DNA of 64,000 bases from Candidatus Sungiibacteriota bacterium (GTDB lineage: Bacteria > Patescibacteriota > Minisyncoccia > Sungbacterales > HO2-52-23). The stretch lies in the NCBI GenBank assembly GCA_016432465.1, contig CP066690.1, positions 398,823 through 462,822 on the forward strand. Reading direction: 5' to 3'. This document shows, piece by piece, positions 1-64,000 of this stretch (within the stretch, counting starts at the first letter, position 1; the number at the start of each line of letters is the position of its first letter). The translations under genes were made by a program, and so were the position numbers. Under the pieces are notes generated by a model. The model did not search any database and was not told the DNA's origin. It saw only the letters and a list, made by a program, of their open reading frames with translations.

Positions 1-305
1 ACTAATACCAGCCGTGAAGTTGACGCCAACTCTTCAAAAACTATAAATTGCGGGGCCGCTTCGCTCTCTACTCCGCGTCTGCCTCTTTATAGCGGCCAAC
101 CACTTCGTTTTAACACCAGCACTGGTTTTTACGGTTACGGCGGGGACCAGGAAACAGTTTTTGTGCGCAAAGTTGATATCCGGGTACCGCCGGACAACCC
201 CGACAGCGGCATTCCTGCGTCAGACCAGATGGATATTATTTCTACCATCACTTGGAACGAACACGGTACTCCCAAAAGTTTGGTGGTACGGGAAAGAATT
301 TATAA

Positions 306-863
306 TTGGCGATGAAAAACCACACAAAAAAACAGGGCTTCACTTTACTGGAAATGATAATTTCCATAGGAATTTTCTCTGTTCTTGTAATCGCATCCAT
401 AGGAGTTACGCTGGGCGTATCCAACGCCCAAATAAAAGCGGCCAATATTCAGGCGATCCTTGATTCCATACGCTTCTCTCTTGAACTTATAACCAAAGAA
501 ATGCGCACGGGCTCTGGGTATGCCGCAACTTCTTATGGCGCAGCCTGCGGCGGTGCATCGGGGTCAGAAATCAGCTTTACCACGGCCTTGGGCGAGTCGC
601 GCACTTATTATCTTAGTCCCGCAACCAAAACTATTATGCGCATGACCCAAACCACCAACTGCGTACAGGCCGTGCCTTTTAGTTCCGAGGAGGTAAATAT
701 TGATCGCCTGAATTTTGCGCTAAGCGGCTCGGCTTCCGGACCAAATGACGGCCAGCCGCGGGTTACTCTAACCATGAAGGCGCGCTCCAAAAGCCCAAAA
801 TACTATCTGGAGTCGTCCCTGGATTTACAAACCACCGTGGCTCAAAGATTACGTGACTTATGA
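306..863 (+). CDS. Type IV pilin / pseudopilin (prepilin-type N-terminal cleavage/methylation domain)
   Basis: N-terminus KKQGFTLLEMIISIGIFSVLV is the classic prepilin leader plus hydrophobic helix (G|FTLLE motif). Confidence 0.8.
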   Translation: MAMKNHTKKQGFTLLEMIISIGIFSVLVIASIGVTLGVSNAQIKAANIQAILDSIRFSLELITKEMRTGSGYAATSYGAACGGASGSEISFTTALGESRTYYLSPATKTIMRMTQTTNCVQAVPFSSEEVNIDRLNFALSGSASGPNDGQPRVTLTMKARSKSPKYYLESSLDLQTTVAQRLRDL

Positions 864-1246
864 AATCTTTACACAAAAATGGTATAACCCTGCTTTTGGT
901 GGTAGTCCTGCTCTCGGCTATTTTTTCCATAAGTCTTGGCATCTTTAACGTTGTTTTTGGAGAACTGCGTCTTTCCGGAGAAATTGCGGATTCTTTTACT
1001 GCTTTTTACGCCGCGGATCAGGGTATAGAAAAAATACTTTATCGCGACCGGGTCCAGCGCGAAGTCTGCACGACCGGAGGAGCCAACTGCTATACAGAGG
1101 GACCCACCGATATTCAGTCTGTCGGCTGCTATACTCTACGCATGAGCAAGGTCGGCGGCAACACAGAAATCGTCATCGCCGGACAATACCGCTGCGGCGC
1201 CAACCCCCAAAGAGTGGTAAAGCGCGGCTTTCAGGTGAACTACTAA
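860..1246 (+). CDS. Pilin-like / minor pseudopilin (N-terminal TM helix), hypothetical
   Basis: The start overlaps the upstream pilin stop. It has an N-terminal hydrophobic helix GITLLLVVVLLSAIF and a small size typical of minor pilins. Confidence 0.5.
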   Translation: MKSLHKNGITLLLVVVLLSAIFSISLGIFNVVFGELRLSGEIADSFTAFYAADQGIEKILYRDRVQREVCTTGGANCYTEGPTDIQSVGCYTLRMSKVGGNTEIVIAGQYRCGANPQRVVKRGFQVNY

Positions 1247-1250
1247 ACCT

Positions 1251-3032
1251 ATGCGTTTCTCCGAACTAGCAAAATATCTGGAAAAGTTGGAAAAAACCGC
1301 CTCCCGGAACGAAATGACCAAAATACTCGCCGAAGTACTCAAGGAAGCCGAGGAAGAGGAGATAGACAAAGTTTGTTATCTGCTTCTGGGAGAACTCCTT
1401 CCTGCGTATCGCGGAATAGAATTTAATATCGCCGAAAAAATAATGATACAAGTTCTGGCCGCAGCCTTGGAAGAATCTCCGAAAAAAATAACAAAACTTT
1501 ATAAGTCAAAAGGGGACCTTGGCGATGTGGCCTACGACCTGCTTTCTCAAAAAAGGAAACCAGCCAAACACCTAACTGCAGATAAGGTCTACAGTCAGCT
1601 GCTTAAAGTCTCCCAAGAAACAGGTACAGGAAGTCAGGAAAGAAAAATCAAAAAAATGGCCGAGCTTTTATCAGAACTTGACGCTCGTTCCGCCAAGTTT
1701 GTAGTCCGCATTCCGATAGGAAAAATGCGCCTGGGATTTTCAGACGCCACCCTTCTTGACGCCCTTTCCTTTATGCTCAAGGGGGATAAATCAGCGCGGA
1801 AAGAAATTGAACAGGCTTACAATGTCACCGCCGATATTGGGGCCATAGCAAAAATTGTCAAAAAATCCGGGCTTGGTTCGTTACAGCGCATAGAACCGCA
1901 TCCGGGCATACCCATACGTCCATCTCTGGCCGAAAGACTGCGCACGGTTGAAGAAGTGATTGAAAAGGCGGGCCCGGAAGTGGGGGTTGAACAAAAACTT
2001 GACGGATTTCGCACCCAAATCCACTTATGGAGAGAAGAAGGAGAGAAAAAAATCGCGCTATTTTCACGCAATCTTGAAAACACCACCGCTATGTTCCCCG
2101 AAATCGTTGCGGCGGCAAAAAAACTTCCTGTTCAGGAAGCTATTTTGGACGGCGAGACCATCGGCTATAACCCCAAATCAAATAAGTTTTCTCCTTTCCA
2201 GGAAACAGTGCAGAGGAAAAGAAAATATGATATTGAGGAGTTCGCCAAAAAAATTCCTTTAAGTATTTTCGTTTTTGATATCCTTTATCTCAACGGTAAG
2301 TCTCTTCTTGAGCGTCCCTTTAGGGAGAGGAGAAAAATAATAGAACGCGTTCTTCCGGAGAAAACAAAAGGAGCTCTGCGCCTTACTCCTCATAGAGTTA
2401 CCAAAGATCCCAATGTTATACTAAAAGAACTAAAAAGCAGTATTGCCGCGGGACTAGAGGGCGTCGTGGCCAAAAATCTTGACGCAGCGTATGAAGCCGG
2501 AAGCAGAGGATTTCACTGGATAAAATTAAAAGCAACCATGGCGGCTCTTGAAAAACTGCGCGGCGGAAAAAAGACAGAAACAAAAATTCTTGATACGATT
2601 GATTGCGTTGTTATGGGTGCCTATAAAGGACGGGGCAAGCGCGCCGTATTCGGCGTGGGGGGTTTGCTGCTCGGCATACGGGGACAGGACGGCCGTTACT
2701 ATTCTATTTCGCGCCTGGGCACAGGGCTTTCGGACGAACAGTTCCGTGAGGCGCACCGTCGCCTAGGAAAATTAAAAGTTAACACGGCGCCCAAAGAATA
2801 TATAGTGGACAAAGAGATTACACCCGACATCTGGGTCCGTCCTTCGCTGGTCGTAGAGATTCTGGCGGATGAGATTACTCTCTCACCACGGCATACGGCA
2901 GGAAGAAAAGGGACTAGCCGGGGATATTCGCTTCGTTTTCCGAGACTCGTTCGCTTCCGCGATGACAAAAACCCGGAGGACGCAACCACCGCGGAGGAAA
3001 TTAAAAAACTGTTTGCGGAACAAAAAAAATAG
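1251..3032 (+). CDS. ATP-dependent DNA ligase (LigI/archaeal-eukaryotic type)
   Basis: Adenylation motif EQKLDGFR (KxDG). It has a 593-aa layout with N-terminal DNA-binding, adenylation and OB domains, and ends in the stop TAG. Confidence 0.85.
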   Translation: MRFSELAKYLEKLEKTASRNEMTKILAEVLKEAEEEEIDKVCYLLLGELLPAYRGIEFNIAEKIMIQVLAAALEESPKKITKLYKSKGDLGDVAYDLLSQKRKPAKHLTADKVYSQLLKVSQETGTGSQERKIKKMAELLSELDARSAKFVVRIPIGKMRLGFSDATLLDALSFMLKGDKSARKEIEQAYNVTADIGAIAKIVKKSGLGSLQRIEPHPGIPIRPSLAERLRTVEEVIEKAGPEVGVEQKLDGFRTQIHLWREEGEKKIALFSRNLENTTAMFPEIVAAAKKLPVQEAILDGETIGYNPKSNKFSPFQETVQRKRKYDIEEFAKKIPLSIFVFDILYLNGKSLLERPFRERRKIIERVLPEKTKGALRLTPHRVTKDPNVILKELKSSIAAGLEGVVAKNLDAAYEAGSRGFHWIKLKATMAALEKLRGGKKTETKILDTIDCVVMGAYKGRGKRAVFGVGGLLLGIRGQDGRYYSISRLGTGLSDEQFREAHRRLGKLKVNTAPKEYIVDKEITPDIWVRPSLVVEILADEITLSPRHTAGRKGTSRGYSLRFPRLVRFRDDKNPEDATTAEEIKKLFAEQKK

Positions 3033-3051
3033 CTGACTGCTGCCAGTCAGC
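3032..3051. terminator. Bidirectional hairpin between convergent genes
   Basis: gctgactg-ctgc-cagtcagc lies immediately after the ligase stop. Confidence 0.45.
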
Positions 3052-3504
3052 TCACTTTCCCCTGTTGGATTCCAGCATGGAACAGATCTGGAAAAGAAGC
3101 TCAGCAGACTTTATAGCCTCCGTCACCCATGGTCCATAACCAATTTTTTTGTAGAGCTTTTCTGCATCCTGCAGATACTGTGCCGCCGGCTTTCCACAAC
3201 GGACATTATCCGAACTTGTTACAACCTCGGAACAGGTCTGAAAAAGAAGCGCGGACGACTTAATAGCCTCCGTCACCCATGGTCCATAACCAATTTTTTT
3301 GTAGAGCTTTTCTGCATCCTGCAGATACTGTGCCGCCGGCTTTCCACAACGGACATTATCCGAACTTGTTACAACTTGCGGGCTCGACGATACCCCTGAA
3401 TTCCCGTGAGCCGCAGAGGATACAGTAGGGAAACCCAGAAACACAATACTAATAATAAGTACCAGCGCTACTAACCTGTAACCCCTTCCCAAAACTGAAG
3501 TCAT
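3052..3504 (-). CDS. Small secreted protein with an internal tandem duplication (about 49 aa repeated twice)
   Basis: Signal-peptide-like N-terminus. The protein repeats VVTSSDNVRCGKPAAQYLQDAEKLYKKIGYGPWVTEAIKS twice, encoded by a 2 x 150-bp DNA tandem repeat. Confidence 0.55.
   Translation of the reverse strand: MTSVLGRGYRLVALVLIISIVFLGFPTVSSAAHGNSGVSSSPQVVTSSDNVRCGKPAAQYLQDAEKLYKKIGYGPWVTEAIKSSALLFQTCSEVVTSSDNVRCGKPAAQYLQDAEKLYKKIGYGPWVTEAIKSAELLFQICSMLESNRGK
3079..3378. repeat. Tandem direct repeat, 2 x 150 bp
   Basis: Bases 3079-3228 and 3229-3378 are near-identical and lie inside the minus-strand ORF 3052..3504. Confidence 0.85.
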
Positions 3505-3564
3505 GATATCCTCCTTTACGGGCGGTCATAACCGCCGTTAAAATAATATCAGATTATAAAGACA

Positions 3565-3855
3565 ATGTCAATATCACGTCAAGACATCGAGCATATCGCC
3601 AAACTTGCGCGTATAGAACTATCAGAATCCGAAAAACAAAAATTTGTGGGTGAACTCTCCGCCATTTTAGAATTTGTAAAAAAATTAAACGAGGTCAAAA
3701 CTGACATTGAATCCCTAAGCTACACAGCAGCGCACCACACCGTGATGCGTCCGGATACGCAGCAAGACACCGACCTTGAAGGAAGCTCTGTAGAATTACT
3801 GGCGGCTGTTCCGGAAAAAAAAGACTCTTGGGTAAAAGTTAAACCGGTATTTTAA
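3565..3855 (+). CDS. gatC: Asp/Glu-tRNA(Asn/Gln) amidotransferase subunit C
   Basis: 96 aa, with N-terminus ISRQDIEHIAKLARIELSESEKQKF typical of GatC. The gene is immediately followed by gatA with a 1-nt overlap. Confidence 0.85.
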   Translation: MSISRQDIEHIAKLARIELSESEKQKFVGELSAILEFVKKLNEVKTDIESLSYTAAHHTVMRPDTQQDTDLEGSSVELLAAVPEKKDSWVKVKPVF

Positions 3856-5285
3856 TGGCCACCCTTAACCAGCTTACAATTCAAGAAGCCGCCCTAGGAC
3901 TCCGGCAGAAAAAATTCTCCTCAACAGAGTTGGTGGCGGACTGTCTTACAGCGATAAAATCTAAAGACAAAGAACTGCACGCCTATCTTGAAGTGTTTGG
4001 GGACGCGCTGGACGAAGCAAAAAAAGCCGATGAGATGCTGCAAAACCATCATGCATTACCGCCGCTTTTGGGCATACCCATTGCTGTAAAAGATAATATT
4101 TTAGTTGAGGGAGAAATCTGCACCGCCGGATCAAAAATTTTAGAAAACTATGTTGCGAGTTATGACGCCACGGTAATAAAAAAACTAAAAGCGCAGGGCG
4201 CGATAATTATTGGGAAAACCAATCTGGATGAATTTGCCATGGGCTCCTCAACGGAAAATTCTGCTTTTGGCCCAACTAAAAATCCGCACGATACACGTCG
4301 CGTCCCCGGCGGCTCATCAGGAGGCTCTGCCGCAGCAGTTGCCGCGGATATGTGCATAGCGGCTTTGGGTTCCGATACCGGAGGCTCTATCCGTCAACCT
4401 GCATCCTTTTGCGGAATTGTGGGACTCAAACCGACGTACGGAAGAGTGTCTCGTCATGGCCTCATGGCCATGGCCTCCTCGCTTGACCAAATCGGGCCCC
4501 TGACCAAAACCGTGGAAGATGCCAAAACTCTATTTGAAGCTATCTGCGGCAGTGATGACTTTGATGCAACCTCATTTAAAAACCCACCGGAGAACAAACC
4601 CGTCAATACAGAGCTAAAAAATCTGCGGGTTGGTGTTCCCAAGGAATATTTTTCCCGGGGGCTTGATCGTGGGGTTGAAGAAGTAGTACGTCAGGCTCTA
4701 AAAAGAGTGGAGGGTGCTGGCGCACATATTGAAGAGTTAAGCCTTCAGCATTCCGAATACGCACTGGCTACCTATTATATAATAGTACCATCGGAGGTGT
4801 CGGCGAATCTTGCCCGTTATGACGGTATTCGTTACGGCCATCAAAATACTAAGGCGGATAGTCTTTTTGGGGTTTATGCCCAAACACGCGCCGAAGGACT
4901 AGGACACGAAGTAAAACGACGCATTATGCTTGGAACCCACGCCCTTTCTGCCGGTTATTACGACGCTTACTATTTAAAGGCGCAGAAAGTGCGCGGTTTA
5001 ATCAGACAAGATTTTGAAAATGCATTAAAAAAAGTTGACGTTATTATTGGTCCTACCACACCAACCACGGCTTTTAAATTTGATGAAAAAACCAGTGACC
5101 CGTTACAAATGTACCTTGCTGATATCTACACGGTTGCCGTAAATTTATCCGGCTTGCCCGCGCTATCCATGCCGGCAGGCAAGAGCAATAACTTACCTGT
5201 TGGTCTGCAACTTATTGGCCAATGGTTTGATGAGACCAACATATTATCCATTGCTTCTGAAATAGAAAAAAAAATTCATGCCTGA
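3855..5285 (+). CDS. gatA: Asp/Glu-tRNA(Asn/Gln) amidotransferase subunit A (amidase)
   Basis: Amidase signature GGSSGGSAAAVAA in a 476-aa protein. It is coupled to gatC. Confidence 0.9.
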   Translation: MATLNQLTIQEAALGLRQKKFSSTELVADCLTAIKSKDKELHAYLEVFGDALDEAKKADEMLQNHHALPPLLGIPIAVKDNILVEGEICTAGSKILENYVASYDATVIKKLKAQGAIIIGKTNLDEFAMGSSTENSAFGPTKNPHDTRRVPGGSSGGSAAAVAADMCIAALGSDTGGSIRQPASFCGIVGLKPTYGRVSRHGLMAMASSLDQIGPLTKTVEDAKTLFEAICGSDDFDATSFKNPPENKPVNTELKNLRVGVPKEYFSRGLDRGVEEVVRQALKRVEGAGAHIEELSLQHSEYALATYYIIVPSEVSANLARYDGIRYGHQNTKADSLFGVYAQTRAEGLGHEVKRRIMLGTHALSAGYYDAYYLKAQKVRGLIRQDFENALKKVDVIIGPTTPTTAFKFDEKTSDPLQMYLADIYTVAVNLSGLPALSMPAGKSNNLPVGLQLIGQWFDETNILSIASEIEKKIHA

Positions 5286-5922
5286 AACCTCCGGTCCCAA
5301 GTCATCTTCCGGCCCCGACCCCGCTGTTATGGCCATAACACTGCTTTTGGCACTTGGGGTTTTGGGTGTCTACCTCAATACTGTACTTAGTGAATATACC
5401 GGCTTTGTGGAATGGGTATACGCCAAAAATTGGGGTTTATTTTTCAGAATATTTCAAGTAAGCATCATCTTGCTGGATTTGGTGCTGTTAGTATTTTTGA
5501 TTTTTACCCTACGGAAACTTTTTTCTTTAAGACGCGTCCAGCCGGAAAAGGAAATTGTGCCTCACGTTATTACGCCCAAAGAAGAGGTTAAAGAATCTTG
5601 GGGGCATATTCGGGAACTCGCCAATTCCTCCAGCCCCTCGGACTGGAATATGGCAGTGCTTCGGGCTGACGCCCTTCTTGATGACATCCTTACGCACCTT
5701 GGCTATGAAGGCACTACACTTGCGGAACGCCTTAAAATCGTTGACCCCACCAAACTTCCTTCGCTGGAAAGAGCTTGGTCTAGCCACAGACTTCGCAACG
5801 CCATTGCGCATGACCCTCTGGAACAGCATACGCGCGAGACCATTATCCATGCACTGCGTTCCTATGAGCAAGCATTAAAAGAGCTGGGCATGATGGAGGA
5901 AGAAGAACAGGTTGACAAGTAA
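5278..5922 (+). CDS. Hypothetical membrane protein (N-terminal TM helices, soluble C-terminal domain)
   Basis: ORF overlapping the gatA stop. It has two hydrophobic segments and no recognisable motif. It occupies the position where gatB would be expected. Confidence 0.45.
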   Translation: MPETSGPKSSSGPDPAVMAITLLLALGVLGVYLNTVLSEYTGFVEWVYAKNWGLFFRIFQVSIILLDLVLLVFLIFTLRKLFSLRRVQPEKEIVPHVITPKEEVKESWGHIRELANSSSPSDWNMAVLRADALLDDILTHLGYEGTTLAERLKIVDPTKLPSLERAWSSHRLRNAIAHDPLEQHTRETIIHALRSYEQALKELGMMEEEEQVDK

Positions 5923-5943
5923 CAGTTTTTATATTATACTTTT

Positions 5944-6345
5944 TTGTGGGGTGGCCGGGGTGGATTACAGATGTCTCTACCGCCGCTGGAAGTCCTTTGG
6001 AAATTTTATGCAATTACTGGCCTGACTGTACTTTTGATCGTTTTTACGCCGCTTAAAAACTGGGGCTGGAAAAAGTGGTGGTATATTTTCTGCACATCAA
6101 GTTTTACGGACTATTTAAGCACTCTTCTTTTTGTTTATGTTTACGGCCTCGGTTGGCAGGCCGAAGGTAACGAAATTATACAAAAGTACGGAGCATCTTT
6201 TGGTTACCTCTTCGTGCTTAACCTGCATATGGTAGTGCCTGTATTGCTGGCTTATCTGGTTGGTTGTTGGTTAAACAGGGTTACACGATTGGGAGCCATA
6301 ACTCTTTTAGCCGTATTTTCTTTTTTGAATTTTACGCAACCTTAA
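5944..6345 (+). CDS. Hypothetical integral membrane protein
   Basis: 133 aa with about 4 predicted TM segments. Confidence 0.4.
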   Translation: MWGGRGGLQMSLPPLEVLWKFYAITGLTVLLIVFTPLKNWGWKKWWYIFCTSSFTDYLSTLLFVYVYGLGWQAEGNEIIQKYGASFGYLFVLNLHMVVPVLLAYLVGCWLNRVTRLGAITLLAVFSFLNFTQP

Positions 6346-6541
6346 GCAACGTTATTTATCCAGTTGTCGATATCTCACGCCTATTTGGCTAGCCGCGTCA
6401 ACAAACGCGGCATTTTTAAATCTTGTCCTGCACAATTTTGCGGACGCGAGAAAACGGATGGATTGCTTTTCTGCTAACTTGACATTATAATTTCCATGCG
6501 GGGTGAGGAGCAGTATGCCGGCAAGCCGGGACTCATAAACA

Positions 6542-6781
6542 ATGGTGTATTATGTTTACATTCTATATAGTGACCGGTTCGATCGATTTTACATTGGTCA
6601 AACCAATAATATAAATTTGAGGTTGCGACATCACAATTTTGGAAAATCCAGCTGGACAAAGAGTTATCGACCATGGAGACTAATTCATTCAGAGTCGTTC
6701 CAGACTCGTACCAAGGCCATGCAAAGAGAAAAGTACCTAAAATCTCTCAAGGATAAAAGATATCTGTTAAGATTTCTCTAA
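6542..6781 (+). CDS. GIY-YIG nuclease family protein (small stand-alone URI domain)
   Basis: VYYVYILYS...FYIGQTNN is a GIY-YIG motif in a 79-aa protein. Confidence 0.75.
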   Translation: MVYYVYILYSDRFDRFYIGQTNNINLRLRHHNFGKSSWTKSYRPWRLIHSESFQTRTKAMQREKYLKSLKDKRYLLRFL

Positions 6782-6917
6782 GCCGCCGAAGTATTCTGCT
6801 TTAAGCTGGAGTACTTCGGCGGGGTGGAGGAGCAGTACCTCGCCAGGCTCATAACCTGGAGGCGTCGGCGCACATCCGGCCCCCGCAATCCTTCGCTAAA
6901 GCTTCGGAATTGCTAGC

Positions 6918-6957
6918 GTCAAAAGGCAGCTCATATGAGCTGCCTTTTGACTTTTTT
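6918..6957. terminator. Strong hairpin terminator
   Basis: gtcaaaaggcagctcatatgagctgccttttgac followed by tttttt. It lies between GIY-YIG (+) and the TPM gene (-). Confidence 0.7.
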
Positions 6958-7012
6958 AAAATTTTAAAACGAGCCCGAACGAGCTCGCTTGTTTACTTAC
7001 GGTACAACGACC

Positions 7013-9382
7013 TTAAAAATCTCCGCCGCCGCCTCCACCGCCGCCGCCGCCAAAGTCTCCGCCGCCGCCTCCGCCACTATCAGAACCCCAACCACCTCCA
7101 CCACCGCTATCACTTGATCCGCTGTCTCCTCCTGACGAATAGCCTCCGCTGGAATAATCTCCGGAGGAGTGCGAATAATCTCCGGAGGAGTACCCACCAC
7201 CGCCTCCAATAACAACGACCGATGAACTTCCCCAACTTCTGCGGCTTGACTCATGTGCGTCTTCAACGTCGTCCTTGGCTTTAGAGTAGGCTTCGTTGCC
7301 TTTCTTTTGCCCTTTTTCGGCAAGAGAAATTTTGTCTTCAAAAACCAGGGCGGCCTGCGCACGTCCTAAATACTTTTGAGCATCAGAAAGGTAGCCCTTG
7401 GCCGAACTGCCTACGTCGTGTTTGTGGTCCTCAATATACTCTTGGGCTTTGGACACGGCTCGCTCTGCGTCACGCATTATGTTTTTGGCTTTGGCACGCA
7501 AACGCTCTGCGGCCTCATGCTCGCTTATCGCCTCAAGTAAAATTTCATCTGCGGTGTCGTTAGCTTCTTTGGCCAGTTTAACCACCAGTGGAAAATCTGG
7601 TTTCTCTTGGACCAATTCCTGCTTGGCCTTAACAACAACTCTCTCGGCTTTTCTTAACTCTGCTTCCACCGTATCCTTGATCTCATCATCGTACTGATGA
7701 ACGTAGTCCCGAGCCTTACGGATATCTACCTCTGCGGCAATAACTTCTTTTGACGCATCGCGTTCTGCAAGCGCAAGGCCCTTCTCGCGCTCATGAATTG
7801 AACGCAGAAGCGACTCCGCCTCATCAAGCCAAGTAGTTGCCTCTTTCAAACCTGCACGGGCCTTATCCCACTCCTGTTTATCCATGGAAACCATGGCCTG
7901 CAGCGTCATCGTGGTTCTCTCCGCACTCTCCACACGCTTTCTTGCTTCAGTGCCATTGCCGCGCACCGACTCCCACGAAGTCTTGGCATATTTTTCGCTA
8001 ATCCGGTCAAATACTTCTTTGGCAGCTGCAATCCCCGTATTAACAGTCTCTATGCGCCCGCTCGCGGCCACAATCCCGGTTGTAAGTTCCTGCTTGATTT
8101 TAGGAAGCTCCTCGGCCGACGTAACCGCCTTCTGAACCAATTCGCCCGCAGACAGGGCCGTTTTATGTGCTTCGCCATACCTTTTCTGCTGTATCGCTGA
8201 GTCCGCTTCCTTCAGTTTTGTTTGCGCTTGCAAAAGCAGGGTATCGGCTGTGCTGGTCAAAAACCCCTGCTTCCTTACTTCGGCAATATTTTGAGTGGCC
8301 GTGGTAATAGCAGTGTTAACCGCCGCCACAACTTTGGCAGAATCTGCTATCAGACTTGAAAGTTGAAACACACGCTTATTAATTTCGTCTTTGATGCCCC
8401 TTGCTTCGTAAAGCTTTGCCACTACCACGCCGTATGACTGGGCAATAGCTTCGTACTCGGCCACCGTTAGTCCCGGACGCTCTGGATCGTTAGCCGCCTG
8501 TCCTAAGCCGTGAAAATTTTCAGCAGCACTTGCAAAAAGTTTTTGCGCACGAACCATACCATCCCTAAGCGGCTCCGCGTCTTCTTCTGACACCTTGTTG
8601 ACCATCGCTCCAACCACTGCTTCAAGCGTTACAAGCTCGTCATCAAGAGTATTAATACGGGATGCCGCATCTTGTTTGGCCAACATAGCCTTTTGTCGGG
8701 CCGCACGCTGTCCTTCCCGACGCTTTAGGAAAGCACCCAGAAGCATTGCAAGCCCAACCAACACAATAAGACCAAGCATTAATTTCATTACTGTCCATAG
8801 TCCAGAATAATCTGTGGGTGCGGACGGCTGGTTTGGCTGCACCACCACTACTTGCGGACTAGGGGGTGGAGCCGGGGCAACCACGGGCGCTCTCATTTGT
8901 TGTTCCAGAAGTTCACCCACTGCATTTAAACCTTTCACCACGCCATCTGCCCATCTGCCGTCGCGGAAGCTCGGATTCATATGCTGAGTCCGAACCTTAT
9001 TCCATGCTCCATCCAAGGCTGGTTTCCACTCAGAACCGTAAAAGATTCCGGACTTTCTGGCTTGCGTTGCAACCATAAGTACTACAAGATTATTCTTTCT
9101 GTTTCCGTCCGTAGCCTGCCATGATGCGCACTGTCTCTCAACCTGTTTCTCATAGGCATCAATGTTGGCAGACCCGTTAAGGGTTTTACTGACCCTAACC
9201 CGCACCTCTGCTCCAGCGCTAACCAAACGCGCCGCAGCTTCTTCCAACCGTGCGCGGTCGTTGTTATCCAAGACTCCTGCGCTGTCGTAAACTCGGGTGT
9301 CACAAAATTCACTTGCATGTAAAACAGGGACAGCTAGGAAAAGACTAAAAAGCCCCACAATCAACACAAGAGATCTTTTCAA
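7013..9382 (-). CDS. TPM (TLP18.3/Psb32/MOLO-1) domain protein with TM helix, long coiled coil and Gly/Ser-rich C-terminal tail
   Basis: Signal peptide, then a TPM-like domain (YDSAGVL...LVVLMVATQARKSGIFYG). This is followed by a Pro-rich linker, a TM helix, about 450 aa of heptad-like charged repeats and a GGGGGDF tail. Confidence 0.65.
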   Translation of the reverse strand: MKRSLVLIVGLFSLFLAVPVLHASEFCDTRVYDSAGVLDNNDRARLEEAAARLVSAGAEVRVRVSKTLNGSANIDAYEKQVERQCASWQATDGNRKNNLVVLMVATQARKSGIFYGSEWKPALDGAWNKVRTQHMNPSFRDGRWADGVVKGLNAVGELLEQQMRAPVVAPAPPPSPQVVVVQPNQPSAPTDYSGLWTVMKLMLGLIVLVGLAMLLGAFLKRREGQRAARQKAMLAKQDAASRINTLDDELVTLEAVVGAMVNKVSEEDAEPLRDGMVRAQKLFASAAENFHGLGQAANDPERPGLTVAEYEAIAQSYGVVVAKLYEARGIKDEINKRVFQLSSLIADSAKVVAAVNTAITTATQNIAEVRKQGFLTSTADTLLLQAQTKLKEADSAIQQKRYGEAHKTALSAGELVQKAVTSAEELPKIKQELTTGIVAASGRIETVNTGIAAAKEVFDRISEKYAKTSWESVRGNGTEARKRVESAERTTMTLQAMVSMDKQEWDKARAGLKEATTWLDEAESLLRSIHEREKGLALAERDASKEVIAAEVDIRKARDYVHQYDDEIKDTVEAELRKAERVVVKAKQELVQEKPDFPLVVKLAKEANDTADEILLEAISEHEAAERLRAKAKNIMRDAERAVSKAQEYIEDHKHDVGSSAKGYLSDAQKYLGRAQAALVFEDKISLAEKGQKKGNEAYSKAKDDVEDAHESSRRSWGSSSVVVIGGGGGYSSGDYSHSSGDYSSGGYSSGGDSGSSDSGGGGGWGSDSGGGGGGDFGGGGGGGGGGDF

Positions 9383-9518
9383 GGTGCACCCCCCTTTGTT
9401 GATACCGATACAGCCCGGTATAAAAAACCAGGGCCTTTATAATTCTACAAAATATAATAACAATTGTCAACTGGCCGTAAATTAAAAATGGAGCCGTCCT
9501 CGGCTCCACGTTGCGCAG

Positions 9519-10217
9519 TTAGGCTTTGGTGGCCCCTGCGAGCTTTTTCTTCCGCTCCGCGATCTTCGCCTGCGCCAGCGCAACCGCTGCATCCTGACCA
9601 GACTTGTCACGGAAAGTTCCCAGGGCGCCCTCAAACTTTACATCTGCAACGTCGGCCTCACGCTGCATCCGGGCCACAACGTTGTCAACAGAAACCGTCT
9701 CCCCCGAAGCCACAATATCACTTGCCATCTTCATTGCGTGCGCAGCTTCTTCTTTGGCCTTGGTGGAATGTTCCATGGCCTCAAGCTGCTGAATGCGCTG
9801 AACCATTGCGGCGTGTTTGGCCTTGAGCGCAGACACAGCTTCTTTCATCTTCCCAGCAGTTGTCGTGGCTGACTCAAGCTCTTCTTTCTTGGCAACAAGA
9901 AGATTACTTACACCATCAAGCTCAACCTGTTTTGCCGTTGCTACGTGGTCATTGTTTGGATCGTCATCGCCCAGGATGAGGTTGATTGCCCCATCCAATT
10001 CTGTAACACGTCGTTCCAAAGTCCTCTGGTCACGTCCCAGCGTACGGACGTAACCCTCTGCTTCAGCAGCAGCAGCTTGAAGGTCCGTAAGCGAACCCTC
10101 AAGGTCACGCACATATTGCTTTACGGCACCGGTTGAATCCAGATCAACCACCGTATCTAGAAGTTTGTGGGCCCTACTAAGGAAAATAATCCGTGCCTTC
10201 TCAAAAAGACCAGCCAC
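9519..10217 (-). CDS. PspA/IM30 (phage shock protein A / Vipp1) family protein
   Basis: N-terminus MAGLFEKARIIFLSRAHKLLD plus a coiled-coil layout typical of PspA, in 232 aa. Confidence 0.75.
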   Translation of the reverse strand: MAGLFEKARIIFLSRAHKLLDTVVDLDSTGAVKQYVRDLEGSLTDLQAAAAEAEGYVRTLGRDQRTLERRVTELDGAINLILGDDDPNNDHVATAKQVELDGVSNLLVAKKEELESATTTAGKMKEAVSALKAKHAAMVQRIQQLEAMEHSTKAKEEAAHAMKMASDIVASGETVSVDNVVARMQREADVADVKFEGALGTFRDKSGQDAAVALAQAKIAERKKKLAGATKA

Positions 10218-10495
10218 GGTTCCTCCTTTCAGCCCTCAACGGGCTACTAACAGTCTAACAAAATTGGGGTGCATTGTCAAGGTTTTTTATGCGGAACGTA
10301 AGATACGTTACAGCGTGGCCGTTTCTTGCCCGCTGGCCGGAAAATTGGTATATTATTATAGAGTTGTGCCGGTGTAGCCCCGACGTAAAGTCGGGGGTCG
10401 GGATCCCGACCGTCAGCGTCGGGACTCATCCCACCTTTTGTGTCAGGGTAGCTCAGTCGGTAAGAGCGTGGCACTCATAACGCCAAGGTCGCTTG

Positions 10496-10631
10496 TCCCC
10501 CACCTATTCTGGATAAAACACAAATTAATACTAGGGCTGGGTAGCTCAGTTGGTAGAGCGAGGGAATCATAAACCCTAGGTCGTGGGTTCAATCCCCACC
10601 CCAGCCAAAACAATCCAGAATAGGTGGGGGA
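10496..10631. repeat. 16/17-bp perfect inverted repeat (tcccccacctattctgg / ccagaataggtggggga) enclosing a complete tRNA(CAT)
   Basis: Bases 10496-10512 and 10615-10631 are exact reverse complements. Confidence 0.75.
10535..10607 (+). tRNA. tRNA, anticodon CAT (Met/fMet or Ile2)
   Basis: Canonical cloverleaf: acceptor ggctggg/cccagcc, D arm gctcagttggtagagc, loop atCATaa, T arm gtgggttcaatccccac. No encoded CCA. Confidence 0.8.
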
Positions 10632-10727
10632 TGAAGTTCGATTCCCACCCCTGACAGTCAAAAAGATGGGAGGACAAACAAGCGTTAGGTCATAGGTTCA
10701 ATTCCTATCACCGGCACACGAAAAACC

Positions 10728-11051
10728 ATGGAACAACGTGAAGAATACTATTTACTGCCGGAGGAAAAATGGGCTCGGCGGATAGCAGAAAGGTCCCAAC
10801 TCTGGATATCCATTATTGAAGAGTCCGATATTGACCCCGAAGTTAAAAGAGGGTTGGTTGAACTTATAAAACTTAAAAGCGACAATAAAGCTATCTTGGG
10901 GGACTCGGTTGACGATTGGGCTTATACCACTATTAGCGCTCTGCTAACCAAGCTAACCAAGATAAAAAATGTCAGCCCCGCCGATAAGTCGGCATTATTT
11001 GAAAATATCCGGGACGATATTTGGAAATTTCATAAAGAATTAAACGAGTAG
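10728..11051 (+). CDS. Hypothetical protein
   Basis: 107-aa ORF between tRNA clusters with no recognisable motif. Confidence 0.4.
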   Translation: MEQREEYYLLPEEKWARRIAERSQLWISIIEESDIDPEVKRGLVELIKLKSDNKAILGDSVDDWAYTTISALLTKLTKIKNVSPADKSALFENIRDDIWKFHKELNE

Positions 11052-11234
11052 AACCGTGATTAAAAAAGTTAAGAGTAAGTATATCGTGCTTTCAGAGACT
11101 ACGGGGCGATCGTTTGGAACGTACAAAACCTTGGCCAAGGCCCAACGCCGCCTGCGGCAGATTGAATTCTTCAAAAAATTAAAACAAAATCCGGCGTTGG
11201 TAGGACGCGGGTAAAAAATCTTTAAGAAAAATCA

Positions 11235-11567
11235 ATGACCGCCGAAAAACCAGACGAAGAAAAACTAAACAAGGGGCTTCCTGACAGACAACTGCCGACC
11301 CAAGAGCAGATGCAAGAGGCGTTTAACACCGAGGGGCGCTTGATTGAAAAGCATCGCGAGTGGATTGCTTTAGTGTTGGATCTAGTCAGCAAGGGGGAAA
11401 TCTCGCCCAATGGTAAAGTAGAAATTCCTATTGATCCGGAAACGGAAACAATTCTTAAAGCAGACCTTAAAGACGGAAATATAAATACGCTGGCCATTCA
11501 TCTTATGGGCAAACAGGTTTTTTACATAGATTTTAGACGTTTACATCAATCGTTGCTGAAAAAATAA
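11235..11567 (+). CDS. Hypothetical protein
   Basis: 110-aa acidic ORF. Confidence 0.4.
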   Translation: MTAEKPDEEKLNKGLPDRQLPTQEQMQEAFNTEGRLIEKHREWIALVLDLVSKGEISPNGKVEIPIDPETETILKADLKDGNINTLAIHLMGKQVFYIDFRRLHQSLLKK

Positions 11568-11677
11568 AACAGTAGCGGCCGCGAGTATATCTAAACAAAG
11601 CCCTCCGCTTGTCCCTAATAAAACGGCCATTAGAAACAGCCGGAAGTATTCGTCTCCTTGCCCGCCCCGCTTATAGC

Positions 11678-11752
11678 GGGCCGTTAGAACAGCCTGGAGT
11701 GTTCGTCTCCTTGTCACGGAGAAGGTCACGGGTTCAAATCCCGTACGGCCCG
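11678..11752 (+). tRNA. tRNA-Asp(GTC)
   Basis: Acceptor gggccgt/acggccc, D stem gaac/gttc, anticodon arm tctcc-ttGTCac-ggaga, T arm acgggttcaaatcccgt. No CCA. Confidence 0.75.
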
Positions 11753-11770
11753 CTATGTGCGGGGTTCATA

Positions 11771-12109
11771 GAGAAGGTCACGGGTTCAAATCCCGTACGG
11801 GATTTGAGGGGGCGAAAGATAAAGTCTTTCGCGGGAAATTTAGCGAGCCAGTGAAACTGTGCGAGCGTTAAAAATTTCCCGGGGTTTGCCGAGGAGGCAA
11901 ACTGAAAAACGCAAACTTCTTTGCGTTTTGAAAACCCGGGGTCAAAGCACTGCTTTGACGGGCATTTTAGCGAGCCGTCCTGAGTTTATCGAAGGACGTG
12001 CGAGCGTTAAGAAATGCCCGGGAATTTGTCGAGGAGACAAATTCGAAGGAGCGCGAAGCCTGCCGGAGGCAGTGCGTAGCGCGGGTGAGGAAAAATCCCG
12101 TACGGCCCG
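11771..12109 (+). repeat. Long variant of the tRNA-associated structured repeat element, flanked by duplicated tRNA-Asp T-arm/3'-end segments
   Basis: Bases 11771-11800 duplicate the tRNA-Asp T arm. The internal 45-nt unit gcgagcgttaa.aaat.cccggg..tttg.cgaggag.caaa occurs twice. The hairpin aaaacgcaaacttctttgcgtttt is followed by gaaaaccc. The element ends gcgggtgagga, followed by aaaatcccgtacggcccg, which duplicates 11735-11752. Confidence 0.6.
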
Positions 12110-12283
12110 TAGATAAAATAAAGTGGTGGCGCAAGCTACCATTTTATTTTGTCTTATGGGCTAGGCGAGATTTGAAGGGTATTCCAAAACGCAAACTGCT
12201 TTGCGTTTTGGAAACCCAGTTGGGATCACGTGTATTAGTATGATAACTGAATAAAAGGAGCCACTTTTCTGTGGCTCGATGAT

Positions 12284-12556
12284 TCACTCCACCAATCTAT
12301 GATTCCTGTAGTAATATCGGGTCTCATTGAAGTTGCGAAGAGCAGCTGTGCATTCCACACATCCATAAGTCCACGTTGCTCCATGTTCTTCACAAAAATA
12401 TTTATCCAACGGGCCTTCTTTTTTCCCTACGATTATCGTCTTTCCGGACTTTTTTGAACCTGCCGCGCTCTGGCTTGCTGCTATCTTTTTCATCCCCTTC
12501 AACACATACGAACGATCCATTGCTATGATTACATATTCAGATATTGGTGTCAACAA
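12284..12556 (-). CDS. Hypothetical small Cys-containing protein
   Basis: 90-aa ORF; the real start is possibly at MDRSYVLKG. Confidence 0.3.
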   Translation of the reverse strand: MLTPISEYVIIAMDRSYVLKGMKKIAASQSAAGSKKSGKTIIVGKKEGPLDKYFCEEHGATWTYGCVECTAALRNFNETRYYYRNHRLVE

Positions 12557-12660
12557 AATGACCCAGACCGACCCCCATCAAATCGCTCTCTGGAAAAGAG
12601 CGCGAAAAAGTCTTACAATGCTTGCACAAGCAAGGTTTTAGACCAACTCACACCGCAGGG

Positions 12661-12689
12661 TTGACAGCACTTATTTTTCCTGCTAATAT
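12661..12689 (+). promoter_or_regulatory. Sigma70-like promoter (TTGACA-17-TAATAT)
   Basis: ttgaca gcacttatttttcctgc taatat lies 35 nt upstream of the ORF at 12724. Confidence 0.5.
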
Positions 12690-12723
12690 GTAAGACAGCA
12701 AATCTAGAGAAAACGGGGGCAAG

Positions 12724-13203
12724 ATGAATAAACTGCTTCTTGGAGTAGTGGTGTGCGCAGCAGCAATCGGTTTTTTGGTCGCACAAGCTCTGTCTAGTGA
12801 GCCAGAACAATTGAACCGATTAAATAGTGAGTTGGATGAACTTGAGGCATTTTCTAGTGTTGCTGTTGTGCAAATACGAAACAGTGATGTGTTGACAAAA
12901 GAGGAAAAAAATCAGTACGAAAAAGAATTTTTTTCTTTTGATAGGGCGTTGCTTGATGCACAGTTTAAGGTGTTGATCACTGCCGGTATATATGAAGCGG
13001 CTGAATTAAAGAAGCACGGAAAATTGGACGAACAAAAACTTGATCCGCTTATTGCGCTTCAACTTGCAGCTCTTAAAGACGCCGGCAAAACCCCACTTCA
13101 GTTCGTAGATGAAATGCTGCCAATAATTACAAATAGCGTCAATAAATTACAAAAAAGACGCAATGAACTTCAAAAAAAGTTTGATCCAAAACTGTCTCGG
13201 TAA
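12724..13203 (+). CDS. Hypothetical secreted protein
   Basis: N-terminal signal peptide LLLGVVVCAAAIGFLVAQA followed by a helical, charged protein. Confidence 0.45.
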   Translation: MNKLLLGVVVCAAAIGFLVAQALSSEPEQLNRLNSELDELEAFSSVAVVQIRNSDVLTKEEKNQYEKEFFSFDRALLDAQFKVLITAGIYEAAELKKHGKLDEQKLDPLIALQLAALKDAGKTPLQFVDEMLPIITNSVNKLQKRRNELQKKFDPKLSR

Positions 13204-13394
13204 GGCAGTTTTTCTTTCCTAAGCTATCATGAGTGATAGGGTAGGGGACTAAGCCACCACACCCTCATGCAGACAACTTCGGAATAAAGAAATACTCACT
13301 TTTACGCATAAAAGAGGCTAACGTCGTCTACTAACCTCCGACAGTTAGAAAACGGGTTGCTCACTTTTTTGAAATGAGCGAACCGTTTTTAAAA

Positions 13395-13424
13395 TTATCC
13401 ACCCAAACGAGTGGATAATTTTTG
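13395..13424 (+). terminator. Rho-independent terminator
   Basis: Hairpin ttatccacc-caaacga-gtggataa followed by ttttt. Confidence 0.5.
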
Positions 13425-13474
13425 CTTCAAATAGGGGTTTATTTAAATAAGAATTTCTGCTAAAATACCCGAAG

Positions 13475-14611
13475 ATGGAATTAGATATAGCACCAAAAAA
13501 AGAAGAGGAGTTAAGGGGAAAGCTCGCGAAAAAACACGACCCGGAAAGCGAACGACTGGTTCGTTTTCTTGCCATGCCCGATCTTTCCCGCACCACAGGA
13601 AGCCCTATTAATGAACTAGTACAGCGCATTATAAAGCTGAAGGATTTTGCGGACTTTGATATTATTCGGGTTCCGGAAATTGTGCCTGTGGATATAAGTT
13701 TTGATCTTTTTGATTTTCCGCAAGACCACCCGGCGCGCTCCCGGTCAGATACCTACTACGTGGACGAAAAACACATCCTGCGAACCCACACCACTATTAT
13801 GTGGTACTACTGGCTGAACGAGCCAGAAGTAAAAAGTAAAATTGAAAAAGGTAAAAGCATTGGTGCGTTATCATACGGGAAAGTGTACCGCAAAGACGAA
13901 ATAGACCGGCAGCATATGAACGTATTTCACCAGATGGATGGATGGTATCTTTGCCGGAAGGACGAAAAAATAATTACATCCGAAGATTTACAGAACGTGC
14001 TGGTTGAAATAGCCAAAGCGGTGTTTGGTAAGGACGTGAAATACCGCTTTAATGAAGATACGTTTCCGTATACGGACCCGAGTTTGGAAATGGAGATAGA
14101 AAAGAACGGAAAGTGGATTGAGGTACTGGGAAGTGGAGTAGTAAAGGGAAGCGTTCTTAAAAATTTGGGCGTTGACCCGAATCTTTATAACGGCTGGGCA
14201 TTCGGATTCGGCTTGGAGCGCTTGGCGATTGTAAGCATGGAACTGCCGGACATAAGATTGCTCTGGTCTGAGGACGAGCGCGTAAAAAAACAACTGCGCT
14301 TAGGAAATAAGTTTAAAGAAGTCAGTAAATTTCCCCCCATTACCCGCGACATTTCCTTTATTGTTGATAAAAACTTCATCCCCAATAATTATTTTGATCT
14401 GATAAGAGACATCGGCGGGAATATAGTTGAAGAGGTCCGGCTATTGGATAAATATGAAAATCCGGAAAAATTCGGCCCAGACAAAATAAGCTACACATAT
14501 CGAATCGTATACAGAAGCAACGAACGGACCCTCGAGACCAAAGGGGTAGATCCCATACAAGATAAGATATATCTGGAGACCAAAAAACAATTTAGGGCGG
14601 AACTTAGATAA
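13475..14611 (+). CDS. pheS: Phenylalanine--tRNA ligase alpha subunit
   Basis: Class II motif 3 FGFGLERLAI with upstream motifs. The 378-aa protein has N- and C-terminal extensions. Confidence 0.85.
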   Translation: MELDIAPKKEEELRGKLAKKHDPESERLVRFLAMPDLSRTTGSPINELVQRIIKLKDFADFDIIRVPEIVPVDISFDLFDFPQDHPARSRSDTYYVDEKHILRTHTTIMWYYWLNEPEVKSKIEKGKSIGALSYGKVYRKDEIDRQHMNVFHQMDGWYLCRKDEKIITSEDLQNVLVEIAKAVFGKDVKYRFNEDTFPYTDPSLEMEIEKNGKWIEVLGSGVVKGSVLKNLGVDPNLYNGWAFGFGLERLAIVSMELPDIRLLWSEDERVKKQLRLGNKFKEVSKFPPITRDISFIVDKNFIPNNYFDLIRDIGGNIVEEVRLLDKYENPEKFGPDKISYTYRIVYRSNERTLETKGVDPIQDKIYLETKKQFRAELR

Positions 14612-15426
14612 TGGGAAAAATAGTAAAGTATAAAAAAGTAATAGCAACATTCTCTGCGATTGCCTGGCTAGCTTTTATCTTTTCCGCTTTTAGGGGATTT
14701 CACTTTTGGTATGCAGGATTTGTCTTCTTTTTATGGCTAGCGCTCGGTTTGGTGAACTACGATAAGAATTCAAGCTTCTGGTTCTTAAAAAACAGGTTTG
14801 CTGGTTTCCTAAGATTCTTCCTTATCCTTGTATTCCTTTCTTTCGTTGCCGACTTTATTATGGGACAAAAGTTGGCAGTTCTCTGGTGGTATCCTCACTA
14901 TAATTCACTGGACGATTGGCTACGTCTTTACTTTATAATTTATCCGTTTGGCGGTCTTGCGGTACTTGAATTAGTTTATTTTTTGTCCGGAATTTTTGGC
15001 GAACGATTAAATTTTGTGCAGAGACCCTATACATATGCGCATCGCCTCACTGATAAATTAGATGTTGGTCTCTTGTTATCTATCCTAATTATCACGCTCC
15101 TTGCCATTGGCGGGCTTACGAGAGAATATGCAAATTTAGTCATCTGGGGATTTTTTGCCTGGATGTTTTTTGGAACTTTAAAGCTTAAATATCATATAGT
15201 CCATTGGGGACACTATGTCGCAATTCTAGTAACTGCATTGTTTATGTCAGTTTTCCTGCACGAGATTCCAAATGTCGGAGTCTTTGAGTGGCAGTATAAA
15301 AACGCCCCGAGTCTTAATCAAGAAATACTCGGAATTCCTCTTTGGGTAGTTCTGGGGTGGTACCTTCTTGTCCTAGGTATGGTTCGGATTTGGATGTATT
15401 TGGTGCTAAAACCTAGACAAAAATAG
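14611..15426 (+). CDS. Hypothetical polytopic membrane protein
   Basis: 271 aa with about 7 hydrophobic helices. It overlaps the pheS stop. Confidence 0.45.
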   Translation: MGKIVKYKKVIATFSAIAWLAFIFSAFRGFHFWYAGFVFFLWLALGLVNYDKNSSFWFLKNRFAGFLRFFLILVFLSFVADFIMGQKLAVLWWYPHYNSLDDWLRLYFIIYPFGGLAVLELVYFLSGIFGERLNFVQRPYTYAHRLTDKLDVGLLLSILIITLLAIGGLTREYANLVIWGFFAWMFFGTLKLKYHIVHWGHYVAILVTALFMSVFLHEIPNVGVFEWQYKNAPSLNQEILGIPLWVVLGWYLLVLGMVRIWMYLVLKPRQK

Positions 15427-15429
15427 CCA

Positions 15430-15458
15430 TTGAATTTCCCCTCAAATTTTGCTATACT
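15430..15458 (+). promoter_or_regulatory. Sigma70-like promoter (TTGAAT-17-TATACT, extended TG)
   Basis: ttgaat ttcccctcaaattttgc tatact lies upstream of gyrB. A leader inverted repeat atatccgccc...ggggcggatat lies at 15503-15541. Confidence 0.5.
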
Positions 15459-15572
15459 AAGATCGTACTCCTTGATTTAAAAATGGCGTATCTACACGCA
15501 ATATCCGCCCACGAATTCTGCTGAATTTGGGGCGGATATTGTTGTTATAATAATCGCCTGTGGACAACCAAA

Positions 15573-18500
15573 TTGGCAAAGAAAAAATCTAGGGCCAAAA
15601 CCAAAAAACGACTGCCCAAACGCCCTCCTCGTCAAAAAAGACGGACTATTAGGGCTGGGTCAAAAACCCCCACAACAAAATCCGGCGAATCGTATACAGC
15701 CAAAGACATTTATGTTTTGGAGGGACTAGAGCCGGTACGGAAACGTCCGGGAATGTATATCGGCTCAACCGGAGTTGACGGCCTGCATCATTTAATTTGG
15801 GAGGTGCTAGACAACAGTATTGACGAGGCTATGGCAGGATATGCCAAAAACGTCGCCATAACGCTTTTGGGGAACAATAAAGTAATGGTAATTGACGACG
15901 GTCGTGGAATACCGGTTGAAACACATAAACAAACAAAAAAATCGGCTTTAGAAACAGTAATGACCACGCTTCATGCCGGGGCCAAATTTGGAGGCGAGTC
16001 CTACAAGGTTTCCGGCGGACTTCACGGCGTAGGGGTTTCGGTTGTCAACGCTCTTTCTATTTGGATGAAAACGGAGGTGTGCCGTGACGGATATCAGTAT
16101 GCGCAGGAATATTCGCGCGGCAAACCCAAATATGCTGTAAAAAAAACGGGAAAGTGCCGAGGCTCCGGAACGGCAGTTACTTTTGAACCCGACCCAGAAG
16201 TATTTGAAAAAATACAGTTTGACTGGGAGCGAATCCTTGACCACATCAGACAACAGGCCTATCTCACCAAAGGAGTAAAAATTTCAGTGATTGACCGGCG
16301 AGAAGGCGGAAGGGCTAAAGATAATTCATCGCTCGAAACCCAATACTCGTTCTATTTTGAAGGTGGCATCATTTCCTATATTCAGTATCTCAACAGAAAC
16401 GAAGCACCCAAACACGAAAATATTTTTTATGTCTCTAAAGAGGCCGGTATCGACGGGAAAAAACTTTTAGTGGAGGCGGCTTTTCAGTATACGGACGATC
16501 TGCAAGGAAAAGAGGTTTCTTTTGCTAATAATATCCACACTGGCGAGGGCGGCATGCATCTTACCGGATTCCGTACCGCCCTAACACGCGCCTTAAACGA
16601 CTATGCCCGTAAAAATGAATACTTTAAAAAAGACGACGAAACACTTACCGGCGACGACGTACGCGAAGGAATTACTGCGATAATTTCTGTAAAATTGCGG
16701 GAGCCGCAGTTTGAAGGACAAACCAAGGCCAAACTTGGAAATCCCGAAGCGCGCACGGCCGTAGAAACAGTCGTGGGGGAATCAGTAAAAGAATGGCTGG
16801 AAAAATATCCGCGCGACGCGCAGGAAATTATTGGAAAAGCGCTTCTGGCGCAAAAAGCGCGAAAAGCTGCCAAGGCGGCGCGGGATACCGTACTGCGTAA
16901 AGGCGCGTTTGAGGGCCTAATGCTTCCGGGGAAACTTGCTGATTGCCAATCGCGCAATCCGGAGGAGTCGGAATTGTTTCTGGTGGAGGGGGATTCCGCA
17001 GGGGGCTGTTTTTCCGGAGACACAAAGATTGCCTTATTAGACGGACGCAATCTATCATTCAGAGAACTTATTCCAGAGGCAAGGGCTGGAAAAAAACATT
17101 ACTGTTACACCATGCGCAACGATGGAAGTATTAATATCGCTCAAATTGTAAATCCGCGTCTGACCAAAAGTAAAGCAGAAGTCATAAAAATTATCTTGGA
17201 TAACGACGAAGAAATTGTTTGTACCACAGATCATAAATTTATGTTGGCCGACGGCTCTTTTAAGGAGGCGCGGTGTCTGCAACCGCAAGATTCCCTTATG
17301 CCTCTATATCGTCAATTTTCTAAACTCGGAGGGCGAATCACTATTAAAGGATATGAGATGGTATACGACCCCCTTGAGCTCCGCTGGATTTTCACCCACC
17401 TTCTTTCTGACAGATATAATCTTGAACACAGCACCTACCTCGAAAGCGACGGCGCACATCGACACCACAAAGATTTTAACAAACTAAACAACAACCCAGA
17501 AAATATTATACGCCTCACCGATGAAAACCACTTAGAACTGCATCGGCGCTTAGCGAAAATGTTTCTTCATCGTCCAGAAATTCAGGCGAAAGCGACGGCT
17601 ACAAAACGCACGGCTACCTACCGAGAAATGGCACGCCAAAAGACACTTGAAAAAAAGGGGCTCTTTAGCAGAAACGCAAAAAAACAATGGGAAAATGATA
17701 CGTATAAACAATATATGTTGAAAAAGTTTCTGGAATTTTATAGGACACACGAGGAATATAGAAAAAAGAATAACCAGCTGCTTGATAAAATACAAAAGAA
17801 ATACTGGGCAGATGAGAAGAACAGAGAAAAACAGGCACTGCGGACAAAAGAATTTTTCATAACTAATCCGGACAGAAAAATACGGCTTGCCGAAATCGCA
17901 AAACAACAATGGAGAGATGAAAAACTGCTACGCTGGCGCGCGTCAAAAACGCGCGGGCAATGGACGCCGGAATTTCGAGTAAAACGATATGCTGCATATA
18001 ATCAGACGTATCTGCGCAAAGCCCTTGAAGTACTCAGGCAAATTTACGATAAATACGGGTCCGCCAGTGAACAGAAATACAACGAAATTCGCCAAAGGAC
18101 TGGTGATAGGAACTTAATTAGACTTTCAACAGTCTGCCAAAGGTTTTTTGAAAATGATCAAAAAAAACTTACAGAGGCAGTAATAAATTATAATCACAAG
18201 GTTAAAAAAGTAATTCCGTTAGCGGAGCATATAGATGTATACGACCTTGAAGTCCCGGAGACACACAACTTCGCACTGGCCTCCGGGGTGTTTGTCCATA
18301 ACAGCGCAAAGCAGGGCCGCGATAGAAAATTTCAGGCGATTCTGCCTCTTCGCGGAAAAATTTTAAATGTGGAAAAAGCGCGTCTGGACAAAATGCTCGC
18401 CTCCAAAGAAATTAAATCACTAATCATTGCTCTTGGCGCTGCCATTGGCGACGAATTTGACGAATCACGGCTCCGCTATCATCGCACCGTTATAATGACC

Positions 18501-18989
18501 GACGCTGACGTTGACGGCGCGCACATCCGAACCCTGCTTCTTACTCTTTTTTATCGCTATTTTCCAATCGTGGTTGAACGCGGTTACTTATATATAGCCC
18601 AACCGCCTTTGTATAGAATTCAGTCGGGGAGGGTTGTTCATTATGCCTATTCTGACGCGGAGAAAGATAAACTGGTTGCTGAATTTAAAAAGCAAAAATT
18701 AGAAACCAAACGCGTCCGGACAGAGGCTAAGGGTACCGAGGTGTCCGAAGAAGTAATGGAGGAAACAAAGGGTATTATTATTCAACGCTACAAAGGCTTG
18801 GGCGAGATGAATCCGTCCCAACTTTGGGAAACCACCATGGATCCGCAAATCCGTACCATGAAGCAGGTCACACTAGAAGACGCCACAGAAGCGGACAGAA
18901 TTTTTGATATTTTGATGGGGGACGAAGTGTTGCCGCGAAAGAAATTTATACAAACTCACGCCAAAGCAGTTAAAAATTTAGACATCTAA
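15573..18989 (+). CDS. gyrB: DNA gyrase subunit B, interrupted in-frame by an intein
   Basis: GHKL ATPase motifs (GLHHLIWEVLDNSIDEAMAGYA) and the TOPRIM motif EGDSAGG. C-terminal gyrB motifs are present. The protein is 1138 aa including a 432-aa intein. Confidence 0.9.
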   Translation: MAKKKSRAKTKKRLPKRPPRQKRRTIRAGSKTPTTKSGESYTAKDIYVLEGLEPVRKRPGMYIGSTGVDGLHHLIWEVLDNSIDEAMAGYAKNVAITLLGNNKVMVIDDGRGIPVETHKQTKKSALETVMTTLHAGAKFGGESYKVSGGLHGVGVSVVNALSIWMKTEVCRDGYQYAQEYSRGKPKYAVKKTGKCRGSGTAVTFEPDPEVFEKIQFDWERILDHIRQQAYLTKGVKISVIDRREGGRAKDNSSLETQYSFYFEGGIISYIQYLNRNEAPKHENIFYVSKEAGIDGKKLLVEAAFQYTDDLQGKEVSFANNIHTGEGGMHLTGFRTALTRALNDYARKNEYFKKDDETLTGDDVREGITAIISVKLREPQFEGQTKAKLGNPEARTAVETVVGESVKEWLEKYPRDAQEIIGKALLAQKARKAAKAARDTVLRKGAFEGLMLPGKLADCQSRNPEESELFLVEGDSAGGCFSGDTKIALLDGRNLSFRELIPEARAGKKHYCYTMRNDGSINIAQIVNPRLTKSKAEVIKIILDNDEEIVCTTDHKFMLADGSFKEARCLQPQDSLMPLYRQFSKLGGRITIKGYEMVYDPLELRWIFTHLLSDRYNLEHSTYLESDGAHRHHKDFNKLNNNPENIIRLTDENHLELHRRLAKMFLHRPEIQAKATATKRTATYREMARQKTLEKKGLFSRNAKKQWENDTYKQYMLKKFLEFYRTHEEYRKKNNQLLDKIQKKYWADEKNREKQALRTKEFFITNPDRKIRLAEIAKQQWRDEKLLRWRASKTRGQWTPEFRVKRYAAYNQTYLRKALEVLRQIYDKYGSASEQKYNEIRQRTGDRNLIRLSTVCQRFFENDQKKLTEAVINYNHKVKKVIPLAEHIDVYDLEVPETHNFALASGVFVHNSAKQGRDRKFQAILPLRGKILNVEKARLDKMLASKEIKSLIIALGAAIGDEFDESRLRYHRTVIMTDADVDGAHIRTLLLTLFYRYFPIVVERGYLYIAQPPLYRIQSGRVVHYAYSDAEKDKLVAEFKKQKLETKRVRTEAKGTEVSEEVMEETKGIIIQRYKGLGEMNPSQLWETTMDPQIRTMKQVTLEDATEADRIFDILMGDEVLPRKKFIQTHAKAVKNLDI
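17007..18302 (+). mobile_element. Intein (432 aa) with HNH-type homing endonuclease domain inside gyrB
   Basis: It starts with Cys right after EGDSAGG (CFSGDTKIALLDG, block A). It ends ...VFVHN followed by Ser (SAKQGRD). Its internal HNH-like motif is DGAHRHHKDFNKLNNNPENIIRLTDENHLELH. Confidence 0.8.
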
Positions 18990-18992
18990 TCC

Positions 18993-19814
18993 ATGCCGCA
19001 GTTTGAAGATTTTGGAGGAAAATTGCCGTTCTTTTTGAGGCGGCGCCAAGAGCAACAACCGAAGCAGGAAACATCATCTGAACGCCTTCAGCGTTTTATT
19101 GAGTTTGCCGCCTCCGAACTACGTCAAGAAGGAATAGCCGTTGACCAGAATTGCCGTATTGATATGGAGGCCTTTGCGGGTGTTTACTCCGCCCGGGTAA
19201 TTGCCGAAGACAAACAGGAAATTGAAAGAATGAAGGAGAAATGGCAGAAAAACATAGCTGGTGAGATCAAAGATAGTGAAGAATTTGAGAAATTAAAAAC
19301 TGCTATATTCTATAAAAACCTTAGGAACCACTTTGTGGTGGCCCGGGCTTCGCGATACGACGACATTAAAAATGGAGTGGACAACGTAATTATAGATAAA
19401 GAAAGCGGGGCCGTGGTCTGCGCCTTTGATGAGGTCGGGCAAACTTCCGGCAGCGACTATGAGGAGAAAAACCGCCGCATTCACGAAAAAAATGTCCATG
19501 AGCGCGGCGCAAAGCTGAAATACGGGATTATTTTTGAAACAGGCGGGAATCGTCCTACACCGAAACTGGAAAGACTTGATCATATACCAATTTTTTATCT
19601 CGCCCTTCCCCCAGCACACATCAGCGAGGGGCTAAGGAAATTTGATCCGGCCCTAGAACAGCAGTCCGACTACGAACAAAACCTTTTTACGTTTTTTATT
19701 GCCTCGCTTGAACAACAAATACAAAATCTTGAGCTTAAATCGCGGCAGCTTGCTGAACCTCTTCGGACGCGACTTAGTAAGTTCAGCGGCGCCCTTAAAA
19801 AACTGAAAAAGTAA
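18993..19814 (+). CDS. Hypothetical protein
   Basis: 273-aa ORF directly after gyrB with no recognisable motif. Confidence 0.4.
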   Translation: MPQFEDFGGKLPFFLRRRQEQQPKQETSSERLQRFIEFAASELRQEGIAVDQNCRIDMEAFAGVYSARVIAEDKQEIERMKEKWQKNIAGEIKDSEEFEKLKTAIFYKNLRNHFVVARASRYDDIKNGVDNVIIDKESGAVVCAFDEVGQTSGSDYEEKNRRIHEKNVHERGAKLKYGIIFETGGNRPTPKLERLDHIPIFYLALPPAHISEGLRKFDPALEQQSDYEQNLFTFFIASLEQQIQNLELKSRQLAEPLRTRLSKFSGALKKLKK

Positions 19815-19820
19815 AGTAGC

Positions 19821-19849
19821 TTGACAAGTGGTCCGTCCTTATCTATGCT
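19821..19849 (+). promoter_or_regulatory. Sigma70-like promoter (TTGACA-17-TATGCT) for secE
   Basis: ttgaca agtggtccgtccttatc tatgct lies about 45 nt upstream of secE. Confidence 0.55.
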
Positions 19850-19892
19850 GGATATAGAAAGGGGCCCGCGGGCCTTTTAAAAAGGCCGAAAA

Positions 19893-20075
19893 ATGAATAA
19901 ATTTATAACTTTCATAAAAGAATCACGGCTGGAACTCCAAAAAGTTACCTGGCCTACCCGTGAAGAAACTATCCGCTACACCATGACGGTTGTTGTTATT
20001 AGTGCGGTGGTGGCCATATTTTTGGGCGGTCTTGATTACATTTTTCAGTTTATTCTTAATAAGTTTATTTTATAA
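19893..20075 (+). CDS. secE: Preprotein translocase subunit SecE
   Basis: 60 aa; the motif ELQKVTWPTREETIRYT plus a C-terminal TM helix, and it lies upstream of nusG. Confidence 0.8.
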   Translation: MNKFITFIKESRLELQKVTWPTREETIRYTMTVVVISAVVAIFLGGLDYIFQFILNKFIL

Positions 20076-20079
20076 AAAT

Positions 20080-20466
20080 ATGCCCGAAAAAGAATTTGGT
20101 CAAAGAGAGGGTGGACTGCCATCCTATGATGAGGGAGAAGAAATACAGCGATTACTTGGGGGACCGTATCGGGAAAAATTTGTGCCGTCAGAAGAAATAC
20201 CCGATCCTAATGCTGCCATCCCGGGACAAACTGAAGAAAAAGAAGAACGACAGAAACGAGAATGGCTATTCGCTGAATTCAGCACCCTTACCGAAGAAAT
20301 GAAAACCACAATCCGCAAACAACTCCAAGAAGCAATTAAAGCACGGCCGGATTTAGATACATTTGCGACCGCTAAGTTTCTAATAGAGGGCGCCGTAAAA
20401 CAGGCCGAAGAGGAAGAGGAAGAAAGGAAAAGAAAGAAGGGTTGGAAAAGAAGTTCTCGAAACTAA
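20080..20466 (+). CDS. Hypothetical acidic protein inserted between secE and nusG
   Basis: In frame with the longer 19990 ORF, but the ATG at 20080 follows the secE stop. Glu-rich and low complexity. Confidence 0.4.
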   Translation: MPEKEFGQREGGLPSYDEGEEIQRLLGGPYREKFVPSEEIPDPNAAIPGQTEEKEERQKREWLFAEFSTLTEEMKTTIRKQLQEAIKARPDLDTFATAKFLIEGAVKQAEEEEEERKRKKGWKRSSRN

Positions 20467-20493
20467 ATAGATAGCTCCAAAATTTCGACAAAT

Positions 20494-21039
20494 ATGCCAA
20501 AACAAACATCGGAATTTGGCAGGAACTGGTACGCCGTGCACACTTATTCCGGATACGAAGACGCAGTGGCGCGAAACTTAAAACAGCGTATTGAGTCTAT
20601 GGGCATGGAGGATAAAATTTTTAATGTCCTCGTTCCTGTTGAAAAAAAGATAAAAATTAAAAATGGAAAAAGAAGGACGGTGGAAGAGAAAATCTACCCG
20701 GGTTATGTTTTGGTGGAAATGGTGGTAACCGACGACTCTTGGTACGTGGTACGAAACACCCCGCGCGTAACCGGGTTTGTGGGCGCGGGCACCACTCCTG
20801 CTCCGCTTTCCCAAGAAGAGATTGATGTCCTGCTCAAACGCATGGGACAAGAAGAGCCTAAATTCAAGATTGAGGTCAACGTCGGGGATCCGGTAAAAAT
20901 TATTGATGGTCCGTTTAAGGACTTTGACGGAAAAGTGGCCGAAGTTGATCAGGAGCGAGGGAAAATTAAGGTGTTAGTAAATATGTTTGGGCGCGACACG
21001 CCGGTGGAGTTGGATTCGCTGCAGATAAAGAAACTGTAA
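20494..21039 (+). CDS. nusG: Transcription termination/antitermination factor NusG
   Basis: NGN domain (WYAVHTYSGYE) and KOW motif (GDPVKIIDGPFKDFDGKV). Confidence 0.9.
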   Translation: MPKQTSEFGRNWYAVHTYSGYEDAVARNLKQRIESMGMEDKIFNVLVPVEKKIKIKNGKRRTVEEKIYPGYVLVEMVVTDDSWYVVRNTPRVTGFVGAGTTPAPLSQEEIDVLLKRMGQEEPKFKIEVNVGDPVKIIDGPFKDFDGKVAEVDQERGKIKVLVNMFGRDTPVELDSLQIKKL

Positions 21040-21072
21040 TTGTTTTATGTTAAATGTTCTAGGTTGATGTTT

Positions 21073-21221
21073 ATCCCCCCACCTTCCCAGAATACCCTAC
21101 AGCTTGGTCTACTCCGCCGAAGCAGCCAGCTCACGCTGCGAAGGCTGGACTGCGGGGATGAATGGGCGTCGTAGAAATCCTTCCCGCGGGGTCCAATACC
21201 CAACTGGGAAGGTGGGGGGAT
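21073..21221. repeat. 18-bp perfect inverted repeat pair (atccccccaccttcccag / ctgggaaggtggggggat) enclosing about 113 nt
   Basis: Bases 21073-21090 and 21204-21221 are exact reverse complements of each other. The same tcccccacc/ggtggggga ends are seen at 10496/10631 and 40960/40989. Confidence 0.7.
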
Positions 21222-21243
21222 TTATTGTTCTAAGTTCAAGTTA

Positions 21244-21618
21244 ATGGCAACCGGACTAGAAAACCTTTGGGTCTATAAGCTTGCCGAGGATTTAGAAATT
21301 CTTGTCTACGAAATTACTAAGGGCTTCCCAAGAGATGAGTTTTACAGAAGTATCGACCAACTGAAAAGATCTTCGGCCTCTGTCGCAAATAATATCGCGG
21401 AATCCTATCATAAGTCATCCGCAAAAGAGAAAATACGTTTTATAGATATCGCCATGGGAGAGGCCGAGGAAACCAAAAGAAATCTCATAAGATCGTTTCG
21501 CAAGGGTTTCGTTAAGGAGGATAGTAAGCAGATCGTTGATGAATACACAAAACTACTTAATGGACTCGGTGCTTATAGAAAATTCCTCTTGCTTGGAAAG
21601 ATAAAACCTAAACCTTAA
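21244..21618 (+). CDS. Four-helix-bundle protein (23S rRNA intervening-sequence protein family)
   Basis: The pattern VYKLAEDLEILVYEITKGFPRDEFYRSIDQLKRSSASVANNIAESY matches the TIGR02436-type family. The gene is inserted between nusG and rplK. Confidence 0.7.
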   Translation: MATGLENLWVYKLAEDLEILVYEITKGFPRDEFYRSIDQLKRSSASVANNIAESYHKSSAKEKIRFIDIAMGEAEETKRNLIRSFRKGFVKEDSKQIVDEYTKLLNGLGAYRKFLLLGKIKPKP

Positions 21619-21664
21619 CCAAAAACATTAAACCTTAACTTAAAACATTGGACATAAAACCAAA

Positions 21665-22087
21665 ATGGCTAAACTAGTAAAAACAATTATCAAACTCCAA
21701 ATTCCTGCCGGCAAAGCTACTCCCGCGCCGCCCGTAGGCACCGCCCTCGGACCGCACGGAGTAAATATCGGGGAGTTTGTAAAAAAATATAATGACGCCA
21801 CCGCCCAGATGGAAGGCGACGTTGTGCCGGTGGAAATTACGGTCTACGAGGACCGAACTTTTGATTTTAAACTAAAAACCCCGCCTGCTTCGGATCTTTT
21901 AAGAAAAGCGGCCTCGGTGGAAAAGGGTTCTGGGGAGCCGAATAAAAATAAAGTAGGCAGTGTAACACATGCCGATATTCGTAAAATAGCGGAGCGCAAA
22001 CTGGAGGACCTCAACGCCGAAACTATTGAAGCGGCAGAAAAGATTGTGGAGGGCACAGCCCGCTCCATGGGCATTGAGGTGAAATAA
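21665..22087 (+). CDS. rplK: 50S ribosomal protein L11
   Basis: [43 protein letters not shown] is the canonical L11 N-terminus. Confidence 0.9.
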
Positions 22088-22106
22088 TAAAACTTGCGTT
22101 TTAAAA

Positions 22107-22140
22107 AAGAAGCCTATAGAATTAAAGGGCTTCTTTAAAA
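22107..22140 (+). terminator. Hairpin terminator-like element after rplK
   Basis: aaagaagcc-tatagaattaaag-ggcttcttt followed by aaaa. Confidence 0.4.
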
Positions 22141-22153
22141 GTGGGGGCAGGAC

Positions 22154-23230
22154 ATGCCAGACCTGACCGAGGAACTTGATGCCCTTCAAAAAATTGAGGA
22201 CGATATTCAAAAATCCGCCCAGAATGAAAAACAAACCAGAGAAGCGTTGGATAAAAGCTGTAAAGAGCTTAAGGACAGAGCAGGGGCCGCTAGACGAAAA
22301 CTTATCGAGCGCATAAAGGGGGGCGAAACAACGGGCGATTCTATAAAAGACTTGGTGTTGGTAAGATATGGAGTTTTGGACGAAGAAAGAGAAAAGGTTT
22401 TCCGCGGGATTAACGAAAGACTCAAAAACCACCCCGGAGAATTTATTTTGATTCTTGAATGTCGCGAAGACACCTCTTGCTGCCACCCGCATCGACCCCA
22501 CAATGAGCTATGTTACCACCTTGAGATAGAAATTTTCTTAGGTGTACTAACAACGACCACTCCGGCGTTGATTCTGAATAGCCGCGACGGGTCCTGCGCC
22601 CTGCCAACAGTAAAATACGTGTACTGGCGCAACCAGTCTCTGTCGCAAAAACCAGAACTTAAAAAGGGAAACGTAAAGTTTGGTGGGTGGTATGATTTGG
22701 GCAACGATCTTGATCAGATCCTTAGACGTGAATCTATTGCCCGGAACTGGCAGGAACCCCTAAAAAAGTTAGAGATCTTTATTGGAGACGTGGAAGTTGT
22801 AGGCTGGTTTAGGGAGCCGGCACGACAACAAGCCCGTGACTCACACTACAGTGAGGCCTGCAAACTTCTGGGCCGCACAGCTACCGAGCTTCCTGAAGTA
22901 AAAGAGGAACTTGCACGGCATCAGACAAGAACAATTGAAGCCCTTATTAAACTTAGTCACGAACGCCTAATACTGTCTGCAGAGGTCGGCCTTTTGTATA
23001 GACGAGAAGGAGAAATACCGCTGGGAGGTGTAAATGTTGATACAATCTGTGTACCCGATAAAACCAATCCCCTTACAGCAACAATATTGCTACGTCAGCA
23101 GTTGGCTAAAGTTGAAGAAAATCTCATAAAAGAACTGGAAACCGCAGTAACTCTTGGTCTGGGAGATACACCCTCTATAAAAGAACTCTGTCGTCAGTTT
23201 GAAATTAAACTGTCGCAGCCGTCGAGCTAA
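22154..23230 (+). CDS. Hypothetical protein occupying the position where rplA normally follows rplK
   Basis: 358-aa ORF with a coiled-coil N-terminus and a Cys/His cluster CCHPHRPHNELCYH. It has no similarity to L1. Confidence 0.45.
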   Translation: MPDLTEELDALQKIEDDIQKSAQNEKQTREALDKSCKELKDRAGAARRKLIERIKGGETTGDSIKDLVLVRYGVLDEEREKVFRGINERLKNHPGEFILILECREDTSCCHPHRPHNELCYHLEIEIFLGVLTTTTPALILNSRDGSCALPTVKYVYWRNQSLSQKPELKKGNVKFGGWYDLGNDLDQILRRESIARNWQEPLKKLEIFIGDVEVVGWFREPARQQARDSHYSEACKLLGRTATELPEVKEELARHQTRTIEALIKLSHERLILSAEVGLLYRREGEIPLGGVNVDTICVPDKTNPLTATILLRQQLAKVEENLIKELETAVTLGLGDTPSIKELCRQFEIKLSQPSS

Positions 23231-23289
23231 GCTTGGCGGTTTTATTTTTTTATGCTAAACTTAACATGGTTTTTCTTGGGGGAGAATGG

Positions 23290-23922
23290 ATGATTCGCAT
23301 TGTCACTCTTACTGGCGCGTCTGGTTCTGGGAAATCTACCATTATAAAAGGAGTTTTGTCCGGCATACCGCGTCTGGTGGAGCTTGTTCGCAGCACCACA
23401 ACTCGTCTAAAACGCCCCAGTGATTTGGACGGCGAGTATGAATACATTTCCCGGCCCAAATTTGACGCTTGGGAAAAAAATGGCGTGTTTCTCTGGACAG
23501 TTGAAATGGTTGGGGTGGGCGACGAAAAGTACGGAACGCTTAAAACCCTTGTTGATTTTATCCTTAATAACCCCAAAGGAAAAATCGGCTTAATGCTCCT
23601 TAAGCCAGAAGCCGTGCTCACGCTTAAGTCCTATACCGAAGCAAAACTTGGCCAACAAGCATCAACTAAAATTGACAGCATCTTCATTAACTCTCCGCCC
23701 ACGGGCATACTGCGCGAGCGTATGCTAAAACGCGGGGATTCGGAAAAGTCAGTTGAGCGGCGCCTTGAAGAGTGCAAAGACTGGGACCACATTGCCCACA
23801 CCTCAAGAACTCCGGCCGGCGAAAGAACCATCAACCACTTCATAGACAACCATGAAGGCAGAGAAAATTTGGCCGTAGCTCACGTAATCCTTAGGATCCT
23901 GGAGCTAAGAAGACATGTTTGA
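23290..23922 (+). CDS. Guanylate-kinase-like P-loop nucleoside monophosphate kinase
   Basis: Walker A GASGSGKST, then STTTRLKRPSDLDGEYEYISRPKFDAWEKNGVFLW...YGT resembling Gmk. The RBS gggggag precedes the ATG at 23290. Confidence 0.6.
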   Translation: MIRIVTLTGASGSGKSTIIKGVLSGIPRLVELVRSTTTRLKRPSDLDGEYEYISRPKFDAWEKNGVFLWTVEMVGVGDEKYGTLKTLVDFILNNPKGKIGLMLLKPEAVLTLKSYTEAKLGQQASTKIDSIFINSPPTGILRERMLKRGDSEKSVERRLEECKDWDHIAHTSRTPAGERTINHFIDNHEGRENLAVAHVILRILELRRHV

Positions 23923-24002
23923 TCCCGCCAGAAGCGGGATCTTGTTTTTTGTAGAAAATTATTGCAGAATAACCATGTTCTTTAAAATCCAATGGGTGGA
24001 CT

Positions 24003-25622
24003 ATGCCACAAGATACGGGCTTTCTGCGGCCTGACGAGCTGCCGGATCTTCTTGCGAATTACTTGGAGAATTTAAATGACCCCGGAAAATTTCCCTTTAC
24101 CCGCGGAATCTATCCTTCCATGTATCGCGGGAAAAAACCCACCCTGCGGCAATTTGCGGGACACGGCCTGGCCCAAGACACCAATGAACGTTTTAAGACA
24201 ATCTTGGGTCTGGGCGGCGGCGGTCTTTCGGTTGCTTTTGATCTTCCTACGCTCATGGGGAAAGACCCGGACGACCCTCTGTCTCTGGGAACCGTGGGGA
24301 GCGAGGGTGTGGCCGTAACAACGCTGTATGACATGGAAAAACTTTTTGAAGGAATTCCCATTGATCAGATAACCGTCTCCATGACCATAAACGCTCCGGC
24401 TCCGATTATTTTTGCAATGTACATCGTGGCGGCAGAAAAACGCGGTGTAGCGCGAGCCCTCCTCGGGGGAACAATCCAAAACGATATCCTCAAAGAATAC
24501 ATCGCCCAAAAAGAGTGGCTTTTTCCTGTTGAAAAAGGAGTAAAATTCGCGGTTGATCCTATGGAATTTTGCGCCCGTCACATGCCTAAATGGCACCCCG
24601 TATCCATAAGCGGCTATCATATTCGGGAAGCGGGATCAAACGCGCTGCAGGAACTTGCCTATACTCTGGCCGACGGCATGTGTTACGTAGAAAAGTGCCT
24701 CGCCAGAGGACTGCGCCTTGAAGAGTTTGCTCCCCGCCTTTCTTTCTTTTTTGACGTCCACAATAATTTTTTTGAGGAGATTGCCAAACTTCGTGCCAGC
24801 CGCCGCCTGTGGGCAAAAATACTACGCGAGCGCTACCATGCCCCCCTTCCGGAATCATACGAAAATACCAAGGATCCGCGGCTGCAATCACTTTGGTGCA
24901 GAATCCATGCGCAAACCGCGGGATGCACCCTGACGCTTCAGGAACCAATGAATAATATCGTAAGGGTGGCGTATCAGGCGCTCGCCGCAATTCTGGGCGG
25001 AGCGCAGAGTGTGCATACCAACTCTTTTGACGAGGTTATTTGTACGCCCACAGAGAAGGCGCTGCGCCTTGCCATCCGCACCCAACAGATTCTGGTGCAT
25101 GAAACCGAAATCTGCGATTGGGTTGACCCCCTGGGCGGATCATGGCTGGTTGAATCTCTCACCGATAAACTGGAACAAAAAGCAAGAGAAGAAATTGCAT
25201 TGATTTACCGAAACCACGGGGGAATGGAGGGCGCAGTAAAGGCCTCCTACCCGCAAAGACAAATTGCCCGCGAGGCATATTATGACCAGAGGCGAGTGGA
25301 AAGAGGAGAACGAAAAGTTATCGGGGTCAACACTGCGGTTAACATAACACAGGAAGACGAGTTAGCAGATGTCCGTCGCGAGCTTCAAAAACGACGCGGT
25401 TTTGAAGAGCTCCATATTGAAAACGTAAGACGCATCAGGGCCGAACGCTCGCAGGAGGCAGTAGCGCGGGCGCTGGATGAGATAAGACGCGCTGCCGAAA
25501 CTAATTTGAACCTCATGCCCGTCCTGATTGAGGCCGTAAAAACTTATGCTACCTTAGGCGAGATTTGCCATGCGCTTCAGGACGTTTGGGGTTCTTATCA
25601 GGAACGGGAAACCCCCTACTAA
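24003..25622 (+). CDS. Methylmalonyl-CoA mutase family, large-subunit catalytic (substrate-binding) domain
   Basis: FTRGIYPSMYRGKKPTLRQFAGHG...GGGGLSVAFDLPTLMGKDPDDP is the MCM N-terminal signature. No B12-binding domain is found in the 539-aa ORF. Confidence 0.8.
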   Translation: MPQDTGFLRPDELPDLLANYLENLNDPGKFPFTRGIYPSMYRGKKPTLRQFAGHGLAQDTNERFKTILGLGGGGLSVAFDLPTLMGKDPDDPLSLGTVGSEGVAVTTLYDMEKLFEGIPIDQITVSMTINAPAPIIFAMYIVAAEKRGVARALLGGTIQNDILKEYIAQKEWLFPVEKGVKFAVDPMEFCARHMPKWHPVSISGYHIREAGSNALQELAYTLADGMCYVEKCLARGLRLEEFAPRLSFFFDVHNNFFEEIAKLRASRRLWAKILRERYHAPLPESYENTKDPRLQSLWCRIHAQTAGCTLTLQEPMNNIVRVAYQALAAILGGAQSVHTNSFDEVICTPTEKALRLAIRTQQILVHETEICDWVDPLGGSWLVESLTDKLEQKAREEIALIYRNHGGMEGAVKASYPQRQIAREAYYDQRRVERGERKVIGVNTAVNITQEDELADVRRELQKRRGFEELHIENVRRIRAERSQEAVARALDEIRRAAETNLNLMPVLIEAVKTYATLGEICHALQDVWGSYQERETPY

Positions 25623-25730
25623 CTAAAGGTCTTAGAAACCCCCACCACTTGGGGGTTTTGACTTATTGGTAAAGTTATTTAACAATGAGCCGGGGCGCGA
25701 ATAAGCTCTGATTGGAAAGGGGGAGATGGC

Positions 25731-26900
25731 ATGGACTTTAGTTTTACGGACGAGCAGCGAGCCATACAAAAATCCGTTCGTGAGTTTGTGGAACGCAACT
25801 TCCGAAAAGAACTCGTTGAGGAGTACGAACTTAAAGATGCGGAAAGTACGTCTTGGCCCTGGAAGCTCTTTGAAAAAATGGTTGAGGAACTGGGGGTTCA
25901 GGCAGCACCCATCCCCGAAGCATACGGTGGTCTGGGATTAGATACCGTAACATCAACCCTAATTATGGAGGAACTCTCCCGGGGGTGGACCGCCTTTGCT
26001 CTTTCGGCCTTTGCCGTTCCTTGTTCCCTTTACGCCTTCCCTATTTATACGTTCGGAACAATCAATCAGGCCGAACGTTTTGTTCTACCCCTAGTCAAAG
26101 GAGAAATTTTGGGCGGTTTTGCGCTAACCGAACCCAATGCCGGATCCTGGGCTGCTAACCAGCAAACCCGGGCCGAGCGCTACAGCAACGACGAGTATAG
26201 ACTAAATGGCACCAAAACATTTATTACCAACTGCGGTCTTGCCCAATACTATGTGGTGTTTGCCAGAACCGATTTTGTGCCCGGAAAACTTCATCAAGGA
26301 ATCTCCTGTTTTGTGGTGGACGGATGCAGGGCCGGTGTTGCCTCGCTTCCCATCAAAAAGTGGGGACAGAAAGCTTCACCCTTTGGAGAATTGGTTCTAA
26401 CCGATTGTTTTGTGTCCAAAGAAAATTTGATTGGAAAAGAGGGTGAAGGGTATAAAATCGCCATGGCCACTCTTGATAACGGACGCGTTTTCATTGCCGC
26501 CCAAGCTCTGGGTATTGCTCAAGCCGCTTATGAGGAGGCGCTTGGTTATGCCAACCAACGAATTGTTTTTGGAGAAAAATTAAGTTCCCTGCAGCTTACG
26601 CAGGAAAAAATTGCCGACATGCGGGTGAAACTTGAGGCATCACGCCTCCTAACCTACAAAGCCGCGTGGCTCAAAGATCAAGGACTGCCTTTTTCGGAGG
26701 AGGCCTCCATCGCCAAACTTTACGCTTCCGAATGTGCTTGCCAAATTGCGGATAGCGCCATACAGCTTCATGGCGGCTATGGCTACACTAAAGAATTTGC
26801 CGCAATGCGTTTGTGGATTGAAGCGCGGGCTCTGCCGCTTTACGAGGGCACCTCGGAAGTTCAACGTCTCAAGATTGCAAGAAAAAATATCTGTGAGTAA
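25731..26900 (+). CDS. Acyl-CoA dehydrogenase
   Basis: ACAD architecture: EAYGGLGLD, FALTEPNAGS and a C-terminal helical domain with QLHGGYGYTKEF. Confidence 0.85.
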   Translation: MDFSFTDEQRAIQKSVREFVERNFRKELVEEYELKDAESTSWPWKLFEKMVEELGVQAAPIPEAYGGLGLDTVTSTLIMEELSRGWTAFALSAFAVPCSLYAFPIYTFGTINQAERFVLPLVKGEILGGFALTEPNAGSWAANQQTRAERYSNDEYRLNGTKTFITNCGLAQYYVVFARTDFVPGKLHQGISCFVVDGCRAGVASLPIKKWGQKASPFGELVLTDCFVSKENLIGKEGEGYKIAMATLDNGRVFIAAQALGIAQAAYEEALGYANQRIVFGEKLSSLQLTQEKIADMRVKLEASRLLTYKAAWLKDQGLPFSEEASIAKLYASECACQIADSAIQLHGGYGYTKEFAAMRLWIEARALPLYEGTSEVQRLKIARKNICE

Positions 26901-27019
26901 AAAATTGTCCCGCTTACAGCAGGACGGCTTTTTAAATGCCTGTGCATAACTTTCATTGACGCCTATTACTCCGACTCCTAACCTAAAGTAAGCAACTTTA
27001 CTAAGAAGGGAGAAAGAAC

Positions 27020-27550
27020 ATGCGCGAGCAGCTGCGCGATACTGTATTTTGGGTTGTCACTCTTCTACATAGCGTCTTGGGAACTTGCAATCGCCTGCGT
27101 ACGGCATCGAGCGCCGAGAAAGACAAACGTCTTTATGGTTTTGGTTATAACGGCTCTCTCCCCGGACTCCCTCACTGCGATGACGTGGGACACCTGCTGA
27201 TTGAGGGGCATTGTTTACGGACGCGCCACGGCGAGAGAAACCTTATTGATAATACCCAAGATGAACATTTACGAGGATCACGGGTAAGAGTAATTGCCAC
27301 TCCTTGCATTAACTGCGTAAAAGACCTTGCCGCCAAAGAAGTTCGTGAGATCTTCTTTACCGGAAGCTACGCCAACGCCCTCGGGAAAGAGTTTATTGAA
27401 GAGATCTGCGCTCAAAAAGAAATTGCCCTGCAGCAAGTTCCCGTTGACTGGCAGGAAGCGCTGCAGACGATTTTGGACCGTCTGTCCGAACCGGGTGGAA
27501 TTTTATATAATTCGGGGTACAAACTCCGGGTGGTAAAAGAAAAATTATGA
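27020..27550 (+). CDS. dCMP/cytidine deaminase-like zinc-binding protein
   Basis: RHGERN...VIATPCINCVKDLAAKEVREIFF resembles the HxE / PCxxC deaminase motifs. Confidence 0.55.
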   Translation: MREQLRDTVFWVVTLLHSVLGTCNRLRTASSAEKDKRLYGFGYNGSLPGLPHCDDVGHLLIEGHCLRTRHGERNLIDNTQDEHLRGSRVRVIATPCINCVKDLAAKEVREIFFTGSYANALGKEFIEEICAQKEIALQQVPVDWQEALQTILDRLSEPGGILYNSGYKLRVVKEKL

Positions 27551-28128
27551 GACCTAGACTAATCATTGGCCTTTTAGGGCAAAAGGGCGCCGGAAAGGGC
27601 CTGCTGGTTAAGACTGTTTCCAAATTGCTGCCGCAACATCGCGTTGCGGCACTTCGTTTTTCTGACCCCTTGCGTGAAATTGTTTCCATCCTCGGAAAAG
27701 AAGAATCCAGAGAAAATCTGCAGGCCTTGGGCACGGCGCTGCGCAATGCCTTTGGAGAAGAGGGGGTATTAAATTCGGCGCTTAGGGTGCGGCTGGAAAA
27801 ACTTGACGCTGATATTGTCTTTTTTGACGGCATAAGAAAACAAAAAGAGGCGGAATTTATAAAGGAGCTGGGCGGCATACTTATTTTTATAGACGCCAGT
27901 GAGGAACTGCGCTTTAAAAGACGTTGCCTTAACGCCGAAAACGCGGATGAGGAGGGAATGACGCGGGAACAATTTCAAAAACAGGAGCTTGCGCCAACCG
28001 AGACCACCATCAGAACCATAGCCAACACCATGGCCGATACTGTTATTATTAACAACGGCACAATTGAGGAACTTGAAGAAAAAGCAAAATTACTCTTAAA
28101 TACCCATATCCACCCTAAGCTGGCTTAG
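27547..28128 (+). CDS. P-loop (d)NMP-kinase-like protein
   Basis: Walker A GLLGQKGAGKG; the start overlaps the upstream stop. Confidence 0.5.
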   Translation: MRPRLIIGLLGQKGAGKGLLVKTVSKLLPQHRVAALRFSDPLREIVSILGKEESRENLQALGTALRNAFGEEGVLNSALRVRLEKLDADIVFFDGIRKQKEAEFIKELGGILIFIDASEELRFKRRCLNAENADEEGMTREQFQKQELAPTETTIRTIANTMADTVIINNGTIEELEEKAKLLLNTHIHPKLA

Positions 28129-28137
28129 GAGAAACAA

Positions 28138-28926
28138 ATGGTACCCAATCCCTATCCCGGAAAATTTATCGTGCTGGAGGGTGTTGACGGCTCGGGTAAA
28201 ACAACCCAAACAGAACTTCTGGTTAACCACATTAGAAATGATGGCCTCGCTGTACTCAAAACCAAAGAGCCAACCGCCGACGGCATTTTCGGAAAACTGG
28301 TACGCTTCATTTATACCTGCGAGTCCCGATATGGGGGACTGCCGACTGAACTTGAAAAATGTATAAACGCCCCCACTTATCAGTTGATACGCGAAATGTC
28401 CGAGGAGGCCGCGCAACGCCGCCTAAAAGAGTTTGAAGATATTGCCGTTGAGTTAAAACAGGCAAATCACAATCGTCTTCCAAGATTGCTGCAGCTGGGC
28501 ATGACTTTTGACGGACATGATCATATGGTACGCGAAATTATTCCTGCTCTGGGGCAAGGAATAAATGTTATTTCCGATCGCTGGAGATTTTCCACCCCCG
28601 CTTATGCCGCAGCAGACGGTATGCGGTGGCGCGACTTCTGGATCCTGCAGGAGGAAATTCTGAAAGGGACGCTCATCAAACCGGATCTGGTTTTATTTTT
28701 GGAAATACCGGTAAGGGTTGGTTTGGAACGCTCGCTGGCCAAACAAGGTGGCCGGACAGAGTACTTTGATACCGCAGAAAGGATGGATAAAATCCAAAAA
28801 GCTTATCGCGACCTCTTCTTTGGTCTTAGCCTAGAATCCCTACTGGTTCAGAAACTGGACGGAACGCCGTCTCCGGAAATAGTACACAATCAAATCTGGC
28901 GCATGACAGAACCGCTTCTGACCTAA
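28138..28926 (+). CDS. tmk: Thymidylate kinase
   Basis: FIVLEGVDGSGKTTQ is the Tmk P-loop, with a downstream TKEPT region. Confidence 0.8.
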   Translation: MVPNPYPGKFIVLEGVDGSGKTTQTELLVNHIRNDGLAVLKTKEPTADGIFGKLVRFIYTCESRYGGLPTELEKCINAPTYQLIREMSEEAAQRRLKEFEDIAVELKQANHNRLPRLLQLGMTFDGHDHMVREIIPALGQGINVISDRWRFSTPAYAAADGMRWRDFWILQEEILKGTLIKPDLVLFLEIPVRVGLERSLAKQGGRTEYFDTAERMDKIQKAYRDLFFGLSLESLLVQKLDGTPSPEIVHNQIWRMTEPLLT

Positions 28927-29002
28927 CTTATCCACAACCCTCCCTTGAGGGTTGTTTTCCATCTATGCTACTCTGGCACAAGCACATTAAGAGGAAAACA
29001 CC

Positions 29003-29806
29003 ATGCGCATTGTTGAACCTAGAGTATTTCTAGTGGGAGAAACACGACTGATTGATGAAGAATTCAACGCGTATCTTGAGCACGTCGGCGCACCCGAGTG
29101 GCGTTCAATAAAATCGCAACAGTGTCCTGACGCGCCAACCGACATAGAAAAAATGCCCGAGATAATGGGCCGCCTCTGCTACCGAAGCTGGAAGCCCAAG
29201 CTTAACCCCAATGTTACCCGAGTGCGCGAGGGCAATGACGAGTACTTAAATAATATCCTTAAATCGGCCCACGGTTCGGTTCTGGAGCATAGCTTCATTA
29301 ACTTCATCTTTGCCAACGTGAGCCGCGTCTTCACTCACGAACTGGTGCGCCATCGAGTGGGGGTGGCCATATCGCAGGAAAGTCTTAGGTTTGTCCGCCT
29401 TGATAACCTTGGCTTCTGGCCGCCTTTGGTGCTTCGCGAGTATGCCGATGCCATAGACATTATGATGAAAACAGTGGGGGAGCTGGAAAAAGTGCAGGTT
29501 GAACTGGCTAAAATTCTGAAACTTGACGAACTAACCAAATTTGAACAAAAAAAGAAGCTGACCTCGGCCATGCGCCGCGTTGCCAACATTGGCCTTGCCA
29601 CCACCATTGGCTGGTCAGCCAACATTCGCACCCTGCGGCACGTGATTGAAATGAGAACAAATCCCGGAGCCGAAGAGGAAATCAGACTAGTATTTGGTCT
29701 GGTGGCGGAAAAACTTAAATCCCGCTACCCCAATCTTTTTGGGGACTACACCGTAGAAGTAATTGATGGCTTGCCATGGTATAAAACAGAGTATCGCAAA
29801 GTGTAA
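29003..29806 (+). CDS. thyX: FAD-dependent thymidylate synthase ThyX
   Basis: ThyX signature ELVRHRVGVAISQESLRF (RHRx7S). Confidence 0.85.
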   Translation: MRIVEPRVFLVGETRLIDEEFNAYLEHVGAPEWRSIKSQQCPDAPTDIEKMPEIMGRLCYRSWKPKLNPNVTRVREGNDEYLNNILKSAHGSVLEHSFINFIFANVSRVFTHELVRHRVGVAISQESLRFVRLDNLGFWPPLVLREYADAIDIMMKTVGELEKVQVELAKILKLDELTKFEQKKKLTSAMRRVANIGLATTIGWSANIRTLRHVIEMRTNPGAEEEIRLVFGLVAEKLKSRYPNLFGDYTVEVIDGLPWYKTEYRKV

Positions 29807-29943
29807 TCTGGCCACCGGCCAGATTTTTTTACAACTAACCCCCCCCCGCGATCGTGGCCGAGAGCTTAATCAAATATCTGTTGACAAAAAACAAGGGGGA
29901 GGCTAACATCAATTCAGTTATTTAAATATGCTGGGGGAAGCTC

Positions 29944-30633
29944 ATGCCTTACGTTCCAAGCGAAAAAACATCTCCGCCCGCAGACGATAGAAAAACCCTT
30001 GATCCGGCTATTGAAGCCGTTGCGCAAGAAGCCGCAGAGACAATTACGAATAATCTTTCCTTAATTCGGGTGTATAAAAATATATTCCTTTCGGTGGCTA
30101 GACTTTTGCGCGGTTTGCTTATAGACGGCCATCTCTCAACTGCTCCTGATGCCGAAGTTAAACTGGCGCAGGCCATATACGAAGTGGGTAAAAAATATGG
30201 TTATGAGGGCGCGCAGCTTGGCGAATTGAACTATTCTATTACACGATTTATTCAACGCGTTCCGCAAATCCTGGTAGAGATGGGCAGGTGGAAAGAGAGC
30301 GATGAATTGCGCTATTGGTCCGATGCTTCAATGACAGAGGCTTTAATCTGCGCCGCAGATGTTACAAAAGAATGGGGACTTGGAATAGGCGGCGTATTTG
30401 AAGATATCAAAGATGAACATAAAGAGCGCGTAAATAAGGCCTATGAAATCGCGCAGATTTTAAAGAGCGGGGACTGCTACGACACGCCTTATTACTCCCG
30501 TATAGTGGAGGTGGTGGACGAAGACGGAAATTTGATAGGACATCTATATGTAGCACTTAAGCGCGGTGAATCAACGCTAAATGTTGATCTTTTGCCGTAT
30601 CAGTTCGTCTTGAGAAAAAAGCCGCTTGCTTAG
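29944..30633 (+). CDS. Hypothetical protein
   Basis: 229-aa ORF followed by terminator hairpin. Confidence 0.4.
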   Translation: MPYVPSEKTSPPADDRKTLDPAIEAVAQEAAETITNNLSLIRVYKNIFLSVARLLRGLLIDGHLSTAPDAEVKLAQAIYEVGKKYGYEGAQLGELNYSITRFIQRVPQILVEMGRWKESDELRYWSDASMTEALICAADVTKEWGLGIGGVFEDIKDEHKERVNKAYEIAQILKSGDCYDTPYYSRIVEVVDEDGNLIGHLYVALKRGESTLNVDLLPYQFVLRKKPLA

Positions 30634-30659
30634 AACACATCTTTTCCACAGATTTTGAA

Positions 30660-30688
30660 CACGCAACTAACACTTGCGTGCTTTTTTC
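30660..30688 (+). terminator. Rho-independent terminator
   Basis: cacgcaactaacacttgcgtg followed by cttttttc. Confidence 0.6.
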
Positions 30689-31044
30689 TATTTTTGTCTA
30701 AATTTTGGAGTAGCAACGAACAAAATTTAGTAACAAAAATGAGAACCCCGCCCCAGTTTTGCCACTAATTTCACGTTAAAAACCCGAGCATCATGTAACC
30801 ACGAATACTATTGCGACGTGCGGTGGCCGGATAGGCCCACCCTCGGTGCGCGAAGCCCCGTCACCAAAATTTCGATTGTTTCTTTGGCTGCCCCGAATAA
30901 GCTGGCGGGATAAAGTTAGAGAAGCAGTAGAGTGTTCTTCTCCGGTTGGAGGAAAACATAAGCAGCTATCGAAATTTGGTGCGGGGCGAAGCACGCCGCG
31001 ATGCACTGGTTGCAAAACTGGTGCGGGGTTGCTACATTTCAGAT

Positions 31045-31329
31045 ATGAACCCCGTTAGAAACCGAGTTTTGTGGTCTGTGTATCTTCTGTCCAGCAAGAA
31101 AACGGGGAGGTGGTATATTGGGTCTAGTAGAGACTTGCGAAAAAGAATTTTAAGTCATAACTTGGGAAATAGTATATCAACAAAACATGGGATTCAGTGG
31201 AAGTTAGTTTATTGTGAAATAGGACTAAATAAAAACGATGCCCGTGCGAGGGAGAAATATCTCAAGTCCGGAATGGGCAGAAGATATTTAAAAAATCGTT
31301 TAAAATTCTTTTTCGCACAAGGTTTCTAA
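31045..31329 (+). CDS. GIY-YIG nuclease family protein (second copy)
   Basis: WSVYLLSSKKTGRWYIGSSRDLRKRILSHN is a GIY-YIG motif. The ORF track extends to 30946, but the ATG at 31045 gives a size like the first copy. Confidence 0.65.
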   Translation: MNPVRNRVLWSVYLLSSKKTGRWYIGSSRDLRKRILSHNLGNSISTKHGIQWKLVYCEIGLNKNDARAREKYLKSGMGRRYLKNRLKFFFAQGF

Positions 31330-31333
31330 CGGA

Positions 31334-31759
31334 GTGAAATCTGTAGTCATTTGCGGCTCACAACGCTATAAAAATGAGATTAAAAATTTCGCGGAGCGTC
31401 TCCGCAAACTCGGAGTTCCGGTTGTTTTTGAACCCAACTTTGAACGCCAGCGCAAGAAAATGCTCACCAAAGTAGAGTCAGAACGCCTTAAATCCAAGTC
31501 CTACCGCGACCGGGTGCCAGCCATGGTGCATGAGCATTTTGACCGCATCCGCAAAGCCGATGTCTGCTACGTTTATAATAAAGAGGGTTACCTTGGGGTA
31601 AACACCACGCTGGAACTTGGTTTTGCCCACGGCAAAAACATGGTGATTTATGCGCTGGAGCCGGAGAAGCCCATTGAACATGGTGGCGAGATTTGCCGCG
31701 ACATTCTATTTACCGAAATCATTGACAAACCGGACGAGCTTGTGAAAAGATTGATATAG
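31334..31759 (+). CDS. Nucleoside 2-deoxyribosyltransferase-like / dNMP N-glycosidase-like protein
   Basis: MKSVVICGSQRY...YLGVNTTLELGFAHGKNMVIYALEP resembles the Rossmann-like Nuc_deoxyrib_tr fold. A paralog lies at 33573. Confidence 0.45.
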   Translation: MKSVVICGSQRYKNEIKNFAERLRKLGVPVVFEPNFERQRKKMLTKVESERLKSKSYRDRVPAMVHEHFDRIRKADVCYVYNKEGYLGVNTTLELGFAHGKNMVIYALEPEKPIEHGGEICRDILFTEIIDKPDELVKRLI

Positions 31760-31778
31760 CACTTGCCAGAGAAGTAAT

Positions 31779-32300
31779 ATGCCAAAAATCTGCGACAACA
31801 AAAGCGTGGGAATACTGGTTTGGAACAAGGGAGAACTCTTAATGATTGAGCGAAGAAAGTACAACTTCGGGTTCGCGATCCCGGCCGGACATCAGGACGG
31901 AGATGACCCCGAAACTATCGCGAAAAAAGAACTTTTTGAAGAAGTTGGGCTTAAGACCGGGGGACTGGAAAAAAAACTTGAAATCGGTCTTCCCAATCCC
32001 TGCAAAAGAGAAGGCGGCGCGCAGCACGATTGGACCGTATTTGAAGCCAACGGATGGACAGGCGAAATAAAACCGTCTCAGGACGAGACCAAAAGCTACT
32101 TCTGGGCCGATCGGAAAAGAATTATTGAGCTCGCCGAACGACTTCAGGAATTTGCTAAATCCCAAGGGATTTCTCTGTCACCGGACGGCCACGACTTGCC
32201 TCGTCTGGTTGAAGCCTCCAATACCGACCCTGCTTGGCGGGAAAACCCGGGGCTTGAACCGCCTATGTACTTCTTATTTAAAGAGCTGGGAATTCTTTAA
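31779..32300 (+). CDS. NUDIX hydrolase
   Basis: Nudix box GHQDGDDPETIAKKELFEEVGL (Gx5Ex7REuxEExGu). Confidence 0.75.
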   Translation: MPKICDNKSVGILVWNKGELLMIERRKYNFGFAIPAGHQDGDDPETIAKKELFEEVGLKTGGLEKKLEIGLPNPCKREGGAQHDWTVFEANGWTGEIKPSQDETKSYFWADRKRIIELAERLQEFAKSQGISLSPDGHDLPRLVEASNTDPAWRENPGLEPPMYFLFKELGIL

Positions 32301-32356
32301 TCCCGCGCAAGCGGGATTTGCGTTTTATGAGGATCCGTGATATAGTTATATAATAA

Positions 32357-32740
32357 ATGCCTGTGGGGGTTGAGATGAAGGGTTGGAAAATACACACAAG
32401 TCCGGCTTTGATAACCATAGACGAAGACGAACTTCATTCTCTTCGCTATATCTTACTCTTTTGCAGAGAAAAATTTCTTTCCTGCTTCCTGAAAGACAAA
32501 GAACACAAAGAAGCAGAACTTCTTTTGTGGGATCTCCCGTTAATCCTTAGGGAAAGTTTTATTCCAAAGATAATGCCCTTGGCGGCCAGACTCTACCTTA
32601 CCCTTGCTACTCTGGGAATTTCCGCAATTAAACGCCGACAAACGCCGGAGTGCCAACACTGCGGCCGCGATAAAAATTGGCACATTGAATCACTAAAGAA
32701 AGTAATTGCCAACCTCAATCCCGTTTATAATAAAAACTAA
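32357..32740 (+). CDS. Hypothetical protein
   Basis: 127-aa ORF. Confidence 0.35.
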   Translation: MPVGVEMKGWKIHTSPALITIDEDELHSLRYILLFCREKFLSCFLKDKEHKEAELLLWDLPLILRESFIPKIMPLAARLYLTLATLGISAIKRRQTPECQHCGRDKNWHIESLKKVIANLNPVYNKN

Positions 32741-32766
32741 GACCCGCTGATGCGGGTCTTCTGAAT

Positions 32767-33504
32767 TTAAGGACGTCTGCTGCCGGGGACGTCAAAGCCA
32801 AGATGCGGCGAAAGAAGCTTGGGGCGTATACGGTCAATCAGCTGCAGGGCTCGCCACAAAACCCCCAAGGCATCAAGCTCTGTGGTGTCAATTACAACAT
32901 CAAAGTTGTCTGGAGCAAGGTGGTTTTTCAGACCATACAAACCGTCATAACGCCCCTGCTCAACCAAAACCCTTTTCTCCGTATCTTCCAAGATAGACTC
33001 GGTTGTTTTCCCTGAATTTTCTGCCCGTTCCAGCTGACGCAGCGCACCAACTTGGGGGTCAACCACGCAGCAGATGTTTATAAAAATCTTGTCTAGTGCC
33101 CGGCCTTCCTCGTGTAATTTTTTTGCTAAAAACCAAGCAATTCTTCCTTCGTGTACTCCACAATCCTTTTTCTCAAGAAACTCCATCTGCACCCAATCAA
33201 CCAACCGATCAAGTTCTGGGGGAAACTCCGCATAAGCCTGGGTTAACCTAGGCTGGGGGTTTATCAACCCAGACTCCATGGCCCTTGTTACTTCCTGTGG
33301 CGGCATAGCCAAAACCATTTCACGCCCCACCTCCTCAATTTTTGCCGTAAGCCAACGAATTACTCCACCGGAGTAATAGGGCGGGGGCCAATTAAGTTTT
33401 TTTGCTAGCTTTTTGCCAAACGTGGTAGAGCCAGATCCCGGAAAACCTGTTACCGTAATGCCTAAACGCTGCATGTAAACCCCGTAGCTTTGGTGCTGCC
33501 CCAA
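32767..33504 (-). CDS. P-loop nucleotide kinase-like protein (cytidylate-kinase-like N-terminus)
   Basis: ITVTGFPGSGSTTFGKKLAKKL is a Walker A motif. Confidence 0.5.
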   Translation of the reverse strand: MGQHQSYGVYMQRLGITVTGFPGSGSTTFGKKLAKKLNWPPPYYSGGVIRWLTAKIEEVGREMVLAMPPQEVTRAMESGLINPQPRLTQAYAEFPPELDRLVDWVQMEFLEKKDCGVHEGRIAWFLAKKLHEEGRALDKIFINICCVVDPQVGALRQLERAENSGKTTESILEDTEKRVLVEQGRYDGLYGLKNHLAPDNFDVVIDTTELDALGVLWRALQLIDRIRPKLLSPHLGFDVPGSRRP

Positions 33505-33572
33505 GCATCCTCTAACTTCTGTGCTAAGTCAATATTTTGTTTTTCCAAAAAATCTGGTATGTTTATGGTGCC

Positions 33573-34031
33573 ATGAAATCCGTAGTCTTTTGCTCAAGTC
33601 AAAGGTTCAAAAAAGACATGGAAGAGTTCGTTGCCGAACTTAAACGCTTAGCCAAGGAGCGAGATGCCCACGTTGTTGTTTTTGATCCGGAATTTGAAGA
33701 TCATCCGCACGAATTCAGAAACCAGCACGAAAAAGACAGATTACAAAACCCCATGTACCGCGCCACGGTTGCCGGCAAGGTTTATGATCATCTTTTCCGT
33801 AAAGTACGCGTGGCTGATGTTTGTTTTATCTTCAATAAAAATGGATACATCGGGGCCAACACCTCGGGGGAACTTTTTGCCGCAGCGGCTTTGGGTAAAA
33901 CCATCTATGCTCTAGACGATCGAACACTCATGGGTTCTTACCCGCATGATCTTTACGAGGAGCCCTCGCCCCGGAAATTAGTCCACGAGGTGATACCAAC
34001 CCCGGAAGAATTGCTGAAAAGGTTGTTATGA
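33573..34031 (+). CDS. Nucleoside 2-deoxyribosyltransferase-like paralog
   Basis: MKSVVFCSSQRFK...YIGANTSGELFAAAALGKTIYAL parallels the protein at 31334. Confidence 0.45.
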   Translation: MKSVVFCSSQRFKKDMEEFVAELKRLAKERDAHVVVFDPEFEDHPHEFRNQHEKDRLQNPMYRATVAGKVYDHLFRKVRVADVCFIFNKNGYIGANTSGELFAAAALGKTIYALDDRTLMGSYPHDLYEEPSPRKLVHEVIPTPEELLKRLL

Positions 34032-35233
34032 AAAGAATACTAGCCATAGAAACAAGCTGTGACGAAACCGCAATAGCCATTGCGGAATTTTTTGGCCCAA
34101 AAAGAAAACCGCAAATCAGAGTTCTTTCCAACATCATCTCCTCACAGGTAAAAATCCATGAAAAATTTGGAGGAGTGGTGCCGAACTTGGCCAAAAGAGA
34201 ACACCAGCGCAGTCTCGTACCAACTTTATTGCAGGCACTATCTGAAGCCGGGCGAAAAGATTTACGATTTAAGATTTACGATTTAAGAAAAACGCCAAAA
34301 CAGAAAATTCCTAAATCTAAAGTCTTAAATCTTAAATCTGTGCTGGCGCGCGAGCCGGAGCTTTTTAAACAATTCAATAAACGAATCGTGCCTCTCGTGT
34401 CCCCCAAGATAGACGCCATTGCCGTAACCTACGGGCCGGGGCTTGCGCCGGCCTTGTGGGTGGGCGTGAATTTCGCGCGGGCGCTTGCGTATCTTTGGGG
34501 CAAACCCCTGATTCCGGTCAATCACATGGCCGGCCATCTCTACTCCGCTTTTTTGCAAAAAAGCGGCGGCCTACAAGCTATCAAATTTCCCGCGCTCGCT
34601 CTGCTGGTCAGCGGCGGACACACCGAATTGGTACTTGTGGGGGGCGGCGGAAAATTTAAAATTCTTGGCGAGACATTGGACGATGCGGCTGGCGAGGCAT
34701 TTGATAAAGTTGCGAGACTTCTTGGGTTAGGGTATCCGGGGGGACCCGAAATTTCTCGGCTTGCCGATCGATTGAAGTCCGACTTCGACGGTTTTGAAGT
34801 CGGACTTCAGCGTATTAAACTGCCGCGGCCCATGACAAACTCAAAAGATTATAATTTTTCCTTTTCAGGATTGAAAACTGCGGTGTTTTACCTCGTGCGG
34901 GATTTGGGTGTAAAACGCGCGAAGAAACTCCGTCCTTTTATTGCCAAAGAATTTCAAGACGCTGTAGTGGATGTCCTCGTCAAAAAAACCATACGTGCCG
35001 CCAAAGAATATAAAGCAAAAACGGTGCTCTTGGGCGGCGGCGTTGCGGCAAACAAGCTTTTGCGCAGGAGACTTATCCGAACTGTAGCCCGCGAACTGTC
35101 AAACACCGAGTGTTTGACAGTGCCGCTTGGACTCTCGGGTGATAATGCCTTGATTATCGCTCTCGCCGCGTTTTTCGCCGGAAAGAAAAAAGCCCCGAGC
35201 AAAATCGGAGCTGATGCGAACGCCAAACTTTAA
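34028..35233 (+). CDS. tsaD: tRNA N6-adenosine threonylcarbamoyltransferase TsaD
   Basis: MKRILAIETSCDETAIAIAE plus HMAGH and the ASKH-fold layout. The 401-aa protein carries an internal low-complexity insertion. Confidence 0.85.
   Translation: MKRILAIETSCDETAIAIAEFFGPKRKPQIRVLSNIISSQVKIHEKFGGVVPNLAKREHQRSLVPTLLQALSEAGRKDLRFKIYDLRKTPKQKIPKSKVLNLKSVLAREPELFKQFNKRIVPLVSPKIDAIAVTYGPGLAPALWVGVNFARALAYLWGKPLIPVNHMAGHLYSAFLQKSGGLQAIKFPALALLVSGGHTELVLVGGGGKFKILGETLDDAAGEAFDKVARLLGLGYPGGPEISRLADRLKSDFDGFEVGLQRIKLPRPMTNSKDYNFSFSGLKTAVFYLVRDLGVKRAKKLRPFIAKEFQDAVVDVLVKKTIRAAKEYKAKTVLLGGGVAANKLLRRRLIRTVARELSNTECLTVPLGLSGDNALIIALAAFFAGKKKAPSKIGADANAKL
34257..34340 (+). repeat. Short direct and inverted repeats inside tsaD
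   Basis: gatttacgatttaa occurs twice, with inverted partners ctaaatctaaagtcttaaatcttaaatc. The region encodes DLRFKIYDLRK...KSKVLNLKS. Confidence 0.55.
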
Positions 35234-36780
35234 ACCCTTGCTGAAAGCCCTTGGGCCAGCTTAATTTCTTGCCCGTAATTTACGGTAAACGCGGTTTCGT
35301 GGCAGAGATAGTTAAAGAGCCACGCTGCTGAAGGCATGCCGGTGCCGGAACGACGCATTCCACCAAAGGGCAAATGAACTTCTGCGCCAATAGAGGGCAG
35401 ATTTACATACTTCAGACCGGCCCTACCCCTAATCTTAAACTCGCGCATCTTACGAAAGTCATTTGTAATCAGGGCCATGGAAAGGCCATATTCGTGATCA
35501 TTGGCAACATGCAATGCCTCATCAAAATCACGTACTGGTACAATCACCACGTTGGGCGTGAAAAATTCCTCGCGTAAAGCAAACGTAGTGGGCCGATACT
35601 GCATACGAAAAACATTGGGCAGAACATAAAGGCCGTGTCGTCCTCCCACGTAAGAAGTAAGACGTTCCGCTCCGTCAGCCAGTATTGTCCGTTCGCAGTC
35701 AAAATATTTTTCTACGGCCGCGTTATTAATCAGCGGACCGGCAAAGTTTTTGGGGTCAAACGGGTCACCAAAGCGTAACCTTTTTACCTTATCCAGAAAA
35801 AGTTGAGTAAATTCCGGCTCGATTGCTTCTTCTACAATAAGCATGTCCGCCGAAACACAACGCTGGTGGGCGGTCTTGAACGCCGAGAGAATAGAGGCGG
35901 CAACCGCAAGTTCTAAATCAGCATCTTTTAGTACGATGACCGAGTTTTTCCCGCCCATCTCACAAACGGCAAACTTATCAAAGTGCTCGGCGGTTTTCTT
36001 TTTTACCTCTGCGCCTACTGCATAAGAACCCGTAAAAAGCTGGCCCACCGTTCCGGGGTGCGATACAAGATAGCTCCCCACCTCTCCATCTCCGTGCACC
36101 AGATTAAGAACGCCCGGCGGCACTAAAGATGTATCTCTAATGGGTCCACGAGTTGCCTCATGAAAAAGCTCCACCAGACGCTGACCGCAAAGAGGCGTAT
36201 CTTCTGACGGCTTGAATACCACAGTATTCCCGGAAACCAGTGCCGGCCCGATCAGCCACGTCGGGATGGCAACAGGAAAATTCCACGGGGTGATTACTGT
36301 ACAAACACCGCGGGGACTAAGATAAGTTTCTGACTCCTTGTCGGGGATCTCCGAAGAAATTTTATGCCCTATAGGATGTCGGCCCCGACCTGCACAATAC
36401 TGCAGCATATGTATGGCCTCAACCACATCCGCACGTGCTTCATCAATATGTTTCCCGCTCTCGCGTGTTATCAGCTTTGCCAATCCTTCTTTATCTGCTT
36501 TCAAAAGCTGCACCCACTCATCAATGATTTCGGCACGCCTTACCCACGAGTAACGACGTGGATCACCCCAAATCGCCAGCGCGTCATTGGCAGCAGCAAC
36601 CGCAGAGTCAATCTCTTCTTTGGTAGCTTGCGGCGCATAACCAAGAACGGTCCCGGCTGCTGGTTCCCCAACTACAAAATCAGCGCGCATCGGACCCCAC
36701 ATACTGTTGATATAATTCCTGCCGTAAAGTACTTCCACCTTGTTCTCCTTTTCAAAGAGCGCACTTTGCGCCATAATCAA
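35230..36780 (-). CDS. Aldehyde dehydrogenase family protein
   Basis: 516 aa with an ALDH fold; the catalytic region includes [16 protein letters not shown]. Confidence 0.8.
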
Positions 36781-36800
36781 GTTAGCGACAAAATTTCGTT

Positions 36801-38864
36801 ATGTCAAGAGATCTTCCGACCCAATACAATCCAAAAGAAGTAGAGGAAAAAGTCTACCGGATGTGGGAAAAATCCGGATTTTTTGCGCCCGAGGCGCATC
36901 AGCCTCGGGCTGATAATCCGAACAGTAAAAAAACTTATGCCATCGCGCTCCCCCCGCCCAATATCACCGGCTCACTTCATCTGGGACATGCGCTGAACGC
37001 AACCATTCAGGATATCTTGATCCGCAAAAAACGGATGGAGGGATACAAAACCCTCTGGCTTCCGGGGACTGATCATGCGGGGATTGCCACCCAAAATGTG
37101 GTGGAGAAGGAACTCAAGAAGGGGGGTCTAACGCGCTACGATCTTGGGCGGGAAAAATTTTTAGAAAAAGTCTGGCAATGGAAAGAAAAATACGGGGATA
37201 TTATTTTGGGTCAGTTTAAAAAACTTGGCTGTTCTCTTGATTGGTCGCGTGCCCGCTTCACTATGGATAAGGAATATCAGAAAGCAGTAAAAACCGCCTT
37301 TCTTCATTACTACAAAAAGGGTTGGATTTATAGGGCCGAGCGCGTGGTAAATTGGTGCCCGCGTTGCGCGACCTCGCTCTCGGATCTGGAACTTGAGTAT
37401 CAAGAAATCAAAGGAACTCTTTACTATATAAATTACCCGCTGGCAAATGGCGGCGGGGTTATTACGGTGGCCACCACGCGGCCAGAAACCATGCTGGGAG
37501 ATACGGCAGTAGCCGTAAATCCCAATGACGCACGCTATAAAAAATTTATTGGTAAAGAGGTGGTGCTGCCGCTAAAAAACAGAAAAATACCCGTGGTAGC
37601 TGACAAGGCCGTAGACCCCAAGTTTGGCACTGGGGCCGTAAAAGTAACCCCGGCGCACGACTTGCTTGACGCCGAAATTGCCCAACGCCACAAACTTCCT
37701 GCGATTAAAGTAATCGGTATCAACGGACGGATGACCAAAGAGGCCGAGCCAATATGTATCGGCCTTACGGCAGGAGAGTGCAGAAAAAAAGTCGTAGAGG
37801 AACTCCGTACAAAAAACTTCCTTGAACGAGAGGAGCAATACACGCATAACGTCTCGGTGTGCTATCGCTGTTCCGCTAATATTGAGCCCCTTCCTTCACT
37901 CCAGTGGTTTTTGAAAATGGACAAGCTGTCCAAAACAGCAATCGGAGCGGTAAAATCTGGCAAAGTAAAATTTCATCCCAAACGCTGGGAAAAAGTGTAT
38001 CTTGATTGGTTAAAAAACGTCAGAGACTGGACTATTTCCCGCCAAATCTGGTGGGGACATAGAATACCGCTAAAGGGCACGGAGGATGTTCTAGACACCT
38101 GGTTTTCTTCCGCGCTTTGGCCGTTTGCGACTCTAGGCTGGCCCAAAAAAACCAAAGACCTCAAAACGTTTTACCCCACGCAGGTTCTCTCCACCGCACG
38201 TGACATAATAAACCTCTGGGTCAGCCGGATGATTTTTTCGGGCCTTGAGTTTACAAAAAAAGCTCCGTTTCAAGACGTAATAATACACGCCACCATTCTC
38301 ACCAAAGAAGGAAAACGGATGTCCAAGTCGCTCGGCACCGGCATAGACCCAATGGATTTGATTTCACGCTACGGCGCCGATGCGACCCGTTTTGGCTTAG
38401 TCTGGCAAGCTATGGGTGGACAAGATATTCATTGGTCGGAAGAGCATGTGATGGCCGGTAAAAAATTTGCGAACAAACTTTGGAACATAACCCGCTTTGT
38501 GTTGTTAAAAACTAACGGGGAAATAACGGTGCCCTCCAAGGTTTCACCCCAAAGCACAGAAAGTAAAAAGATTGTCTTAAAATTGAAAAAGGTTTCAGTT
38601 TCGGTTAGTACACTTATTGATCGCTATGAGTTCGGGCCGGCCCTGCATGAACTTTATGATTTTGTCTGGCACGATTTTGCCGATAAATATATTGAGTATT
38701 CAAAAAACAAAGACAACCCGGAAACAAAACAAGTCCTTTGTTATGTTTTGATAACCACCCTTAAGCTTTTGCACCCCCTTATGCCCCTTGTCACCGAAGG
38801 CCTGTGGGGAAATCTGCCTATAAAAGGTAAAAAATTATTAATTATTGAGTCATGGCCGCGGTAA
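36801..38864 (+). CDS. valS: Valine--tRNA ligase (short form)
   Basis: PPPNITGSLHLGHALN (HIGH) and GKRMSKSLGT (KMSKS). At 687 aa it lacks the long C-terminal coiled coil. Confidence 0.8.
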   Translation: MSRDLPTQYNPKEVEEKVYRMWEKSGFFAPEAHQPRADNPNSKKTYAIALPPPNITGSLHLGHALNATIQDILIRKKRMEGYKTLWLPGTDHAGIATQNVVEKELKKGGLTRYDLGREKFLEKVWQWKEKYGDIILGQFKKLGCSLDWSRARFTMDKEYQKAVKTAFLHYYKKGWIYRAERVVNWCPRCATSLSDLELEYQEIKGTLYYINYPLANGGGVITVATTRPETMLGDTAVAVNPNDARYKKFIGKEVVLPLKNRKIPVVADKAVDPKFGTGAVKVTPAHDLLDAEIAQRHKLPAIKVIGINGRMTKEAEPICIGLTAGECRKKVVEELRTKNFLEREEQYTHNVSVCYRCSANIEPLPSLQWFLKMDKLSKTAIGAVKSGKVKFHPKRWEKVYLDWLKNVRDWTISRQIWWGHRIPLKGTEDVLDTWFSSALWPFATLGWPKKTKDLKTFYPTQVLSTARDIINLWVSRMIFSGLEFTKKAPFQDVIIHATILTKEGKRMSKSLGTGIDPMDLISRYGADATRFGLVWQAMGGQDIHWSEEHVMAGKKFANKLWNITRFVLLKTNGEITVPSKVSPQSTESKKIVLKLKKVSVSVSTLIDRYEFGPALHELYDFVWHDFADKYIEYSKNKDNPETKQVLCYVLITTLKLLHPLMPLVTEGLWGNLPIKGKKLLIIESWPR

Positions 38865-39571
38865 TAGCAACTAATCTTGGTTATATCCTCCTTACTTTTA
38901 TCCCTCCGGTATTGTGGCTTTTGTTTTATTTGCGCGAAGACAGACACCCGGAACCAAAAGTTTTGTTAATAATTACTTTCTTGGGGGGCATTGCTGCGGC
39001 CCTTTTGGCGGCGGTGGTGGAAATTTTTCTCGTTGGCAAGGGTGGGGCCGTATCTTCTTTCATCACCTTGGAAAAAAACGCTCTTTTGTTCTTTTTGATA
39101 ATCGCCTTGGTGGAAGAATATATAAAATATCTTCCGGTAAAGCTGCTGATAACGAAGCGGCCAGACTTTGACGAACCGATAGATGCTATGATTTATATGA
39201 TGACGGCCGCCCTTGGTTTTGCGGCCATAGAAAATTCGCTTTTTATTATGCCGCTTTTCCGGGAGGGTATTTTTGCGGGACTCGAGGTGGCAGCTAACCG
39301 GTTTCTGGGCGCCAATCTCTTACACGCACTCTCCTCGGGAATAGTGGGATTCTTTTTGGCCCGCGCTTTTTTCTCGCCGCGCCATCACCATTTTGTTGCT
39401 CTGGGAGTCATAGTAGCTTCCATCTTGCATGCACTTTTTAACTATCTTATACTGGTAAGAGAACTATTGCCGCAGAGTACATTTTACATTATTCTTCTTC
39501 TTTCTATAATGGCGGTAATGGTGTTTATTGATTTTGAAAGATTAAAAAATAATCCAAAGACTAAAGACTAA
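38852..39571 (+). CDS. PrsW-like intramembrane protease family membrane protein
   Basis: Polytopic protein with ALVEEYIKYLP (EExxK) and FNYLIL motifs. Confidence 0.45.
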   Translation: MAAVIATNLGYILLTFIPPVLWLLFYLREDRHPEPKVLLIITFLGGIAAALLAAVVEIFLVGKGGAVSSFITLEKNALLFFLIIALVEEYIKYLPVKLLITKRPDFDEPIDAMIYMMTAALGFAAIENSLFIMPLFREGIFAGLEVAANRFLGANLLHALSSGIVGFFLARAFFSPRHHHFVALGVIVASILHALFNYLILVRELLPQSTFYIILLLSIMAVMVFIDFERLKNNPKTKD

Positions 39572-39615
39572 AGACAAAAACATCTGTCTTTCGTCCTTCG
39601 CCTTTCGGCGTTTTT

Positions 39616-40137
39616 ATGTCTACTTTTTTTGAAAAACTAACAGGCTCAAGGCAGCCTTTGGCGTCGCCAACTGACGAGATTGTGCCGTTGGAAGAAAAAA
39701 GGCAATCTAACAAAAAGCTGTCAATGCCCAAAGAAGAAATACCACGCGCCCATTTAAAGATTGAGTTGGAGGATAACCACCCGACGACGGATGAGCTACA
39801 GGAAGAGGAGGGCGAACTTACGGTTGATATTTACGATCGCGGCGATTCTGTTATCATTCAGTCTACGGTGGCCGGAGTAAGGCCGGAGGATCTAGACGTT
39901 TCCTTGACCAACGACACCGTTACCATCAGGGGTAGAAGGGAAAAAACCGAAGAGGTGGACGAGCCTAATTATTACTACAAGGAACTTTTTTGGGGAACAT
40001 TTTCACGCTCCGTAATTTTACCGGAGGAGATAGAAGAAGATATGGCGGAGGCATCCTTAAAACACGGCCTTCTCACTATAAGAATGCCTAAACGCCGCAA
40101 GGGGGTGGTACAAAAACTAAAGGTGAAAACTGTATAG
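39616..40137 (+). CDS. Hsp20/alpha-crystallin small heat-shock protein
   Basis: The ACD core TVDIYDRGDSVIIQSTVAGVRPEDLDVSL...LPEEIEEDMAEASLKHGLLTIRMPK. Confidence 0.8.
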   Translation: MSTFFEKLTGSRQPLASPTDEIVPLEEKRQSNKKLSMPKEEIPRAHLKIELEDNHPTTDELQEEEGELTVDIYDRGDSVIIQSTVAGVRPEDLDVSLTNDTVTIRGRREKTEEVDEPNYYYKELFWGTFSRSVILPEEIEEDMAEASLKHGLLTIRMPKRRKGVVQKLKVKTV

Positions 40138-40155
40138 ATATAACAATAACTAAAT

Positions 40156-40185
40156 CGCCAAGTCTGACTTGGTGGTTTTTTATTA
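40156..40185 (+). terminator. Rho-independent terminator built on the CCAAGTCTGACTTGG palindrome
   Basis: cgccaagtctgacttggtgg followed by ttttttatt, directly after hsp20. Confidence 0.65.
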
Positions 40186-40758
40186 CTGTTTCTTTTCTAT
40201 TTTACATACAACCGATTCGTCTGTATTTTTTGATGGCAGAACAAACTCCAAAACTCTTTCTATTATTTTTTCTCTTATTGGTATATCAAAATTGGCATTT
40301 TCAAGTTCTTTTACGATACTCTCGGATTTTTTTATGAGCTCATCCGGCACCGTATTTGTTTTCTGTCCGGCGACACTTAATATCCCCTGATTTTTTGGGG
40401 GGTTTATTTTTTTTGACGATACAGTGACGGTTTTTATTTCCTCAATGTTTTTCTTCAATTCTCCTATTAGTACCGCGCGTCTTTCTTTGGGGTCTTCCGG
40501 CAAGATCGCGTCCTCTACAAATTGTCTTATCTCCTGCCGGTCTCTGCGGCCGGCAATTCCAATGAAAGCCATTGCTTTTTCGCGAAAATCTGCGGGTAAG
40601 GAATACCAACCGATCGCAATAAAAACTAAAATAGCTAAAATAGTAACAAAAAATTTCATAACATGTCTTCTATTTAAAAATTCTAACAGCCCCGAAAGCC
40701 TCCTGCAAATCGACACACCCCCACACTCATACATGGGTGTGGGGCGGTATCTGCCCAC
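40183..40758 (-). CDS. Hypothetical membrane-anchored protein
   Basis: 191 aa with an N-terminal TM helix FFVTILAILVFIAIGWY. Confidence 0.4.
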   Translation of the reverse strand: MGRYRPTPMYECGGVSICRRLSGLLEFLNRRHVMKFFVTILAILVFIAIGWYSLPADFREKAMAFIGIAGRRDRQEIRQFVEDAILPEDPKERRAVLIGELKKNIEEIKTVTVSSKKINPPKNQGILSVAGQKTNTVPDELIKKSESIVKELENANFDIPIREKIIERVLEFVLPSKNTDESVVCKIEKKQ

Positions 40759-40959
40759 GAGCCCGAAAAGAGTCGAAGTCTCTCTTCCCGAAGGAAGTAA
40801 GACTTCGGCGTAATTTTTCAGAATGGTGAGTAGCTGTGTGGGGTGAGGGGTTTACTTCTTAAAAAAATTATGTTAGAATAGAGGTTACTCATCTGAAACC
40901 ACAACCTATAGCCCAGAGAGTTATAGTAGTACTTAAAGCCCTTTTACACCAAAAAATGA

Positions 40960-40989
40960 ATCCCCCCACCTTCCGGTTGGTGGGGGGAT
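40960..40989. repeat. Stand-alone hairpin with the tcccccacc/ggtggggga inverted-repeat ends
   Basis: atccccccacc-ttccggtt-ggtggggggat lies immediately upstream of the tRNA array. Confidence 0.6.
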
Positions 40990-40997
40990 GAACCTGC

Positions 40998-41072
40998 TGG
41001 GGGATCTGCTAATTGGCAGGCGACTGGACTTTGGATCCAGAGATGAAGGTTCGAATCCTTCTCCCCCAGCCA
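40998..41072 (+). tRNA. tRNA-Gln(TTG)
   Basis: Acceptor tggggga/tccccca with discriminator g and CCA. The anticodon arm is ctgga-cttTGga-tccag and the T arm is gaaggttcgaatccttc. Confidence 0.7.
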
Positions 41073-41111
41073 AGTCTGACTTGGCCCAGCCAACCTCTGA
41101 CAAAATCCTGC

Positions 41112-41187
41112 TGCAGGGTCGGATAACTGGCAATCCAACGGACTGTTAATCCGTACGATGAGGGTTCGAATCCCTCCCCTGCAGCCA
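41112..41187 (+). tRNA. tRNA-Asn(GTT)
   Basis: Acceptor tgcaggg/ccctgca, anticodon arm acgga-ctGTTaa-tccgt, T arm gagggttcgaatccctc, CCA encoded. Confidence 0.75.
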
Positions 41188-41215
41188 ATCCTACTAATAG
41201 ATAGGGGATTCGAGT

Positions 41216-41291
41216 TGGGAGGTCGTCTAACTGGTAGGACGCCGGGCCCTGAACTCGGAAACCGAAGGTTCGAACCCTTCCCTCCCAACCA
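41216..41291 (+). tRNA. tRNA-Gln(CTG), with an atypical anticodon loop
   Basis: Acceptor tgggagg/cctccca, anticodon arm ccggg-ccCTGaa-ctcgg, T arm gaaggttcgaacccttc, CCA encoded. Confidence 0.55.
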
Positions 41292-41345
41292 AGCTAATCT
41301 TGGCCAACCAATTTGCTTTGCGTAACCTGCTTGACCATTATCTGT

Positions 41346-41419
41346 TGCGGGGAGAGCTGGCGCTCCCACCGGTCTCATAAGCCGAGTGGCGTGCGGTTCA
41401 ATTCCGCCCTCCGCAACCA
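41346..41419 (+). tRNA. tRNA, anticodon CAT (Met/Ile2), with a short D arm
   Basis: Acceptor tgcgggg/ctccgca, loop ctCATaa, T arm tgcggttcaattccgcc, CCA encoded. Confidence 0.6.
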
Positions 41420-41429
41420 AACTCCATGT

Positions 41430-41507
41430 CAGGGTGTCGCCCAGTCCGGCCAGGGCGCTTGGCTTGGGACCAAGAGGTCGTAGGTTCAAATCCTACCACC
41501 CTGACCA
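41430..41507 (+). tRNA. tRNA-Pro(TGG)
   Basis: Acceptor cagggtg/caccctg, D stem gccc/gggc, anticodon arm cttgg-ctTGGga-ccaag, T arm gtaggttcaaatcctac, CCA. Confidence 0.75.
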
Positions 41508-41540
41508 ACTCTTTTTTGATAAATCAGGACGCGTTTCAGT

Positions 41541-41616
41541 GGGGCCGTAGCTCAGTTGGGAGAGCGCCTGACCTGCAATCAGGGGGTCGTCGGTTCAAGT
41601 CCGACCGGTTCCACCA
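41541..41616 (+). tRNA. tRNA-Ala(TGC)
   Basis: Acceptor ggggccg/cggttcc with the G3:U70 pair, anticodon arm cctga-ccTGCaa-tcagg, T arm gtcggttcaagtccgac, CCA. Confidence 0.8.
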
Positions 41617-41643
41617 AAAACTTTTGGATGCAGTTCAAACGGG

Positions 41644-41720
41644 GCGGGTGTGGCCGAATGGCTAAGGCGCCAGCCTTCCAAGTTGGTTTTTTGTGGGTTC
41701 GAGTCCCACCACCCGCTCCA
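41644..41720 (+). tRNA. tRNA-Trp(CCA)
   Basis: Acceptor gcgggtg/cacccgc, anticodon arm ccagc-ctTCCAa-gttgg, T arm gtgggttcgagtcccac, CCA. Confidence 0.7.
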
Positions 41721-41863
41721 AATTTGATAAGAGGGACTCGAAGGGTATTTTAAAAAGCAAATGTTTTTGCTTTTTAAAAACCCAGGCTCCGAAGGAGCGC
41801 GGAGCCTCCGACAGAAGTCGGAGTGCGAAGCGCGAGTGAGGAGGAGTCCCACCACCCGCTCCA
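41721..41863 (+). repeat. tRNA-associated structured repeat element (copy 1) with a 20-nt duplication of the tRNA-Trp 3' end
   Basis: Core gggactcgaagggtatttt + hairpin aaaaagcaaatgtttttgcttttt + aaaaccc + ggctccgaaggagcgcggagcc + tccgacagaagtcggag + tgcgaagcgcgagtgaggagg. Then gagtcccaccacccgctcca, identical to 41701-41720. Confidence 0.7.
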
Positions 41864-41893
41864 AGACTTTTCTTCCCAGAGTCGAATATCGGT

Positions 41894-41968
41894 GGTGACC
41901 TTGGCCGAGAGACGAGGCATCGGACTGTGGCTCCGAGCACGTGGGTTTGAATCCCATAGGTCACCCCA
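41894..41968 (+). tRNA. tRNA-His(GTG) with encoded G-1
   Basis: g-gtgacct...aggtcac-c-cca; anticodon arm tcgga-ctGTGgc-tccga; T arm gtgggtttgaatcccat. Confidence 0.75.
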
Positions 41969-41980
41969 ACCCCTTCTGGT

Positions 41981-42056
41981 GTGGCTGTCGCCGAAATGGA
42001 CAGGCGCCAGATTGCAAATCTGGTCTATGCGGGTTCGAATCCCGTCAGCCACTCCA
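41981..42056 (+). tRNA. tRNA-Cys(GCA)
   Basis: Acceptor gtggctg/cagccac, anticodon arm ccaga-ttGCAaa-tctgg, T arm gcgggttcgaatcccgt, CCA. Confidence 0.75.
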
Positions 42057-42086
42057 AATCTGATCAACCAAACCACTTGAATCCGG

Positions 42087-42162
42087 GCCACGGTAGCTCA
42101 GACGGTAGAGCGCTGGTCTGAAGAACCGGAGGTCGCTAGCTCGAAACTAGCCCGTGGCACCA
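42087..42162 (+). tRNA. tRNA-Phe(GAA)
   Basis: Acceptor gccacgg/ccgtggc, D arm gctcagacggtagagc, anticodon arm ctggt-ctGAAga-accgg, T arm gctagctcgaaactagc, CCA. Confidence 0.8.
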
Positions 42163-42173
42163 AGATTCCCTGC

Positions 42174-42252
42174 GGTGGCGTAGCTTAGCCAGGCCTAAAG
42201 CGCCGGCCCGTCAAGCCGGAGGTCACGGGTTCGAATCCCGTCGCCATCGCCA
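42174..42252 (+). tRNA. tRNA-Asp(GTC)
   Basis: Acceptor ggtggcg/cgccatc, anticodon arm ccggc-ccGTCaa-gccgg, T arm acgggttcgaatcccgt, disc g, CCA. Confidence 0.7.
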
Positions 42253-42284
42253 AGTCTGACTTGGCCATCGCCAAATCGTTGAGT

Positions 42285-42359
42285 GGGCGGTTAGCTCAGC
42301 GGAAGAGCATCTCGTTTACACCGAGGGGGTCGTAGGTTCAAATCCTACACCGCCCACCA
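42285..42359 (+). tRNA. tRNA-Val(TAC)
   Basis: Acceptor gggcggt/accgccc, D arm gctcagcggaagagc, anticodon arm tctcg-ttTACac-cgagg, T arm gtaggttcaaatcctac, CCA. Confidence 0.75.
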
Positions 42360-42412
42360 AGTCTGACTTGGCCCGCCAAACAACACACTAAAATTAATAA
42401 CGGTAGGACAGC

Positions 42413-42499
42413 GGGTCGGAGCGGTGATGGGTGACACCAGCGGACTCCAAATCCGTCGACCAAATGGTCTTGGGGGTTCGAATCCTCCCCGGCCCGCCA
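42413..42499 (+). tRNA. Class II (long variable arm) tRNA with anticodon CCA; its body is near-identical to tRNA-Tyr
   Basis: Acceptor gggtcgg/ccggccc. Its D arm gagcggtgatgggtgacaccagc is identical to the Tyr tRNA at 42637. The anticodon arm is gcgga-ctCCAaa-tccgt. Long variable arm, T arm gggggttcgaatcctcc, CCA. Confidence 0.5.
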
Positions 42500-42535
42500 A
42501 GTCTGACTTGGCCCGCCAACCCAAAAAAATCCAGT

Positions 42536-42612
42536 GTGCCGTTAACTCAGCCCGGTAGAGTTCCAGACTCTTAATCTGGGAGCCAGAGGTTCGAATCCTC
42601 TACGGCACACCA
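42536..42612 (+). tRNA. tRNA-Lys(CTT)
   Basis: Acceptor gtgccgt/acggcac, anticodon arm ccaga-ctCTTaa-tctgg, T arm agaggttcgaatcctct, CCA. Confidence 0.75.
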
Positions 42613-42636
42613 AGTCTAAACCGAAATATCAGAGGT

Positions 42637-42724
42637 GGGTGGGAGCGGTGATGGGTGACACCAGCGGACTGTAACTCCGTGGGACCAAAAATCCTTGTAG
42701 GTTCAAATCCTACCCCACCCACCA
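42637..42724 (+). tRNA. tRNA-Tyr(GTA), class II
   Basis: Acceptor gggtggg/cccaccc, anticodon arm gcgga-ctGTAac-tccgt, long variable arm, T arm gtaggttcaaatcctac, CCA. Confidence 0.75.
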
Positions 42725-42748
42725 AACCCAAACAATAGAAACTCTTGT

Positions 42749-42831
42749 GCCGGGGTGGTGGAATTGGTAGACACTGCGGACTTAGGATCCGCTGGGCAAC
42801 CGTGCAGGTTCGAGTCCTGTCCCCGGCACCA
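42749..42831 (+). tRNA. tRNA-Leu(TAG), class II
   Basis: Acceptor gccgggg/ccccggc, anticodon arm gcgga-ctTAGga-tccgc, long variable arm, T arm gcaggttcgagtcctgt, CCA. Confidence 0.75.
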
Positions 42832-42842
42832 GATTTCCAAGT

Positions 42843-43070
42843 CGCGGGATGGCGGAACTTGGCAGACGCTCCAGATCGAGGGTCTGGTGGGAAACCGTGA
42901 GGGTTAAAATCCCGTCGCCATCGCCAAGTCTGACCAAACGGGATTTGAAGGGTATTTCAAAACATGAATGTCTTCATGTTTTGAAAACCCGGGTTCCGAA
43001 GGAGCGCGGAGCCTCCGACAGAAGTCGGAGTGCGAAGCGCGGGTGAGGAAAAATCCCTCTCCCGCGACCA
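42843..43070 (+). tRNA. tRNA-Leu(GAG)-like class II gene interrupted within its T loop by a 144-nt insertion
   Basis: The 5' part (42843-42913) has acceptor cgcggga, anticodon arm ccaga-tcGAGgg-tctgg and T stem/loop gagggttaaaatccc. The matching 3' part, aaaatccctc-tcccgcg-a-cca, is at 43050-43070. Confidence 0.5.
42914..43057 (+). repeat. tRNA-associated structured repeat element (copy 2) inserted in a tRNA T loop, carrying a tRNA-Asp-like 3' fragment
   Basis: gtcgccatcgccaagtctgacc resembles the tRNA-Asp 3' end plus the palindrome. Then the core ggatttgaagggtatttcaaaacatgaatgtcttcatgttttgaaaacccgggttccgaaggagcgcggagcctccgacagaagtcggagtgcgaagcgcgggtgagga; flanked by duplicated aaaatccc. Confidence 0.65.
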
Positions 43071-43097
43071 CACAAATAATTGTGACCAGCAGACAGA

Positions 43098-43175
43098 GCA
43101 CCCGTAGCTCAATCGGACTAGAGCGTCTGCCCTGTAAGCAGAGGGTTGTCAGTTCAAATCTGACCGGGTGCTCCA
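43098..43175 (+). tRNA. tRNA-Thr(TGT)
   Basis: Acceptor gcacccg/cgggtgc, anticodon arm tctgc-ccTGTaa-gcaga, T arm gtcagttcaaatctgac, CCA. Confidence 0.7.
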
Positions 43176-43219
43176 CCAAGCTCAGCTTGGTCCATCAATC
43201 CAGAGCTTGATATTCCGGT

Positions 43220-43306
43220 GGTGGGATGGCTGAGTCTGGCTTAAGGCAGCGGTTTGCTAAACCGTGGGCGAAAGCCTCGAGGGTTCAAATCCTTCTCCCA
43301 CCGCCA
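43220..43306 (+). tRNA. tRNA-Ser(GCT), class II
   Basis: Acceptor ggtggga/tcccacc, anticodon arm gcggt-ttGCTaa-accgt, long variable arm, T arm gagggttcaaatccttc, CCA. Confidence 0.7.
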
Positions 43307-43372
43307 AGTCTAACTTGGCTGGGGCCAAGTCTGATTTGATCACCAAAAACGAATTTCTTTTTGAAAATCAGG

Positions 43373-43448
43373 GCGCCCATAGCTCAGCGAATAGAGCGCC
43401 CCGCTACGGACGGGGAGGTCGCGGGTTTAAATCCTGCTGGGCGCTCCA
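43373..43448 (+). tRNA. tRNA-Arg(ACG)
   Basis: Acceptor gcgccca/tgggcgc, anticodon arm ccccg-ctACGga-cgggg, T arm gcgggtttaaatcctgc, CCA. Confidence 0.75.
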
Positions 43449-43458
43449 AATGCTCGGT

Positions 43459-43536
43459 GCCCGAGTAGCCCAACTGGCAGAGGCAGCGGACTTAAAATCC
43501 GAAAAGTGGTGGGTTCGAATCCCCCCTCGGGCACCA
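43459..43536 (+). tRNA. tRNA with anticodon TAA (Leu-like acceptor and T arm) but no long variable arm
   Basis: Acceptor gcccgag/ctcgggc with disc a and CCA; anticodon arm gcgga-ctTAAaa-tccga; variable region only about 5 nt; 78 nt total. Confidence 0.45.
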
Positions 43537-43549
43537 AATACTACAAAAT

Positions 43550-43680
43550 GGGATTCGAAGGGTATTTCAAAACATGAATGTCTTCATGTTTTGAAAACCC
43601 GGGCTCCGAAGGAGCGCGGAGCCTCCGACAGAAGTCGGAGTGCAAAGCGCGGGTGAGGAGGAATCCCCCCTCGGGCACCA
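43550..43680 (+). repeat. tRNA-associated structured repeat element (copy 3) with a 20-nt duplication of the upstream tRNA 3' end
   Basis: The core matches copy 2 almost exactly (ggattcgaagggtatttcaaaacatgaatgtcttcatgttttgaaaacccgggctccgaagg...gcgggtgaggagg). It is followed by gaatcccccctcgggcacca, which is identical to 43517-43536. Confidence 0.7.
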
Positions 43681-43702
43681 AAAGCGTCAAAGGAAACGCG
43701 GT

Positions 43703-43778
43703 GCAGGGATAGCTCAGTTGGTAGAGCACTGGACCGATAATCCAGAGGTCGATGGTTCGAACCCATCTCCCTGTACCA
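43703..43778 (+). tRNA. tRNA-Ile(GAT)
   Basis: Acceptor gcaggga/tccctgt, anticodon arm ctgga-ccGATaa-tccag, T arm gatggttcgaacccatc, CCA. Confidence 0.7.
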
Positions 43779-43817
43779 ACCAAAGTTCTTTTTAAAAACA
43801 ACCAAAATCTGACGTGG

Positions 43818-43896
43818 GGGCCCGTAGCTCAGCCAGGACCAGAGCAGGGGACTTCTAATCCTCTGGCCGGAGGTTCAAATCCTCCCGGGCCTACCA
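43818..43896 (+). tRNA. tRNA-Arg(TCT)
   Basis: Acceptor gggcccg/cgggcct, anticodon arm gggga-ctTCTaa-tcctc, T arm ggaggttcaaatcctcc, CCA. Confidence 0.7.
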
Positions 43897-43914
43897 ATCC
43901 CCACAAACCAAAAC

Positions 43915-43950
43915 GGGCATGTCATAAAGACATGCCTTTTGTGTTTTTTG
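43915..43950 (+). terminator. Rho-independent terminator closing the tRNA array
   Basis: ggcatgtc-ataaa-gacatgcc followed by ttttgtgtttttt. Confidence 0.75.
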
Positions 43951-44106
43951 GGGGGGACAAAATAAAAAAAGGCATCGGTTGGTGTCGCAGACATTCCAGC
44001 CGCAGATATCATGGTGGGGTTTACGCGGATCAACCCTACTTTATTTTCATCACTTAGATTGCTCTGCGAACTTTTGTGAGGCGACTCTATGATTCACTAA
44101 CTTGAA

Positions 44107-44340
44107 TTAGTTCTTTATATCTTTGTGAACACGCTTAATCATGTTTTCTATCGTTTTGTTCAACCCGCCACTTTCAACAGCAAGTTCCCGTAAAATGTCG
44201 GCCTGATTAGCTGTATCATTCACTCCTAAAAGTTGGTTTAACAACCCAGAGACCCTTTTTTGTCTTTCTTGTGCTAATTCGGTCATGAAATTCAAATCTT
44301 CTTTTCTTTCAGATTCTTTATTTGTTGGCTGTTGCTCCAT
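44107..44340 (-). CDS. Hypothetical small protein
   Basis: 77-aa ORF. Confidence 0.35.
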   Translation of the reverse strand: MEQQPTNKESERKEDLNFMTELAQERQKRVSGLLNQLLGVNDTANQADILRELAVESGGLNKTIENMIKRVHKDIKN

Positions 44341-44491
44341 ACTATTCTGTTTATAGATTTATTTGATTTTAGACCTTTAATTAGGAAGGCCCTTATACTA
44401 AATCATAGTCAATAGCATTTATTTCTCTTGGTGGAGAATGTCTGGACAAGCGGCAAACTTTTGTACGCAGACTGTATGGAGTGATGATAAG

Positions 44492-45718
44492 TCAGTTTTT
44501 GGATTCAAATAGTTCTATCTCTCTGGGTTGTTGAGCACCAAACTCTTTAATAACCCCGCGCGCTGATTCTAATACTGCAGCTTTTATTCTAACGGCATCG
44601 GTTGTGACATTGGTTAGGCCGGAATCTCGCGGCCAGAGAATACCGATATTTACGCCTTTTTGCTTTTGTATAAACTCAAGCGATTTCCTAATTTGTTCTT
44701 TGATTCGTAAGAATTTTTCTACTGTTCCTAATGAAGCTGCTGGGATGACTTTGGAAGCTCCTTCGATAAGCTCCGATACGAGATATTCGCCGGGGGTCGT
44801 TTCAAATGCGTCCATTCGGTCAAAGGGTGTATTTGGTAAAATTAATATATCTGTCGGTTGAAATTGTTCAATCACTTTTTCAACCGGCATAGGATCAAAG
44901 GCTCCGTCAACATATCGTCCGTCATTCACCTCAACCGCTTTTCGATAAGCAATCGGGGCAGCCATAGAGGCATGAAACGGGCTTATCATATCGGGTGTAG
45001 CTGTTTTTACATCTATGAATTTCGATTTGAATGTCTTGGGATCAGTAACACCGACATAGAGTTCTTGCGGCGAATCCATAATCGCTTTTTGGTCAAGAGT
45101 TTTTGGACCGTGGCGCATTGCCTTGGCGATAAAATCGACGTTCATAATCTGATGTAAGCGCCTGAAATCAATAAAATCTTTTGTGGTGCACTCTTCATAA
45201 AAAAGAGAGGTTCCAATTTGTGCTTGCTCTTTCCCCGCTGAAAAATAGGCGGCTGTGCCGGCTCCGGCAGAAATACCCACTACAACATCAAATGCTCTAC
45301 CCAAACCAACTTCGTGCAATCCCAAGGCCTGTCCAGCGCTATAAGGACCCTTCATGCCTCCTCCTAGTATTAGGAGAACAAACTTTCGTGGCCTTTCTTC
45401 TTTACCGTCCCGTCTTTGGATAAGATGATCTAAAACCGACCTTAGATTTCTCTCCCAGGCTTGAAACTCTTCGGTTCTCCTCCGTTCAAAATCAGCATTA
45501 TCTCGCAGGGCCTCCTCGTGTGCAAAGTCCATTGCCGTCATTTGCGCTTTCCATCCGATTCCGCGTCTCCAGTCCATAACTTTTTGCAGCAGCCCCCGTT
45601 CATTAAACTCCTTTGCCATTTTCTCAAATCGCTGTTGATGAAATTCAAATTCTGCCGGAATCTCCTCGGCGGAGCCAGCTGTCTCCCTTTTTATATTATT
45701 TGGTGGGCCTTCTTTCAT
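44492..45718 (-). CDS. Patatin-like phospholipase family protein
   Basis: Oxyanion motif GGGMKG and a GxSxG motif (GISAGA), plus a downstream DGA/DGG-type region. Confidence 0.75.
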   Translation of the reverse strand: MKEGPPNNIKRETAGSAEEIPAEFEFHQQRFEKMAKEFNERGLLQKVMDWRRGIGWKAQMTAMDFAHEEALRDNADFERRRTEEFQAWERNLRSVLDHLIQRRDGKEERPRKFVLLILGGGMKGPYSAGQALGLHEVGLGRAFDVVVGISAGAGTAAYFSAGKEQAQIGTSLFYEECTTKDFIDFRRLHQIMNVDFIAKAMRHGPKTLDQKAIMDSPQELYVGVTDPKTFKSKFIDVKTATPDMISPFHASMAAPIAYRKAVEVNDGRYVDGAFDPMPVEKVIEQFQPTDILILPNTPFDRMDAFETTPGEYLVSELIEGASKVIPAASLGTVEKFLRIKEQIRKSLEFIQKQKGVNIGILWPRDSGLTNVTTDAVRIKAAVLESARGVIKEFGAQQPREIELFESKN

Positions 45719-45973
45719 AAAAAATGAAATAACTTGGCAAAATCTGGTACAAGTTGATCTATGGGATATTCTAAACTTTGCGCGAAATTTCTTTGAGCGA
45801 AACTGACCGCCTCCGCTTCCTGCCTGCGCCGAGGCTTCGGCGGGCAGGCGCTCCGGCGGGACGCTCCGCCTTCGTTGAAACTTCGGCGGACAGGTCGGGT
45901 GCGGCGGAATTCCTCCCTCACCTCGCCCTTGCGCCGCGCCCTCGCGAGAGGCCAGAATTTTTTCGCCGCCAAA

Positions 45974-47593
45974 TCAGATAATTTCAGCTTCTTTCAAAAC
46001 CTGTCTGACGCTTTTATTATAGTTATGAATTTTCTCCAAAGCTAGTCTCGCTTGTTTCTTACTGATAAATCCTACTGTAACTTCGCGCGCCAGACGCGTA
46101 GCGTCTGGATGAAAACCAAGCATTCGTCTTGCTTTATTTTCTGCCGCTTTTGCAAATAGACAAGAGTTTGCATTTGATTCAATCAACCTTTCGCCTCGTG
46201 GAATTTTCCACCCTAATTTTCTTAAAATCTTTCCCGTATCTTTAATTTTTCTTTGCAAAAGAAACGGCAGATGAACGATATAGACAGGCGGCTTGTTTTT
46301 GAATGGCTGTAATTTCCGAATCGCCGAAAAAACAAACTTTTTCGACTCACTATCTTGGCTTAATCCGGCCCACTCATTAATTCCGAGAATAATTACATTC
46401 ACCCCATGTTTTTGGGCTTCCCCGTAGTAGGCACGAACAATAAGCCGCCTGCATAGTTGGCAAGTTCTCACAAACGGGATTGTATGCTGGCATTTGATTG
46501 AATAGTGTCTTCTACCTTCCACATACCATTTTCTGAATTTCTCTTTCAGTTCTAAAGAATCATGCTCGGCATATAAATCTGCCGTTTTTTTAAAACAAGC
46601 ACGATCAACTGGACGCATATACTTTCTCGCATCTATTTTTTCATAATCAACACTCAATCTCTTTGCAACTTGTTTTGCTCTTGGGAAAATGTGCTTAGGG
46701 TAATAATGAGTGTCTAAGGAAAAAGCGAGAGGGGTAAAGCCCATGCTCTTAGTTTCATAGAGGGTTGCCGTGCTGTCCTTTCCGCCAGATATACCGACCA
46801 TTGCGTCATACTTACCCTTACCTGAATTTTTGAGCGAAAGTAAAAATTTCAACTCCTTTAGTAATGGAGTTTTGCTAAAATTTTTCACATATCGTTCGCA
46901 TACATCGCATAAACCAGATTTCCCGATAGTGTTGGATAAATTAGTGCTGGTATTCACACATTTTTTACACTCAACTACCTCGACTAACGCTCTAATTTGA
47001 GCAACAATTTCTTTTTGTTTAGTCACCGCTGTATTGAAAGATAGGTGAGCAATTTTTTCAACCTTGTTCGTTGAAAAAAGCCGCTCCTCAATTTGCCGCT
47101 CTTTTTCGGCATCCTTTTGTGAAAAACTTTCTCGTTTTGAAACACGCGCTGAAAGATGTTTATCGGGAGTTTTCAAATAGACAACAAGGTATCCATTCTT
47201 TTTGAAAAAAGTTGAGTTTCGGTAACCTCTAATTCCTGCAATAACAATAAATTTTCCAGGAAATCTTTCTTGATGGATATTGATTATTGTTTTCGCAATA
47301 ACCGCCGAGGAATAGCGGTTTTTGAGATAACTGAAAAAATTACGCGCCTTTTCGCGAGAAATCTTCTTATCAATTTTTGTCCCAAAAATTTTATTGATTT
47401 GTTGGATAAAACCATTTTCGTTTTCTGGCAATCTTTCTTTAATGGAAGCGGCAGGGTTGATAACTGTATCAAACGCTTCAATGTGTTTTGCTCTAGGAAA
47501 AGAAATCAAGAATAATTTGGCTATGGTCGTCTTGCCGCTTCCGGGGGCTCCGAAAACCGCTATTCCTTTGTATTTCATTTTTTGTCTTGTCAT
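45974..47593 (-). CDS. Fusion protein: N-terminal P-loop kinase-like domain, zinc ribbon, and C-terminal PP-loop ATPase of the TtcA/TtuA tRNA-thiolase type
   Basis: Walker A GAPGSGKTT, a CxxC...CxxC ribbon, the PP-loop GISGGKDS and the TtcA-like Cys motif RTCQLCRRL. Confidence 0.6.
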   Translation of the reverse strand: MTRQKMKYKGIAVFGAPGSGKTTIAKLFLISFPRAKHIEAFDTVINPAASIKERLPENENGFIQQINKIFGTKIDKKISREKARNFFSYLKNRYSSAVIAKTIINIHQERFPGKFIVIAGIRGYRNSTFFKKNGYLVVYLKTPDKHLSARVSKRESFSQKDAEKERQIEERLFSTNKVEKIAHLSFNTAVTKQKEIVAQIRALVEVVECKKCVNTSTNLSNTIGKSGLCDVCERYVKNFSKTPLLKELKFLLSLKNSGKGKYDAMVGISGGKDSTATLYETKSMGFTPLAFSLDTHYYPKHIFPRAKQVAKRLSVDYEKIDARKYMRPVDRACFKKTADLYAEHDSLELKEKFRKWYVEGRRHYSIKCQHTIPFVRTCQLCRRLIVRAYYGEAQKHGVNVIILGINEWAGLSQDSESKKFVFSAIRKLQPFKNKPPVYIVHLPFLLQRKIKDTGKILRKLGWKIPRGERLIESNANSCLFAKAAENKARRMLGFHPDATRLAREVTVGFISKKQARLALEKIHNYNKSVRQVLKEAEII

Positions 47594-48015
47594 AAAAAAT
47601 CACGTTGCAGAATTATTTTTGCTTTTCGTAACGCCTTTCCACGATGGCTTACTTTATTCTTTTCTTCCATCGTCATTTGAGCATTTGTTTTGTTAAGTTC
47701 CTCGTTGTAAAAAATTGGGTCATATCCGAAGCCGTTGTTGCCTATCGGTTCTAACGCGATTCTCCCTTCATAAATACCCTCACACGTTCTTACTTTGTCA
47801 TTGCTAGGATCATAAATTGCTATAGTCGCCCTAAAACGCGCTGTGCGTTTTTCCTCTGATACATTTTGAAGTTCGCTCAGCAATTTCCGATATCTATCCT
47901 CGTCTGTGCCCGGTGCGTACCTTGCGGTATATACGCCAGGCCTTCCATTCAGTATGTCAACTTCTAGGCCAGCATCTTCCGCAAGCGTTAGCAGAGGCGG
48001 ATCTGCCTTAGGCAC
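47590..48015 (-). CDS. RdgB/Ham1-family non-canonical NTP pyrophosphatase, N-terminally truncated
   Basis: AEDAGLEVDILNGRPGVYTARYA...FGYDPIF...SHRGKAL match the Ham1 middle and C-terminal motifs. Only 141 aa, with an in-frame stop 16 codons upstream of the GTG start. Confidence 0.6.
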   Translation of the reverse strand: MPKADPPLLTLAEDAGLEVDILNGRPGVYTARYAPGTDEDRYRKLLSELQNVSEEKRTARFRATIAIYDPSNDKVRTCEGIYEGRIALEPIGNNGFGYDPIFYNEELNKTNAQMTMEEKNKVSHRGKALRKAKIILQRDFL

Positions 48016-48126
48016 GACAAGTTTTTCTTTGGCGGCTATGCAGCCTCTTGGGTTAGTACTTCTTTAGTCTCGAGTTCCGGATAAGTTAAAATTATGAAAC
48101 CTTCGCCTTCTCCAAAAAATTCGACG

Positions 48127-48684
48127 TTAAATCCCATGTCTCCAAAAAAACTTTTCTATATCTTCTTTTGTCGCATCAGTAATTTCTTCGGCCGTAGAAA
48201 CTGGAACTCGACTATTTATCCAATCAATGATTATTTTGCCACCCGGAGCTATGACCCTTTTGTATTCTTCTACCATTTCGCGAGTAAGTTTACCGCCAGT
48301 TTTTTTAGTTATGTCTTCATCTGCGGCGTGGTATAACGCGCCTAATCGTTCGTATAAAACCTTAAAGAAGGCGGACTTAAATGGTAAATGATATGCATCA
48401 CTAGCAACTATATGAAAATTTAAATTCTTGTATTCATCTTGCGGCTTCTGTACGACAGATTTTCTATCTTTTGTTAGAGCAAAATCTGTCAAGAAAATTT
48501 CTGGATTATGAGATTTTTTTAGCGCACCAATAGCTTCGTCAAGATTTTTTAGAAATGCCCAGTCTTTCTTACCCGTGCTCACAGAAGACGCAAGAATTGA
48601 AATTTTTTCCTTTTGGATCATATCCAAAACTCCAGCCGATTCAAAAACCCTTAGCATTTCTTTGGCAAACTCCTCGGGACTCAA
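48127..48684 (-). CDS. SAM-dependent methyltransferase-like protein
   Basis: Class I MTase-like motifs FHIVASDAYHLPF and VIAPGGKIIID. Confidence 0.45.
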   Translation of the reverse strand: MSPEEFAKEMLRVFESAGVLDMIQKEKISILASSVSTGKKDWAFLKNLDEAIGALKKSHNPEIFLTDFALTKDRKSVVQKPQDEYKNLNFHIVASDAYHLPFKSAFFKVLYERLGALYHAADEDITKKTGGKLTREMVEEYKRVIAPGGKIIIDWINSRVPVSTAEEITDATKEDIEKFFWRHGI

Positions 48685-48916
48685 ATCATGTCTTTCGTCG
48701 GTCTCTGTGTATGGATATTCTCCGTAGTACTCTTGCCAAGATTCTTTGTAATTTTTTTCGCTCGTATGATTAAAGATTTTCTTTTCCCAAAATTAAAATA
48801 CAGTTCGAGCCGACCCCGAACAAATTTGCTTCACAAATTTAACGGGGCAAGTATTTTTACAGGTTCTTTGGCGGTTTTTATCAGCGCGGCGGAGCCGCGA
48901 TTTCGGAATTTCGCGA

Positions 48917-48987
48917 TGGACCCAGGGAGAATCGAACTCCCGCTTGCGCAATGCGAATGCGCCGTTATGCCACTTAACTATGGGCCC
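48917..48987 (-). tRNA. tRNA-Ala(CGC)
   Basis: On the minus strand: acceptor gggccca/tgggtcc with G3:U70, anticodon arm gcgca-ttCGCat-tgcgc, T arm gggagttcgattctccc. No CCA. Confidence 0.7.
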
Positions 48988-48989
48988 TA

Positions 48990-49844
48990 TCACAAATTTA
49001 ATTTATTCTCTAGCGCGATCTTTGGGTAGAGATCAGTAGGATAAATTTCAACCAATTTAATGCTTTGCTTCTTGCAGAAGTTTCTTTTTCTTCTAACCTC
49101 TCTGTCGTATCGCGGACTGTCTTTTAAAAGACCAAAATATTCAACGAAGGTATTTCCTATTACCCAATCCGCGCGGAAATTCGTATCAGGATATCTGGTT
49201 CCCTTTAAATGCACTATGCCCCGTTTAGTTAACCAATTATCAATTATTGCTTCAGAGATAGAATCACATAAGTGCCCGTCAGATGCTTTTGCATTCATTC
49301 TTTTATACATGCGGTGACCGTGAGACCGATGGGGTTTTAAACCAGCAGCTAGAATTGTATCATTCCAAGAACCAAAATGTTTCCTTCCAGCCTCTGAAAT
49401 ATTTCTTAACTCTCTCCTCACTGGTACTCTCTTAAGTTCTTTGTGGGCAAGGCGGATCAGTTTCAAGACTTCTTTAGCTGTAAATCGGGTCCTTGCCAAA
49501 TAACCGCATTTCCGTGAACAATATTTGCCGTCTCGTTTAAACGTATTTCCGCAGGATAAACATGCCGTAGGGAGTCTGATCCTCTTTGGAAACCTTCGAT
49601 TATTTACCTGAGCCGCACAGGATCGAGAACAATAGTTATGTGCTGAAATATCATTTGGCTGCCGAGTAAATTCCGTCATGCAGTTTCCACAATTTACTAT
49701 CCTTGCCTTTGTCTTATACTGAAATTCGCAACTTCGAGAGCAATAAAAATTATGCCCAAATTTTAAATTCTCGTTTATTCTACCCCGACTTCTATAAATC
49801 GGGTTAGAGCACTTATTACAAGAAACTTTATATAGCTTTTCCAT
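48990..49844 (-). CDS. Multi-zinc-ribbon protein with C-terminal DUF559/Vsr-like endonuclease-fold region
   Basis: At least five CxxC/CxxxC pairs in the N-terminal 130 aa. The C-terminus RADWVIGNTFVEYFG resembles PD-(D/E)xK Vsr/DUF559 proteins. Confidence 0.4.
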   Translation of the reverse strand: MEKLYKVSCNKCSNPIYRSRGRINENLKFGHNFYCSRSCEFQYKTKARIVNCGNCMTEFTRQPNDISAHNYCSRSCAAQVNNRRFPKRIRLPTACLSCGNTFKRDGKYCSRKCGYLARTRFTAKEVLKLIRLAHKELKRVPVRRELRNISEAGRKHFGSWNDTILAAGLKPHRSHGHRMYKRMNAKASDGHLCDSISEAIIDNWLTKRGIVHLKGTRYPDTNFRADWVIGNTFVEYFGLLKDSPRYDREVRRKRNFCKKQSIKLVEIYPTDLYPKIALENKLNL

Positions 49845-49985
49845 ACCTACAAATATACTCGGGATACCCGGATTTGCACCGGGGCTACTGACCCCCGAAG
49901 CCAGCGTGCTACTGTTACACCATATCCCGAAAATTTTGGCGGGGGGCGATGCATGTTGCCGCTACACTAATCCCCGACAACTAAG

Positions 49986-51131
49986 TTGACAACCATAATA
50001 ATAATATGTATTTTAGGTTCAGTAAAGCGCGTAGGGGGTCCTTTGAAAAAAATAATCCGTTTTACTCCCGGACCAACAGAAACACCGAATTGGGTATATC
50101 GTGCCATGCAGGATCATTCTATGCACCATTTCTCTAAAGAATACCAAAAATGCGCCGAAGAGGTACGAGAAAAACTAAGAAAACTTTTTGGCGCGCCCAA
50201 CGCCGAAGTTCTTTTCTTTTCGGCTGCCGGAAGCAACATGATGGAGGCAGTGCTTACCAACTTTTTGGAGCGCATAAATGACGTGGTTGGCGTCATCAAC
50301 ACCGGCAGCTTTGCAGATCGTTGGCGCACTATGGCTACACAACATAATGCAGAAATATTCGAATATAAAAAATTATGGGGACTGACCTACTCATATTCCG
50401 ATTTGGAACTTCTGCTTGATGTTCTGGCCGCACGTCCCAAACTTTTACTGGCGCAGGCGGCTGACACCTCAACGGGTATTCGTAACGATCTGAAAATTTT
50501 GGGCAGGCTGGCAAGAGCCCGTTCCCCCGCAACACTATTTGCGGTGGATGCGGTGCTTGAGGGCGGCATATCCAAAATTAAAATGGACGAAGACGATATT
50601 GACATTCTGATTGGGGCAAGCCAAAAAGCATTTGCGCTTCCTCCGGGGCTTGCTTACATTCTTTTGAACCCCCGCGCCCGGAAGGTACTGATGGAAAAGC
50701 CCCTTGGGTTTCCTGCTTGGCCGTTTAACTTCCAGCAAGAATTAAAATTTTTGAAAGAATGCGGGCGACCACGTTTTACCCCACCCATTGATCACGTTGC
50801 TGGACTCAATGCGGTCCTTGATTATATTCTGGAACGGGAAAGCAACTGGTATCTGCAACACAAGCTCCGTGCCGCAACATTACGCAGAGAACTGGTTCAG
50901 TTGGGGTTCGCGCTCTTTACGGCTGATACGCCGACCAACGGACTTAGTGTTTTAAGTGTTCCGGGTGATCAAAATTCCCAAGAAATTGCTGCGCAAGTTC
51001 TCCGGGAAGGATATCTCATAGCCCAGGGCCTTGGTCCGATTGAAAATTCCACTATCCGTATCGCCCACTTTGAAGGGACAAGAGAATATGACGAGGGATT
51101 GCTTACTGCTTTTAGGAAAATCTTGCGGTAA
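49986..51131 (+). CDS. Class V aminotransferase (serine-pyruvate / phosphoserine aminotransferase-like)
   Basis: IRFTPGPTETP...FFSAAGSNMMEAVLTNF. The true start is probably downstream of the hydrophobic MTTIIIICIL. Confidence 0.65.
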   Translation: MTTIIIICILGSVKRVGGPLKKIIRFTPGPTETPNWVYRAMQDHSMHHFSKEYQKCAEEVREKLRKLFGAPNAEVLFFSAAGSNMMEAVLTNFLERINDVVGVINTGSFADRWRTMATQHNAEIFEYKKLWGLTYSYSDLELLLDVLAARPKLLLAQAADTSTGIRNDLKILGRLARARSPATLFAVDAVLEGGISKIKMDEDDIDILIGASQKAFALPPGLAYILLNPRARKVLMEKPLGFPAWPFNFQQELKFLKECGRPRFTPPIDHVAGLNAVLDYILERESNWYLQHKLRAATLRRELVQLGFALFTADTPTNGLSVLSVPGDQNSQEIAAQVLREGYLIAQGLGPIENSTIRIAHFEGTREYDEGLLTAFRKILR

Positions 51132-51166
51132 TCTCTATTCCGCCATCAAATTGTGGCGGATTTATT

Positions 51167-53047
51167 TTACACGGGTTTAGGATAAATAATGGGCTCTATC
51201 TTGGCGCGGGTTGAAATAATGAGCCTGCGAATCTCGCGTACAAAACCAGCACCGGTACTTTTGGGTTCTGCCTCTGCCTCATCAAGTAATTGGGCAAGTT
51301 TATAAAAGGGGCTGTTTTCCACATTCTCGGCCAATTCCAGTTCCCGGGTAGACCAAATATCGTCTGGTTCCTGCAAACCAAACTTAGTAAAAATGTCTTT
51401 TGACTTATCAGAAAAAATGTGCCAAATATCAGTCAGCTTTATACGCACTTCTTGTTTTTGTCCGACATTCAATGGGTCATTTCTTTTTAATTCCTGACAT
51501 GATTTTAATGCCGCGCCCAAAAGATATGCGCTCTTTAAGAGCCGATCAAGTCCGGTAAGACTTTGCAATTGAAATGTGCGAATCTCAATTCCCAGTGTGG
51601 CCCCAAGTTCAAGTTCATAACCCAGGCGTTCCTTAACCCCCCCCCGCCCATTAATAGTCCAGCCCGGATACTTGGAAAGATAGGGCCTAAGCAGACGTTT
51701 ACCCCTTGTGCTCCAAGCGCTGGCCTCAAGAACACGAGCAAGAAGGTAGGCGTTTCCCCCGCCTTCCACTTCCACTCCGCCAATAGTAAGGTGCATAGCA
51801 TGTCGCTGGTCTTCACGGTTTATAAGGTCCATGGCAATCAACGCCTGAACTTCTTTGGAGAGCGTAAAATAATTTCTTACGGGCTTGTGCGCAAACTCCC
51901 AAAATCCATCGCCTCCTCTGGGAACTCCCAATTTTTCAACCCCATGATACGGTTGCCGCTTCTCCTCAATAATTTGTTCTCGCTTTCTCATCCACTCCTC
52001 TTGTTCGTACCATTCCCACCCAGAAAATCCCTGCGGCTTTCTTGCGAGTTCTGGTGGAAGCACAGAATGAGCACGAATCTCAATTTCAATTCCCAGTGTC
52101 GGCGCATAGGGTGACGGATTTTCCTCGCGATATTCCAGCCAGTGACGTCGCAAAAATTTCGTATCATCTTTTTCCGGCTCCTCCTTTATTTTTTTTTCTT
52201 TTCGTGCCTCGTGGCGAAGACGCCTTACTACTTCTAGTCTGCTCTCTACTTCCTGAATATTGCCCTCGGCGTAGAAGTCGCTAATAACACGATCTGTAGC
52301 TTCCGGTGCGTATTCTGGCCCTGCGTACAGTGATCTTGGATTTTCTATAAAGAAGTTTTCTAGCTCGCGTTCAAGGCGTCTCGGGTTAAGCTCCTGCCAG
52401 TAATATTCAATGGTCGCTGGGCCAAAAGAAAATGGTTCCTGGTTATTTTCTTGCAAAAATTCATTTATTTTTGAGATGGCGACAACAAACTTGTCAATAT
52501 CCCGGGCTCGCATCCTTATTGCCATAAGGACCCTAAAAATATCTTGAAGGTCATAGATGTACCAAAAATCTGACTCTGGGAAATAGGGAGATTCTGATTT
52601 CTCTTTCCTGACAAAAGTGGTCAAATCGTCAATTGTCTCCTCTGTCCCAATTCTCTGCAGAATTTCAAAGATGGCTATCTTTTTTGACCTATCGGGTTCC
52701 CGGACTATTTTGTCCTTTGTTAAAACTTTGCTTATTCTTTTCGCCTCGTTAGGGGTCGCGCAGAAGAAGAGCCAGTTTAACTCACAATACAGCCGGCGGC
52801 TCGCGACCGGATCTTCAGAAACCAGATCCCTTTCAATCATTTCCAATATGTATTGGGCCGCCCTTCTTCCCTCAACGCGCAACCGGCGTCTTAACTCAAT
52901 AACACCGCCATCCCAAAAGATTTTAAGGGATTTATCACCTATATCCTCTATTAGTTCTTGAAGTCTGGTTTTGTCCTCCGGTGTAATAACAATCTCCCCA
53001 GACTCTTCGTCTTGGGTTTCCGGTTGTAGTTGTTCACGAATGGGCAT
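51167..53047 (-). CDS. Large hypothetical protein with repeated LGIEIE/LGIEIR motifs
   Basis: 626-aa ORF; TLGIEIEIRAH and ATLGIEIRTFQ are reminiscent of GxExE Mg-binding strands. Confidence 0.4.
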   Translation of the reverse strand: MPIREQLQPETQDEESGEIVITPEDKTRLQELIEDIGDKSLKIFWDGGVIELRRRLRVEGRRAAQYILEMIERDLVSEDPVASRRLYCELNWLFFCATPNEAKRISKVLTKDKIVREPDRSKKIAIFEILQRIGTEETIDDLTTFVRKEKSESPYFPESDFWYIYDLQDIFRVLMAIRMRARDIDKFVVAISKINEFLQENNQEPFSFGPATIEYYWQELNPRRLERELENFFIENPRSLYAGPEYAPEATDRVISDFYAEGNIQEVESRLEVVRRLRHEARKEKKIKEEPEKDDTKFLRRHWLEYREENPSPYAPTLGIEIEIRAHSVLPPELARKPQGFSGWEWYEQEEWMRKREQIIEEKRQPYHGVEKLGVPRGGDGFWEFAHKPVRNYFTLSKEVQALIAMDLINREDQRHAMHLTIGGVEVEGGGNAYLLARVLEASAWSTRGKRLLRPYLSKYPGWTINGRGGVKERLGYELELGATLGIEIRTFQLQSLTGLDRLLKSAYLLGAALKSCQELKRNDPLNVGQKQEVRIKLTDIWHIFSDKSKDIFTKFGLQEPDDIWSTRELELAENVENSPFYKLAQLLDEAEAEPKSTGAGFVREIRRLIISTRAKIEPIIYPKPV

Positions 53048-53067
53048 GGTTGATTAGTCCTAAACTA

Positions 53068-54645
53068 TTATTTAACATAATATTTTGCCTTGATCCCCGA
53101 AATTCTTTCGTCTTCGGTCATCTCCACCTTAGTTTCTGCCACCTCGGCGATCTTTACAAGCTCCTCATCCGAAAGCTTGCCGAGTTCTTGAATACGCGCC
53201 TCAAGTTTTTCTTTGGTGTTTTTTGTTGGTTCGTCAATAACTTCCTGCAGCAAAACTTCAAGCACGTGTCCTACTTTCGGCCCCGGAGAAATTTCTAAAA
53301 TCCTCATAACATCCTCGCCGTTTACTTTAAGCATTTTGGGCGTTGGCGCCTCTTCCTCCCGCAAAATTTTCTCAACACGAAACTGAAAGTGGCGCAGACG
53401 ATAGGGAACGGCTTTAGGCACACCCATACCCATCCGGTCACAAATCCGCACTTTAACTAAATCCTCCATATTTTCTGCGCCCACGTGACGTATAAGTCTC
53501 CGAACCGATGAATCAGTAATTCCTTCGTCCGGATCGTACTTAAAAAGATGCCAGCGAATGAGTTTGGCAATTTTCTCAATAGCGGCGTGTGGAAAATGGA
53601 GCCGCCCTAAAATCGCAGTGGCCATTTTTGCGCCCACCACATCATGCCCGTAAAAAGTCCATTCGTTATTTTTCATCGGACCTTTGGTGGCCGGCTTTCC
53701 AACGTCGTGCAGAAGCGCGGCAATCCGAACATCAAGCGGAAACTTGGATTTAGCGCCGTACTCCAACGCCTTCAGGTTGTGTTCCCAGATTGTAAAAATT
53801 TTTGGCCGGTTTTCTACGCCGATTCCTTCTTCAACTTCAGACAAAAAGTGCTTAAGAAGACCAAGCTCGTGCAGCAACTCAACCCCTTCTTTGGCTTGGG
53901 GCGTCCCAAGAATTTTTATAAACTCGTCCCGAATGCGCTCTTTGGCAATAAAGGTTAGGCTGCCGGCGTTATGTAAAATTGCCTCGCGCGTTTTCTCTTC
54001 AATTTCCCAGCCAGAGACTGGTCCGCCTTGGGCGGAAAGCTCCACAGCAAATCGCACTGCCCTTATCATGCGCAGAGCGTCTTCCTCAAATCTTTTTTCC
54101 GGATCGCCCACGGCGCGGATCAATTTTTTTTCTAAATCTTTTTGTCCTTCATGGGGATCAACCAGACTTAAATCAAGCGCCATGGCAATCGCATTTATGG
54201 TAAAATCGCGCCGCGATAAATCCTCTTCCAGCGTTTCGGCAAATCTTACCGAGTCGGGGTGTCTCTTGTCGGTATACTTCCCTTCAGCGCGAAAAGTGGT
54301 AATTTCAATTTCTTGAAGAGTCTGGTCTTTAGATTCTGTTCTTACGGTTACCGTGAGAAACTTATTTTCGTAAAAAGCTCCGGCCCCGACGTCGGGAGTC
54401 GGGGTCCCGACTTCTTTACCCACTTCAAGAATGGGGCGTCGGGAAAAAAGTTTCAAAATTTCTTCGGGTTTGGCCGAAGTAGTTACATCCCAATCTTTGG
54501 GCTTCTCGCCCCTTAATAAATCCCGTACGCATCCACCAACAATAAACGCTTGGTGGCCAGCGTTTTGTAGGGCACTGATTATGCTATGTACCTCTTGAGG
54601 AATTTCTATGTTTTTACGTTTCATCCTTAGTTGATAATACCCCAA
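53068..54645 (-). CDS. cca: CCA-adding enzyme (tRNA nucleotidyltransferase) with HD domain
   Basis: Pol-beta head AFIVGGCVRDLLRGEKPKDWDVTT and HD motif LLHDVGK. The start may be the internal Met 7 codons downstream. Confidence 0.8.
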   Translation of the reverse strand: MGYYQLRMKRKNIEIPQEVHSIISALQNAGHQAFIVGGCVRDLLRGEKPKDWDVTTSAKPEEILKLFSRRPILEVGKEVGTPTPDVGAGAFYENKFLTVTVRTESKDQTLQEIEITTFRAEGKYTDKRHPDSVRFAETLEEDLSRRDFTINAIAMALDLSLVDPHEGQKDLEKKLIRAVGDPEKRFEEDALRMIRAVRFAVELSAQGGPVSGWEIEEKTREAILHNAGSLTFIAKERIRDEFIKILGTPQAKEGVELLHELGLLKHFLSEVEEGIGVENRPKIFTIWEHNLKALEYGAKSKFPLDVRIAALLHDVGKPATKGPMKNNEWTFYGHDVVGAKMATAILGRLHFPHAAIEKIAKLIRWHLFKYDPDEGITDSSVRRLIRHVGAENMEDLVKVRICDRMGMGVPKAVPYRLRHFQFRVEKILREEEAPTPKMLKVNGEDVMRILEISPGPKVGHVLEVLLQEVIDEPTKNTKEKLEARIQELGKLSDEELVKIAEVAETKVEMTEDERISGIKAKYYVK

Positions 54646-54978
54646 AAGGCTGTACTTGACAAACTTATATTTTAAGAGTATAATGAATAGTAAGGCTTTG
54701 GCTCTTTTTTTTGTTCTAATTTGTTCTAGTCTGCTCTAATTTATTTTAATCTGCTTTTCCTGTTCTTCCTGACCGCACCTCCAGGGGGTGCGGGGTACTC
54801 CTCCGCCTACTAAAAGAAGGTGGGGGATAAAACCACTCCATTTCTATTGTCTGGTTCCCGAAAGGGAACAATGGCAGTGGCCTGTCTTGCCGCACGGTGC
54901 GGTAAGACAACCCCGCAACCCGGTCCGATTCTAATCGGACCACAGCGTCCCGACCCAGTCGGGACAGGAGGTGCGCCA

Positions 54979-55278
54979 ATGACCAAGACAGACGCTCCGC
55001 AGCTCGAAGCCGACCTGCGGTACCAAGCCACCATCCACTATGTGGATGAGGCTGGGTACCCGCATGTCGCCCGCGGTAGACGGCTGGCAGAGCCGTTTAT
55101 CGTAGGACAGGACGAACACGGTCGACACGTCGCTATCCCCATGGAGGCGATACGGTCGATCGACGTCGACGATGAACTCGTGGTTGGAGGGCTCTGGGAG
55201 CCGCTCCGGCGCGAGACCACCATCGTCGCCCACTGGCGCAGCGCGCCGTGGGGTGAGCTGGTGCGGTTGACACCGTAG
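54979..55278 (+). CDS. Hypothetical ORF inside a GC-rich island
   Basis: ATG at 54979 (MTKTDAPQLEAD...). GC-rich third positions unlike the rest of the window. Confidence 0.3.
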   Translation: MTKTDAPQLEADLRYQATIHYVDEAGYPHVARGRRLAEPFIVGQDEHGRHVAIPMEAIRSIDVDDELVVGGLWEPLRRETTIVAHWRSAPWGELVRLTP

Positions 55279-55416
55279 CCAGTTCACACGCGCAACCCAA
55301 CCCCCATGGCTCCACGCCGTGGGGGTTACGCTTTATCAATTATCGTTGCTATTACTGCGGTCGTGTTGATTGATTCCAGACAAAAAATGAAGTAAAATTT
55401 GAAAATGCGCCTATAG

Positions 55417-55480
55417 CTCAACTGGACAGAGCACCTGCCTTCGAAGCAGGGGGTTCCGGGTTCGAGTCCTGGTAGGCGCG
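55417..55480 (+). tRNA. tRNA-Arg(TCG)
   Basis: Acceptor gcgccta/taggcgc, anticodon arm cctgc-ctTCGaa-gcagg, T arm ccgggttcgagtcctgg. No CCA. Confidence 0.75.
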
Positions 55481-55485
55481 ATTTA

Positions 55486-55510
55486 AAAACGGCGATACGC
55501 GCCGTTTTTA
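55486..55510 (+). terminator. Rho-independent terminator
   Basis: aaaacggcg-atac-gcgccgtttt followed by ta. Confidence 0.65.
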
Positions 55511-55617
55511 AATAGCACTTTTATGGACGACGTTAGAACCTCGCTTGCGATATAAATTTGATATATTTTACCCACGGTATACTATATAAACAGCAATTTT
55601 AATCTGGAGGATATGAC

Positions 55618-56118
55618 ATGTCCGAAAAGTTCTTTGAAATGGCTAGACAGCGCAGTCAAGACTCTACCTGCCTTAAAACTAAAACCGGTGTGGTGATTAT
55701 CAAAAATGGTCAAAAGGTTTCTTCCGGTTGCAATCTATGCGCCCCTGAGGGGCACATTCATGGCGATGTCGTATCTGACTGCCCGAGGATGTCAACCAAA
55801 ACTGGAACGGGGTATGAATTATGCAAACCAATACATGCCGAGGTTATGGCGTGTCTTAATATCAGACCAAATCGTACTCCAAAAGAGTTGGCACAATTCG
55901 CAAGCCATATTAATCCGGCAAGGGAAGCAATACTAAGGGCTTTCACGCCGGATGAAAGAAAACGACTTGCGGGGGCAACTTTGTACCTCGTTGGCCACTA
56001 TTGGGCTTGTGAAGGTTGCCGTAAGTTTGCCGAAGCAGTAGGTATAACCGACATACAATTTGACGAACTCACCGGAAAAGAAACGGAAGATCGCTATAAA
56101 GCAACCAAGATAACATAA
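55618..56118 (+). CDS. Cytidine/dCMP deaminase family zinc-binding protein
   Basis: HAEVMAC ... LYLVGHYWACEGCRKFAEAVGI are the HAE and CxxC zinc ligand motifs. Confidence 0.7.
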   Translation: MSEKFFEMARQRSQDSTCLKTKTGVVIIKNGQKVSSGCNLCAPEGHIHGDVVSDCPRMSTKTGTGYELCKPIHAEVMACLNIRPNRTPKELAQFASHINPAREAILRAFTPDERKRLAGATLYLVGHYWACEGCRKFAEAVGITDIQFDELTGKETEDRYKATKIT

Positions 56119-56410
56119 GTGTGTCTTGAGCCGTCGTAAATAAACACGGCGGCTTTTTGTTAGAACCTCCGCCTAACGATCAAAGTACCGTTTAGGTTTC
56201 AGAAGAATTGGGGGTTCTAACACCATATCGTTGCCCGCTTGCCCTGCCGTAGCTTTATGCGAAGGCGGGTATGGGGAAATGGAATTTTTTATTGCCGAAA
56301 AATGAAATCTTCTGAAAAAGAAACAGTTTTTTAATGGTTGGACAGAGGTTCTAACAAAAAATAAAAAAACCCGCAAGATGTTATCTTGAACGGGTTGGCG
56401 ACTGGCGGTT

Positions 56411-56665
56411 TTACCGCGTTATGAGTATAGAATGATCTGAATGTCCTTTCCGGACGAAAGATTGTTTTGTTTTGCTGTCATAATCTATGTGCCATTTGTG
56501 TCCGTTTTTGCAGGTGGCGTCCATTCTCGGGCAGAGACAATGGGTTTCCAAAGTACTTCCGCACTCCGGGCAGAGATAATAAGTTTTCTTTTTACTGTAA
56601 GGTTTCATTCTCTCGTTATAAGCATAAGCAGCCTTGCCCTTTACGATTTTGTCTAACCAACCCAT
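56411..56665 (-). CDS. Small zinc-ribbon protein
   Basis: 84 aa with YYLCPECGS...HCLCPR...CKNGHKWH. Confidence 0.45.
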   Translation of the reverse strand: MGWLDKIVKGKAAYAYNERMKPYSKKKTYYLCPECGSTLETHCLCPRMDATCKNGHKWHIDYDSKTKQSFVRKGHSDHSILITR

Positions 56666-56860
56666 TTATATCCTCCTTTTTGTTGGCTTAAGAACTGGAA
56701 CTAAACACATCCTAACAGTTCTCCAGAATTTCTACAACAAAAAGAGTATGGGTATATTCATCAAAATTTCTAACTTGTTTTCTCGCGGCGTCTAACAGTT
56801 TTCTAAAGCTCAACTAACGCCTCGAGAGAGATTCTAACCTCGTCTATAAAAGTGCGATTT

Positions 56861-56886
56861 AAAAACGGCGACACGCGCCGTTTTGT
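56861..56886. terminator. Hairpin terminator (near-copy of the one at 55486)
   Basis: aaaacggcgacacgcgccgtttt abutting the stop of the minus-strand gene at 56886. Confidence 0.55.
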
Positions 56887-57875
56887 TACCCCTTAAAACC
56901 TTCGGATGTTTTCAGTCTGTCCTCTGCGTCCGGACTGTACTGACGCTCCATCTCCTGATATTGCTCAACGTCAACTGTTTTCATAAAACTTTCCATGGGA
57001 TGACCGGCGAGTTTCTGCTTGAGTTCAATAATGGCCCCAATACCGCGCTCGCGAAATGCCTTGGCTAACTCATAAACCGCACGTGTGTTTTCAAGGAGCG
57101 AAGGATAGGTAGTAAAAAGGAACTTATAACCCAACTCATTAAGCTCTTCTTGGGTGACCACGTCCTCTTCCAAATGCCACGCAAATGATGCTGAAACATT
57201 GAAACTTAACACGGCCTGCGGATGAACGCGACGTACACCCTCGGCAAAAGCTGTAGCGCTTTTTCGGTCGGGCCGCGGAAACTCGCACCACACCGAGTCA
57301 GCACCGGCATCAAGATAGGCCACTCCGCGGGCTACTACTTCTTCCATATCCCCGCCGAGAACCGGATCTTTTTTGGATCCTGCGGCGCCAAAAGCGTCGG
57401 TGCGGGCAATAATAAAGCGCGTAGGATCAATCTCGTCTCTAATTTTCAGCGCAAGACGCAGCTTCCCCAAAAATTCATTGCGGCCCAATACTGCTTTGCC
57501 GGCTATGTGGCCGCAGCGTTTGGGATATTTTTGATCCTCAAGGTGAAGACCCGCAACCGGAGTTGTGCCCAAAAACTCACTAACCGTACGCTTCACATTC
57601 AGGACTGACCCGTAGCCATCGTCAATATCGGCAATCACCGGAACAGAAACTGCACGGCTAATAAGACGTGCATGCTCAAGCATCTCGGTCATAGTAAGAA
57701 CGCCCATGTCTGGCCACCCCTTCATGCCGGCAGCAGCGTATCCGCCCGCATAAATACACTCCTGACCCGCCAGAGCCGCAACCTTAGCACTTATTACGCT
57801 CTCTACGCCAAAAGCCAATACGCCTTCGGGCCGTAAAATTAATTCTCTAAATCTAGTGCCAAGACTCTTACTCAT
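56886..57875 (-). CDS. Isocitrate lyase / PEP mutase superfamily enzyme (2-methylisocitrate lyase or PEP phosphomutase-like)
   Basis: Family signature KRCGHIAGK (K-[KR]-C-G-H) and VPVIADIDDGYG. Confidence 0.75.
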   Translation of the reverse strand: MSKSLGTRFRELILRPEGVLAFGVESVISAKVAALAGQECIYAGGYAAAGMKGWPDMGVLTMTEMLEHARLISRAVSVPVIADIDDGYGSVLNVKRTVSEFLGTTPVAGLHLEDQKYPKRCGHIAGKAVLGRNEFLGKLRLALKIRDEIDPTRFIIARTDAFGAAGSKKDPVLGGDMEEVVARGVAYLDAGADSVWCEFPRPDRKSATAFAEGVRRVHPQAVLSFNVSASFAWHLEEDVVTQEELNELGYKFLFTTYPSLLENTRAVYELAKAFRERGIGAIIELKQKLAGHPMESFMKTVDVEQYQEMERQYSPDAEDRLKTSEGFKG

Positions 57876-57974
57876 GGGTCGTACCTCCGAGGTGAGACTC
57901 TTTAAATTATAACAAAAAAACTATCATGTTCAAATAATAAAGGCGGGCGTCCTGCCCGCTTTCCACGACTATGA

Positions 57975-58748
57975 CTATGCAAATTTTTCAATGACCGTGG
58001 CTATATGATCAACCGTATTTTTAACTAAGTCTGTGGCGTCTTCAATCGCGTGGGAAAGAATTACCCACTCACCAAGCAGCAGGTCGGAACGGGTTAAGGC
58101 TTGGCCGGGTTTTTCTATAAGAAACTGGTAGTAGAGGTCACGTATTCCGCCCTCGCCGTCCCAGAACTCATCAGCCTGATTTTCAAGGGCATGAATTACC
58201 GAGTGCACCTCCGGCATTCTTTGGGACTTGGAAAGATGTTTAATCGCGCGGGGAAGCTCTTTGGTTGCTGCCGCTAAAACCCGTGTCAGCTTTTCGGTTG
58301 GGAGAAGCAATGGGTCAAAAATTTTAAAAGATCCCATGAGTCTTTTGGATAAAACAGCCATTCGCTTTCCAACCGAGTCAACCGTGTCAATTATATCATC
58401 AAGGTTTCGGGCAAGAAGTATTATATCCTCACGGTCAATTGGAGTAACGAAGCGGTGCGCAACGGTTTCGTAAACTATACGCAGATAGTCATCTCCGGCG
58501 ACCTCAATCTCTTTCAGCTGTGGGTAGAGAACGACGGCCTGACTAGGTTGAGAAACCATAACGCCGAGGATTTTTGCTGCTTGTCCAACAAGGATGACCT
58601 GCTGACTAAAAAGTTCAAAGAAGTCGTCGCCTTTTTTTAAAAAAATCTTTCTTGTCAGGCTGGAAAATGACGAACCAATGCCCACTGCCCTTATCCCCCA
58701 TGACCGTAAGTCCACCGTAACATCAAATTGACGATCTTGCAAGGTCAA
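57975..58748 (-). CDS. DUF47 (PhoU-like, phosphate-transport-regulator-related) family protein
   Basis: KKGDDFFELFSQQVILVGQAA...FVTPIDREDIILLARNLDDIID matches the DUF47 pattern. Confidence 0.65.
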   Translation of the reverse strand: MTLQDRQFDVTVDLRSWGIRAVGIGSSFSSLTRKIFLKKGDDFFELFSQQVILVGQAAKILGVMVSQPSQAVVLYPQLKEIEVAGDDYLRIVYETVAHRFVTPIDREDIILLARNLDDIIDTVDSVGKRMAVLSKRLMGSFKIFDPLLLPTEKLTRVLAAATKELPRAIKHLSKSQRMPEVHSVIHALENQADEFWDGEGGIRDLYYQFLIEKPGQALTRSDLLLGEWVILSHAIEDATDLVKNTVDHIATVIEKFA

Positions 58749-58882
58749 GATAAAATTACCTTGGTTTAGGCCACGTCTCGACCCTGGTCGGGACTCAACC
58801 GGCCCCGCACTGAAATCCTAGCTCAATCTGTAAATTTACAGGTAGCCCCCCATAGCTTAATTGGCCCCGCACTAAAATTTAT

Positions 58883-58955
58883 CCGTCCCTAGCTCAACTG
58901 GTAGAGCAGCTCCCTCTTAAGGAGACGGTTCCGAGTTCGAGTCTCGGGGGACGGA
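58883..58955 (+). tRNA. tRNA-Lys(CTT), second copy
   Basis: Acceptor ccgtccc/gggacgg, D arm gctcaactggtagagc, anticodon arm gctcc-ctCTTaa-ggaga, T arm ccgagttcgagtctcgg. No CCA. Confidence 0.7.
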
Positions 58956-59075
58956 CTGGATAAATTTAGTACGGGGTAAACGCCGCAGCTCCGTGGGTTA
59001 CAGGCCTGCCCCGCATACAGCTATGCTGTTGTGTGGGGTTCAACTCCTGGTGGGGGAAAATAAAAAAAGTCAGGC

Positions 59076-59819
59076 TTATTTGCCGAACAGCGCTGGAGAT
59101 GGAATTTTCAATTCTCGTCCATCAATTTTTACAACACTTATTTCTATTTCTACATAGATCGTTTCGGCGCCTTGTTCGAAATCCTCAATTGGTATACCCC
59201 TTATGTCCCTTCTCACTTTAAATATTTTATAACTAACTACCCCCTCATACCTCCGTAGCGGCTTCGTTTGATAATCTTTTAAGTAATCAGCGAGTTCGTT
59301 TGTCGGTATAAGCAGGTTGACCTTGAAGATGAACCAAATATGTTGTTTTGTTTCGGTGGACTCGTTGCGTTTAGTCGTTCTCCATATATTCAACGGCTCT
59401 TCAGAAACCCCTATTTCGTAACTTATCCAGGACCACGCCTCCGATTCTTTCTCGGGAGAGACAGGAAACGTACCAATCCACAGTCCGCTAAAATAATTGG
59501 TTTCTCCATGTTCTACGATAATTTTTCTGTTGCGTAAGTCGTCTCCTGCAAATACCACCATAATTTTGTTATTATCAGAATCAACCTGGGGGTTGACATC
59601 AATAATTTTTAGCGTCTTTATCAATGCATCAGGTGTAAACACCGTATTATCAGCGGCTGCCCAAGACGATATCGTCATCAATGAAAGTATAAATAACGCA
59701 GTGGCCCAAGTTTTCACGCCAGCTCCCTCTATCTTTGTTAAATACCCAATAAGAAAGTAGCATACTGGGTAGAAAACTGCAAACAGTAATTCTTCCGAGA
59801 TCCGGTTCCCCGCCTCCAC
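59076..59819 (-). CDS. Hypothetical protein with N-terminal hydrophobic segment
   Basis: 247-aa ORF. Confidence 0.4.
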   Translation of the reverse strand: MEAGNRISEELLFAVFYPVCYFLIGYLTKIEGAGVKTWATALFILSLMTISSWAAADNTVFTPDALIKTLKIIDVNPQVDSDNNKIMVVFAGDDLRNRKIIVEHGETNYFSGLWIGTFPVSPEKESEAWSWISYEIGVSEEPLNIWRTTKRNESTETKQHIWFIFKVNLLIPTNELADYLKDYQTKPLRRYEGVVSYKIFKVRRDIRGIPIEDFEQGAETIYVEIEISVVKIDGRELKIPSPALFGK

Positions 59820-59894
59820 CTTAAATTACGGCGGGCAGGCAAGGGAAGTCTGACTTCTCAAGTAGCTCCTACGGGAGGTTAAAATATTATATCC

Positions 59895-60170
59895 ATGGAA
59901 AACCCCGAATCAGAGTTAGAAAAAAGACAACGTCTTAGACAAAAACTCCAAGAAGCCGCAACCGAATATAAAGAGAACCCAGACAAAGGATGGGCACATA
60001 TTGGTTTTCTCGTCAGAAAAAAAGATACTGACGAATTTGAGGTGTGGTATTATGAACCGCGACAAATCGCTGATGTGACTGAGGCCGAGGTGGTTTTTGC
60101 TGAAGGAGACACTTTCTCTGTAGAATTCGTTGAAGATGTTTTGTTGCTGGAGAAAACAAACCAGCATTAA
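59895..60170 (+). CDS. Hypothetical small protein
   Basis: 91-aa ORF. Confidence 0.35.
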   Translation: MENPESELEKRQRLRQKLQEAATEYKENPDKGWAHIGFLVRKKDTDEFEVWYYEPRQIADVTEAEVVFAEGDTFSVEFVEDVLLLEKTNQH

Positions 60171-60354
60171 AGTGCGGCTACCAATTCCTTACAAAAGCAA
60201 CCGGAGAAATCCCAGAAATCACCCCCAAAGCGGTTCTAACTTCGTCCACCCAGCTCAGCCGGGTCCAGTAGGACGGACAAAATTTATGTTGACTTATTTG
60301 TGGGCAAATGCTACTACCAACTTAGCTTCTTGAAAACCAAAAAAGGAGCTAAAG

Positions 60355-60948
60355 ATGTCCGCTACGCATAGTGGTGGCGACGCCACGGTCAAAGACTTTT
60401 TGGAAACAATTCTTTTGGAGGGAGAGAGGCTGGTTGCTGAACACGTCAGGATCCCGGAACCCAAACACGCCGAATTACTAAGTTTTGAAGCTGGTTTCAG
60501 GGATACCTACTTTGGCTCCCTGCGAGAAGAGCTTTTAACTAAATTGCACACCCGCCAAGATCCTTATAAATTCATTCGGGGCGTATTTAGTTCCATAAAA
60601 AGCAAAAAGTTTTTAATGACCCTTGAGGGCAATTCCGAGGACCTGTCGCACGACGGAATTCTAAAACTGGCTGGGATAAAAATACTGCAAGCCCTTTTAG
60701 GCACGGCTCTCCACAGCCAAGGACGTTTTGCCTCTGATTTTTCTGAAGATATGGACAAGGTTGAAAGGTTGCTCGGCATGTGGATGGAAACCGGGTTGGA
60801 AATGCCCAAAGAAGAAGAAATAACTCTGCGCAGGGAACTCGCTAAATCCTTAATAGACCCCGATTCCGTATTTGAGCTTCTTAAAGAGAGCGCCGCGGCC
60901 CGGCGCGGAGAAAACAAGGACAAAAAAGACCCCGGACAGTATCTGTAA
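60355..60948 (+). CDS. Hypothetical protein
   Basis: 197-aa ORF. Confidence 0.4.
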   Translation: MSATHSGGDATVKDFLETILLEGERLVAEHVRIPEPKHAELLSFEAGFRDTYFGSLREELLTKLHTRQDPYKFIRGVFSSIKSKKFLMTLEGNSEDLSHDGILKLAGIKILQALLGTALHSQGRFASDFSEDMDKVERLLGMWMETGLEMPKEEEITLRRELAKSLIDPDSVFELLKESAAARRGENKDKKDPGQYL

Positions 60949-60990
60949 TCATAGAGAGAGACCCAATGGGTCTTTCTTTTAAATTTCGCC

Positions 60991-61296
60991 TTGCAAAGTG
61001 GGATGGGTTATGATAATATGGCGGCAATGGCCCTTACCAACAAAGATAAATCAAAATTAATAGAAAAGTTCCGGACGCACGGGAAAGACACGGGGTCAAC
61101 CGAGGTACAGATTGCAATTTTGACCGAAGAAATAAATCGCCTGACCGGACATCTGAAGAAAAATCCCAAAGACAATCATTCCCGTAGGGGGCTTTTAGGG
61201 ATGGTCTCGCAGCGAAAAAAGTTGCTTGATTATCTAAAGGAGTCCAGCGTCCGCCGCTATAACAGCCTGATTAAAAAACTCGGGCTCAAACGATAA
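60991..61296 (+). CDS. rpsO: 30S ribosomal protein S15
   Basis: [36 protein letters not shown] is the canonical S15 sequence; the start is probably the internal Met (MALTNKDKS). Confidence 0.85.
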
Positions 61297-61811
61297 TGTC
61301 AATCATCAAACATAAAGCCCAGCGCGTTGCGGTTCTGATTGACGTGCAAAACATGTATCATTCAGCCAAGAATCTTTATAATGCACGGGTTAACTTCAAA
61401 GAAGTCGTAAAGTCCGTCGTGGCGGGACGCGAACTCGTACGCGCCATTGCTTACGTTATAAGGACAGAGTCCGGCGAAGAAAAACCATTTCTTGAGGCCT
61501 TAACCAAAGTAGGGATTGAAACCAAAATAAAAGACCTGCAGATATTTCCCGGGGGAATGAAAAAAGCCGACTGGGACGTGGGCATGGCCATAGACGCGGT
61601 CAGACTTGCGGACTCTTTTATAAACGCCGTAATTCTGGTCAGTGGGGACGGGGATTTTGTGCCGCTGGTAGAGCATCTAAAGGGAAAGGGCATACAGGTT
61701 GAGGTGGTTGCTTTTGCACGCTCTACTTCTCAAAGATTGCAGGAGGCGGCTGAAGACTTTCTGGATCTTGGGTCTGATCCGAGGAAATTTCTTTTAAAAA
61801 TTAGTAAATAA
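61296..61811 (+). CDS. NYN/LabA-like domain protein
   Basis: RVAVLIDVQNMYHSAK...VSGDGDFVPLVEHLK are NYN motifs. Confidence 0.7.
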   Translation: MSIIKHKAQRVAVLIDVQNMYHSAKNLYNARVNFKEVVKSVVAGRELVRAIAYVIRTESGEEKPFLEALTKVGIETKIKDLQIFPGGMKKADWDVGMAIDAVRLADSFINAVILVSGDGDFVPLVEHLKGKGIQVEVVAFARSTSQRLQEAAEDFLDLGSDPRKFLLKISK

Positions 61812-61940
61812 AGGGTGCGGGAGAAGCGGTAAGGCGAAACATCCAAAGAAACAACAGATCATTCGTTTATGGCCGTGAGGTTTCGCGGCTATAAATGAAT
61901 GATCTCTCGCCCTCACGCGATCCCGACATCTATTTTATAC
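61812..61940 (+). promoter_or_regulatory. Structured pnp leader (long inverted repeat, candidate RNase III / autoregulatory hairpin)
   Basis: gatcattcgtttat ... ataaatgaatgatc is a 14-bp inverted repeat enclosing a second hairpin, between rpsO/NYN and pnp. Confidence 0.45.
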
Positions 61941-64000
61941 GTGGACGTAAAAAATTATTCGCATACCCTTGGGGGTAAAACATTTACTATTTCTCTTACC
62001 AACTGGGCCGAGCAGGCCAACGGTTCAGTTTTGGTTAGACTGGGAGATACTTTGGTGCTGGCCACGGCCGTGATGGGTCTGCAACCGCGCGAGGGGGGAG
62101 ATTTTTTCCCGCTGACCGTTGAGTACGAAGAAAAGTTTTACGCTGCCGGAAAAATTTTGGGCTCCCGTTTTATAAAAAGGGAAACCCGGCCTTCGGAGGA
62201 GGCCACGCTTGCGGCCCGCCTGATTGATCGCTCCATCCGGCCCAGATTTGATATGCGCATGCGAAACGAGGTGCAAATAGTGGTAACGGTTCTTTCGGTT
62301 GATGATCAAAACGACCCGGATGTGCTGGCGCTTCTTGCTTCTTCCCTTGCGCTTTCGCTCTCCAACATCCCGTGGCAGGGACCAACTGCCGGAGTGCGCG
62401 TAGGACGCGTTGACGGAAACTTCGTGCTCAACCCTCTTTATGAGGAAAGGGGCCGCGCCGATCTTGATATGGTGGTATCCGGAACCAAAGAAAGAATTAA
62501 CATGCTTGAAGCAAGCGCCAACGAAATTTCGGAGGAGGACTTTGCATCTGCCGCAGAATGGGGATTTGGTTTTCTGAAGGAGCTTATAGAGTTTGAAAAT
62601 GAAATAATTAAAGAAAACGTGCAGGAAAAAATGGAAGTACGGCTGCTTAGCGCGCCGCAGGAACTAAAAGATCTTCTTAAAAAAGAGTTTTCTTCACGGC
62701 TTGAGGAAGCGTTGTATCAAAGGGGTAAGAAAGCCGCACGCTATGGAGAAAAAGCGGCAATAAAAGACGAGTGGTTGGGGCGGGCCCAAGATAAATATCC
62801 GGAACTTTTCCAAAAAAACGCTGCGGAGTTTTTGCTTGATGAGGAAGTAAATGAAATCCTCCACCGTCGCATTATTGAAAAGGGGGAAAGGCCAGACGGC
62901 AGAAAGCCAGACGAGCTTCGTTCTCTTGGGGCCGAGGTTGGCGTTCTGCCGCGCGTCCACGGATCGGGCCTGTTTATGCGCGGCGAGACGCATGCCTTGG
63001 CTACCCTTACCCTTGGCGCGCCCGGAGACGAGCAAATTGTAGAGGGAATGGAGGTACGCACCAAAAAACGGTTGCTCCTGCATTACAACTTTCCGCCCTA
63101 TTCCACCGGCGAGATAAAACCCATGCGTGGACCGGGCCGCAGAGAAATAGGACATGGAGCGCTTGCCGGACGAGCCATTGCTCCGCTTATACCTTCTAAG
63201 GAAGAATTTCCTTATACATTGCGGGTTGTCTCAGAAATCCTTTCCTCCAACGGCTCCTCTTCCATGGCTTCGGTGTGCGGCGCGTCGCTTGCTCTTATGG
63301 ATGCTGGCGTACCTATTAAAAAAGCGGCGGCTGGTGCGGCCATGGGTCTCGTGTTAAATAAAAAAGGAGAATACAGGGTACTTACCGACATTCAGGGGCC
63401 GGAGGATCATCACGGCGACATGGATTTTAAGGTCGCTGGGACCAAAGACGGCATCACGGCTGTGCAAATGGATGTAAAAATTGAAGGAATAAACTTTGAC
63501 ATGCTTAAAGACACGCTGCGCCAGGCCCTTAAGTCGCGCTTGGAAATTCTTGGCGTTATGAATTCTGTGCTGGACGCGCCGCGACCAGAACTTTCGCCGT
63601 GGGCCCCTCGCGTAAATATTATTAAAATCAATCCGGAGAAAATCGGAGCGCTTATTGGCCCCGGCGGAAAAGTTATAAATGACATTATTGCGCAGACCGG
63701 AGCCGAAATAGACATTGAGGACGACGGCACTGTCTACATCACTTCTGAAACAGAGGACGGCATGAAAAAGGCCTTATCTTTGGTAAAACAAATTACTAGA
63801 GAAATTAAGCCGGGCGAGCTGATGGAGGGAAGGGTTACAAGAATTCTTGACTTCGGAGCCATGGTAGAGGTCGGCCCGCGTCAAGATGGACTGGTCCACA
63901 TATCAGAACTTGCTCCGTGGCATGTGGAAAAAGTAACTGATATAGTAAGAATGGGCGACGTTATTCCGGTCAAAGTAAAAAACATTGACGAGCAGGGCCG
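61941..64000 (+). CDS. pnp: Polyribonucleotide nucleotidyltransferase (PNPase), 5' partial, runs off the window
   Basis: GTG start, then MDVKNYSHTLGGKTFTISLTNWAEQANGSVLV..., RNase PH domains, KH (IGPGGKVIND) and the start of S1. Confidence 0.85.
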   Translation, partial: MDVKNYSHTLGGKTFTISLTNWAEQANGSVLVRLGDTLVLATAVMGLQPREGGDFFPLTVEYEEKFYAAGKILGSRFIKRETRPSEEATLAARLIDRSIRPRFDMRMRNEVQIVVTVLSVDDQNDPDVLALLASSLALSLSNIPWQGPTAGVRVGRVDGNFVLNPLYEERGRADLDMVVSGTKERINMLEASANEISEEDFASAAEWGFGFLKELIEFENEIIKENVQEKMEVRLLSAPQELKDLLKKEFSSRLEEALYQRGKKAARYGEKAAIKDEWLGRAQDKYPELFQKNAAEFLLDEEVNEILHRRIIEKGERPDGRKPDELRSLGAEVGVLPRVHGSGLFMRGETHALATLTLGAPGDEQIVEGMEVRTKKRLLLHYNFPPYSTGEIKPMRGPGRREIGHGALAGRAIAPLIPSKEEFPYTLRVVSEILSSNGSSSMASVCGASLALMDAGVPIKKAAAGAAMGLVLNKKGEYRVLTDIQGPEDHHGDMDFKVAGTKDGITAVQMDVKIEGINFDMLKDTLRQALKSRLEILGVMNSVLDAPRPELSPWAPRVNIIKINPEKIGALIGPGGKVINDIIAQTGAEIDIEDDGTVYITSETEDGMKKALSLVKQITREIKPGELMEGRVTRILDFGAMVEVGPRQDGLVHISELAPWHVEKVTDIVRMGDVIPVKVKNIDEQG

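Follow-up and report, generated by a model that had tools for sequence, protein, structure and literature searches.

The window analysed here, a stretch of 64,000 nucleotides from the genome of Candidatus Sungiibacteriota (CPR/Parcubacteria), holds five copies of a small element. Three copies of about 111 nt (W1, W2 and W3) are located in an array of 24 tRNA genes, a 295-nt multi-hairpin long variant lies at a tRNA-Asp site, and one additional copy is truncated (Table 1). All five had been proposed in a first-pass annotation of this DNA, and all were found at or close to the proposed coordinates. The conserved motif YCGAAGGAGCGCGRAGCC occurs four times in the window compared to 0.2 expected occurrences.

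Table 1. Element copies and associated tRNA features of the window. Core coordinates extend from the 5' arm to the junction.
Feature	Position	Strand	Evidence
Native tRNA-Asp(GTC), without encoded CCA	11678..11753	+	ARAGORN
Second partial tRNA-Asp copy, 30 nt, variable loop to acceptor start	11771..11800	+	
Long variant	11798..12092	+	CM 54.6 bits (3' part); fold z -7.3
17-nt downstream copy of tRNA-Asp 3' end	12093..12109	+	exact repeat, junction-anchored
Truncated copy, 5' arm and P2 only	12167..12222	+	CM 48.4 bits
tRNA-Gly(TCC), encoded CCA; W1 host, regenerated target	41644..41720	+	ARAGORN; Rfam tRNA 62.8 bits
12-nt spacer AATTTGATAAGA between tRNA-Gly and W1, like the ARTCTGAY trailers of the array	41721..41732	+	
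W1 core	41733..41843	+	alignment, structure, CM 131 bits
21-nt downstream copy of tRNA-Gly 3' end, from T-loop position 57	41844..41864	+	
5' part of split tRNA-Leu(GAG), up to T-loop	42843..42913	+	ARAGORN after in-silico removal
Foreign tRNA 3' end and 8-nt trailer, within inserted unit	42908..42934	+	
W2 core; 5' arm GGGATTT, end ...GTGAGGAA	42940..43050	+	alignment; CM 131.6 bits
True tRNA-Leu(GAG) 3' end AAATCCCTCTCCCGCGACCA, displaced fragment	43051..43070	+	
tRNA-Leu(TAA), W3 host	43459..43536	+	ARAGORN
W3 core; 5' arm GGGATTC	43550..43660	+	alignment; RNA fold z -5.95; CM 134.7 bits
22-nt downstream copy of tRNA-Leu(TAA) 3' end	43661..43682	+	exact repeat, junction-anchored

The host gene of W1 had been called tRNA-Trp; ARAGORN identified it as tRNA-Gly(TCC). 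The W1 core is composed of the 5' arm GGGACTC, J1/2 (GAA), hairpin P2, CTCC (P1b), the internal loop GAAGGA/GAGTGA, a GCGC helix, hairpin P4 and the end ...GTGAGGAG. The first base of this internal loop is A in W1 and G in the other copies. The 5' arm pairs with the first 7 nt of the downstream tRNA-Gly repeat to form P1, and the 5' arm of W2 pairs in the same way with the first 7 nt of the displaced Leu(GAG) fragment. At the tRNA-Asp site the second partial tRNA copy is fused directly to the 5' arm, which results in the hairpin TCAAATCCC-gtac-GGGATTTGA. The long variant has the same 5' arm and 3' core (GAAGGAGCGCG to GTGAGGAA) as the short copies and contains added hairpins, including two further copies of the module AGCG-AGCC-hairpin-GTGCGAGCG. 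A hairpin with a T-run that follows its downstream tRNA-Asp repeat is read as a putative terminator. The truncated copy is of the same kind as one found in locus L124 (4902-4974).

Using ARAGORN, no tRNA-Leu(GAG) was detected in the sequence as it stands, whereas removal of positions 42906-43049 (144 nt) in silico yielded a perfect one. What had been annotated as a Leu(GAG)-like gene is a tRNA-Leu(GAG) split by the insert, and W2 is a copy that destroys a tRNA gene. The foreign tRNA end within the insert is identical in 27 of 27 positions to 42234-42260 of the tRNA-Asp in the array. Because the W2 unit starts with these 27 nt of a tRNA-Asp 3' end and trailer, its origin is a different tRNA locus.

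In each of the 11 loci that have an exact upstream repeat, the element meets the repeat at C56|R57 of the T-loop, and the downstream copy begins at the same base as the upstream copy. Locus L052 shows this pattern with one mismatch (12 loci if it is counted). The bases before the junction in the upstream copy are GGTTC in 10 of the 11 loci and GGTTA in W2. The junction-anchored exact repeats comprise 21 nt in W1 (GAGTCCCACCACCCGCTCCAA), 22 nt in W3, 17 nt at tRNA-Asp and 7 nt at tRNA-Leu(GAG), where the longest exact repeat is 8 nt (AAAATCCC); the lengths of 20, 20, 17 and 8 nt given in the first-pass annotation were essentially right. It had also described the duplication as a segment from the T-loop to CCA. 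The start in the T-loop was correct, but CCA is not the general end: the duplication always extends from position 57 to the discriminator base or beyond, and outside the array, where the tRNAs have no encoded CCA, the repeat lacks CCA and may include trailer DNA. In the nine intact loci the shortest repeat has 17 nt and reaches exactly to the discriminator; the others have 21-22 nt or 28 nt. This is expected if the upstream copy must stay a working tRNA end. The only broken copy is that of L096, whose repeat is interrupted (14 and 8 nt).

The inserted unit begins at T-loop position 57 with a tRNA 3' end that replaces the original one; a spacer, often a terminator hairpin, and the conserved core of about 111 nt follow. 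It measures 136-234 bp, and 357 bp in the long form. The element always reads in the direction of the tRNA. Insertion restores the gene on the upstream side and leaves its original 3' end downstream of the unit as a displaced fragment, a pattern reported for tDNA islands (PMC4383910). Insertion at tRNA genes with regeneration of the 3' end and a displaced fragment, as first proposed for this locus, is borne out by the excision, the fixed junction, the empty and truncated Asp sites and the multiplicity of targets. A tRNA or tmRNA 3' fragment ends every copy, and the element sequence was not seen apart from such an association.

The core folds into a Y shape on the tRNA sense strand. In the alignment 99.6% of the paired cells are complementary, compared to 31-56% when the partners are slid, and 13 of the 40 pairs of the fold show double-sided changes. 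The compensatory first hairpin noticed from the letters of the window is real, with changes on both sides in 7 of 18 pairs across 12 copies. Paired positions contain four G-U cells, all of them G-U only on the tRNA sense strand, and no A-C cell, which identifies the sense strand as the folding strand. The helices covary and the purine-rich internal loops GAAGGA/GGGTGA are invariant. The closing helix joins the 5' arm to the T-loop half of the displaced fragment (its first 6-8 nt), so that the junction coincides exactly with the point at which P1b and P1 stack, opposite the branch. The first-pass annotation had missed the complementarity between the arm and the T-loop segment of the repeat, in which the arm varies along with the host tRNA (GGGACTC/GAGTCCC, GGGATTT/AAATCCC, GGGATTC/GAATCCC, GGAGTC/GACTCC and GG(G)AATC/GATTCC(C)); in L090 the pairing of arm and fragment is shifted in register (GGCTGGG/CCCAGCC). 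Between copies the P2 loop is flipped (tgtc or gaca). This flip and the presence of trailer DNA instead of CCA in the repeats, where CCA is not encoded, are signatures at the DNA level. Long perfect palindromes such as P2 can keep their pairing by template switching without selection on the fold.

A search of other genomes, as the first-pass annotation had suggested, revealed 11 more copies in metagenomes and CPR MAGs. tRNA-Asp accounts for six of them, at five distinct loci; tRNA-Arg and tmRNA have one copy each, and the other three lie at unidentified tRNA ends. Together with the window, the element thus occupies tRNA-Asp, Gly, Leu(GAG), Leu(TAA), Arg(GCG) and tmRNA genes besides at least three unidentified tRNA ends. 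The window, L053/L147, L104, L089/L122 and L102 carry a full copy at the syntenic Met-Asp-PheRS-GyrB locus; among close relatives, the copy of L124 is truncated, and L123 and L150 are empty, L150 with the same tRNA-Asp sequence. When the tRNA-Asp locus was approached through PheRS homologues (eight look-ups, seven usable loci), two of the seven carried a full copy, one a truncated copy and four none. The element is rare, considering that 241 million metagenome records and 185,579 genomes were searched. Copies within one genome are more alike than copies at the same tRNA in different genomes: P4 is common to W1-W3, and both P2 and P4 are common to L102 and L107 from one MAG. In L089, L096, L102 and L124 a terminator hairpin precedes the element 10-25 nt upstream of the 5' arm, and no convincing promoter was found in front of the arm in these four loci. 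No upstream repeat was detected within 1.1 kb in L065 or within 11 kb in L090. In L090/L126 the core and a tRNA fragment border a region that spans at least 11 kb and has genes for SIR2_2, DUF6119, PLDc_2 and an IS256-type transposase; neither a tRNA nor an upstream repeat is present in the contig. Relics of tRNA 3' halves are frequent in these genomes.

Rfam 15 at the gathering threshold reported only tRNAs in the window, and the Rfam ribozyme and intron families showed no similarity to the element even at E values up to 10. It was absent from IMG/VR and from phage and plasmid collections, and we found no description of an element of this kind in the literature. The units of 136-234 bp contain no ORF. 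Scanning of the flanking genes gave no Phage_integrase match and no other recombinase beside any copy. Among the roughly 36 of about 60 window genes scanned there was no integrase, no reverse transcriptase and no relevant type of transposase, and no TnpA, TnpB or IscB; the window covers 64 kb of the 923-kb genome. The L126 island likewise showed no integrase, and neither a circular form nor an autonomous relative was seen.

We favour, with a probability of about 0.5, the interpretation that these sequences are a family of non-autonomous, protein-less, T-loop-specific integrating elements of tRNA and tmRNA genes in CPR (Parcubacteria-type) bacteria. A non-autonomous mobile element was one of three candidates in the first-pass annotation and is the best fit among them. 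The core fold would serve as a cis-acting site for a recombinase or transposase encoded elsewhere, and the 5' arm would select or hold the T-loop target by base pairing. In moving, the unit may pass through a small and probably single-stranded circle, with recombination at the short sequence RANNCCC. A jump to a new tRNA would then leave a chimeric dead gene, as in W2, and the copies at essential genes would be those whose carried 3' end matches the host.

Several observations fit this scheme less easily. A simple crossover predicts chimeras like W2, whereas at least eight different targets carry perfect repeats of their own tRNA; additional steps such as gene conversion and selection, or a duplicative mechanism, would be needed. 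Although the displaced fragment should be free to decay, it has kept both its identity with the host tRNA and its pairing to the 5' arm. W2 and W3 are nearly identical, yet their spacers differ and resemble the native trailers of their own tRNAs, a poor fit to a unit that carries its spacer. L065 and L090 lack an upstream repeat within 1.1 kb and 11 kb, respectively, and no recombinase was found beside the copies.

A guide-directed form of mobile element is a quite unlikely variant. Here the 5' arm would be a programmable guide of 7-10 nt to the T-loop, as RNA or single-stranded DNA, placing the C56|R57 bond at the stacked P1b/P1 junction for strand transfer. The catalyst would be either a compact enzyme or the folded nucleic acid, and single guide changes would retarget the element to other tRNAs and tmRNA.

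The conserved fold could also belong to a functional small RNA linked to tRNAs, whose gene would be the core plus a tRNA-like 3' tail, transcribed together with the tRNA or by read-through from it. Such an RNA would have a role in tRNA metabolism (processing, decoy or sensing) with the closing helix and the single-stranded acceptor-strand tail as working parts, and its copies would have spread by tRNA gene duplication and recombination instead of transposition. As neither a promoter nor a terminator is present inside the array, transcription of W1-W3 must occur together with that of the tRNAs. The invariant purine-rich loops and covarying helices, the G-U cells on the sense strand only, the constant orientation, the host-identical tail paired with the arm even in the shifted register of L090, and the triplication of the apical module in the long variant are all in line with such an RNA. 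Nevertheless, we consider it unlikely in view of the sporadic distribution at the tRNA-Asp locus, the truncated copies, the rarity of the element, the terminator hairpin without a convincing promoter in four loci, and the tRNA gene destroyed by one copy. A co-transcribed structured RNA, another of the original candidates, is compatible with a non-autonomous mobile element.

The remaining candidate, decayed scars of a larger element, is disfavoured by the uniform size and the conserved fold. According to this explanation the core would be the conserved att-proximal terminal module of larger integrative islands, and the small units would remain after deletion of cargo and integrase. The gene-bearing region edged by the core in L090/L126, the missing upstream repeat in L065 and the frequent tRNA relics point in this direction; however, 11 loci in various genomes and at various tRNAs share the same compact layout with intact, highly similar cores, on which independent deletions would not converge. 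As the L126 island also lacks a visible integrase and, attachment arms of tyrosine integrases are not known to need covarying hairpins, the scar explanation is very doubtful. Least probable of all appears an element acting at the RNA level, with the core as a guide-bearing ribozyme or intron-like RNA whose 5' arm pairs with T-loop positions R57-C63. It would cleave or ligate at C56|R57, either splicing itself from the tRNA precursor or joining tRNA 3' fragments, and the genomic copies would be retro-inserted products. The position of the junction opposite the three-way junction would suit such a catalyst, the arm is complementary to 7 nt of the downstream and 10 nt of the upstream T-loop sequence, splicing would rescue tRNA-Leu(GAG), and precedents exist in theta ribozymes beside tRNAs (PMC10879173) and group I introns in Patescibacteria tRNAs (PMC13011429). 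Yet the core resembles no Rfam ribozyme or intron, about 111 nt are too small for a group I intron, and the upstream tRNA is complete in most loci, which makes splicing unnecessary. The genomic trailer in place of CCA shows that mature tRNA was not the template of the repeats; a reverse transcriptase was not observed, and group II introns are reported to be absent from Patescibacteria (PMC13011429).

If the integrating-element interpretation is correct, a protein-less unit of about 140 bp with a regenerated gene and a displaced fragment would be the smallest such element known to us, and would show selfish DNA in very small CPR genomes aimed at the 10 most conserved bases of tRNA. Large islands that carry an integrase classically land in tRNA and tmRNA genes. 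A closing helix that is built with the target sequence and changes with the target suggests target recognition by base pairing, which, if true, would be of mechanistic and possibly technological interest; under the guide-directed reading, CPR bacteria would possess a new class of insertion system of their own that is guided by nucleic acid. In annotation, the tRNA-Leu(GAG) gene is concealed by the insert, which also creates tRNA fragments that are open to misreading.

Like Islander-type tDNA islands and prophages of the T-loop class (e.g. mycobacteriophage Ms6), the element occupies the 3' part of a tRNA or tmRNA gene, and the crossover region is located in the T-loop. In tDNA islands the element supplies a new 3' end and the original stays as a displaced direct repeat (PMC4383910, PMC1762012). 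The corresponding regenerated and displaced repeats were found here in nine intact loci (17-28 nt), excision in silico restored tRNA-Leu(GAG), and the repeats run, as in the islands, from the T-loop to the gene end or slightly past it. The element differs in having units of 136-234 bp instead of kilobases, in the use of many different tRNAs by one family, and in a covarying folded core that adjoins the junction and pairs with the displaced fragment. Unlike a tyrosine-integrase island, the units contain no ORF and the flanking genes scanned no Phage_integrase.

With MITEs and other non-autonomous bacterial transposons it has in common the small size, the lack of proteins, several copies per genome, short inverted arms and a presumed mobilisation in trans. 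Unlike in MITEs, the right inverted arm is part of the target and the left arm changes with it, and the flanking repeats are always a tRNA 3' end. An assignment to MITEs fails because the 7-nt arms vary with the host T-loop instead of forming constant terminal inverted repeats, and because the anchored repeats (7, 17, 21, 22 and 28 nt) are no fixed short target-site duplication.

HUH transposons (IS91; IS200/IS605 and PATE) would be comparable in their strand-specific action, subterminal hairpins and single-stranded circles. Their one-ended transposition also mobilises adjacent DNA, similar to the Asp end that W2 carries. IS91-family elements (IS801, IS1294 and also IS91) target GTTC (PMC13181058). 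Insertion 3' of GTTC was likewise found here, in the GGTTC context given above (GTTC/CTTG being the IS91-type site; GGTTA in W2), although this may be a coincidence, GTTC being a universal T-loop sequence. The element ends with GTGAGGAR and not with a GTTC/CTCG-type terminus. In IS608, guide bases beside the foot of a hairpin pair with the cleavage site; the arm pairing described here comprises 6-8 Watson-Crick pairs. The element differs from IS91 and rolling-circle HUH families, which make no flanking duplication, in the presence of flanking repeats; the genes scanned contain no Y1 or Y2 transposase, and the ends are unlike oriIS/terIS.

Theta (HDV-like) ribozymes located 3' of phage tRNAs (PMC10879173) and group I introns are structured RNAs beside or within tRNA genes, where the element is located too. 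Patescibacteria are known for tRNA introns (PMC13011429), and group I introns also occur in a tmRNA T-loop. The introns of Patescibacteria are located at anticodon position 35/36, the element in the T-loop, and neither theta ribozymes nor group I introns duplicate the tRNA 3' end as the element does. A group I intron (P3-P9 core, more than 200 nt, Intron_gpI) does not agree with a core of about 111 nt without a match at E up to 10. For self-cleaving ribozymes (hammerhead, twister, pistol, hatchet and HDV-like/theta) there was no Rfam match, and by inspection the strand order of the junction does not fit a hammerhead.

The integron attC site does not match either, since by inspection the ends contain no R''/R' core (RYYYAAC/GTTRRRY); the element also differs from integron cassettes by the lack of a cassette ORF and integron integrase and by the tRNA T-loop as target. 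attC is a folded single-strand recombination site in which structure rather than sequence is conserved, and its crossover at the edge of the closing helix makes the far strand come from the recipient site. In the same manner, the closing helix of the element takes its far strand from the target side.

The region 42830-43100 of the window, as it stands, gives no tRNA with ARAGORN. When positions 42906-43049 were deleted in silico, the program called a tRNA-Leu(GAG) whose acceptor and T stems pair perfectly. W2, one of the element copies in the tRNA array, is an insertion inside a tRNA gene. The first 27 nt of its 144-nt unit (replacement tRNA 3' end, spacer and core) are identical to the 3' end of the array tRNA-Asp plus the first 8 trailer bases, and therefore the unit arrived from a tRNA-Asp locus, joining at the short sequence AAATCCC. 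With an outer part of the Asp type and an interior of the W3 type, W2 looks like a chimera. The copies reported by the first-pass annotation, W1 to W3 within the array and a long variant and a truncated copy after the native tRNA-Asp, were all confirmed. The flanking duplications it described proved exact, with junction-anchored lengths of 21, 22, 17 and 7 nt (for the fourth, the longest exact repeat without this anchoring measures 8 nt); the host of W1, taken for tRNA-Trp, had to be corrected to tRNA-Gly(TCC) according to ARAGORN. The predicted fold of the long variant contains nine hairpins (z -7.3), and its apical module is triplicated.

Positions of the element copies and of further features (window positions, except where a locus outside the window is named)
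Feature	Position	Observation
W1, copy in tRNA array	41733-41843	
W2, copy in tRNA array	42940-43050	
W3, copy in tRNA array	43550-43660	
Native tRNA-Asp	11678-11753	
Long variant	11798-12092	
Truncated copy	12167-12222	
tRNA array	40998-43896	24 of the 28 tRNA genes in the window (ARAGORN)
Trailer AGTCTGAC	41073-41100, 41292-41315, 42253-42280, 42360-42385, 42500-42525, 43176-43200, 43307-43345	Also after the tmRNA in L107
tRNA with long variable arm	42413-42499	Anticodon CCA (Trp); first 44 nt 91% identical to neighbouring tRNA-Tyr; Rfam tRNA-Sec score just above threshold
tRNA-like sequence	41345-41420	CAT anticodon, CCA end; no call by ARAGORN and Rfam
tRNA relics	10620-10720 and 11635-11660	tRNA 3'-half relics after tRNA-Met and partial 5' tRNA-Asp copy upstream of the gene
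PheRS	13475-14611	Single-chain mitochondrial type, tRNA-synt_2d plus FDX-ACB, 378 aa, as in its homologues in this CPR clade
GyrB	15573-18989	Interrupted by an intein, also present in L147, absent from L123, L124 and L150
ORF with homing-endonuclease-associated repeat (HNH_repeat)	48990-49844	Wedged between tRNA-Ala (48917-48987) and tRNA-Pro (49858-49930)
147-nt unit	3079-3375	Two tandem copies, 95% identical, opposite strand to an ORF
Interruption of downstream tRNA-Asp repeat	L096, 6335-6460 region (oriented 1649-1700)	26-nt hairpin ACGTCCCTCCGTTCGCGAACGGAGGG
Defence-like island	L126, 8325-19287	Abuts the element copy; SIR2_2, DUF6119, PLDc_2, DUF5677-like, IS256-type transposase

An exact upstream repeat is present in 11 loci. 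In these it starts at T-loop position 57, immediately 3' of GGTTC (GGTTA in W2), and the 3' end of the element, ...GTGAGGA-R, directly precedes the downstream repeat. The metagenomic locus L052 shows the same junction pattern with one mismatch, and two copies, L065 and L090/L126, have no upstream repeat within 1.1 kb and 11 kb, respectively. The repeats are 17 nt long, reaching exactly through the discriminator, or 21-22 nt or 28 nt; in L096 the repeat is split into 14 and 8 nt by a 26-nt insert. Unit lengths range from 136 to 234 bp, and a terminator-like hairpin often separates the element from the tRNA upstream of it. At the tmRNA locus the native CCA and the trailer hairpin are kept in the downstream copy and the upstream copy has no CCA; the downstream copy is therefore the original end. 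At loci lacking an encoded CCA, trailer DNA is included in the repeat, which must therefore have been copied from DNA or a precursor; mature tRNA was ruled out as the source, since the repeats carry trailer DNA and no CCA. In most copies the repeats match the respective host tRNA perfectly, although a chimera like W2 would be expected from a jump, and no decay of the displaced fragment was seen.

The search for copies in other genomes, proposed in the first-pass annotation, was performed as a two-anchor pattern scan of metagenomes and one genome per species and revealed 11 more true copies. These are L052, L053 and L065, the loci L089, L094, L102, L104, L107 and L115 in MAGs labelled Ca. Saccharibacteria, and L090 and L096 in a GC-rich MAG, where the hairpins differ and the core motifs are the same. 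At six additional loci (five distinct) the host is the tRNA-Asp of the syntenic Met-Asp-PheRS-GyrB region; tRNA-Arg(GCG), the tmRNA and unidentified tRNA 3' ends also serve as hosts. No Rfam family matched the element. Scans of IMG/VR viral contigs gave chance or coding matches for the core motifs and chance matches for the array trailer hairpin CCAAGTCTGACTTGGC, and a BLAST search with W3 against phage and plasmid collections gave no match. Using PheRS homologues to sample the tRNA-Asp locus, we found full copies in L122 and L147 (the latter repeats the L053 sequence), a truncated copy reduced to the 5' arm and P2 in L124, like that of the window, and empty sites in L123 and L150, the tRNA-Asp sequence of L150 being that of the window. 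The element is dispensable.

A consensus fold was obtained from an alignment of 12 short copies. In this fold the 5' arm pairs with 6-8 nt at the start of the downstream repeat (P1), with GAA as J1/2, and a CTCC/GGAG pairing (P1b) is stacked on P1; P2 is a long hairpin and P4 a variable one. A GCGC/GCGC helix, a 3x3 loop and a 6x6 internal loop GAAGGA/GGGTGA, termed invariant (GAGTGA in W1), complete the consensus. Paired cells amounted to 99.6%, compared with 31-56% when the partners were slid, and double-sided changes occurred in 13 of 40 pairs. The observed covariation was reached in 0 of 500 shuffles, and the compensatory stem noticed earlier was confirmed. Four cells are G-U and none is A-C; the folded strand is therefore the tRNA sense strand. 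Column 56/113 of P1b goes from C-G to T-A jointly with column 8/114 of P1, and the four T-A copies may share common ancestry. Perfect palindromes such as P2 can correct themselves by template switching, and the flipped P2 loop (tgtc versus gaca) points to such events at the DNA level. The sequence of the 5' arm tracks the host T-loop, and in L090 its pairing with the fragment is shifted in register. A local hairpin GGCTCC...GGAGCC, the MFE structure of single copies, was dropped because it has C-A mismatches in most copies and the alignment supports CTCC with the 3' GGAG. By inspection, the junction and loops did not fit a hammerhead, HDV-like, kink-turn or sarcin-ricin motif, and a similarity to retron msr (TTAGCGAG) was judged to be chance, RT being absent.

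A domain scan of the window identified GyrB with an intein, ATP-dependent DNA ligase, LeuRS, monomeric PheRS, GatA, CCA-adding enzyme and metabolic enzymes. The tRNA array and the aaRS genes first raised the suspicion of a phage origin, which was rejected: PheRS and patatin show 100% identity to proteins encoded on a 923-kb contig of a Ca. Sungiibacteriota MAG, and the window is therefore a CPR (Parcubacteria-type) chromosome. The PheRS of this clade is highly conserved over thousands of metagenomic proteins. No relatives of the LeuRS were found in IMG/VR, and a similarity search with the whole array against the phage collection matched individual tRNAs only. CCA is encoded in 24/24 array tRNAs and is absent from the scattered tRNA genes, and neither a promoter nor a terminator was found inside the array. 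A search through patatin homologues for an array without the element led to a closest relative with no array at all beside patatin; the array could therefore have been acquired in its own right.

The sequence AGTCTGAC(TTGG) follows many of the tRNAs in the array and forms, together with their CCA ends, the hairpin (G)CCAAGTctgACTTGG(C). Located 3' of it is a repeat of the terminal 7-10 nt of a tRNA 3' end, which after tRNA-Val comes from a different tRNA. This arrangement may be a miniature analogue of the element or a processing signal. The tRNA with the long variable arm is possibly a Tyr-derived tRNA reading UGG, the tRNA-like sequence is probably a pseudo-tRNA, and the relics indicate that tRNA loci have been rearranged repeatedly.

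The best reading, to which we assign a probability of about 0.5, is a non-autonomous, T-loop-specific insertion element. It is supported by the finding for W2, by the number of different targets, by sites that are empty or hold a truncated copy, and by the resemblance among copies within a genome. The junction sits at a defined structural point, and in the predicted fold the closing helix is built partly from target sequence. The fold would be a cis-acting site for a trans-acting enzyme, and the choice of target may be aided by base pairing. A functional small RNA linked to the tRNAs is unlikely, and for a guide-bearing ribozyme or intron-like RNA we see very little chance. That the copies are terminal modules or scars of larger islands is improbable: the copy without upstream repeat in L090/L126 edges an island of defence genes, at least 11 kb long, but this island has no integrase. 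An autonomous element was sought in the island upstream of this copy, and neither an integrase nor an HUH enzyme was found before the contig ends, ahead of any tRNA.

The insertion-element reading can be compared with known systems. The group I introns of Patescibacteria lie at anticodon position 35/36 (PMC13011429), and their mechanism was dropped as unrelated. IS91-family rolling-circle elements have a GTTC target (PMC13181058), matching the GTTC that precedes the junction here, and both the strand bias and the small size would agree with a mechanism acting on single strands; since those elements make no repeats, in contrast to the copies described here, and no such transposase was found, this link is a lead only. 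In tDNA islands a regenerated target is accompanied by a displaced fragment (PMC4383910). The layout found here is alike, except that the element is shrunk to ~140 bp and carries no integrase, and the crossover within the T-loop is shared with Ms6 (PMC1762012).

Follow-up and report, generated by a model that had tools for sequence, protein, structure and literature searches.

The duplication of a tRNA 3′ end from the T loop onwards is the classical signature of the integrases that target tRNA genes. Introns also interrupt tRNA genes: the bacterial group I introns lie in anticodon loops, and the archaeal bulge-helix-bulge introns are found in addition at non-canonical positions, including the T arm. 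Little is understood of the small genomes of the CPR (Patescibacteria), and descriptions of mobile or non-coding RNA elements in them are few. We have analysed a stretch of 64,000 nucleotides of a Candidatus Sungiibacteriota genome, hereafter the window, in which a tRNA-Leu(GAG) gene is split within its T loop. We propose with moderate confidence that this gene was broken by T-loop recombination with a small structured repeat and that what remains in its accessory tRNA array is most likely a pseudogene.

The array, which comprises copies A, B and C of the repeat, consists of 21 genes called by ARAGORN within 2.9 kb (40998-43896, + strand), and CCA is encoded in all 21 of them. With about 7 tRNA genes per kb it falls within the definition of array units or L-arrays (at least 20 genes, at least 2 per kb). 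A promoter-like site at 40851-40879 and a terminator-like hairpin at 43915-43937 flank the tRNA genes, and the array seems to be transcribed as a single unit. Genes for tRNA-Asp and tRNA-Lys(CUU) also occur outside the array. At the patatin loci of relatives we found no intact orthologous array, and two relatives have no array beside the patatin gene that flanks it here. Because the array is redundant, a dead Leu(GAG) gene would be tolerated in it; the array of Anabaena is likewise redundant with genes elsewhere and contains pseudogenes (PMC8421152).

Between the genes of tRNA-Leu(UAG) and tRNA-Thr, a gap of 266 nt in the array holds the split gene (42843-43070). The original prediction read the 5′ part of a class II tRNA-Leu(GAG) at the start of this locus, and the first stretch of 71 nt (42843-42913, + strand) is indeed such a part, as seen by direct reading, by BLAST and by the ARAGORN call on the joined gene. 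It contains the acceptor strand CGCGGGA, a Leu-type D arm, the anticodon arm CCAGA-UCGAGGG-UCUGG with the anticodon GAG at 42878-42880, and a long variable arm. The BLAST search of the region (phage and plasmid records) returned bona fide tRNA-Leu genes only, over nucleotides 1 to 77 of the query. The 5′ part ends with the T-stem strand GAGGG, the T loop TTAAAAT and CCC, the first three nucleotides of the T-stem 3′ strand. Its complement CCCTC-TCCCGCG-A-CCA is found at 43055-43070, so that the matching 3′ end was rightly placed 144 nt downstream: deletion in silico of positions 42914-43057 (144 nt) gave an 84-nt tRNA-Leu(gag), called by ARAGORN at the default threshold, the cloverleaf of which has 7/7 acceptor pairs, 5/5 T-stem pairs, A73 and CCA. 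Non-canonical features of this tRNA are C33 in place of U33, A56 in place of C56, and the pair C1-G72. ARAGORN did not call the unspliced locus with its intron search either on or off, and intron detection, which had been proposed as a check of the original prediction, therefore failed to recover the split gene. A very relaxed threshold produced spurious calls only, and Rfam reported no tRNA at the unspliced locus at E≤1.

The displaced original 3′ end, AAATCCCTC-TCCCGCG-A-CCA (tRNA nucleotides 57-76), was located by sequence reading at 43050-43070 (+ strand), a span that opens with a junction purine A. The 8-mer AAAATCCC (tRNA nucleotides 56-63) is present at both junctions, at 42906-42913 and 43050-43057 (+ strand), and the break point is therefore ambiguous within nucleotides 56-63; the left copy is the presumed crossover segment. 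The insert was said to open with the 3′ end of tRNA-Asp, and by blastn positions 42908-42934 (+ strand) are identical in 27/27 nucleotides to 42234-42260. This block spans the T-loop 3′ half, the acceptor 3′ strand, CCA and the trailer AGTCTGAC. A spacer of 13 nt (42927-42939, + strand) leads from this CCA to the element, its first 8 nt being the Asp trailer and half of a REP-like hairpin. The tRNA-Asp(GUC) gene of the array, taken as the source of the foreign 3′ end (42174-42273, + strand; ARAGORN and sequence), is followed by the hairpin CCAAGTCTGACTTGG (42250-42264) and by a second copy of its own last 9 nt (42265-42273), and carries no element today. The palindrome that had been noted after the Asp 3′ end does exist, but it is a generic hairpin of this genome, which also forms the terminator stem of a protein gene at 40158-40172; we accordingly rejected it as an excision footprint.

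The element inserted at this locus, copy A, begins with the left end ACGGGATTTGAA (42938-42949, + strand), which sequence comparison shows to be the T arm of an Asp-type tRNA (TTCAAATCCCGT) in inverted form. The GGGATTT of this left end forms helix P1 with AAATCCC at 43051-43057. The conserved core of 110 nt (42940-43049, + strand) was delimited by blastn, model R1, consensus structure, covariation and single-sequence folds. Its first parts are the P1 5′ strand, GAA, a long hairpin at 42950-42990 (P2) and the P3 5′ strand UUCC; it continues with the internal loop GAAGGA/GGGUGA, P4 (GCGC/GCGC), a variable hairpin P5 and the end ...GCGCGGGTGAGGA. The junction purine A at the right end pairs with a U of UUCC in P3. 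Three features of copy A point to an Asp origin: ACGGGATTTGAA pairs with the Asp-type T arm AAATCCCGT along 9 nt; the left end shares 26 nt exactly with three copies elsewhere (L006, L010, L023), all beside tRNA-Asp; and the P3/P1 junction is of the 'AA' type (UUCC/GGAA-A), found elsewhere only at tRNA-Asp copies.

That the interrupting segment is a repeat element, as had been supposed, is borne out by two further copies in the array, identified with blastn and model R1. Over 110 nt the core of copy B (43550-43659) is 97.3% identical to that of copy A, and the core of copy C (41733-41842) is 85.5% identical. Both copies have the standard configuration (+ strand; ARAGORN, blastn, model R1). Copy B (43459-43682) consists of an intact tRNA-Leu(UAA) at 43459-43536, a 13-nt spacer, the core, a G, and a duplicate of nucleotides 57-76 plus 2 nt (43661-43682); its left end GGGATTC is the reverse complement of GAATCCC in tRNA-Leu(UAA). 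Copy C (41644-41864) consists of an intact tRNA-Gly(UCC) at 41644-41720, a 12-nt spacer, the core, a G, and a duplicate of nucleotides 57-76 (41844-41864), and its left end GGGACTC matches GAGTCCC of tRNA-Gly(UCC). The two cores end with GCGCG(G/A)GTGAGGA and one purine. The window also contains a degenerate, expanded composite after a second tRNA-Asp (locus D, 11678-12243, + strand; blastn, model R1). Here the tRNA-Asp (11678-11753) is followed by a partial second copy which ends at T-stem nucleotide 65 and abuts its own inverse (tcaaatcccgt|acgggatttga, about 11786-11807). The composite element ends with GTGAGGA at 12091, next to a duplicate of Asp nucleotides 57-73 (12093-12109), and a further left-half element lies at 12166-12243.

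The anatomy of the family, from left to right, is an intact tRNA or tmRNA gene, a spacer, an inverted T-arm copy, the core, and a direct copy of the tRNA from nucleotide 57 onwards. At its left end the element carries the T loop and T-stem 3′ strand of the neighbouring tRNA (nucleotide 54 to 63-69) in inverted form, and this end tracks the local T arm: GGGACTC at tRNA-Gly, GGGAATC at tmRNA, GAGGAATC at tRNA-Arg, and 16 nt in L024. The right end, ...GCGCGGGUGAGGA plus one purine, always abuts nucleotide 57 of the direct copy. These duplicates are about 14-28 nt long, start exactly at nucleotide 57 and end between nucleotide 73 and nucleotide 84; copy A shares 8 nt. As a rule, a complete tRNA with its own 3′ end stands 12-150 nt upstream of the element, often with a terminator hairpin in the spacer, and the host gene thus normally stays functional. 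The upstream tRNA or tmRNA is intact in ten loci (B, C, L001, L003, L004, L005, L007, L008, L010 and L023), in which the duplicate measures 14-22 nt. Copies A and B have unrelated spacers in spite of cores that are 97% identical. Copy A departs from the family anatomy in a single point: the 3′ end that precedes its spacer is that of tRNA-Asp, not that of tRNA-Leu(GAG).

Beyond the window, one genome per species was scanned for an exact pattern, which placed the core in nine loci. Eight occur in assemblies that bear Saccharibacteria or Sungbacteria in their titles, and two in another MAG. A metagenome scan added four further true loci, besides two chance matches in GC-rich coding sequence, and scans of viral contigs with three patterns did not detect the element. 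The hosts elsewhere in Patescibacteria are tRNA-Asp (five sequence types), which is the commonest host of the family, tRNA-Arg(GCG) and tmRNA. At the tmRNA locus (L007) the downstream copy is the original end, because it alone keeps CCA and the usual trailer hairpin of that genome. In L002 and L013 the element is accompanied by a lone tRNA 3′ fragment, for which no partner was found within 4.6 kb and 1.1 kb, respectively. The neighbourhood of the tRNA-Asp copies is conserved in the order AA-kinase-family gene, tRNA-Asp, element and monomeric-type PheRS, and the same PheRS gene is found downstream of locus D. We collected seven such neighbourhoods through PheRS homologues, with no selection for the element: the tRNA-Asp site was filled in two, half-filled in one and empty in four. 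The half element (1/7) has a 16-nt inverted copy of tRNA nucleotides 54-69 and P2, and lacks the duplicate; in the empty sites (4/7) the tRNA is followed by a terminator with zero remnant. The element itself has no ORF. Pfam scans, covering neighbouring ORFs in the window, in L002 and in L003, and ORFs shared between loci, revealed no integrase, recombinase, transposase or reverse transcriptase gene near any copy examined, and no TnpB/IscB/IS110-type domain in the flanking ORFs. The element belongs to no described Rfam family at E≤1 (cmscan of 40500-44500, with tRNA-related hits alone), and the full-text literature that we searched, including a paper on long tRNA arrays which mentions no such repeat, does not describe it.

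An alignment of 14 copies yielded a consensus three-way junction with helices P1 to P5. P1 is formed by the left end and tRNA nucleotides 57-63 of the duplicate, P2 is a long hairpin, and in P3 the motif YUCC pairs with GGAR, where R is the purine directly before nucleotide 57. Since R directly precedes nucleotide 57, P3 and P1 have a single continuous 3′ strand in common. Next come an invariant 6×6 internal loop rich in purines (GAAGGA/GGGUGA), P4 (GCGC/GCGC) and the variable hairpin P5. Paired cells amounted to 94.9%, compared with 84.7% in shuffled alignments and 37-54% in slid controls. Double changes were found in 18 of 37 pairs, a count reached in 0/500 shuffles; the sample is one of 14 related sequences, in which long perfect hairpins could also be kept at the DNA level. 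Most single-sequence folds took the consensus shape, and the + strand was more stable than the − strand in 14/14 copies. Copies A and B differ at 3/110 core positions, and two of these positions pair with the right-junction dinucleotide (AA versus GG). The element thus combines conserved structure with compensatory changes, which is the generic mark of a structured RNA. The covariation, the strand bias and the compensatory pairs between A and B together indicate that the fold matters, and it probably acts as RNA in the tRNA sense. A role at the DNA level has room beside it, given the long, perfect, A/T-rich hairpin and the P2 loop of L003, which is inverted relative to the other copies. A perfect minihelix that the invariant element end CGCGGGUGAGG can form with the Leu(GAG) 3′ end was also considered as a mark of the 'native' end. 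The duplex energies of this segment (mean of −11.5 kcal/mol for targets; −10.6 for non-target tRNAs, sd 2.8) were no better than for non-targets, and the minihelix was therefore treated as a compositional chance.

The simplest history for the split gene would be a single crossover. An element resident behind a tRNA-Asp would have been copied or moved together with the Asp 3′ end, the event running from Asp to Leu, and this unit would have crossed over with the Leu(GAG) T loop within nucleotides 57-63. The product would be Leu[1-63]-Asp[64-76]-spacer-element-Leu[57-76], with a hybrid, attL-like junction. The original prediction had already suggested that the element brought the Asp flank from an earlier site, and this view is strengthened by the left end ACGGGATTTGAA, which is Asp-adapted as well, and by the preference of the family for tRNA-Asp. 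The 5′ product is a chimera which now ends in a non-complementary acceptor strand, and no acceptor stem can form in it; ordinary end-processing therefore gives no Leu tRNA, and the gene has presumably lost its function. A recombinase acting in trans, or repair or gene conversion, would have been involved, and the hybrid junction hints at excision and integration through a circular form. Several observations fit less well with this history: the spacers of A and B, unrelated despite the near-identical cores; the 3′ boundary of the duplicate, which runs from nucleotide 73 to nucleotide 84, unlike a transposase footprint; and the failure to find an integrase, transposase or reverse transcriptase gene near the copies examined. 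A travelling 3′ end also leaves unexplained the perfectly cognate upstream ends at five tRNA species (Asp types, Leu-UAA, Gly, Arg and tmRNA). Copy A could equally be a standard copy which later received a 10-nt gene-conversion patch (nucleotides 64-73) from tRNA-Asp; Asp and Leu share GGGTT..AATCCC and CCAAGTCTGAC, which would serve as the bounding homology blocks.

The same patch enters the first of the competing explanations, which we regard as unlikely, namely that the repeat has no specialised mobility and is a non-coding RNA gene of the host, a mimic of a tRNA 3′ end produced along with the adjacent tRNA, with a role for instance in tRNA processing or quality control. Its ends would be kept matched to that tRNA by selection or local conversion, and copy A would be the copy in which a patch from Asp replaced nucleotides 64-73 of an intact upstream Leu(GAG). 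The core is strongly conserved across divergent lineages in the AA-kinase/tRNA-Asp/PheRS synteny, the duplicates are 100% identical to the local tRNA while the flanking spacers cannot be aligned, and the patch requires only homology blocks that are actually there. The covariation, the greater stability of the + strand in all copies and the mainly compensatory differences between A and B would be expected of such a gene as well. Against it, four of the seven sampled relatives have an empty tRNA-Asp site and no remnant, near-identical copies stand at unrelated tRNAs of one array, orphan copies are found with a solitary 3′ fragment (L002, L013), and half elements and the composite represent decaying copies. 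Furthermore, the inverted P2 loop of L003 is a DNA-level event, and at several loci the tRNA and the element have a terminator between them. An element so patchy and so prone to decay is better explained as a selfish or dispensable unit than as an essential RNA gene.

The 110-nt segment might also be no more than the conserved arm beside the attR of a larger island or prophage with a T-loop-targeting integrase, and the short forms would be deletion derivatives that persist after loss of the interior of the island. This is improbable in our view. It would explain the duplicated tRNA 3′ end starting in the T loop, the position of the L002 element, which has no tRNA within 4.6 kb and follows genes of accessory appearance (SIR2-like, DUF5677), and the degenerate tRNA fragments that pile up downstream of tRNA-Asp and tRNA-Ser (L006, L009, L010). 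But no integrase was seen in any examined locus, more than ten loci have the same short form and the same left boundary, which is unlike repeated independent deletions, the left end follows each local T arm, and covariation of the RNA type is unexpected for the arm sites of an integrase. Of comparably low probability is a mobile structured RNA or DNA which finds tRNA T loops by base pairing and joins or cleaves at nucleotide 57. Its 5′ segment would pair with nucleotides 57-63 and the internal YUCC with its own 3′ end, which would align the last nucleotide of the element with nucleotide 57 for a ribozyme or an RNA-guided enzyme. The tRNA 3′ end would be duplicated and the host gene would survive; for copy A, even processing at the RNA level would be conceivable.

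Removal of the 144-nt insert from a precursor RNA, by self-splicing or by an endonuclease and a ligase, would give a functional tRNA-Leu(GAG), but we hold this to be very improbable. Exact removal does restore the perfect cloverleaf with its A73 and CCA, and the apparent single transcription unit would supply the precursor. In addition, P1 and P3 put the last nucleotide of the element and tRNA nucleotide 57 on one strand against two guide-like segments, a modelled geometry that would suit a ligation or cleavage site. On the other hand, ten other copies have a whole tRNA or tmRNA upstream, which shows that the normal configuration of the element needs no splicing. Of the two outcomes named in the original prediction, pseudogene or intron, the former fits the data and the latter thus finds no support. 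Within 42914-43057 there was no Rfam intron or ribozyme match at E≤1, and specifically no P3-P9 core by Intron_gpI, and the insert departs from group I introns in its T-loop position (group I: anticodon loop) and in its length (group I: about 200 nt or more); to our knowledge, 144 nt is shorter than the known self-splicing group I introns. A bulge-helix-bulge, defined as two 3-nt bulges with the splice sites and a 4-bp helix between them, was sought by script at nine junction registers with bulge offsets, and the central 4-bp helix was not found at any of them. The insert contains a foreign acceptor strand and CCA, which would be purposeless for an intron, the tRNA is degenerate (C33, A56), and no splicing endonuclease or ligase was seen among the scanned ORFs of the 64-kb window (genome of 923 kb). 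The least credible explanation is that the 13 Asp-like nucleotides or the whole arrangement are a chimeric join made at short repeats during assembly of the MAG: near-identical T loops and trailers, along with three 110-nt repeats, crowd the array, and our searches recovered no independent contig over 42843-43070, but both flanks of copy A are those of Leu-GAG, hence no flank swap at the 110-nt repeat, the block shared with Asp is 27 nt, below the k-mer sizes with which metagenomes are usually assembled, the contig has a length of 923 kb, and an independent Logan contig (L018) confirms the neighbouring region of copy B.

Returning to recombination in the T loop as the preferred reading, each of the simple models of mobility covers part of the data. 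The classical integrase model covers the duplicated 3′ end, the fixed boundary at nucleotide 57, the tmRNA target and the hybrid of copy A, but not the cognate upstream ends at five species, the unrelated spacers or the target-matched left end. A target-duplication model covers the cognate ends but accounts neither for the variable length of the duplicate nor for copy A. A further contribution may come from local homogenisation, in which gene conversion or the correction of quasi-palindromes would adjust both repeats, inverted and direct, to the tRNA beside them. IS91-type GTTC targeting, integron attC-type sites, IS608-type guide pairing, target-primed reverse transcription and hairpin-excision footprints were rejected; no single one of them accounts for an inverted and a direct copy together with a variable spacer.

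The repeat deserves attention for its strict tie to nucleotides 56/57, the preservation of the host gene by 3′-end duplication, the use of tmRNA as a target, and a covarying fold with no gene. If it is mobile, it would represent a way of targeting tRNA genes on a miniature scale, and chimeras and pseudogenes of tRNA genes in arrays would arise from it; if it is a functional RNA, it would be a conserved mimic of a tRNA 3′ end. Under either reading, the tRNA annotation of these genomes will miss or miscall such split genes.

Among known systems, the setting resembles the tRNA array units and L-arrays in its 21 genes within 2.9 kb, its encoded CCA and its apparent organisation as one operon; it differs in that no T-loop-associated repeat is mentioned for the described arrays and in its location on a chromosome-sized contig of a CPR bacterium (Sungbacteria). 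Group I and archaeal bulge-helix-bulge introns of tRNA genes are likewise structured inserts whose exact removal restores the cloverleaf, but the 144-nt insert has neither a group I core nor a bulge-helix-bulge, contains a foreign acceptor strand, and belongs to a family whose other members leave their tRNA uninterrupted. The omega-RNA of TnpB (IS200/IS605) and the bridge RNA of IS110 share with the element a structured scaffold followed by about 20 nt of flanking target, and internal segments that base-pair with the target sequence; the differences are that no TnpB/IscB/IS110-type gene is adjacent in the loci examined, that the target-complementary end of the element varies with the target, and that the target is duplicated. 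MITEs, REP/BIME, RUP and Correia-type repeats are also short, hairpin-rich and non-coding, with several near-identical copies per genome, a patchy presence among relatives and co-transcription with their neighbours. MITEs are defined by intrinsic terminal inverted repeats and a target duplication of fixed length, whereas the P1 ends of our element differ between copies: its paired ends are derived from the target, with no fixed terminal inverted repeats of its own, its duplication has one fixed (nucleotide 57) and one variable boundary, and it is tied strictly to the 3′ ends of tRNA and tmRNA. Finally, the islands of tyrosine integrases at tRNA and tmRNA genes, with their integrase-less, cis-mobilisable derivatives, have in common with the element the direct repeat of the tRNA 3′ part that starts in the T loop, a second 3′ end that keeps the upstream gene intact and displaces the original end downstream, the use of tmRNA as a target, and the hybrid junctions formed at a non-cognate target, as in copy A. 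Of the features that define such islands, the direct tRNA 3′ repeat is present and an integrase gene inside is not. The element is about 110-130 nt long and gene-less, with no integrase nearby, it has an inverted copy of the local T arm at its left end and a covarying fold of the RNA type, and a single lineage of it occurs at several tRNAs with cognate duplicates. We thus classify the repeat as a variant of the tRNA-targeting mobile or repeat elements, the specific finding being a hybrid junction that most likely inactivates a redundant tRNA gene.

The inverted copy of the tRNA can exist without a partner in cis, because a half element found at L024, a locus from another assembly, contains neither the right half nor the duplicate. 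This half element (3886-3955) lies immediately upstream of the gene for PheRS and combines P2, the long hairpin of the element fold, with an inverted copy of tRNA-Asp nucleotides 54-69 that is perfect over all 16 nt. In the window, the sequence ggggattcga at 41204-41213, located 16 nt 3′ of tRNA-Asn, is the reverse complement of the T loop of that tRNA (tcgaatcccc) and resembles an isolated left end of the element. Further copies surround the second tRNA-Asp (11600-12243). Degenerate partial copies of the 5′ part of the tRNA are present upstream, at 11600-11677; downstream, a partial tRNA copy (about nucleotides 40-65) is followed by a composite element, in which a further module, GGG.A.TTTAGCGAGCC...GTGCGAGCGTTAA.AA.T.CCCGGG, is present twice, together with several small hairpins.

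A palindrome, CCAAGTCTGACTTGG, occurs five times exactly in the window, against a chance expectation of 0.07 that allows up to two mismatches; the sites noted are 41070-41084, 42250-42264, 42357-42371, 42497-42511, 43304-43318 and 40158-40172. After tRNA-Gln, tRNA-Asp, tRNA-Val and tRNA-Trp, the palindrome begins with the CCA of the tRNA, and the last 7-9 nt of the tRNA are repeated behind it. The copy at 40158 is the terminator stem 3′ of an HSP20 gene. Variants of the palindrome (CCAAGCTCAGCTTGG and CCAAGCTAATCTTGG) were observed 3′ of tRNA-Thr and tRNA-Gln(CUG), and likewise behind the tmRNA duplicate at the tmRNA locus L007.

Further hairpin features were seen at loci from other assemblies and metagenomes. 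At L003 (1645-1672), the P2 loop reads gaagacattc, and the other copies have its reverse complement, gaatgtcttc; this relationship points to an inversion at the DNA level between the hairpin arms. Small hairpin insertions of other kinds are carried by tRNA-derived fragments: a partial second tRNA-Ser copy with a 46-nt insert between GGTTC and GAGTCC (L009, 242-360), a T-arm-like fragment downstream of the duplicate with a 15-nt hairpin behind GGTTCGAA (L006, minus strand), and a 28-nt hairpin within the acceptor strand of the duplicate (L004, minus strand).

Two tRNA-like sequences within the array are themselves unusual. ARAGORN called at 42413-42499 an 87-nt tRNA-Trp(CCA) whose variable arm is long and whose D-arm region, gagcggtgatgggtgacaccagcggact, is also found in the class II tRNA-Tyr (42637-42724); it would be a class II tRNA carrying a Trp anticodon. 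Rfam scored the same sequence as tRNA-Sec, barely over threshold (48.0 bits versus a gathering score of 47). A 76-nt tRNA-like sequence at 41344-41419 has an acceptor stem of 7 bp, the anticodon CAT and a CCA end. It was called by neither ARAGORN nor Rfam and is probably a further degenerate gene of the array.

Elsewhere, tRNA-Pro(CGG) and tRNA-Ala(CGC) enclose, with gaps of 13 nt and 2 nt, an ORF of 284 amino acids (48990-49844, minus strand). Its product has zinc-finger-like motifs and matches PF18780, a homing-endonuclease-associated repeat, with E=3.8e-8; no repeats flanking this ORF were found. The GyrB gene (15573-18989) is interrupted by an intein, whose Intein_splicing domain covers residues 495-910. 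The intein is also present in the L023 orthologue and absent from the L022, L024, L025 and L026 orthologues.

At L027, another relative's PheRS neighbourhood, a reverse transcriptase (RVT_1) and a bAvd-like neighbour (1-1317), probably a diversity-generating retroelement, adjoin an empty tRNA-Asp site, where no copy of the element is present. The PheRS of the window (13475-14611) consists of one 378-residue chain with a class II core and an FDX-ACB domain, the architecture of mitochondrial PheRS. Among the homologues listed from Patescibacteria, the 120 best-scoring show 72-84% identity to it.

Follow-up and report, generated by a model that had tools for sequence, protein, structure and literature searches.

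An intact kinase–PP-loop fusion gene beside two decayed genes in a Candidatus Sungiibacteriota genome: a probable oxygen-to-sulfur exchange enzyme

Three closely spaced genes on the minus strand of a Candidatus Sungiibacteriota (CPR) genome raise the question of whether their products work together. A first-pass annotation of the stretch of DNA analysed here (64,000 nt, hereafter the window) had read a methyltransferase-like gene, a truncated Ham1 gene and a gene for a fused P-loop kinase and PP-loop ATPase as a thiolation or modification module, or else as part of a defence island. We arrive at a different reading, to which we assign a probability of about 0.6: the locus is a scar and not an operon, and the intact fusion protein is an enzyme that uses ATP and an Fe–S cluster to exchange oxygen for sulfur in a polyanionic substrate.

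Gene decay at the locus

The features of the locus are as follows.

44492–45718, minus strand: patatin-like phospholipase gene (PF01734, E 1e-13)
45974–47593, minus strand: fusion gene (539 aa, ORF confirmed)
47590–48015, minus strand: Ham1 remnant (141 aa, ORF confirmed)
48036–48765, minus strand: decayed methyltransferase-like gene, from alignment with homologs of 232–266 aa
48036–48140, minus strand: out-of-frame C-terminal tail of the methyltransferase-like gene
48127–48684, minus strand: methyltransferase-like ORF (185 aa, ORF confirmed)
48144–48150, minus strand: +1 frameshift in a T7 run, from frame translations and comparison with the intact homolog P0300
48763–48765, minus strand: former start codon, ATG now ACG, from comparison with P0300
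48803–48821: terminator-like hairpin after tRNA-Ala(cgc), from a terminator scan
48917–48987, minus strand: tRNA-Ala(cgc), from ARAGORN and Rfam
48990–49844, minus strand: repeat-cysteine protein gene (284 aa, ORF confirmed)
49858–49930: tRNA-Pro(cgg), within the window

The open reading frames are present on the minus strand as first annotated, as is the 4-nt overlap (ATGA) between the fusion gene and the Ham1 remnant, and the patatin and tRNA-Ala genes were located downstream and upstream, respectively. A 255-nt GC-rich repeat spacer separates the patatin gene from the fusion gene. The flanks are housekeeping in character, with a 24-tRNA array, a CCA-adding enzyme and an aminotransferase.

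The Ham1 open reading frame covers only positions 62–184 of the 186 in the Pfam profile (E 7e-45), and PDB chains align with it from chain residues 61–85 onwards. An intact Ham1 ortholog of 200 aa is encoded at the equivalent position in a relative (locus L133), directly upstream of a fusion gene 81.5% identical to that in the window, and the remnant aligns from about residue 60 of this ortholog. Judged against this ortholog, the truncation noted in the first-pass annotation is a true 5′ deletion, and the Ham1/RdgB reading frame is, from these alignments, a remnant that has lost its 5′ third and with it some 60 N-terminal family residues. The identical 141-aa remnant is found on 11 contigs.

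The neighbouring methyltransferase-like gene is, by comparison with its homologs, similarly broken, having lost its start codon and suffered a frameshift, and the 185-aa reading frame is its surviving piece. Its near-identical intact homolog P0300 (242 aa) begins MSEKSYKESWQ and ends in FFADMGFNIEFFGEGEGFIILTYPE. The lesions in both genes recur, on 9–11 contigs. The methyltransferase call stands only as a weak match to Methyltransf_11 (E 1e-3, below the cutoff), and it applies to a damaged gene. Because two of the three genes are broken remnants, there is no working operon here; the locus is a rearrangement scar beside one intact gene.

Neighbours of the fusion gene in relatives

A census of 47 non-redundant loci carrying the fusion gene revealed no neighbour conserved across them. 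The most common, an XRE HTH gene, occurs in 5 of the 47 and Ham1 in two. Neighbours differ among the 12 loci that were inspected: in the archaeal locus L004 they include NAC and TruD, and in L005 the fusion gene directly follows nifS, nifU, ferredoxin and ferredoxin reductase genes.

These data bear on the proposal that the methyltransferase-like protein, Ham1 and the fusion protein form an operon for sanitising and modifying nucleotides or tRNA. The three genes are tightly packed on one strand with the 4-nt overlap, a full-length Ham1 lies directly ahead of the fusion gene in one other lineage (L133), and a Ham1-like gene is found three genes away in L115. Against this, Ham1 is not a neighbour in 45 of the 47 loci and is replaced there by an XRE gene in the closer relatives, whose fusion proteins are 84–87% identical, while the methyltransferase-like family (14 matches) adjoins no fusion gene outside the window. 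With two of its members decayed and its neighbourhood unconserved, we regard the module as very improbable.

Still less credence can be given to a defence island in which the patatin would be an effector alongside an endonuclease-like protein and a nucleotide-modifying ATPase. The patatin protein weakly matches CBASS-type phospholipase effector models in PADLOC (E 1e-5), and PDC-S69, a candidate model of PADLOC, is matched by the C-terminus of the 284-aa protein (E 1.4e-9). No significant PADLOC match came, however, from the fusion protein, Ham1 or the methyltransferase-like protein (best E 6e-4, over 50 residues), the flanking genes are housekeeping genes, and in the 47 loci the surroundings of the fusion gene are unrelated and housekeeping in kind. 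The 284-aa protein is an independent protein of a homing-endonuclease-associated type. It has repeated CSRxC-type cysteine motifs and a match to HNH_repeat (PF18780, E 4e-8); this and the PDC-S69 match fit its earlier description as an endonuclease-fold zinc-ribbon protein, and its C-terminal region appears endonuclease-like from the sequence pattern.

Architecture of the fusion protein

The fusion gene is intact, and its product is a 100% match to an NCBI entry for an 'AAA family ATPase' of Candidatus Sungiibacteriota. The domain searches agree with the earlier description of a P-loop kinase, a zinc ribbon and a PP-loop ATPase, arranged as follows.

46979–47593, minus strand: P-loop kinase-like domain, residues 1–205 (AAA_18/SKI matches)
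46898–46969, minus strand: Zn ribbon, C209-x2-C212...G227-x-C229-x2-C232, invariant in 35 homologs
46772–46789, minus strand: PP-loop SGGKDS, residues 269–274, an invariant ATP alpha-beta pyrophosphatase signature
46451–46462, minus strand: C378-Q-L-C381(-R-R), the first two putative [4Fe–4S] cysteines, invariant
46160–46162, minus strand: C478 in ESNxNSC, the third putative Fe–S cysteine, invariant

In the 539-aa protein, AAA_18 matches residues 11–165 and QueC, NAD_synthase and WbuX PP-loop models match from about residue 209, so that a very basic kinase domain is followed by a CxxC...GxCxxC zinc ribbon and a PP-loop ATP pyrophosphatase. The AF2 model has a pLDDT of 89.5 and a pTM of 0.79. 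Homologs of 47–88% identity over the full length form some 300 clusters at 90% identity (296 matches), distributed among Parcubacteria/CPR and DPANN archaea. The fusion, which had been called unusual, thus belongs to a widespread and conserved family, uncharacterised and common to CPR and DPANN, and is remarkable only in lacking annotation. The net charge is +16 (median) for the kinase domain and +34 for the PP-loop domain; the whole protein has a net charge of about +50 and a pI of about 9.9, the median pI of the other reading frames in the window being 6.2. Stand-alone family members are far less basic (about +6). RNA-binding domains such as THUMP and PUA were not found in the fusion protein.

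No family model reaches its cutoff with the kinase domain. Its Walker A motif is GAPGSGKTT, and E39, R80, R122, R150 and E169 are invariant. Its best Foldseek match among kinases is the archaeal AdkA-like protein 3lw7 (SSO1041, UPF0200; AMP-bound; TMt 0.73), with dephospho-CoA kinase and CMP kinase ranking next. The domain has the fold and the Walker A motif of these enzymes, together with LID-type arginines and, where strand 2 ends, an acidic residue (E39), and its C-terminal pattern '...vvYLk...R...R...E...NT' presumably resembles that of archaeal Cmk. It differs from them in a unique acceptor-binding region (residues ~40–110) and in being joined to a PP-loop enzyme.

Predicted chemistry and substrate

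The SGGKDS motif aligns with the PP-loops of NAD synthetase, LarE, TtuA and NASAT (WbuX/WbpG/PseA, TIGR03573), and NASAT provides both the best sequence model (TIGR03573 WbuX, E 1e-17) and the best structural match (LpNASAT, 8wex; E 5e-10, 377 columns; TtuA follows). The Zn ribbon of the fusion protein carries the tetracysteine signature of NASAT, CXXCXn[GN]XCXXC, which binds Zn there (PMC10607449). In both proteins the Zn ribbon directly precedes the PP-loop, and a C-terminal helical region is also common to them ('...VRxGxxTREEA' against 'REVTVGFITKxQA'). These likenesses suggest an amidotransferase of the kind represented by NASAT, TilS, QueC and GMP synthase, in which nitrogen replaces an adenylated carbonyl oxygen; the triad cysteines could then hold a structural metal. 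Consistent with this, no sulfur carrier or desulfurase recurs beside the fusion gene in the 47-locus census. The WbuX score is nevertheless 64 bits against a cutoff of 203, with the match restricted to the first 145 of 344 model positions. Moreover, 8wex, the closest solved structure and a true NASAT, has no cysteine at any of the three triad positions; neither the inspected loci nor the 25 Pfam families that the census lists include a HisH/HisF-type ammonia-supplying partner; and the fusion gene lacks the LPS context of NASAT. We therefore consider nitrogen transfer unlikely, the predicted chemistry being that of sulfur.

The case for sulfur draws on the cysteines and on locus L005, with its nifS and nifU genes directly ahead of the fusion gene. 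Alignment of the fusion family with a WbuX-like three-cysteine group (group A4) by hhalign gave a probability of 100% (E 1e-42, 303 columns), placing the CxxC and third cysteine of the fusion over the CxxC and the invariant 'SSNC' cysteine of the group. The A4 CxxC in turn aligns with that of the NAD_synthase-domain protein 8cnz, a related entry of which, 8cp3, is listed as LarE, and the TtcA model matches weakly at fusion residues 356–404. C378 and C381 are also kept in stand-alone family members. According to the report on CtaC, a thioamide synthetase of the closthioamide pathway (AANH superfamily), that enzyme has D77/S78, C154/C157/C284 and a Zn site, and its Fe–S-dependent thioamidation was shown experimentally (PMC6772006). 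The cysteine and PP-loop spacing of group A4 is identical to that given there for CtaC, and we read the group as CtaC-like from this motif spacing and a figure legend, not from the sequence of CtaC itself. On these alignments we read the PP-loop domain as homologous over its full length to a CtaC-like group adjoining the NASAT amidotransferases, and the invariant cysteine triad as the putative counterpart of the [4Fe–4S] ligands of TtcA, TtuA, LarE and CtaC. The CxxC, described earlier as TtcA-type, is thus homologous to this wider class of Fe–S motif, and thiolation is therefore the best guess for the chemistry.

The resemblance to CtaC extends to the Zn site, SGGKDS, the CxxC with a distal cysteine, their equal spacing and the likely sequence of adenylation and sulfide attack. 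CtaC, however, acts on carrier-protein-bound peptides in NRPS-type clusters, whereas the fusion family has no thiotemplate neighbours, is kinase-fused, extremely basic and confined to CPR and DPANN, and has a conserved insert of ~45 residues (328–375, EGRxHYSxKCxH) ahead of the CxxC. With the [4Fe–4S] tRNA thiolases TtcA, TtuA and NcsA it shares the PP-loop, a C-x-x-C-R-R-type motif and a third cysteine, and with TtuA an N-terminal zinc finger. Their structures match at E ~1e-5 to 1e-6, but their sequence models score far below cutoff (TtcA, 23 bits against 272). The fusion protein lacks their second, C-terminal zinc finger and has no TtuB-like sulfur carrier encoded nearby, and they lack its kinase domain.

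We infer from these comparisons an enzyme with Fe–S binding, sulfur chemistry and kinase activity that probably swaps oxygen for sulfur. The PP-loop domain would adenylate a carbonyl oxygen of the substrate, converting ATP to AMP and PPi; sulfide presented by a [4Fe–4S] cluster on C378, C381 and C478 would then displace AMP, leaving a thiocarbonyl, as in TtcA, TtuA, NcsA, LarE and CtaC. The kinase domain may phosphorylate the same substrate or bind its nucleotide moiety.

What might the substrate be? One tentative possibility, which deserves some weight, is that the enzyme serves salvage metabolism, acting on free nucleotides or nucleosides in a CPR/DPANN-specific modification step. An NMP would be the product or the substrate of the kinase domain, and the PP-loop/Fe–S domain would thiolate the base, giving, for example, a 2- or 4-thiopyrimidine or 6-thiopurine nucleotide. 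The structural neighbours of the kinase domain, adenylate kinases among them, are small-molecule kinases, and the 50 Foldseek matches listed include no polynucleotide kinase, which favours a nucleotide over RNA. To our knowledge CPR and DPANN organisms lack de novo nucleotide synthesis, and nucleotide-metabolism genes adjoin the fusion gene: Ham1 (window and L133), NUDIX (L001), class II RNR (L003), HD/HD_4 (L009 and L007) and an IMP cyclohydrolase domain gene, which overlaps it by 8 nt in L008 and recurs in L134. Each such association is, however, seen in just one or two of the 47 loci, and we know of no thiolated free nucleotide that serves as a housekeeping metabolite. So high a net charge (about +50), where the proteome has a median pI of about 6, is hard to square with a small-molecule substrate; a polyanionic one is therefore most likely, and RNA or tRNA is favoured over a free nucleotide.

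The fusion protein and its relation to PP-loop enzymes

The ORFs named in the first-pass annotation are all present on the minus strand, and they are listed here with their neighbours.

Features of the locus
44492–45718, patatin gene
45974–47593, minus strand, fusion ORF (539 aa)
47590–48015, minus strand, Ham1 ORF (141 aa), overlapping the fusion ORF by 4 nt
48127–48684, minus strand, gene C ORF, described as methyltransferase-like (185 aa)
48917–48987, tRNA-Ala(cgc)
48990–49844, minus strand, 284-aa ORF
49858–49930, tRNA-Pro(cgg)

The 539-aa product of the fusion ORF matches an NCBI 'AAA family ATPase' from a Candidatus Sungiibacteriota MAG at 100% identity, which places the window in a CPR bacterium. 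Its earlier description as a P-loop kinase joined to a PP-loop ATPase is borne out by a match to AAA_18 at residues 11–165 and by PP-loop models that match from about residue 209. A large part of microbial diversity belongs to the CPR bacteria and DPANN archaea, in which many conserved genes lack an assigned function. Homologues of the fusion protein, which form about 300 clusters at 90% identity and are nearly all 525–556 aa long with full-length identities of 47–88%, occur in Parcubacteria (Sung-, Harrison-, Yanofsky- and Vogelbacteria, Paceibacterota) and in the DPANN Woesearchaeota, Micrarchaeaceae and Nanoarchaeia. Some 50% identity is kept between bacterial and archaeal members, and at a Micrarchaeaceae locus the neighbouring genes, NAC and TruD, are archaeal. 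Databases label the family as AAA ATPases or assorted kinases, and no published description was found in the literature on PP-loop enzymes and tRNA modification in Patescibacteria or on TtuA in CPR and DPANN organisms. One member, P0150 (878 aa), has an extra APH/protein-kinase-like domain (TCAD9, PF19974) at its N-terminus, ahead of the P-loop kinase and PP-loop domain.

Invariant residues of the fusion family
Kinase domain: Walker A G15, G20, K21; E39, R80, R122, R150, E169
Zinc ribbon: C209/C212/G227/C229/C232
PP-loop: SGGKDS 269–274
CxxC region: R376-x-C378-x-x-C381-R382
Further invariants: N406-E407-W408; H441-x-P-F; C478
C-terminal motif: LGFHPDxTRLxREVTxGF

The AlphaFold2 model of the fusion protein comprises two confidently predicted domains (pLDDT 89.5, pTM 0.79). 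In Foldseek searches of the PDB, the N-terminal domain is most similar to the AMP-bound AdkA-like protein 3lw7 (TM 0.73), followed by dephospho-CoA, CMP and adenylate kinases. From its conserved residues this domain looks catalytically competent, with a P-loop lysine, LID arginines and a strand 2 that ends in an acidic residue, as it does in shikimate, dephospho-CoA and polynucleotide kinases. An arrangement of kinase and PP-loop domains as adjacent split genes was considered and rejected; neither of the two kinase-only ORFs found on long contigs has a PP-loop gene beside it, and one is itself truncated. For the C-terminal domain, the closest structure is the Legionella N-acetyl sugar amidotransferase (NASAT) 8wex (E 5e-10, 377 columns), followed by the [4Fe-4S] tRNA thiolase TtuA.

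The fusion protein belongs to the PP-loop (AANH) superfamily, as SGGKDS 269–274 is invariant and the model matches the structures of NASAT, TtuA, LarE, NAD synthetase and GMP synthetase. It shares with NASAT (WbuX, TIGR03573) the tetracysteine zinc motif CXXCXn[GN]XCXXC (C209, C212, G227, C229, C232), as defined in PMC10607449, directly upstream of the PP-loop. TIGR03573 is also the best NCBIfam model; however, the score is 64.3 bits against a cutoff of 203.2, the match spans model positions 4–145 of 344, and 8wex lacks all three cysteines of the triad C378/C381/C478. NASAT genes (wbuXYZ) accompany LPS/O-antigen genes and genes for HisH/HisF-like ammonia suppliers, and neither kind was found in 12 inspected loci or in the 25 Pfam families that the census lists for 125 neighbours at 47 loci. 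By score, triad and context, the fusion protein falls outside NASAT proper.

At the sequence level, the invariant triad, made up of a CxxC motif and a distal cysteine, is shared with the tRNA thiolases TtcA, TtuA and Ncs6, in which such cysteines ligate a [4Fe-4S] cluster, and the TtcA model aligns with residues 356–404. Nevertheless, the TtcA score is 23 bits against a cutoff of 272, and the second C-terminal zinc finger of TtuA is missing, the family alignment having no C-terminal CxxC...CxxC; on these two counts the protein is not a member of TtcA/TtuA. The family motif also aligns with the CxxC of 8cnz, a protein with an NAD_synthase domain; its related entry 8cp3 is listed as LarE.

An exhaustive search of 1.84 billion representative proteins with a C-terminal-domain profile gave about 36 clusters at 50% identity in which the domain is complete, either fused to the kinase or in stand-alone proteins of approximately 320–364 aa. 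Past a sharp drop in score lie proteins of 330–370 aa that match the WbuX model over its full length at 132–167 bits, under the cutoff. These WbuX-like proteins, which form alignment A4, combine a zinc ribbon and a PP-loop with two invariant cysteine motifs, a CxxC and a distal 'SSNC'. Profile–profile comparison of A3 with A4 (hhalign) gave a probability of 100% and an E-value of 1e-42 over 303 columns, with the whole domain aligned and both cysteine motifs in register. The published thioamide synthetase CtaC (PMC6772006) has a Zn site, PP-loop residues D77/S78 and Fe–S cysteines C154/C157/C284, and its activity depends on ATP, sulfide and an intact cluster. The spacing in A4 (SGGxDS 62–67; C143/C146/C271) matches that of these CtaC residues, which leads us to read A4 as a putative CtaC-like group. 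The fusion protein has every CtaC-like sequence feature tested, namely Zn site, PP-loop, triad spacing and full-length homology, and we read its family as the sister of A4, a NASAT-fold enzyme with a putative Fe–S triad typical of non-redox sulfur insertases. It differs from CtaC in that a thiotemplated (PCP/NRPS) context is missing; no carrier-protein or NRPS genes were found in the individually inspected loci or in the 25 Pfam families that the census lists. The family would extend the CtaC/NASAT branch of PP-loop enzymes past natural-product and LPS pathways. The search also returned Zn-ribbon PP-loop (NASAT/CtaC-like) domains inside proteins of 1,200–5,400 aa (P0206–P0282), which, judged by their size, may be NRPS/PKS-type megasynthases.

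Neighbourhood of the fusion gene and gene remnants

The tightly packed fusion gene, Ham1 and gene C had been described as an operon, possibly a three-gene modification module or part of a defence island. Twelve loci were inspected individually, and metagenomes were scanned with the family motif VRTCQLCRR, matches being filtered by family HMMs; a genome scan with the SGGKDS pattern, which is too generic, gave two true loci only. The combined survey covered 47 non-redundant loci, at which clustering of neighbours and a Pfam census of 125 genes no more than two positions from the fusion gene revealed no conserved partner. A conserved operon was rejected on this ground, and the three-gene module is not supported, a non-conserved neighbourhood being an observation that the first-pass annotation had set against it. 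The gene C family never adjoins the fusion gene elsewhere in the surveyed loci; Ham1, NUDIX, IMP-cyclohydrolase domain, GNAT and HicA genes are neighbours in two loci each. At one locus the fusion gene directly follows nifS–nifU–ferredoxin–ferredoxin reductase, a single case that fits an Fe–S enzyme.

The commonest neighbour, at five loci, is a small XRE HTH gene; in close relatives among the Sungbacteria, it and the fusion gene share a 4-nt overlap. In the closest relatives, it lies directly upstream of the fusion gene with this overlap (L010 297–515, L094 144–398 and L140 1144–1398) or, at L133 (1840–2094), directly upstream of Ham1, again with a 4-nt overlap. At L009 just the C-terminal half is left, beside a tRNA. 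The regulator is absent from the window.

Ham1 is truncated, as first described: the complete fold is absent from the gene at 47590–48015, which matches positions 62–184 of the 186 in the Pfam profile, and PDB homologues align only from their own residues 61–85 onward. At L133, where the fusion protein is 81.5% identical to that of the window, an intact 200-aa Ham1 preceded by the XRE regulator occupies the same position, and the window protein aligns with its residues ~60–200. Ham1/RdgB non-canonical NTP pyrophosphatases have a complete fold of about 185–200 aa, which in RdgB/ITPA includes an N-terminal strand and phosphate/Mg-binding residues. By analogy with these enzymes, the missing third presumably holds the first strand and the phosphate/Mg-binding residues, and an active NTP pyrophosphatase is therefore very unlikely. 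Translation of all three frames of 48013–48140 disposed of an N-terminus lying upstream in another frame; the 111 nt upstream of the Ham1 ORF cannot encode the missing part, being filled by the out-of-frame tail of gene C. Ham1 and the fusion gene are neighbours in a lineage-specific arrangement, now decaying in the window.

Gene C belongs to a rare family of 232–266-aa proteins with 14 matches in 5.8 billion sequences. Compared with these homologues and with the near-identical intact P0300 (242 aa), its start has changed from ATG to ACG (48763–48765), and an extra T in a T-run (T7, 48144–48150) shifts the conserved tail 'GFNVEFFGEGEGFIILTYPE' out of frame. The exact damaged forms of Ham1 and gene C recur on 9–11 contigs from independent sources, so the lesions are real and not assembly errors. 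An intact homologue (locus L011) lies in an unrelated gene context. As for the methyltransferase assignment, the Methyltransf_11 score of 20.0 bits is below the cutoff of 21.2, motif I is LASSVSTG rather than GxGxG throughout the family, and gene C has no NCBIfam match; the family appears methyltransferase-like only marginally. The locus carries a caution: gene remnants can keep tight packing and 4-nt overlaps, and neither proves an operon.

The defence island was likewise dismissed. Eight proteins scanned against PADLOC-DB 2.0 gave nothing significant, the best match of the fusion protein having an E-value of 6e-4 over 50 residues and that of gene C 9e-3, with none for Ham1. The surrounding genes are housekeeping ones, including a 24-tRNA array, a CCA-adding enzyme and a class-V aminotransferase.

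Charge, substrate and proposed chemistry

Charge of the fusion-protein domains and of comparison sets (median net charge; median pI)
Kinase domain of fusion: +16; ~9.9
PP-loop domain of fusion: +34; ~9.9
A4, read as CtaC-like: +3.5; 8.3
Fifteen other window ORFs: -5; 6.2

The fusion proteins are strikingly basic, which points to a polyanionic partner; RNA or tRNA would be the simplest choice. Against an RNA substrate, the protein has no recognisable RNA-binding domain, its kinase domain looks like a small-molecule kinase, the stand-alone members of the family carry less positive charge (about +6), and nucleotide-metabolism genes (Ham1, NUDIX, IMPCH, RNR, HD) recur weakly near the fusion gene. 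For these reasons a free nucleotide is kept as the main rival, and we claim no specific target. We would give roughly one chance in four to a CPR/DPANN-specific bifunctional RNA-modifying enzyme, exchanged between the two domains of life, that phosphorylates and thiolates a tRNA or rRNA nucleoside. Such an RNA-modifying enzyme would represent a thionucleoside route replacing ThiI, TtcA, MnmA or NcsA in reduced genomes, or an uncatalogued modification.

More generally, the fusion family is conserved, kinase-fused and confined to ultra-small bacteria and archaea, and its members are probably Fe–S-dependent sulfur insertases. In the chemistry that we propose, the PP-loop domain would adenylate a substrate carbonyl, converting ATP to AMP and PPi; a [4Fe-4S] cluster held by C378, C381 and C478 would bind sulfide at its free iron; and the sulfide would attack the adenylated carbon to give a thiocarbonyl. 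The role of the fused kinase domain is presumably to phosphorylate the same molecule or to hold its nucleotide moiety in place. The combination of ATP adenylation, a putative Fe–S sulfide donor signature and a kinase makes the family a testable candidate for a sulfur-insertion step, which would concern the RNA or nucleotide metabolism of ultra-small symbionts.

Other features of the window

The 626-aa ORF at 51167–53047 (minus strand) has no Pfam, NCBIfam or PADLOC match. The spacer between the fusion and patatin genes (45720–45973, 255 nt) is GC-rich, with repeated GCTTCGGCGGG-type hairpin units. A mechanical 85-aa ORF within it is probably not a real gene; L140 has a similar Arg/Glu-rich 'ORF' close to its fusion gene. 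A hidden RNA in the spacer was also considered and set aside, the Rfam search of the window having yielded tRNAs only. Between the CCA-adding enzyme gene and tRNA-Arg, a sharp GC-rich island (54775–55375, 60–67% GC against ~45% around it) contains a 152-aa ORF (54820–55278, plus strand) with high-GC codon usage, and may be foreign DNA.

The tRNA array (40998–43896, plus strand) holds 24 tRNA genes within 2.9 kb. It contains three copies of a 170-nt repeat (41694–41863, 42901–43070 and 43511–43680), and a 3'-trailer hairpin, CCAAGTCTGACTTGGCC, follows at least five of the tRNAs. The 'tRNA-Trp(cca)' at 42413–42499 measures 87 nt, has a long extra arm and passes the Rfam tRNA-Sec threshold (48 against 47 bits). 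Over its first 44 nt it shares 91% identity with the neighbouring tRNA-Tyr(gta) at 42637–42724, and it is a Tyr-like class-II body with a CCA anticodon.
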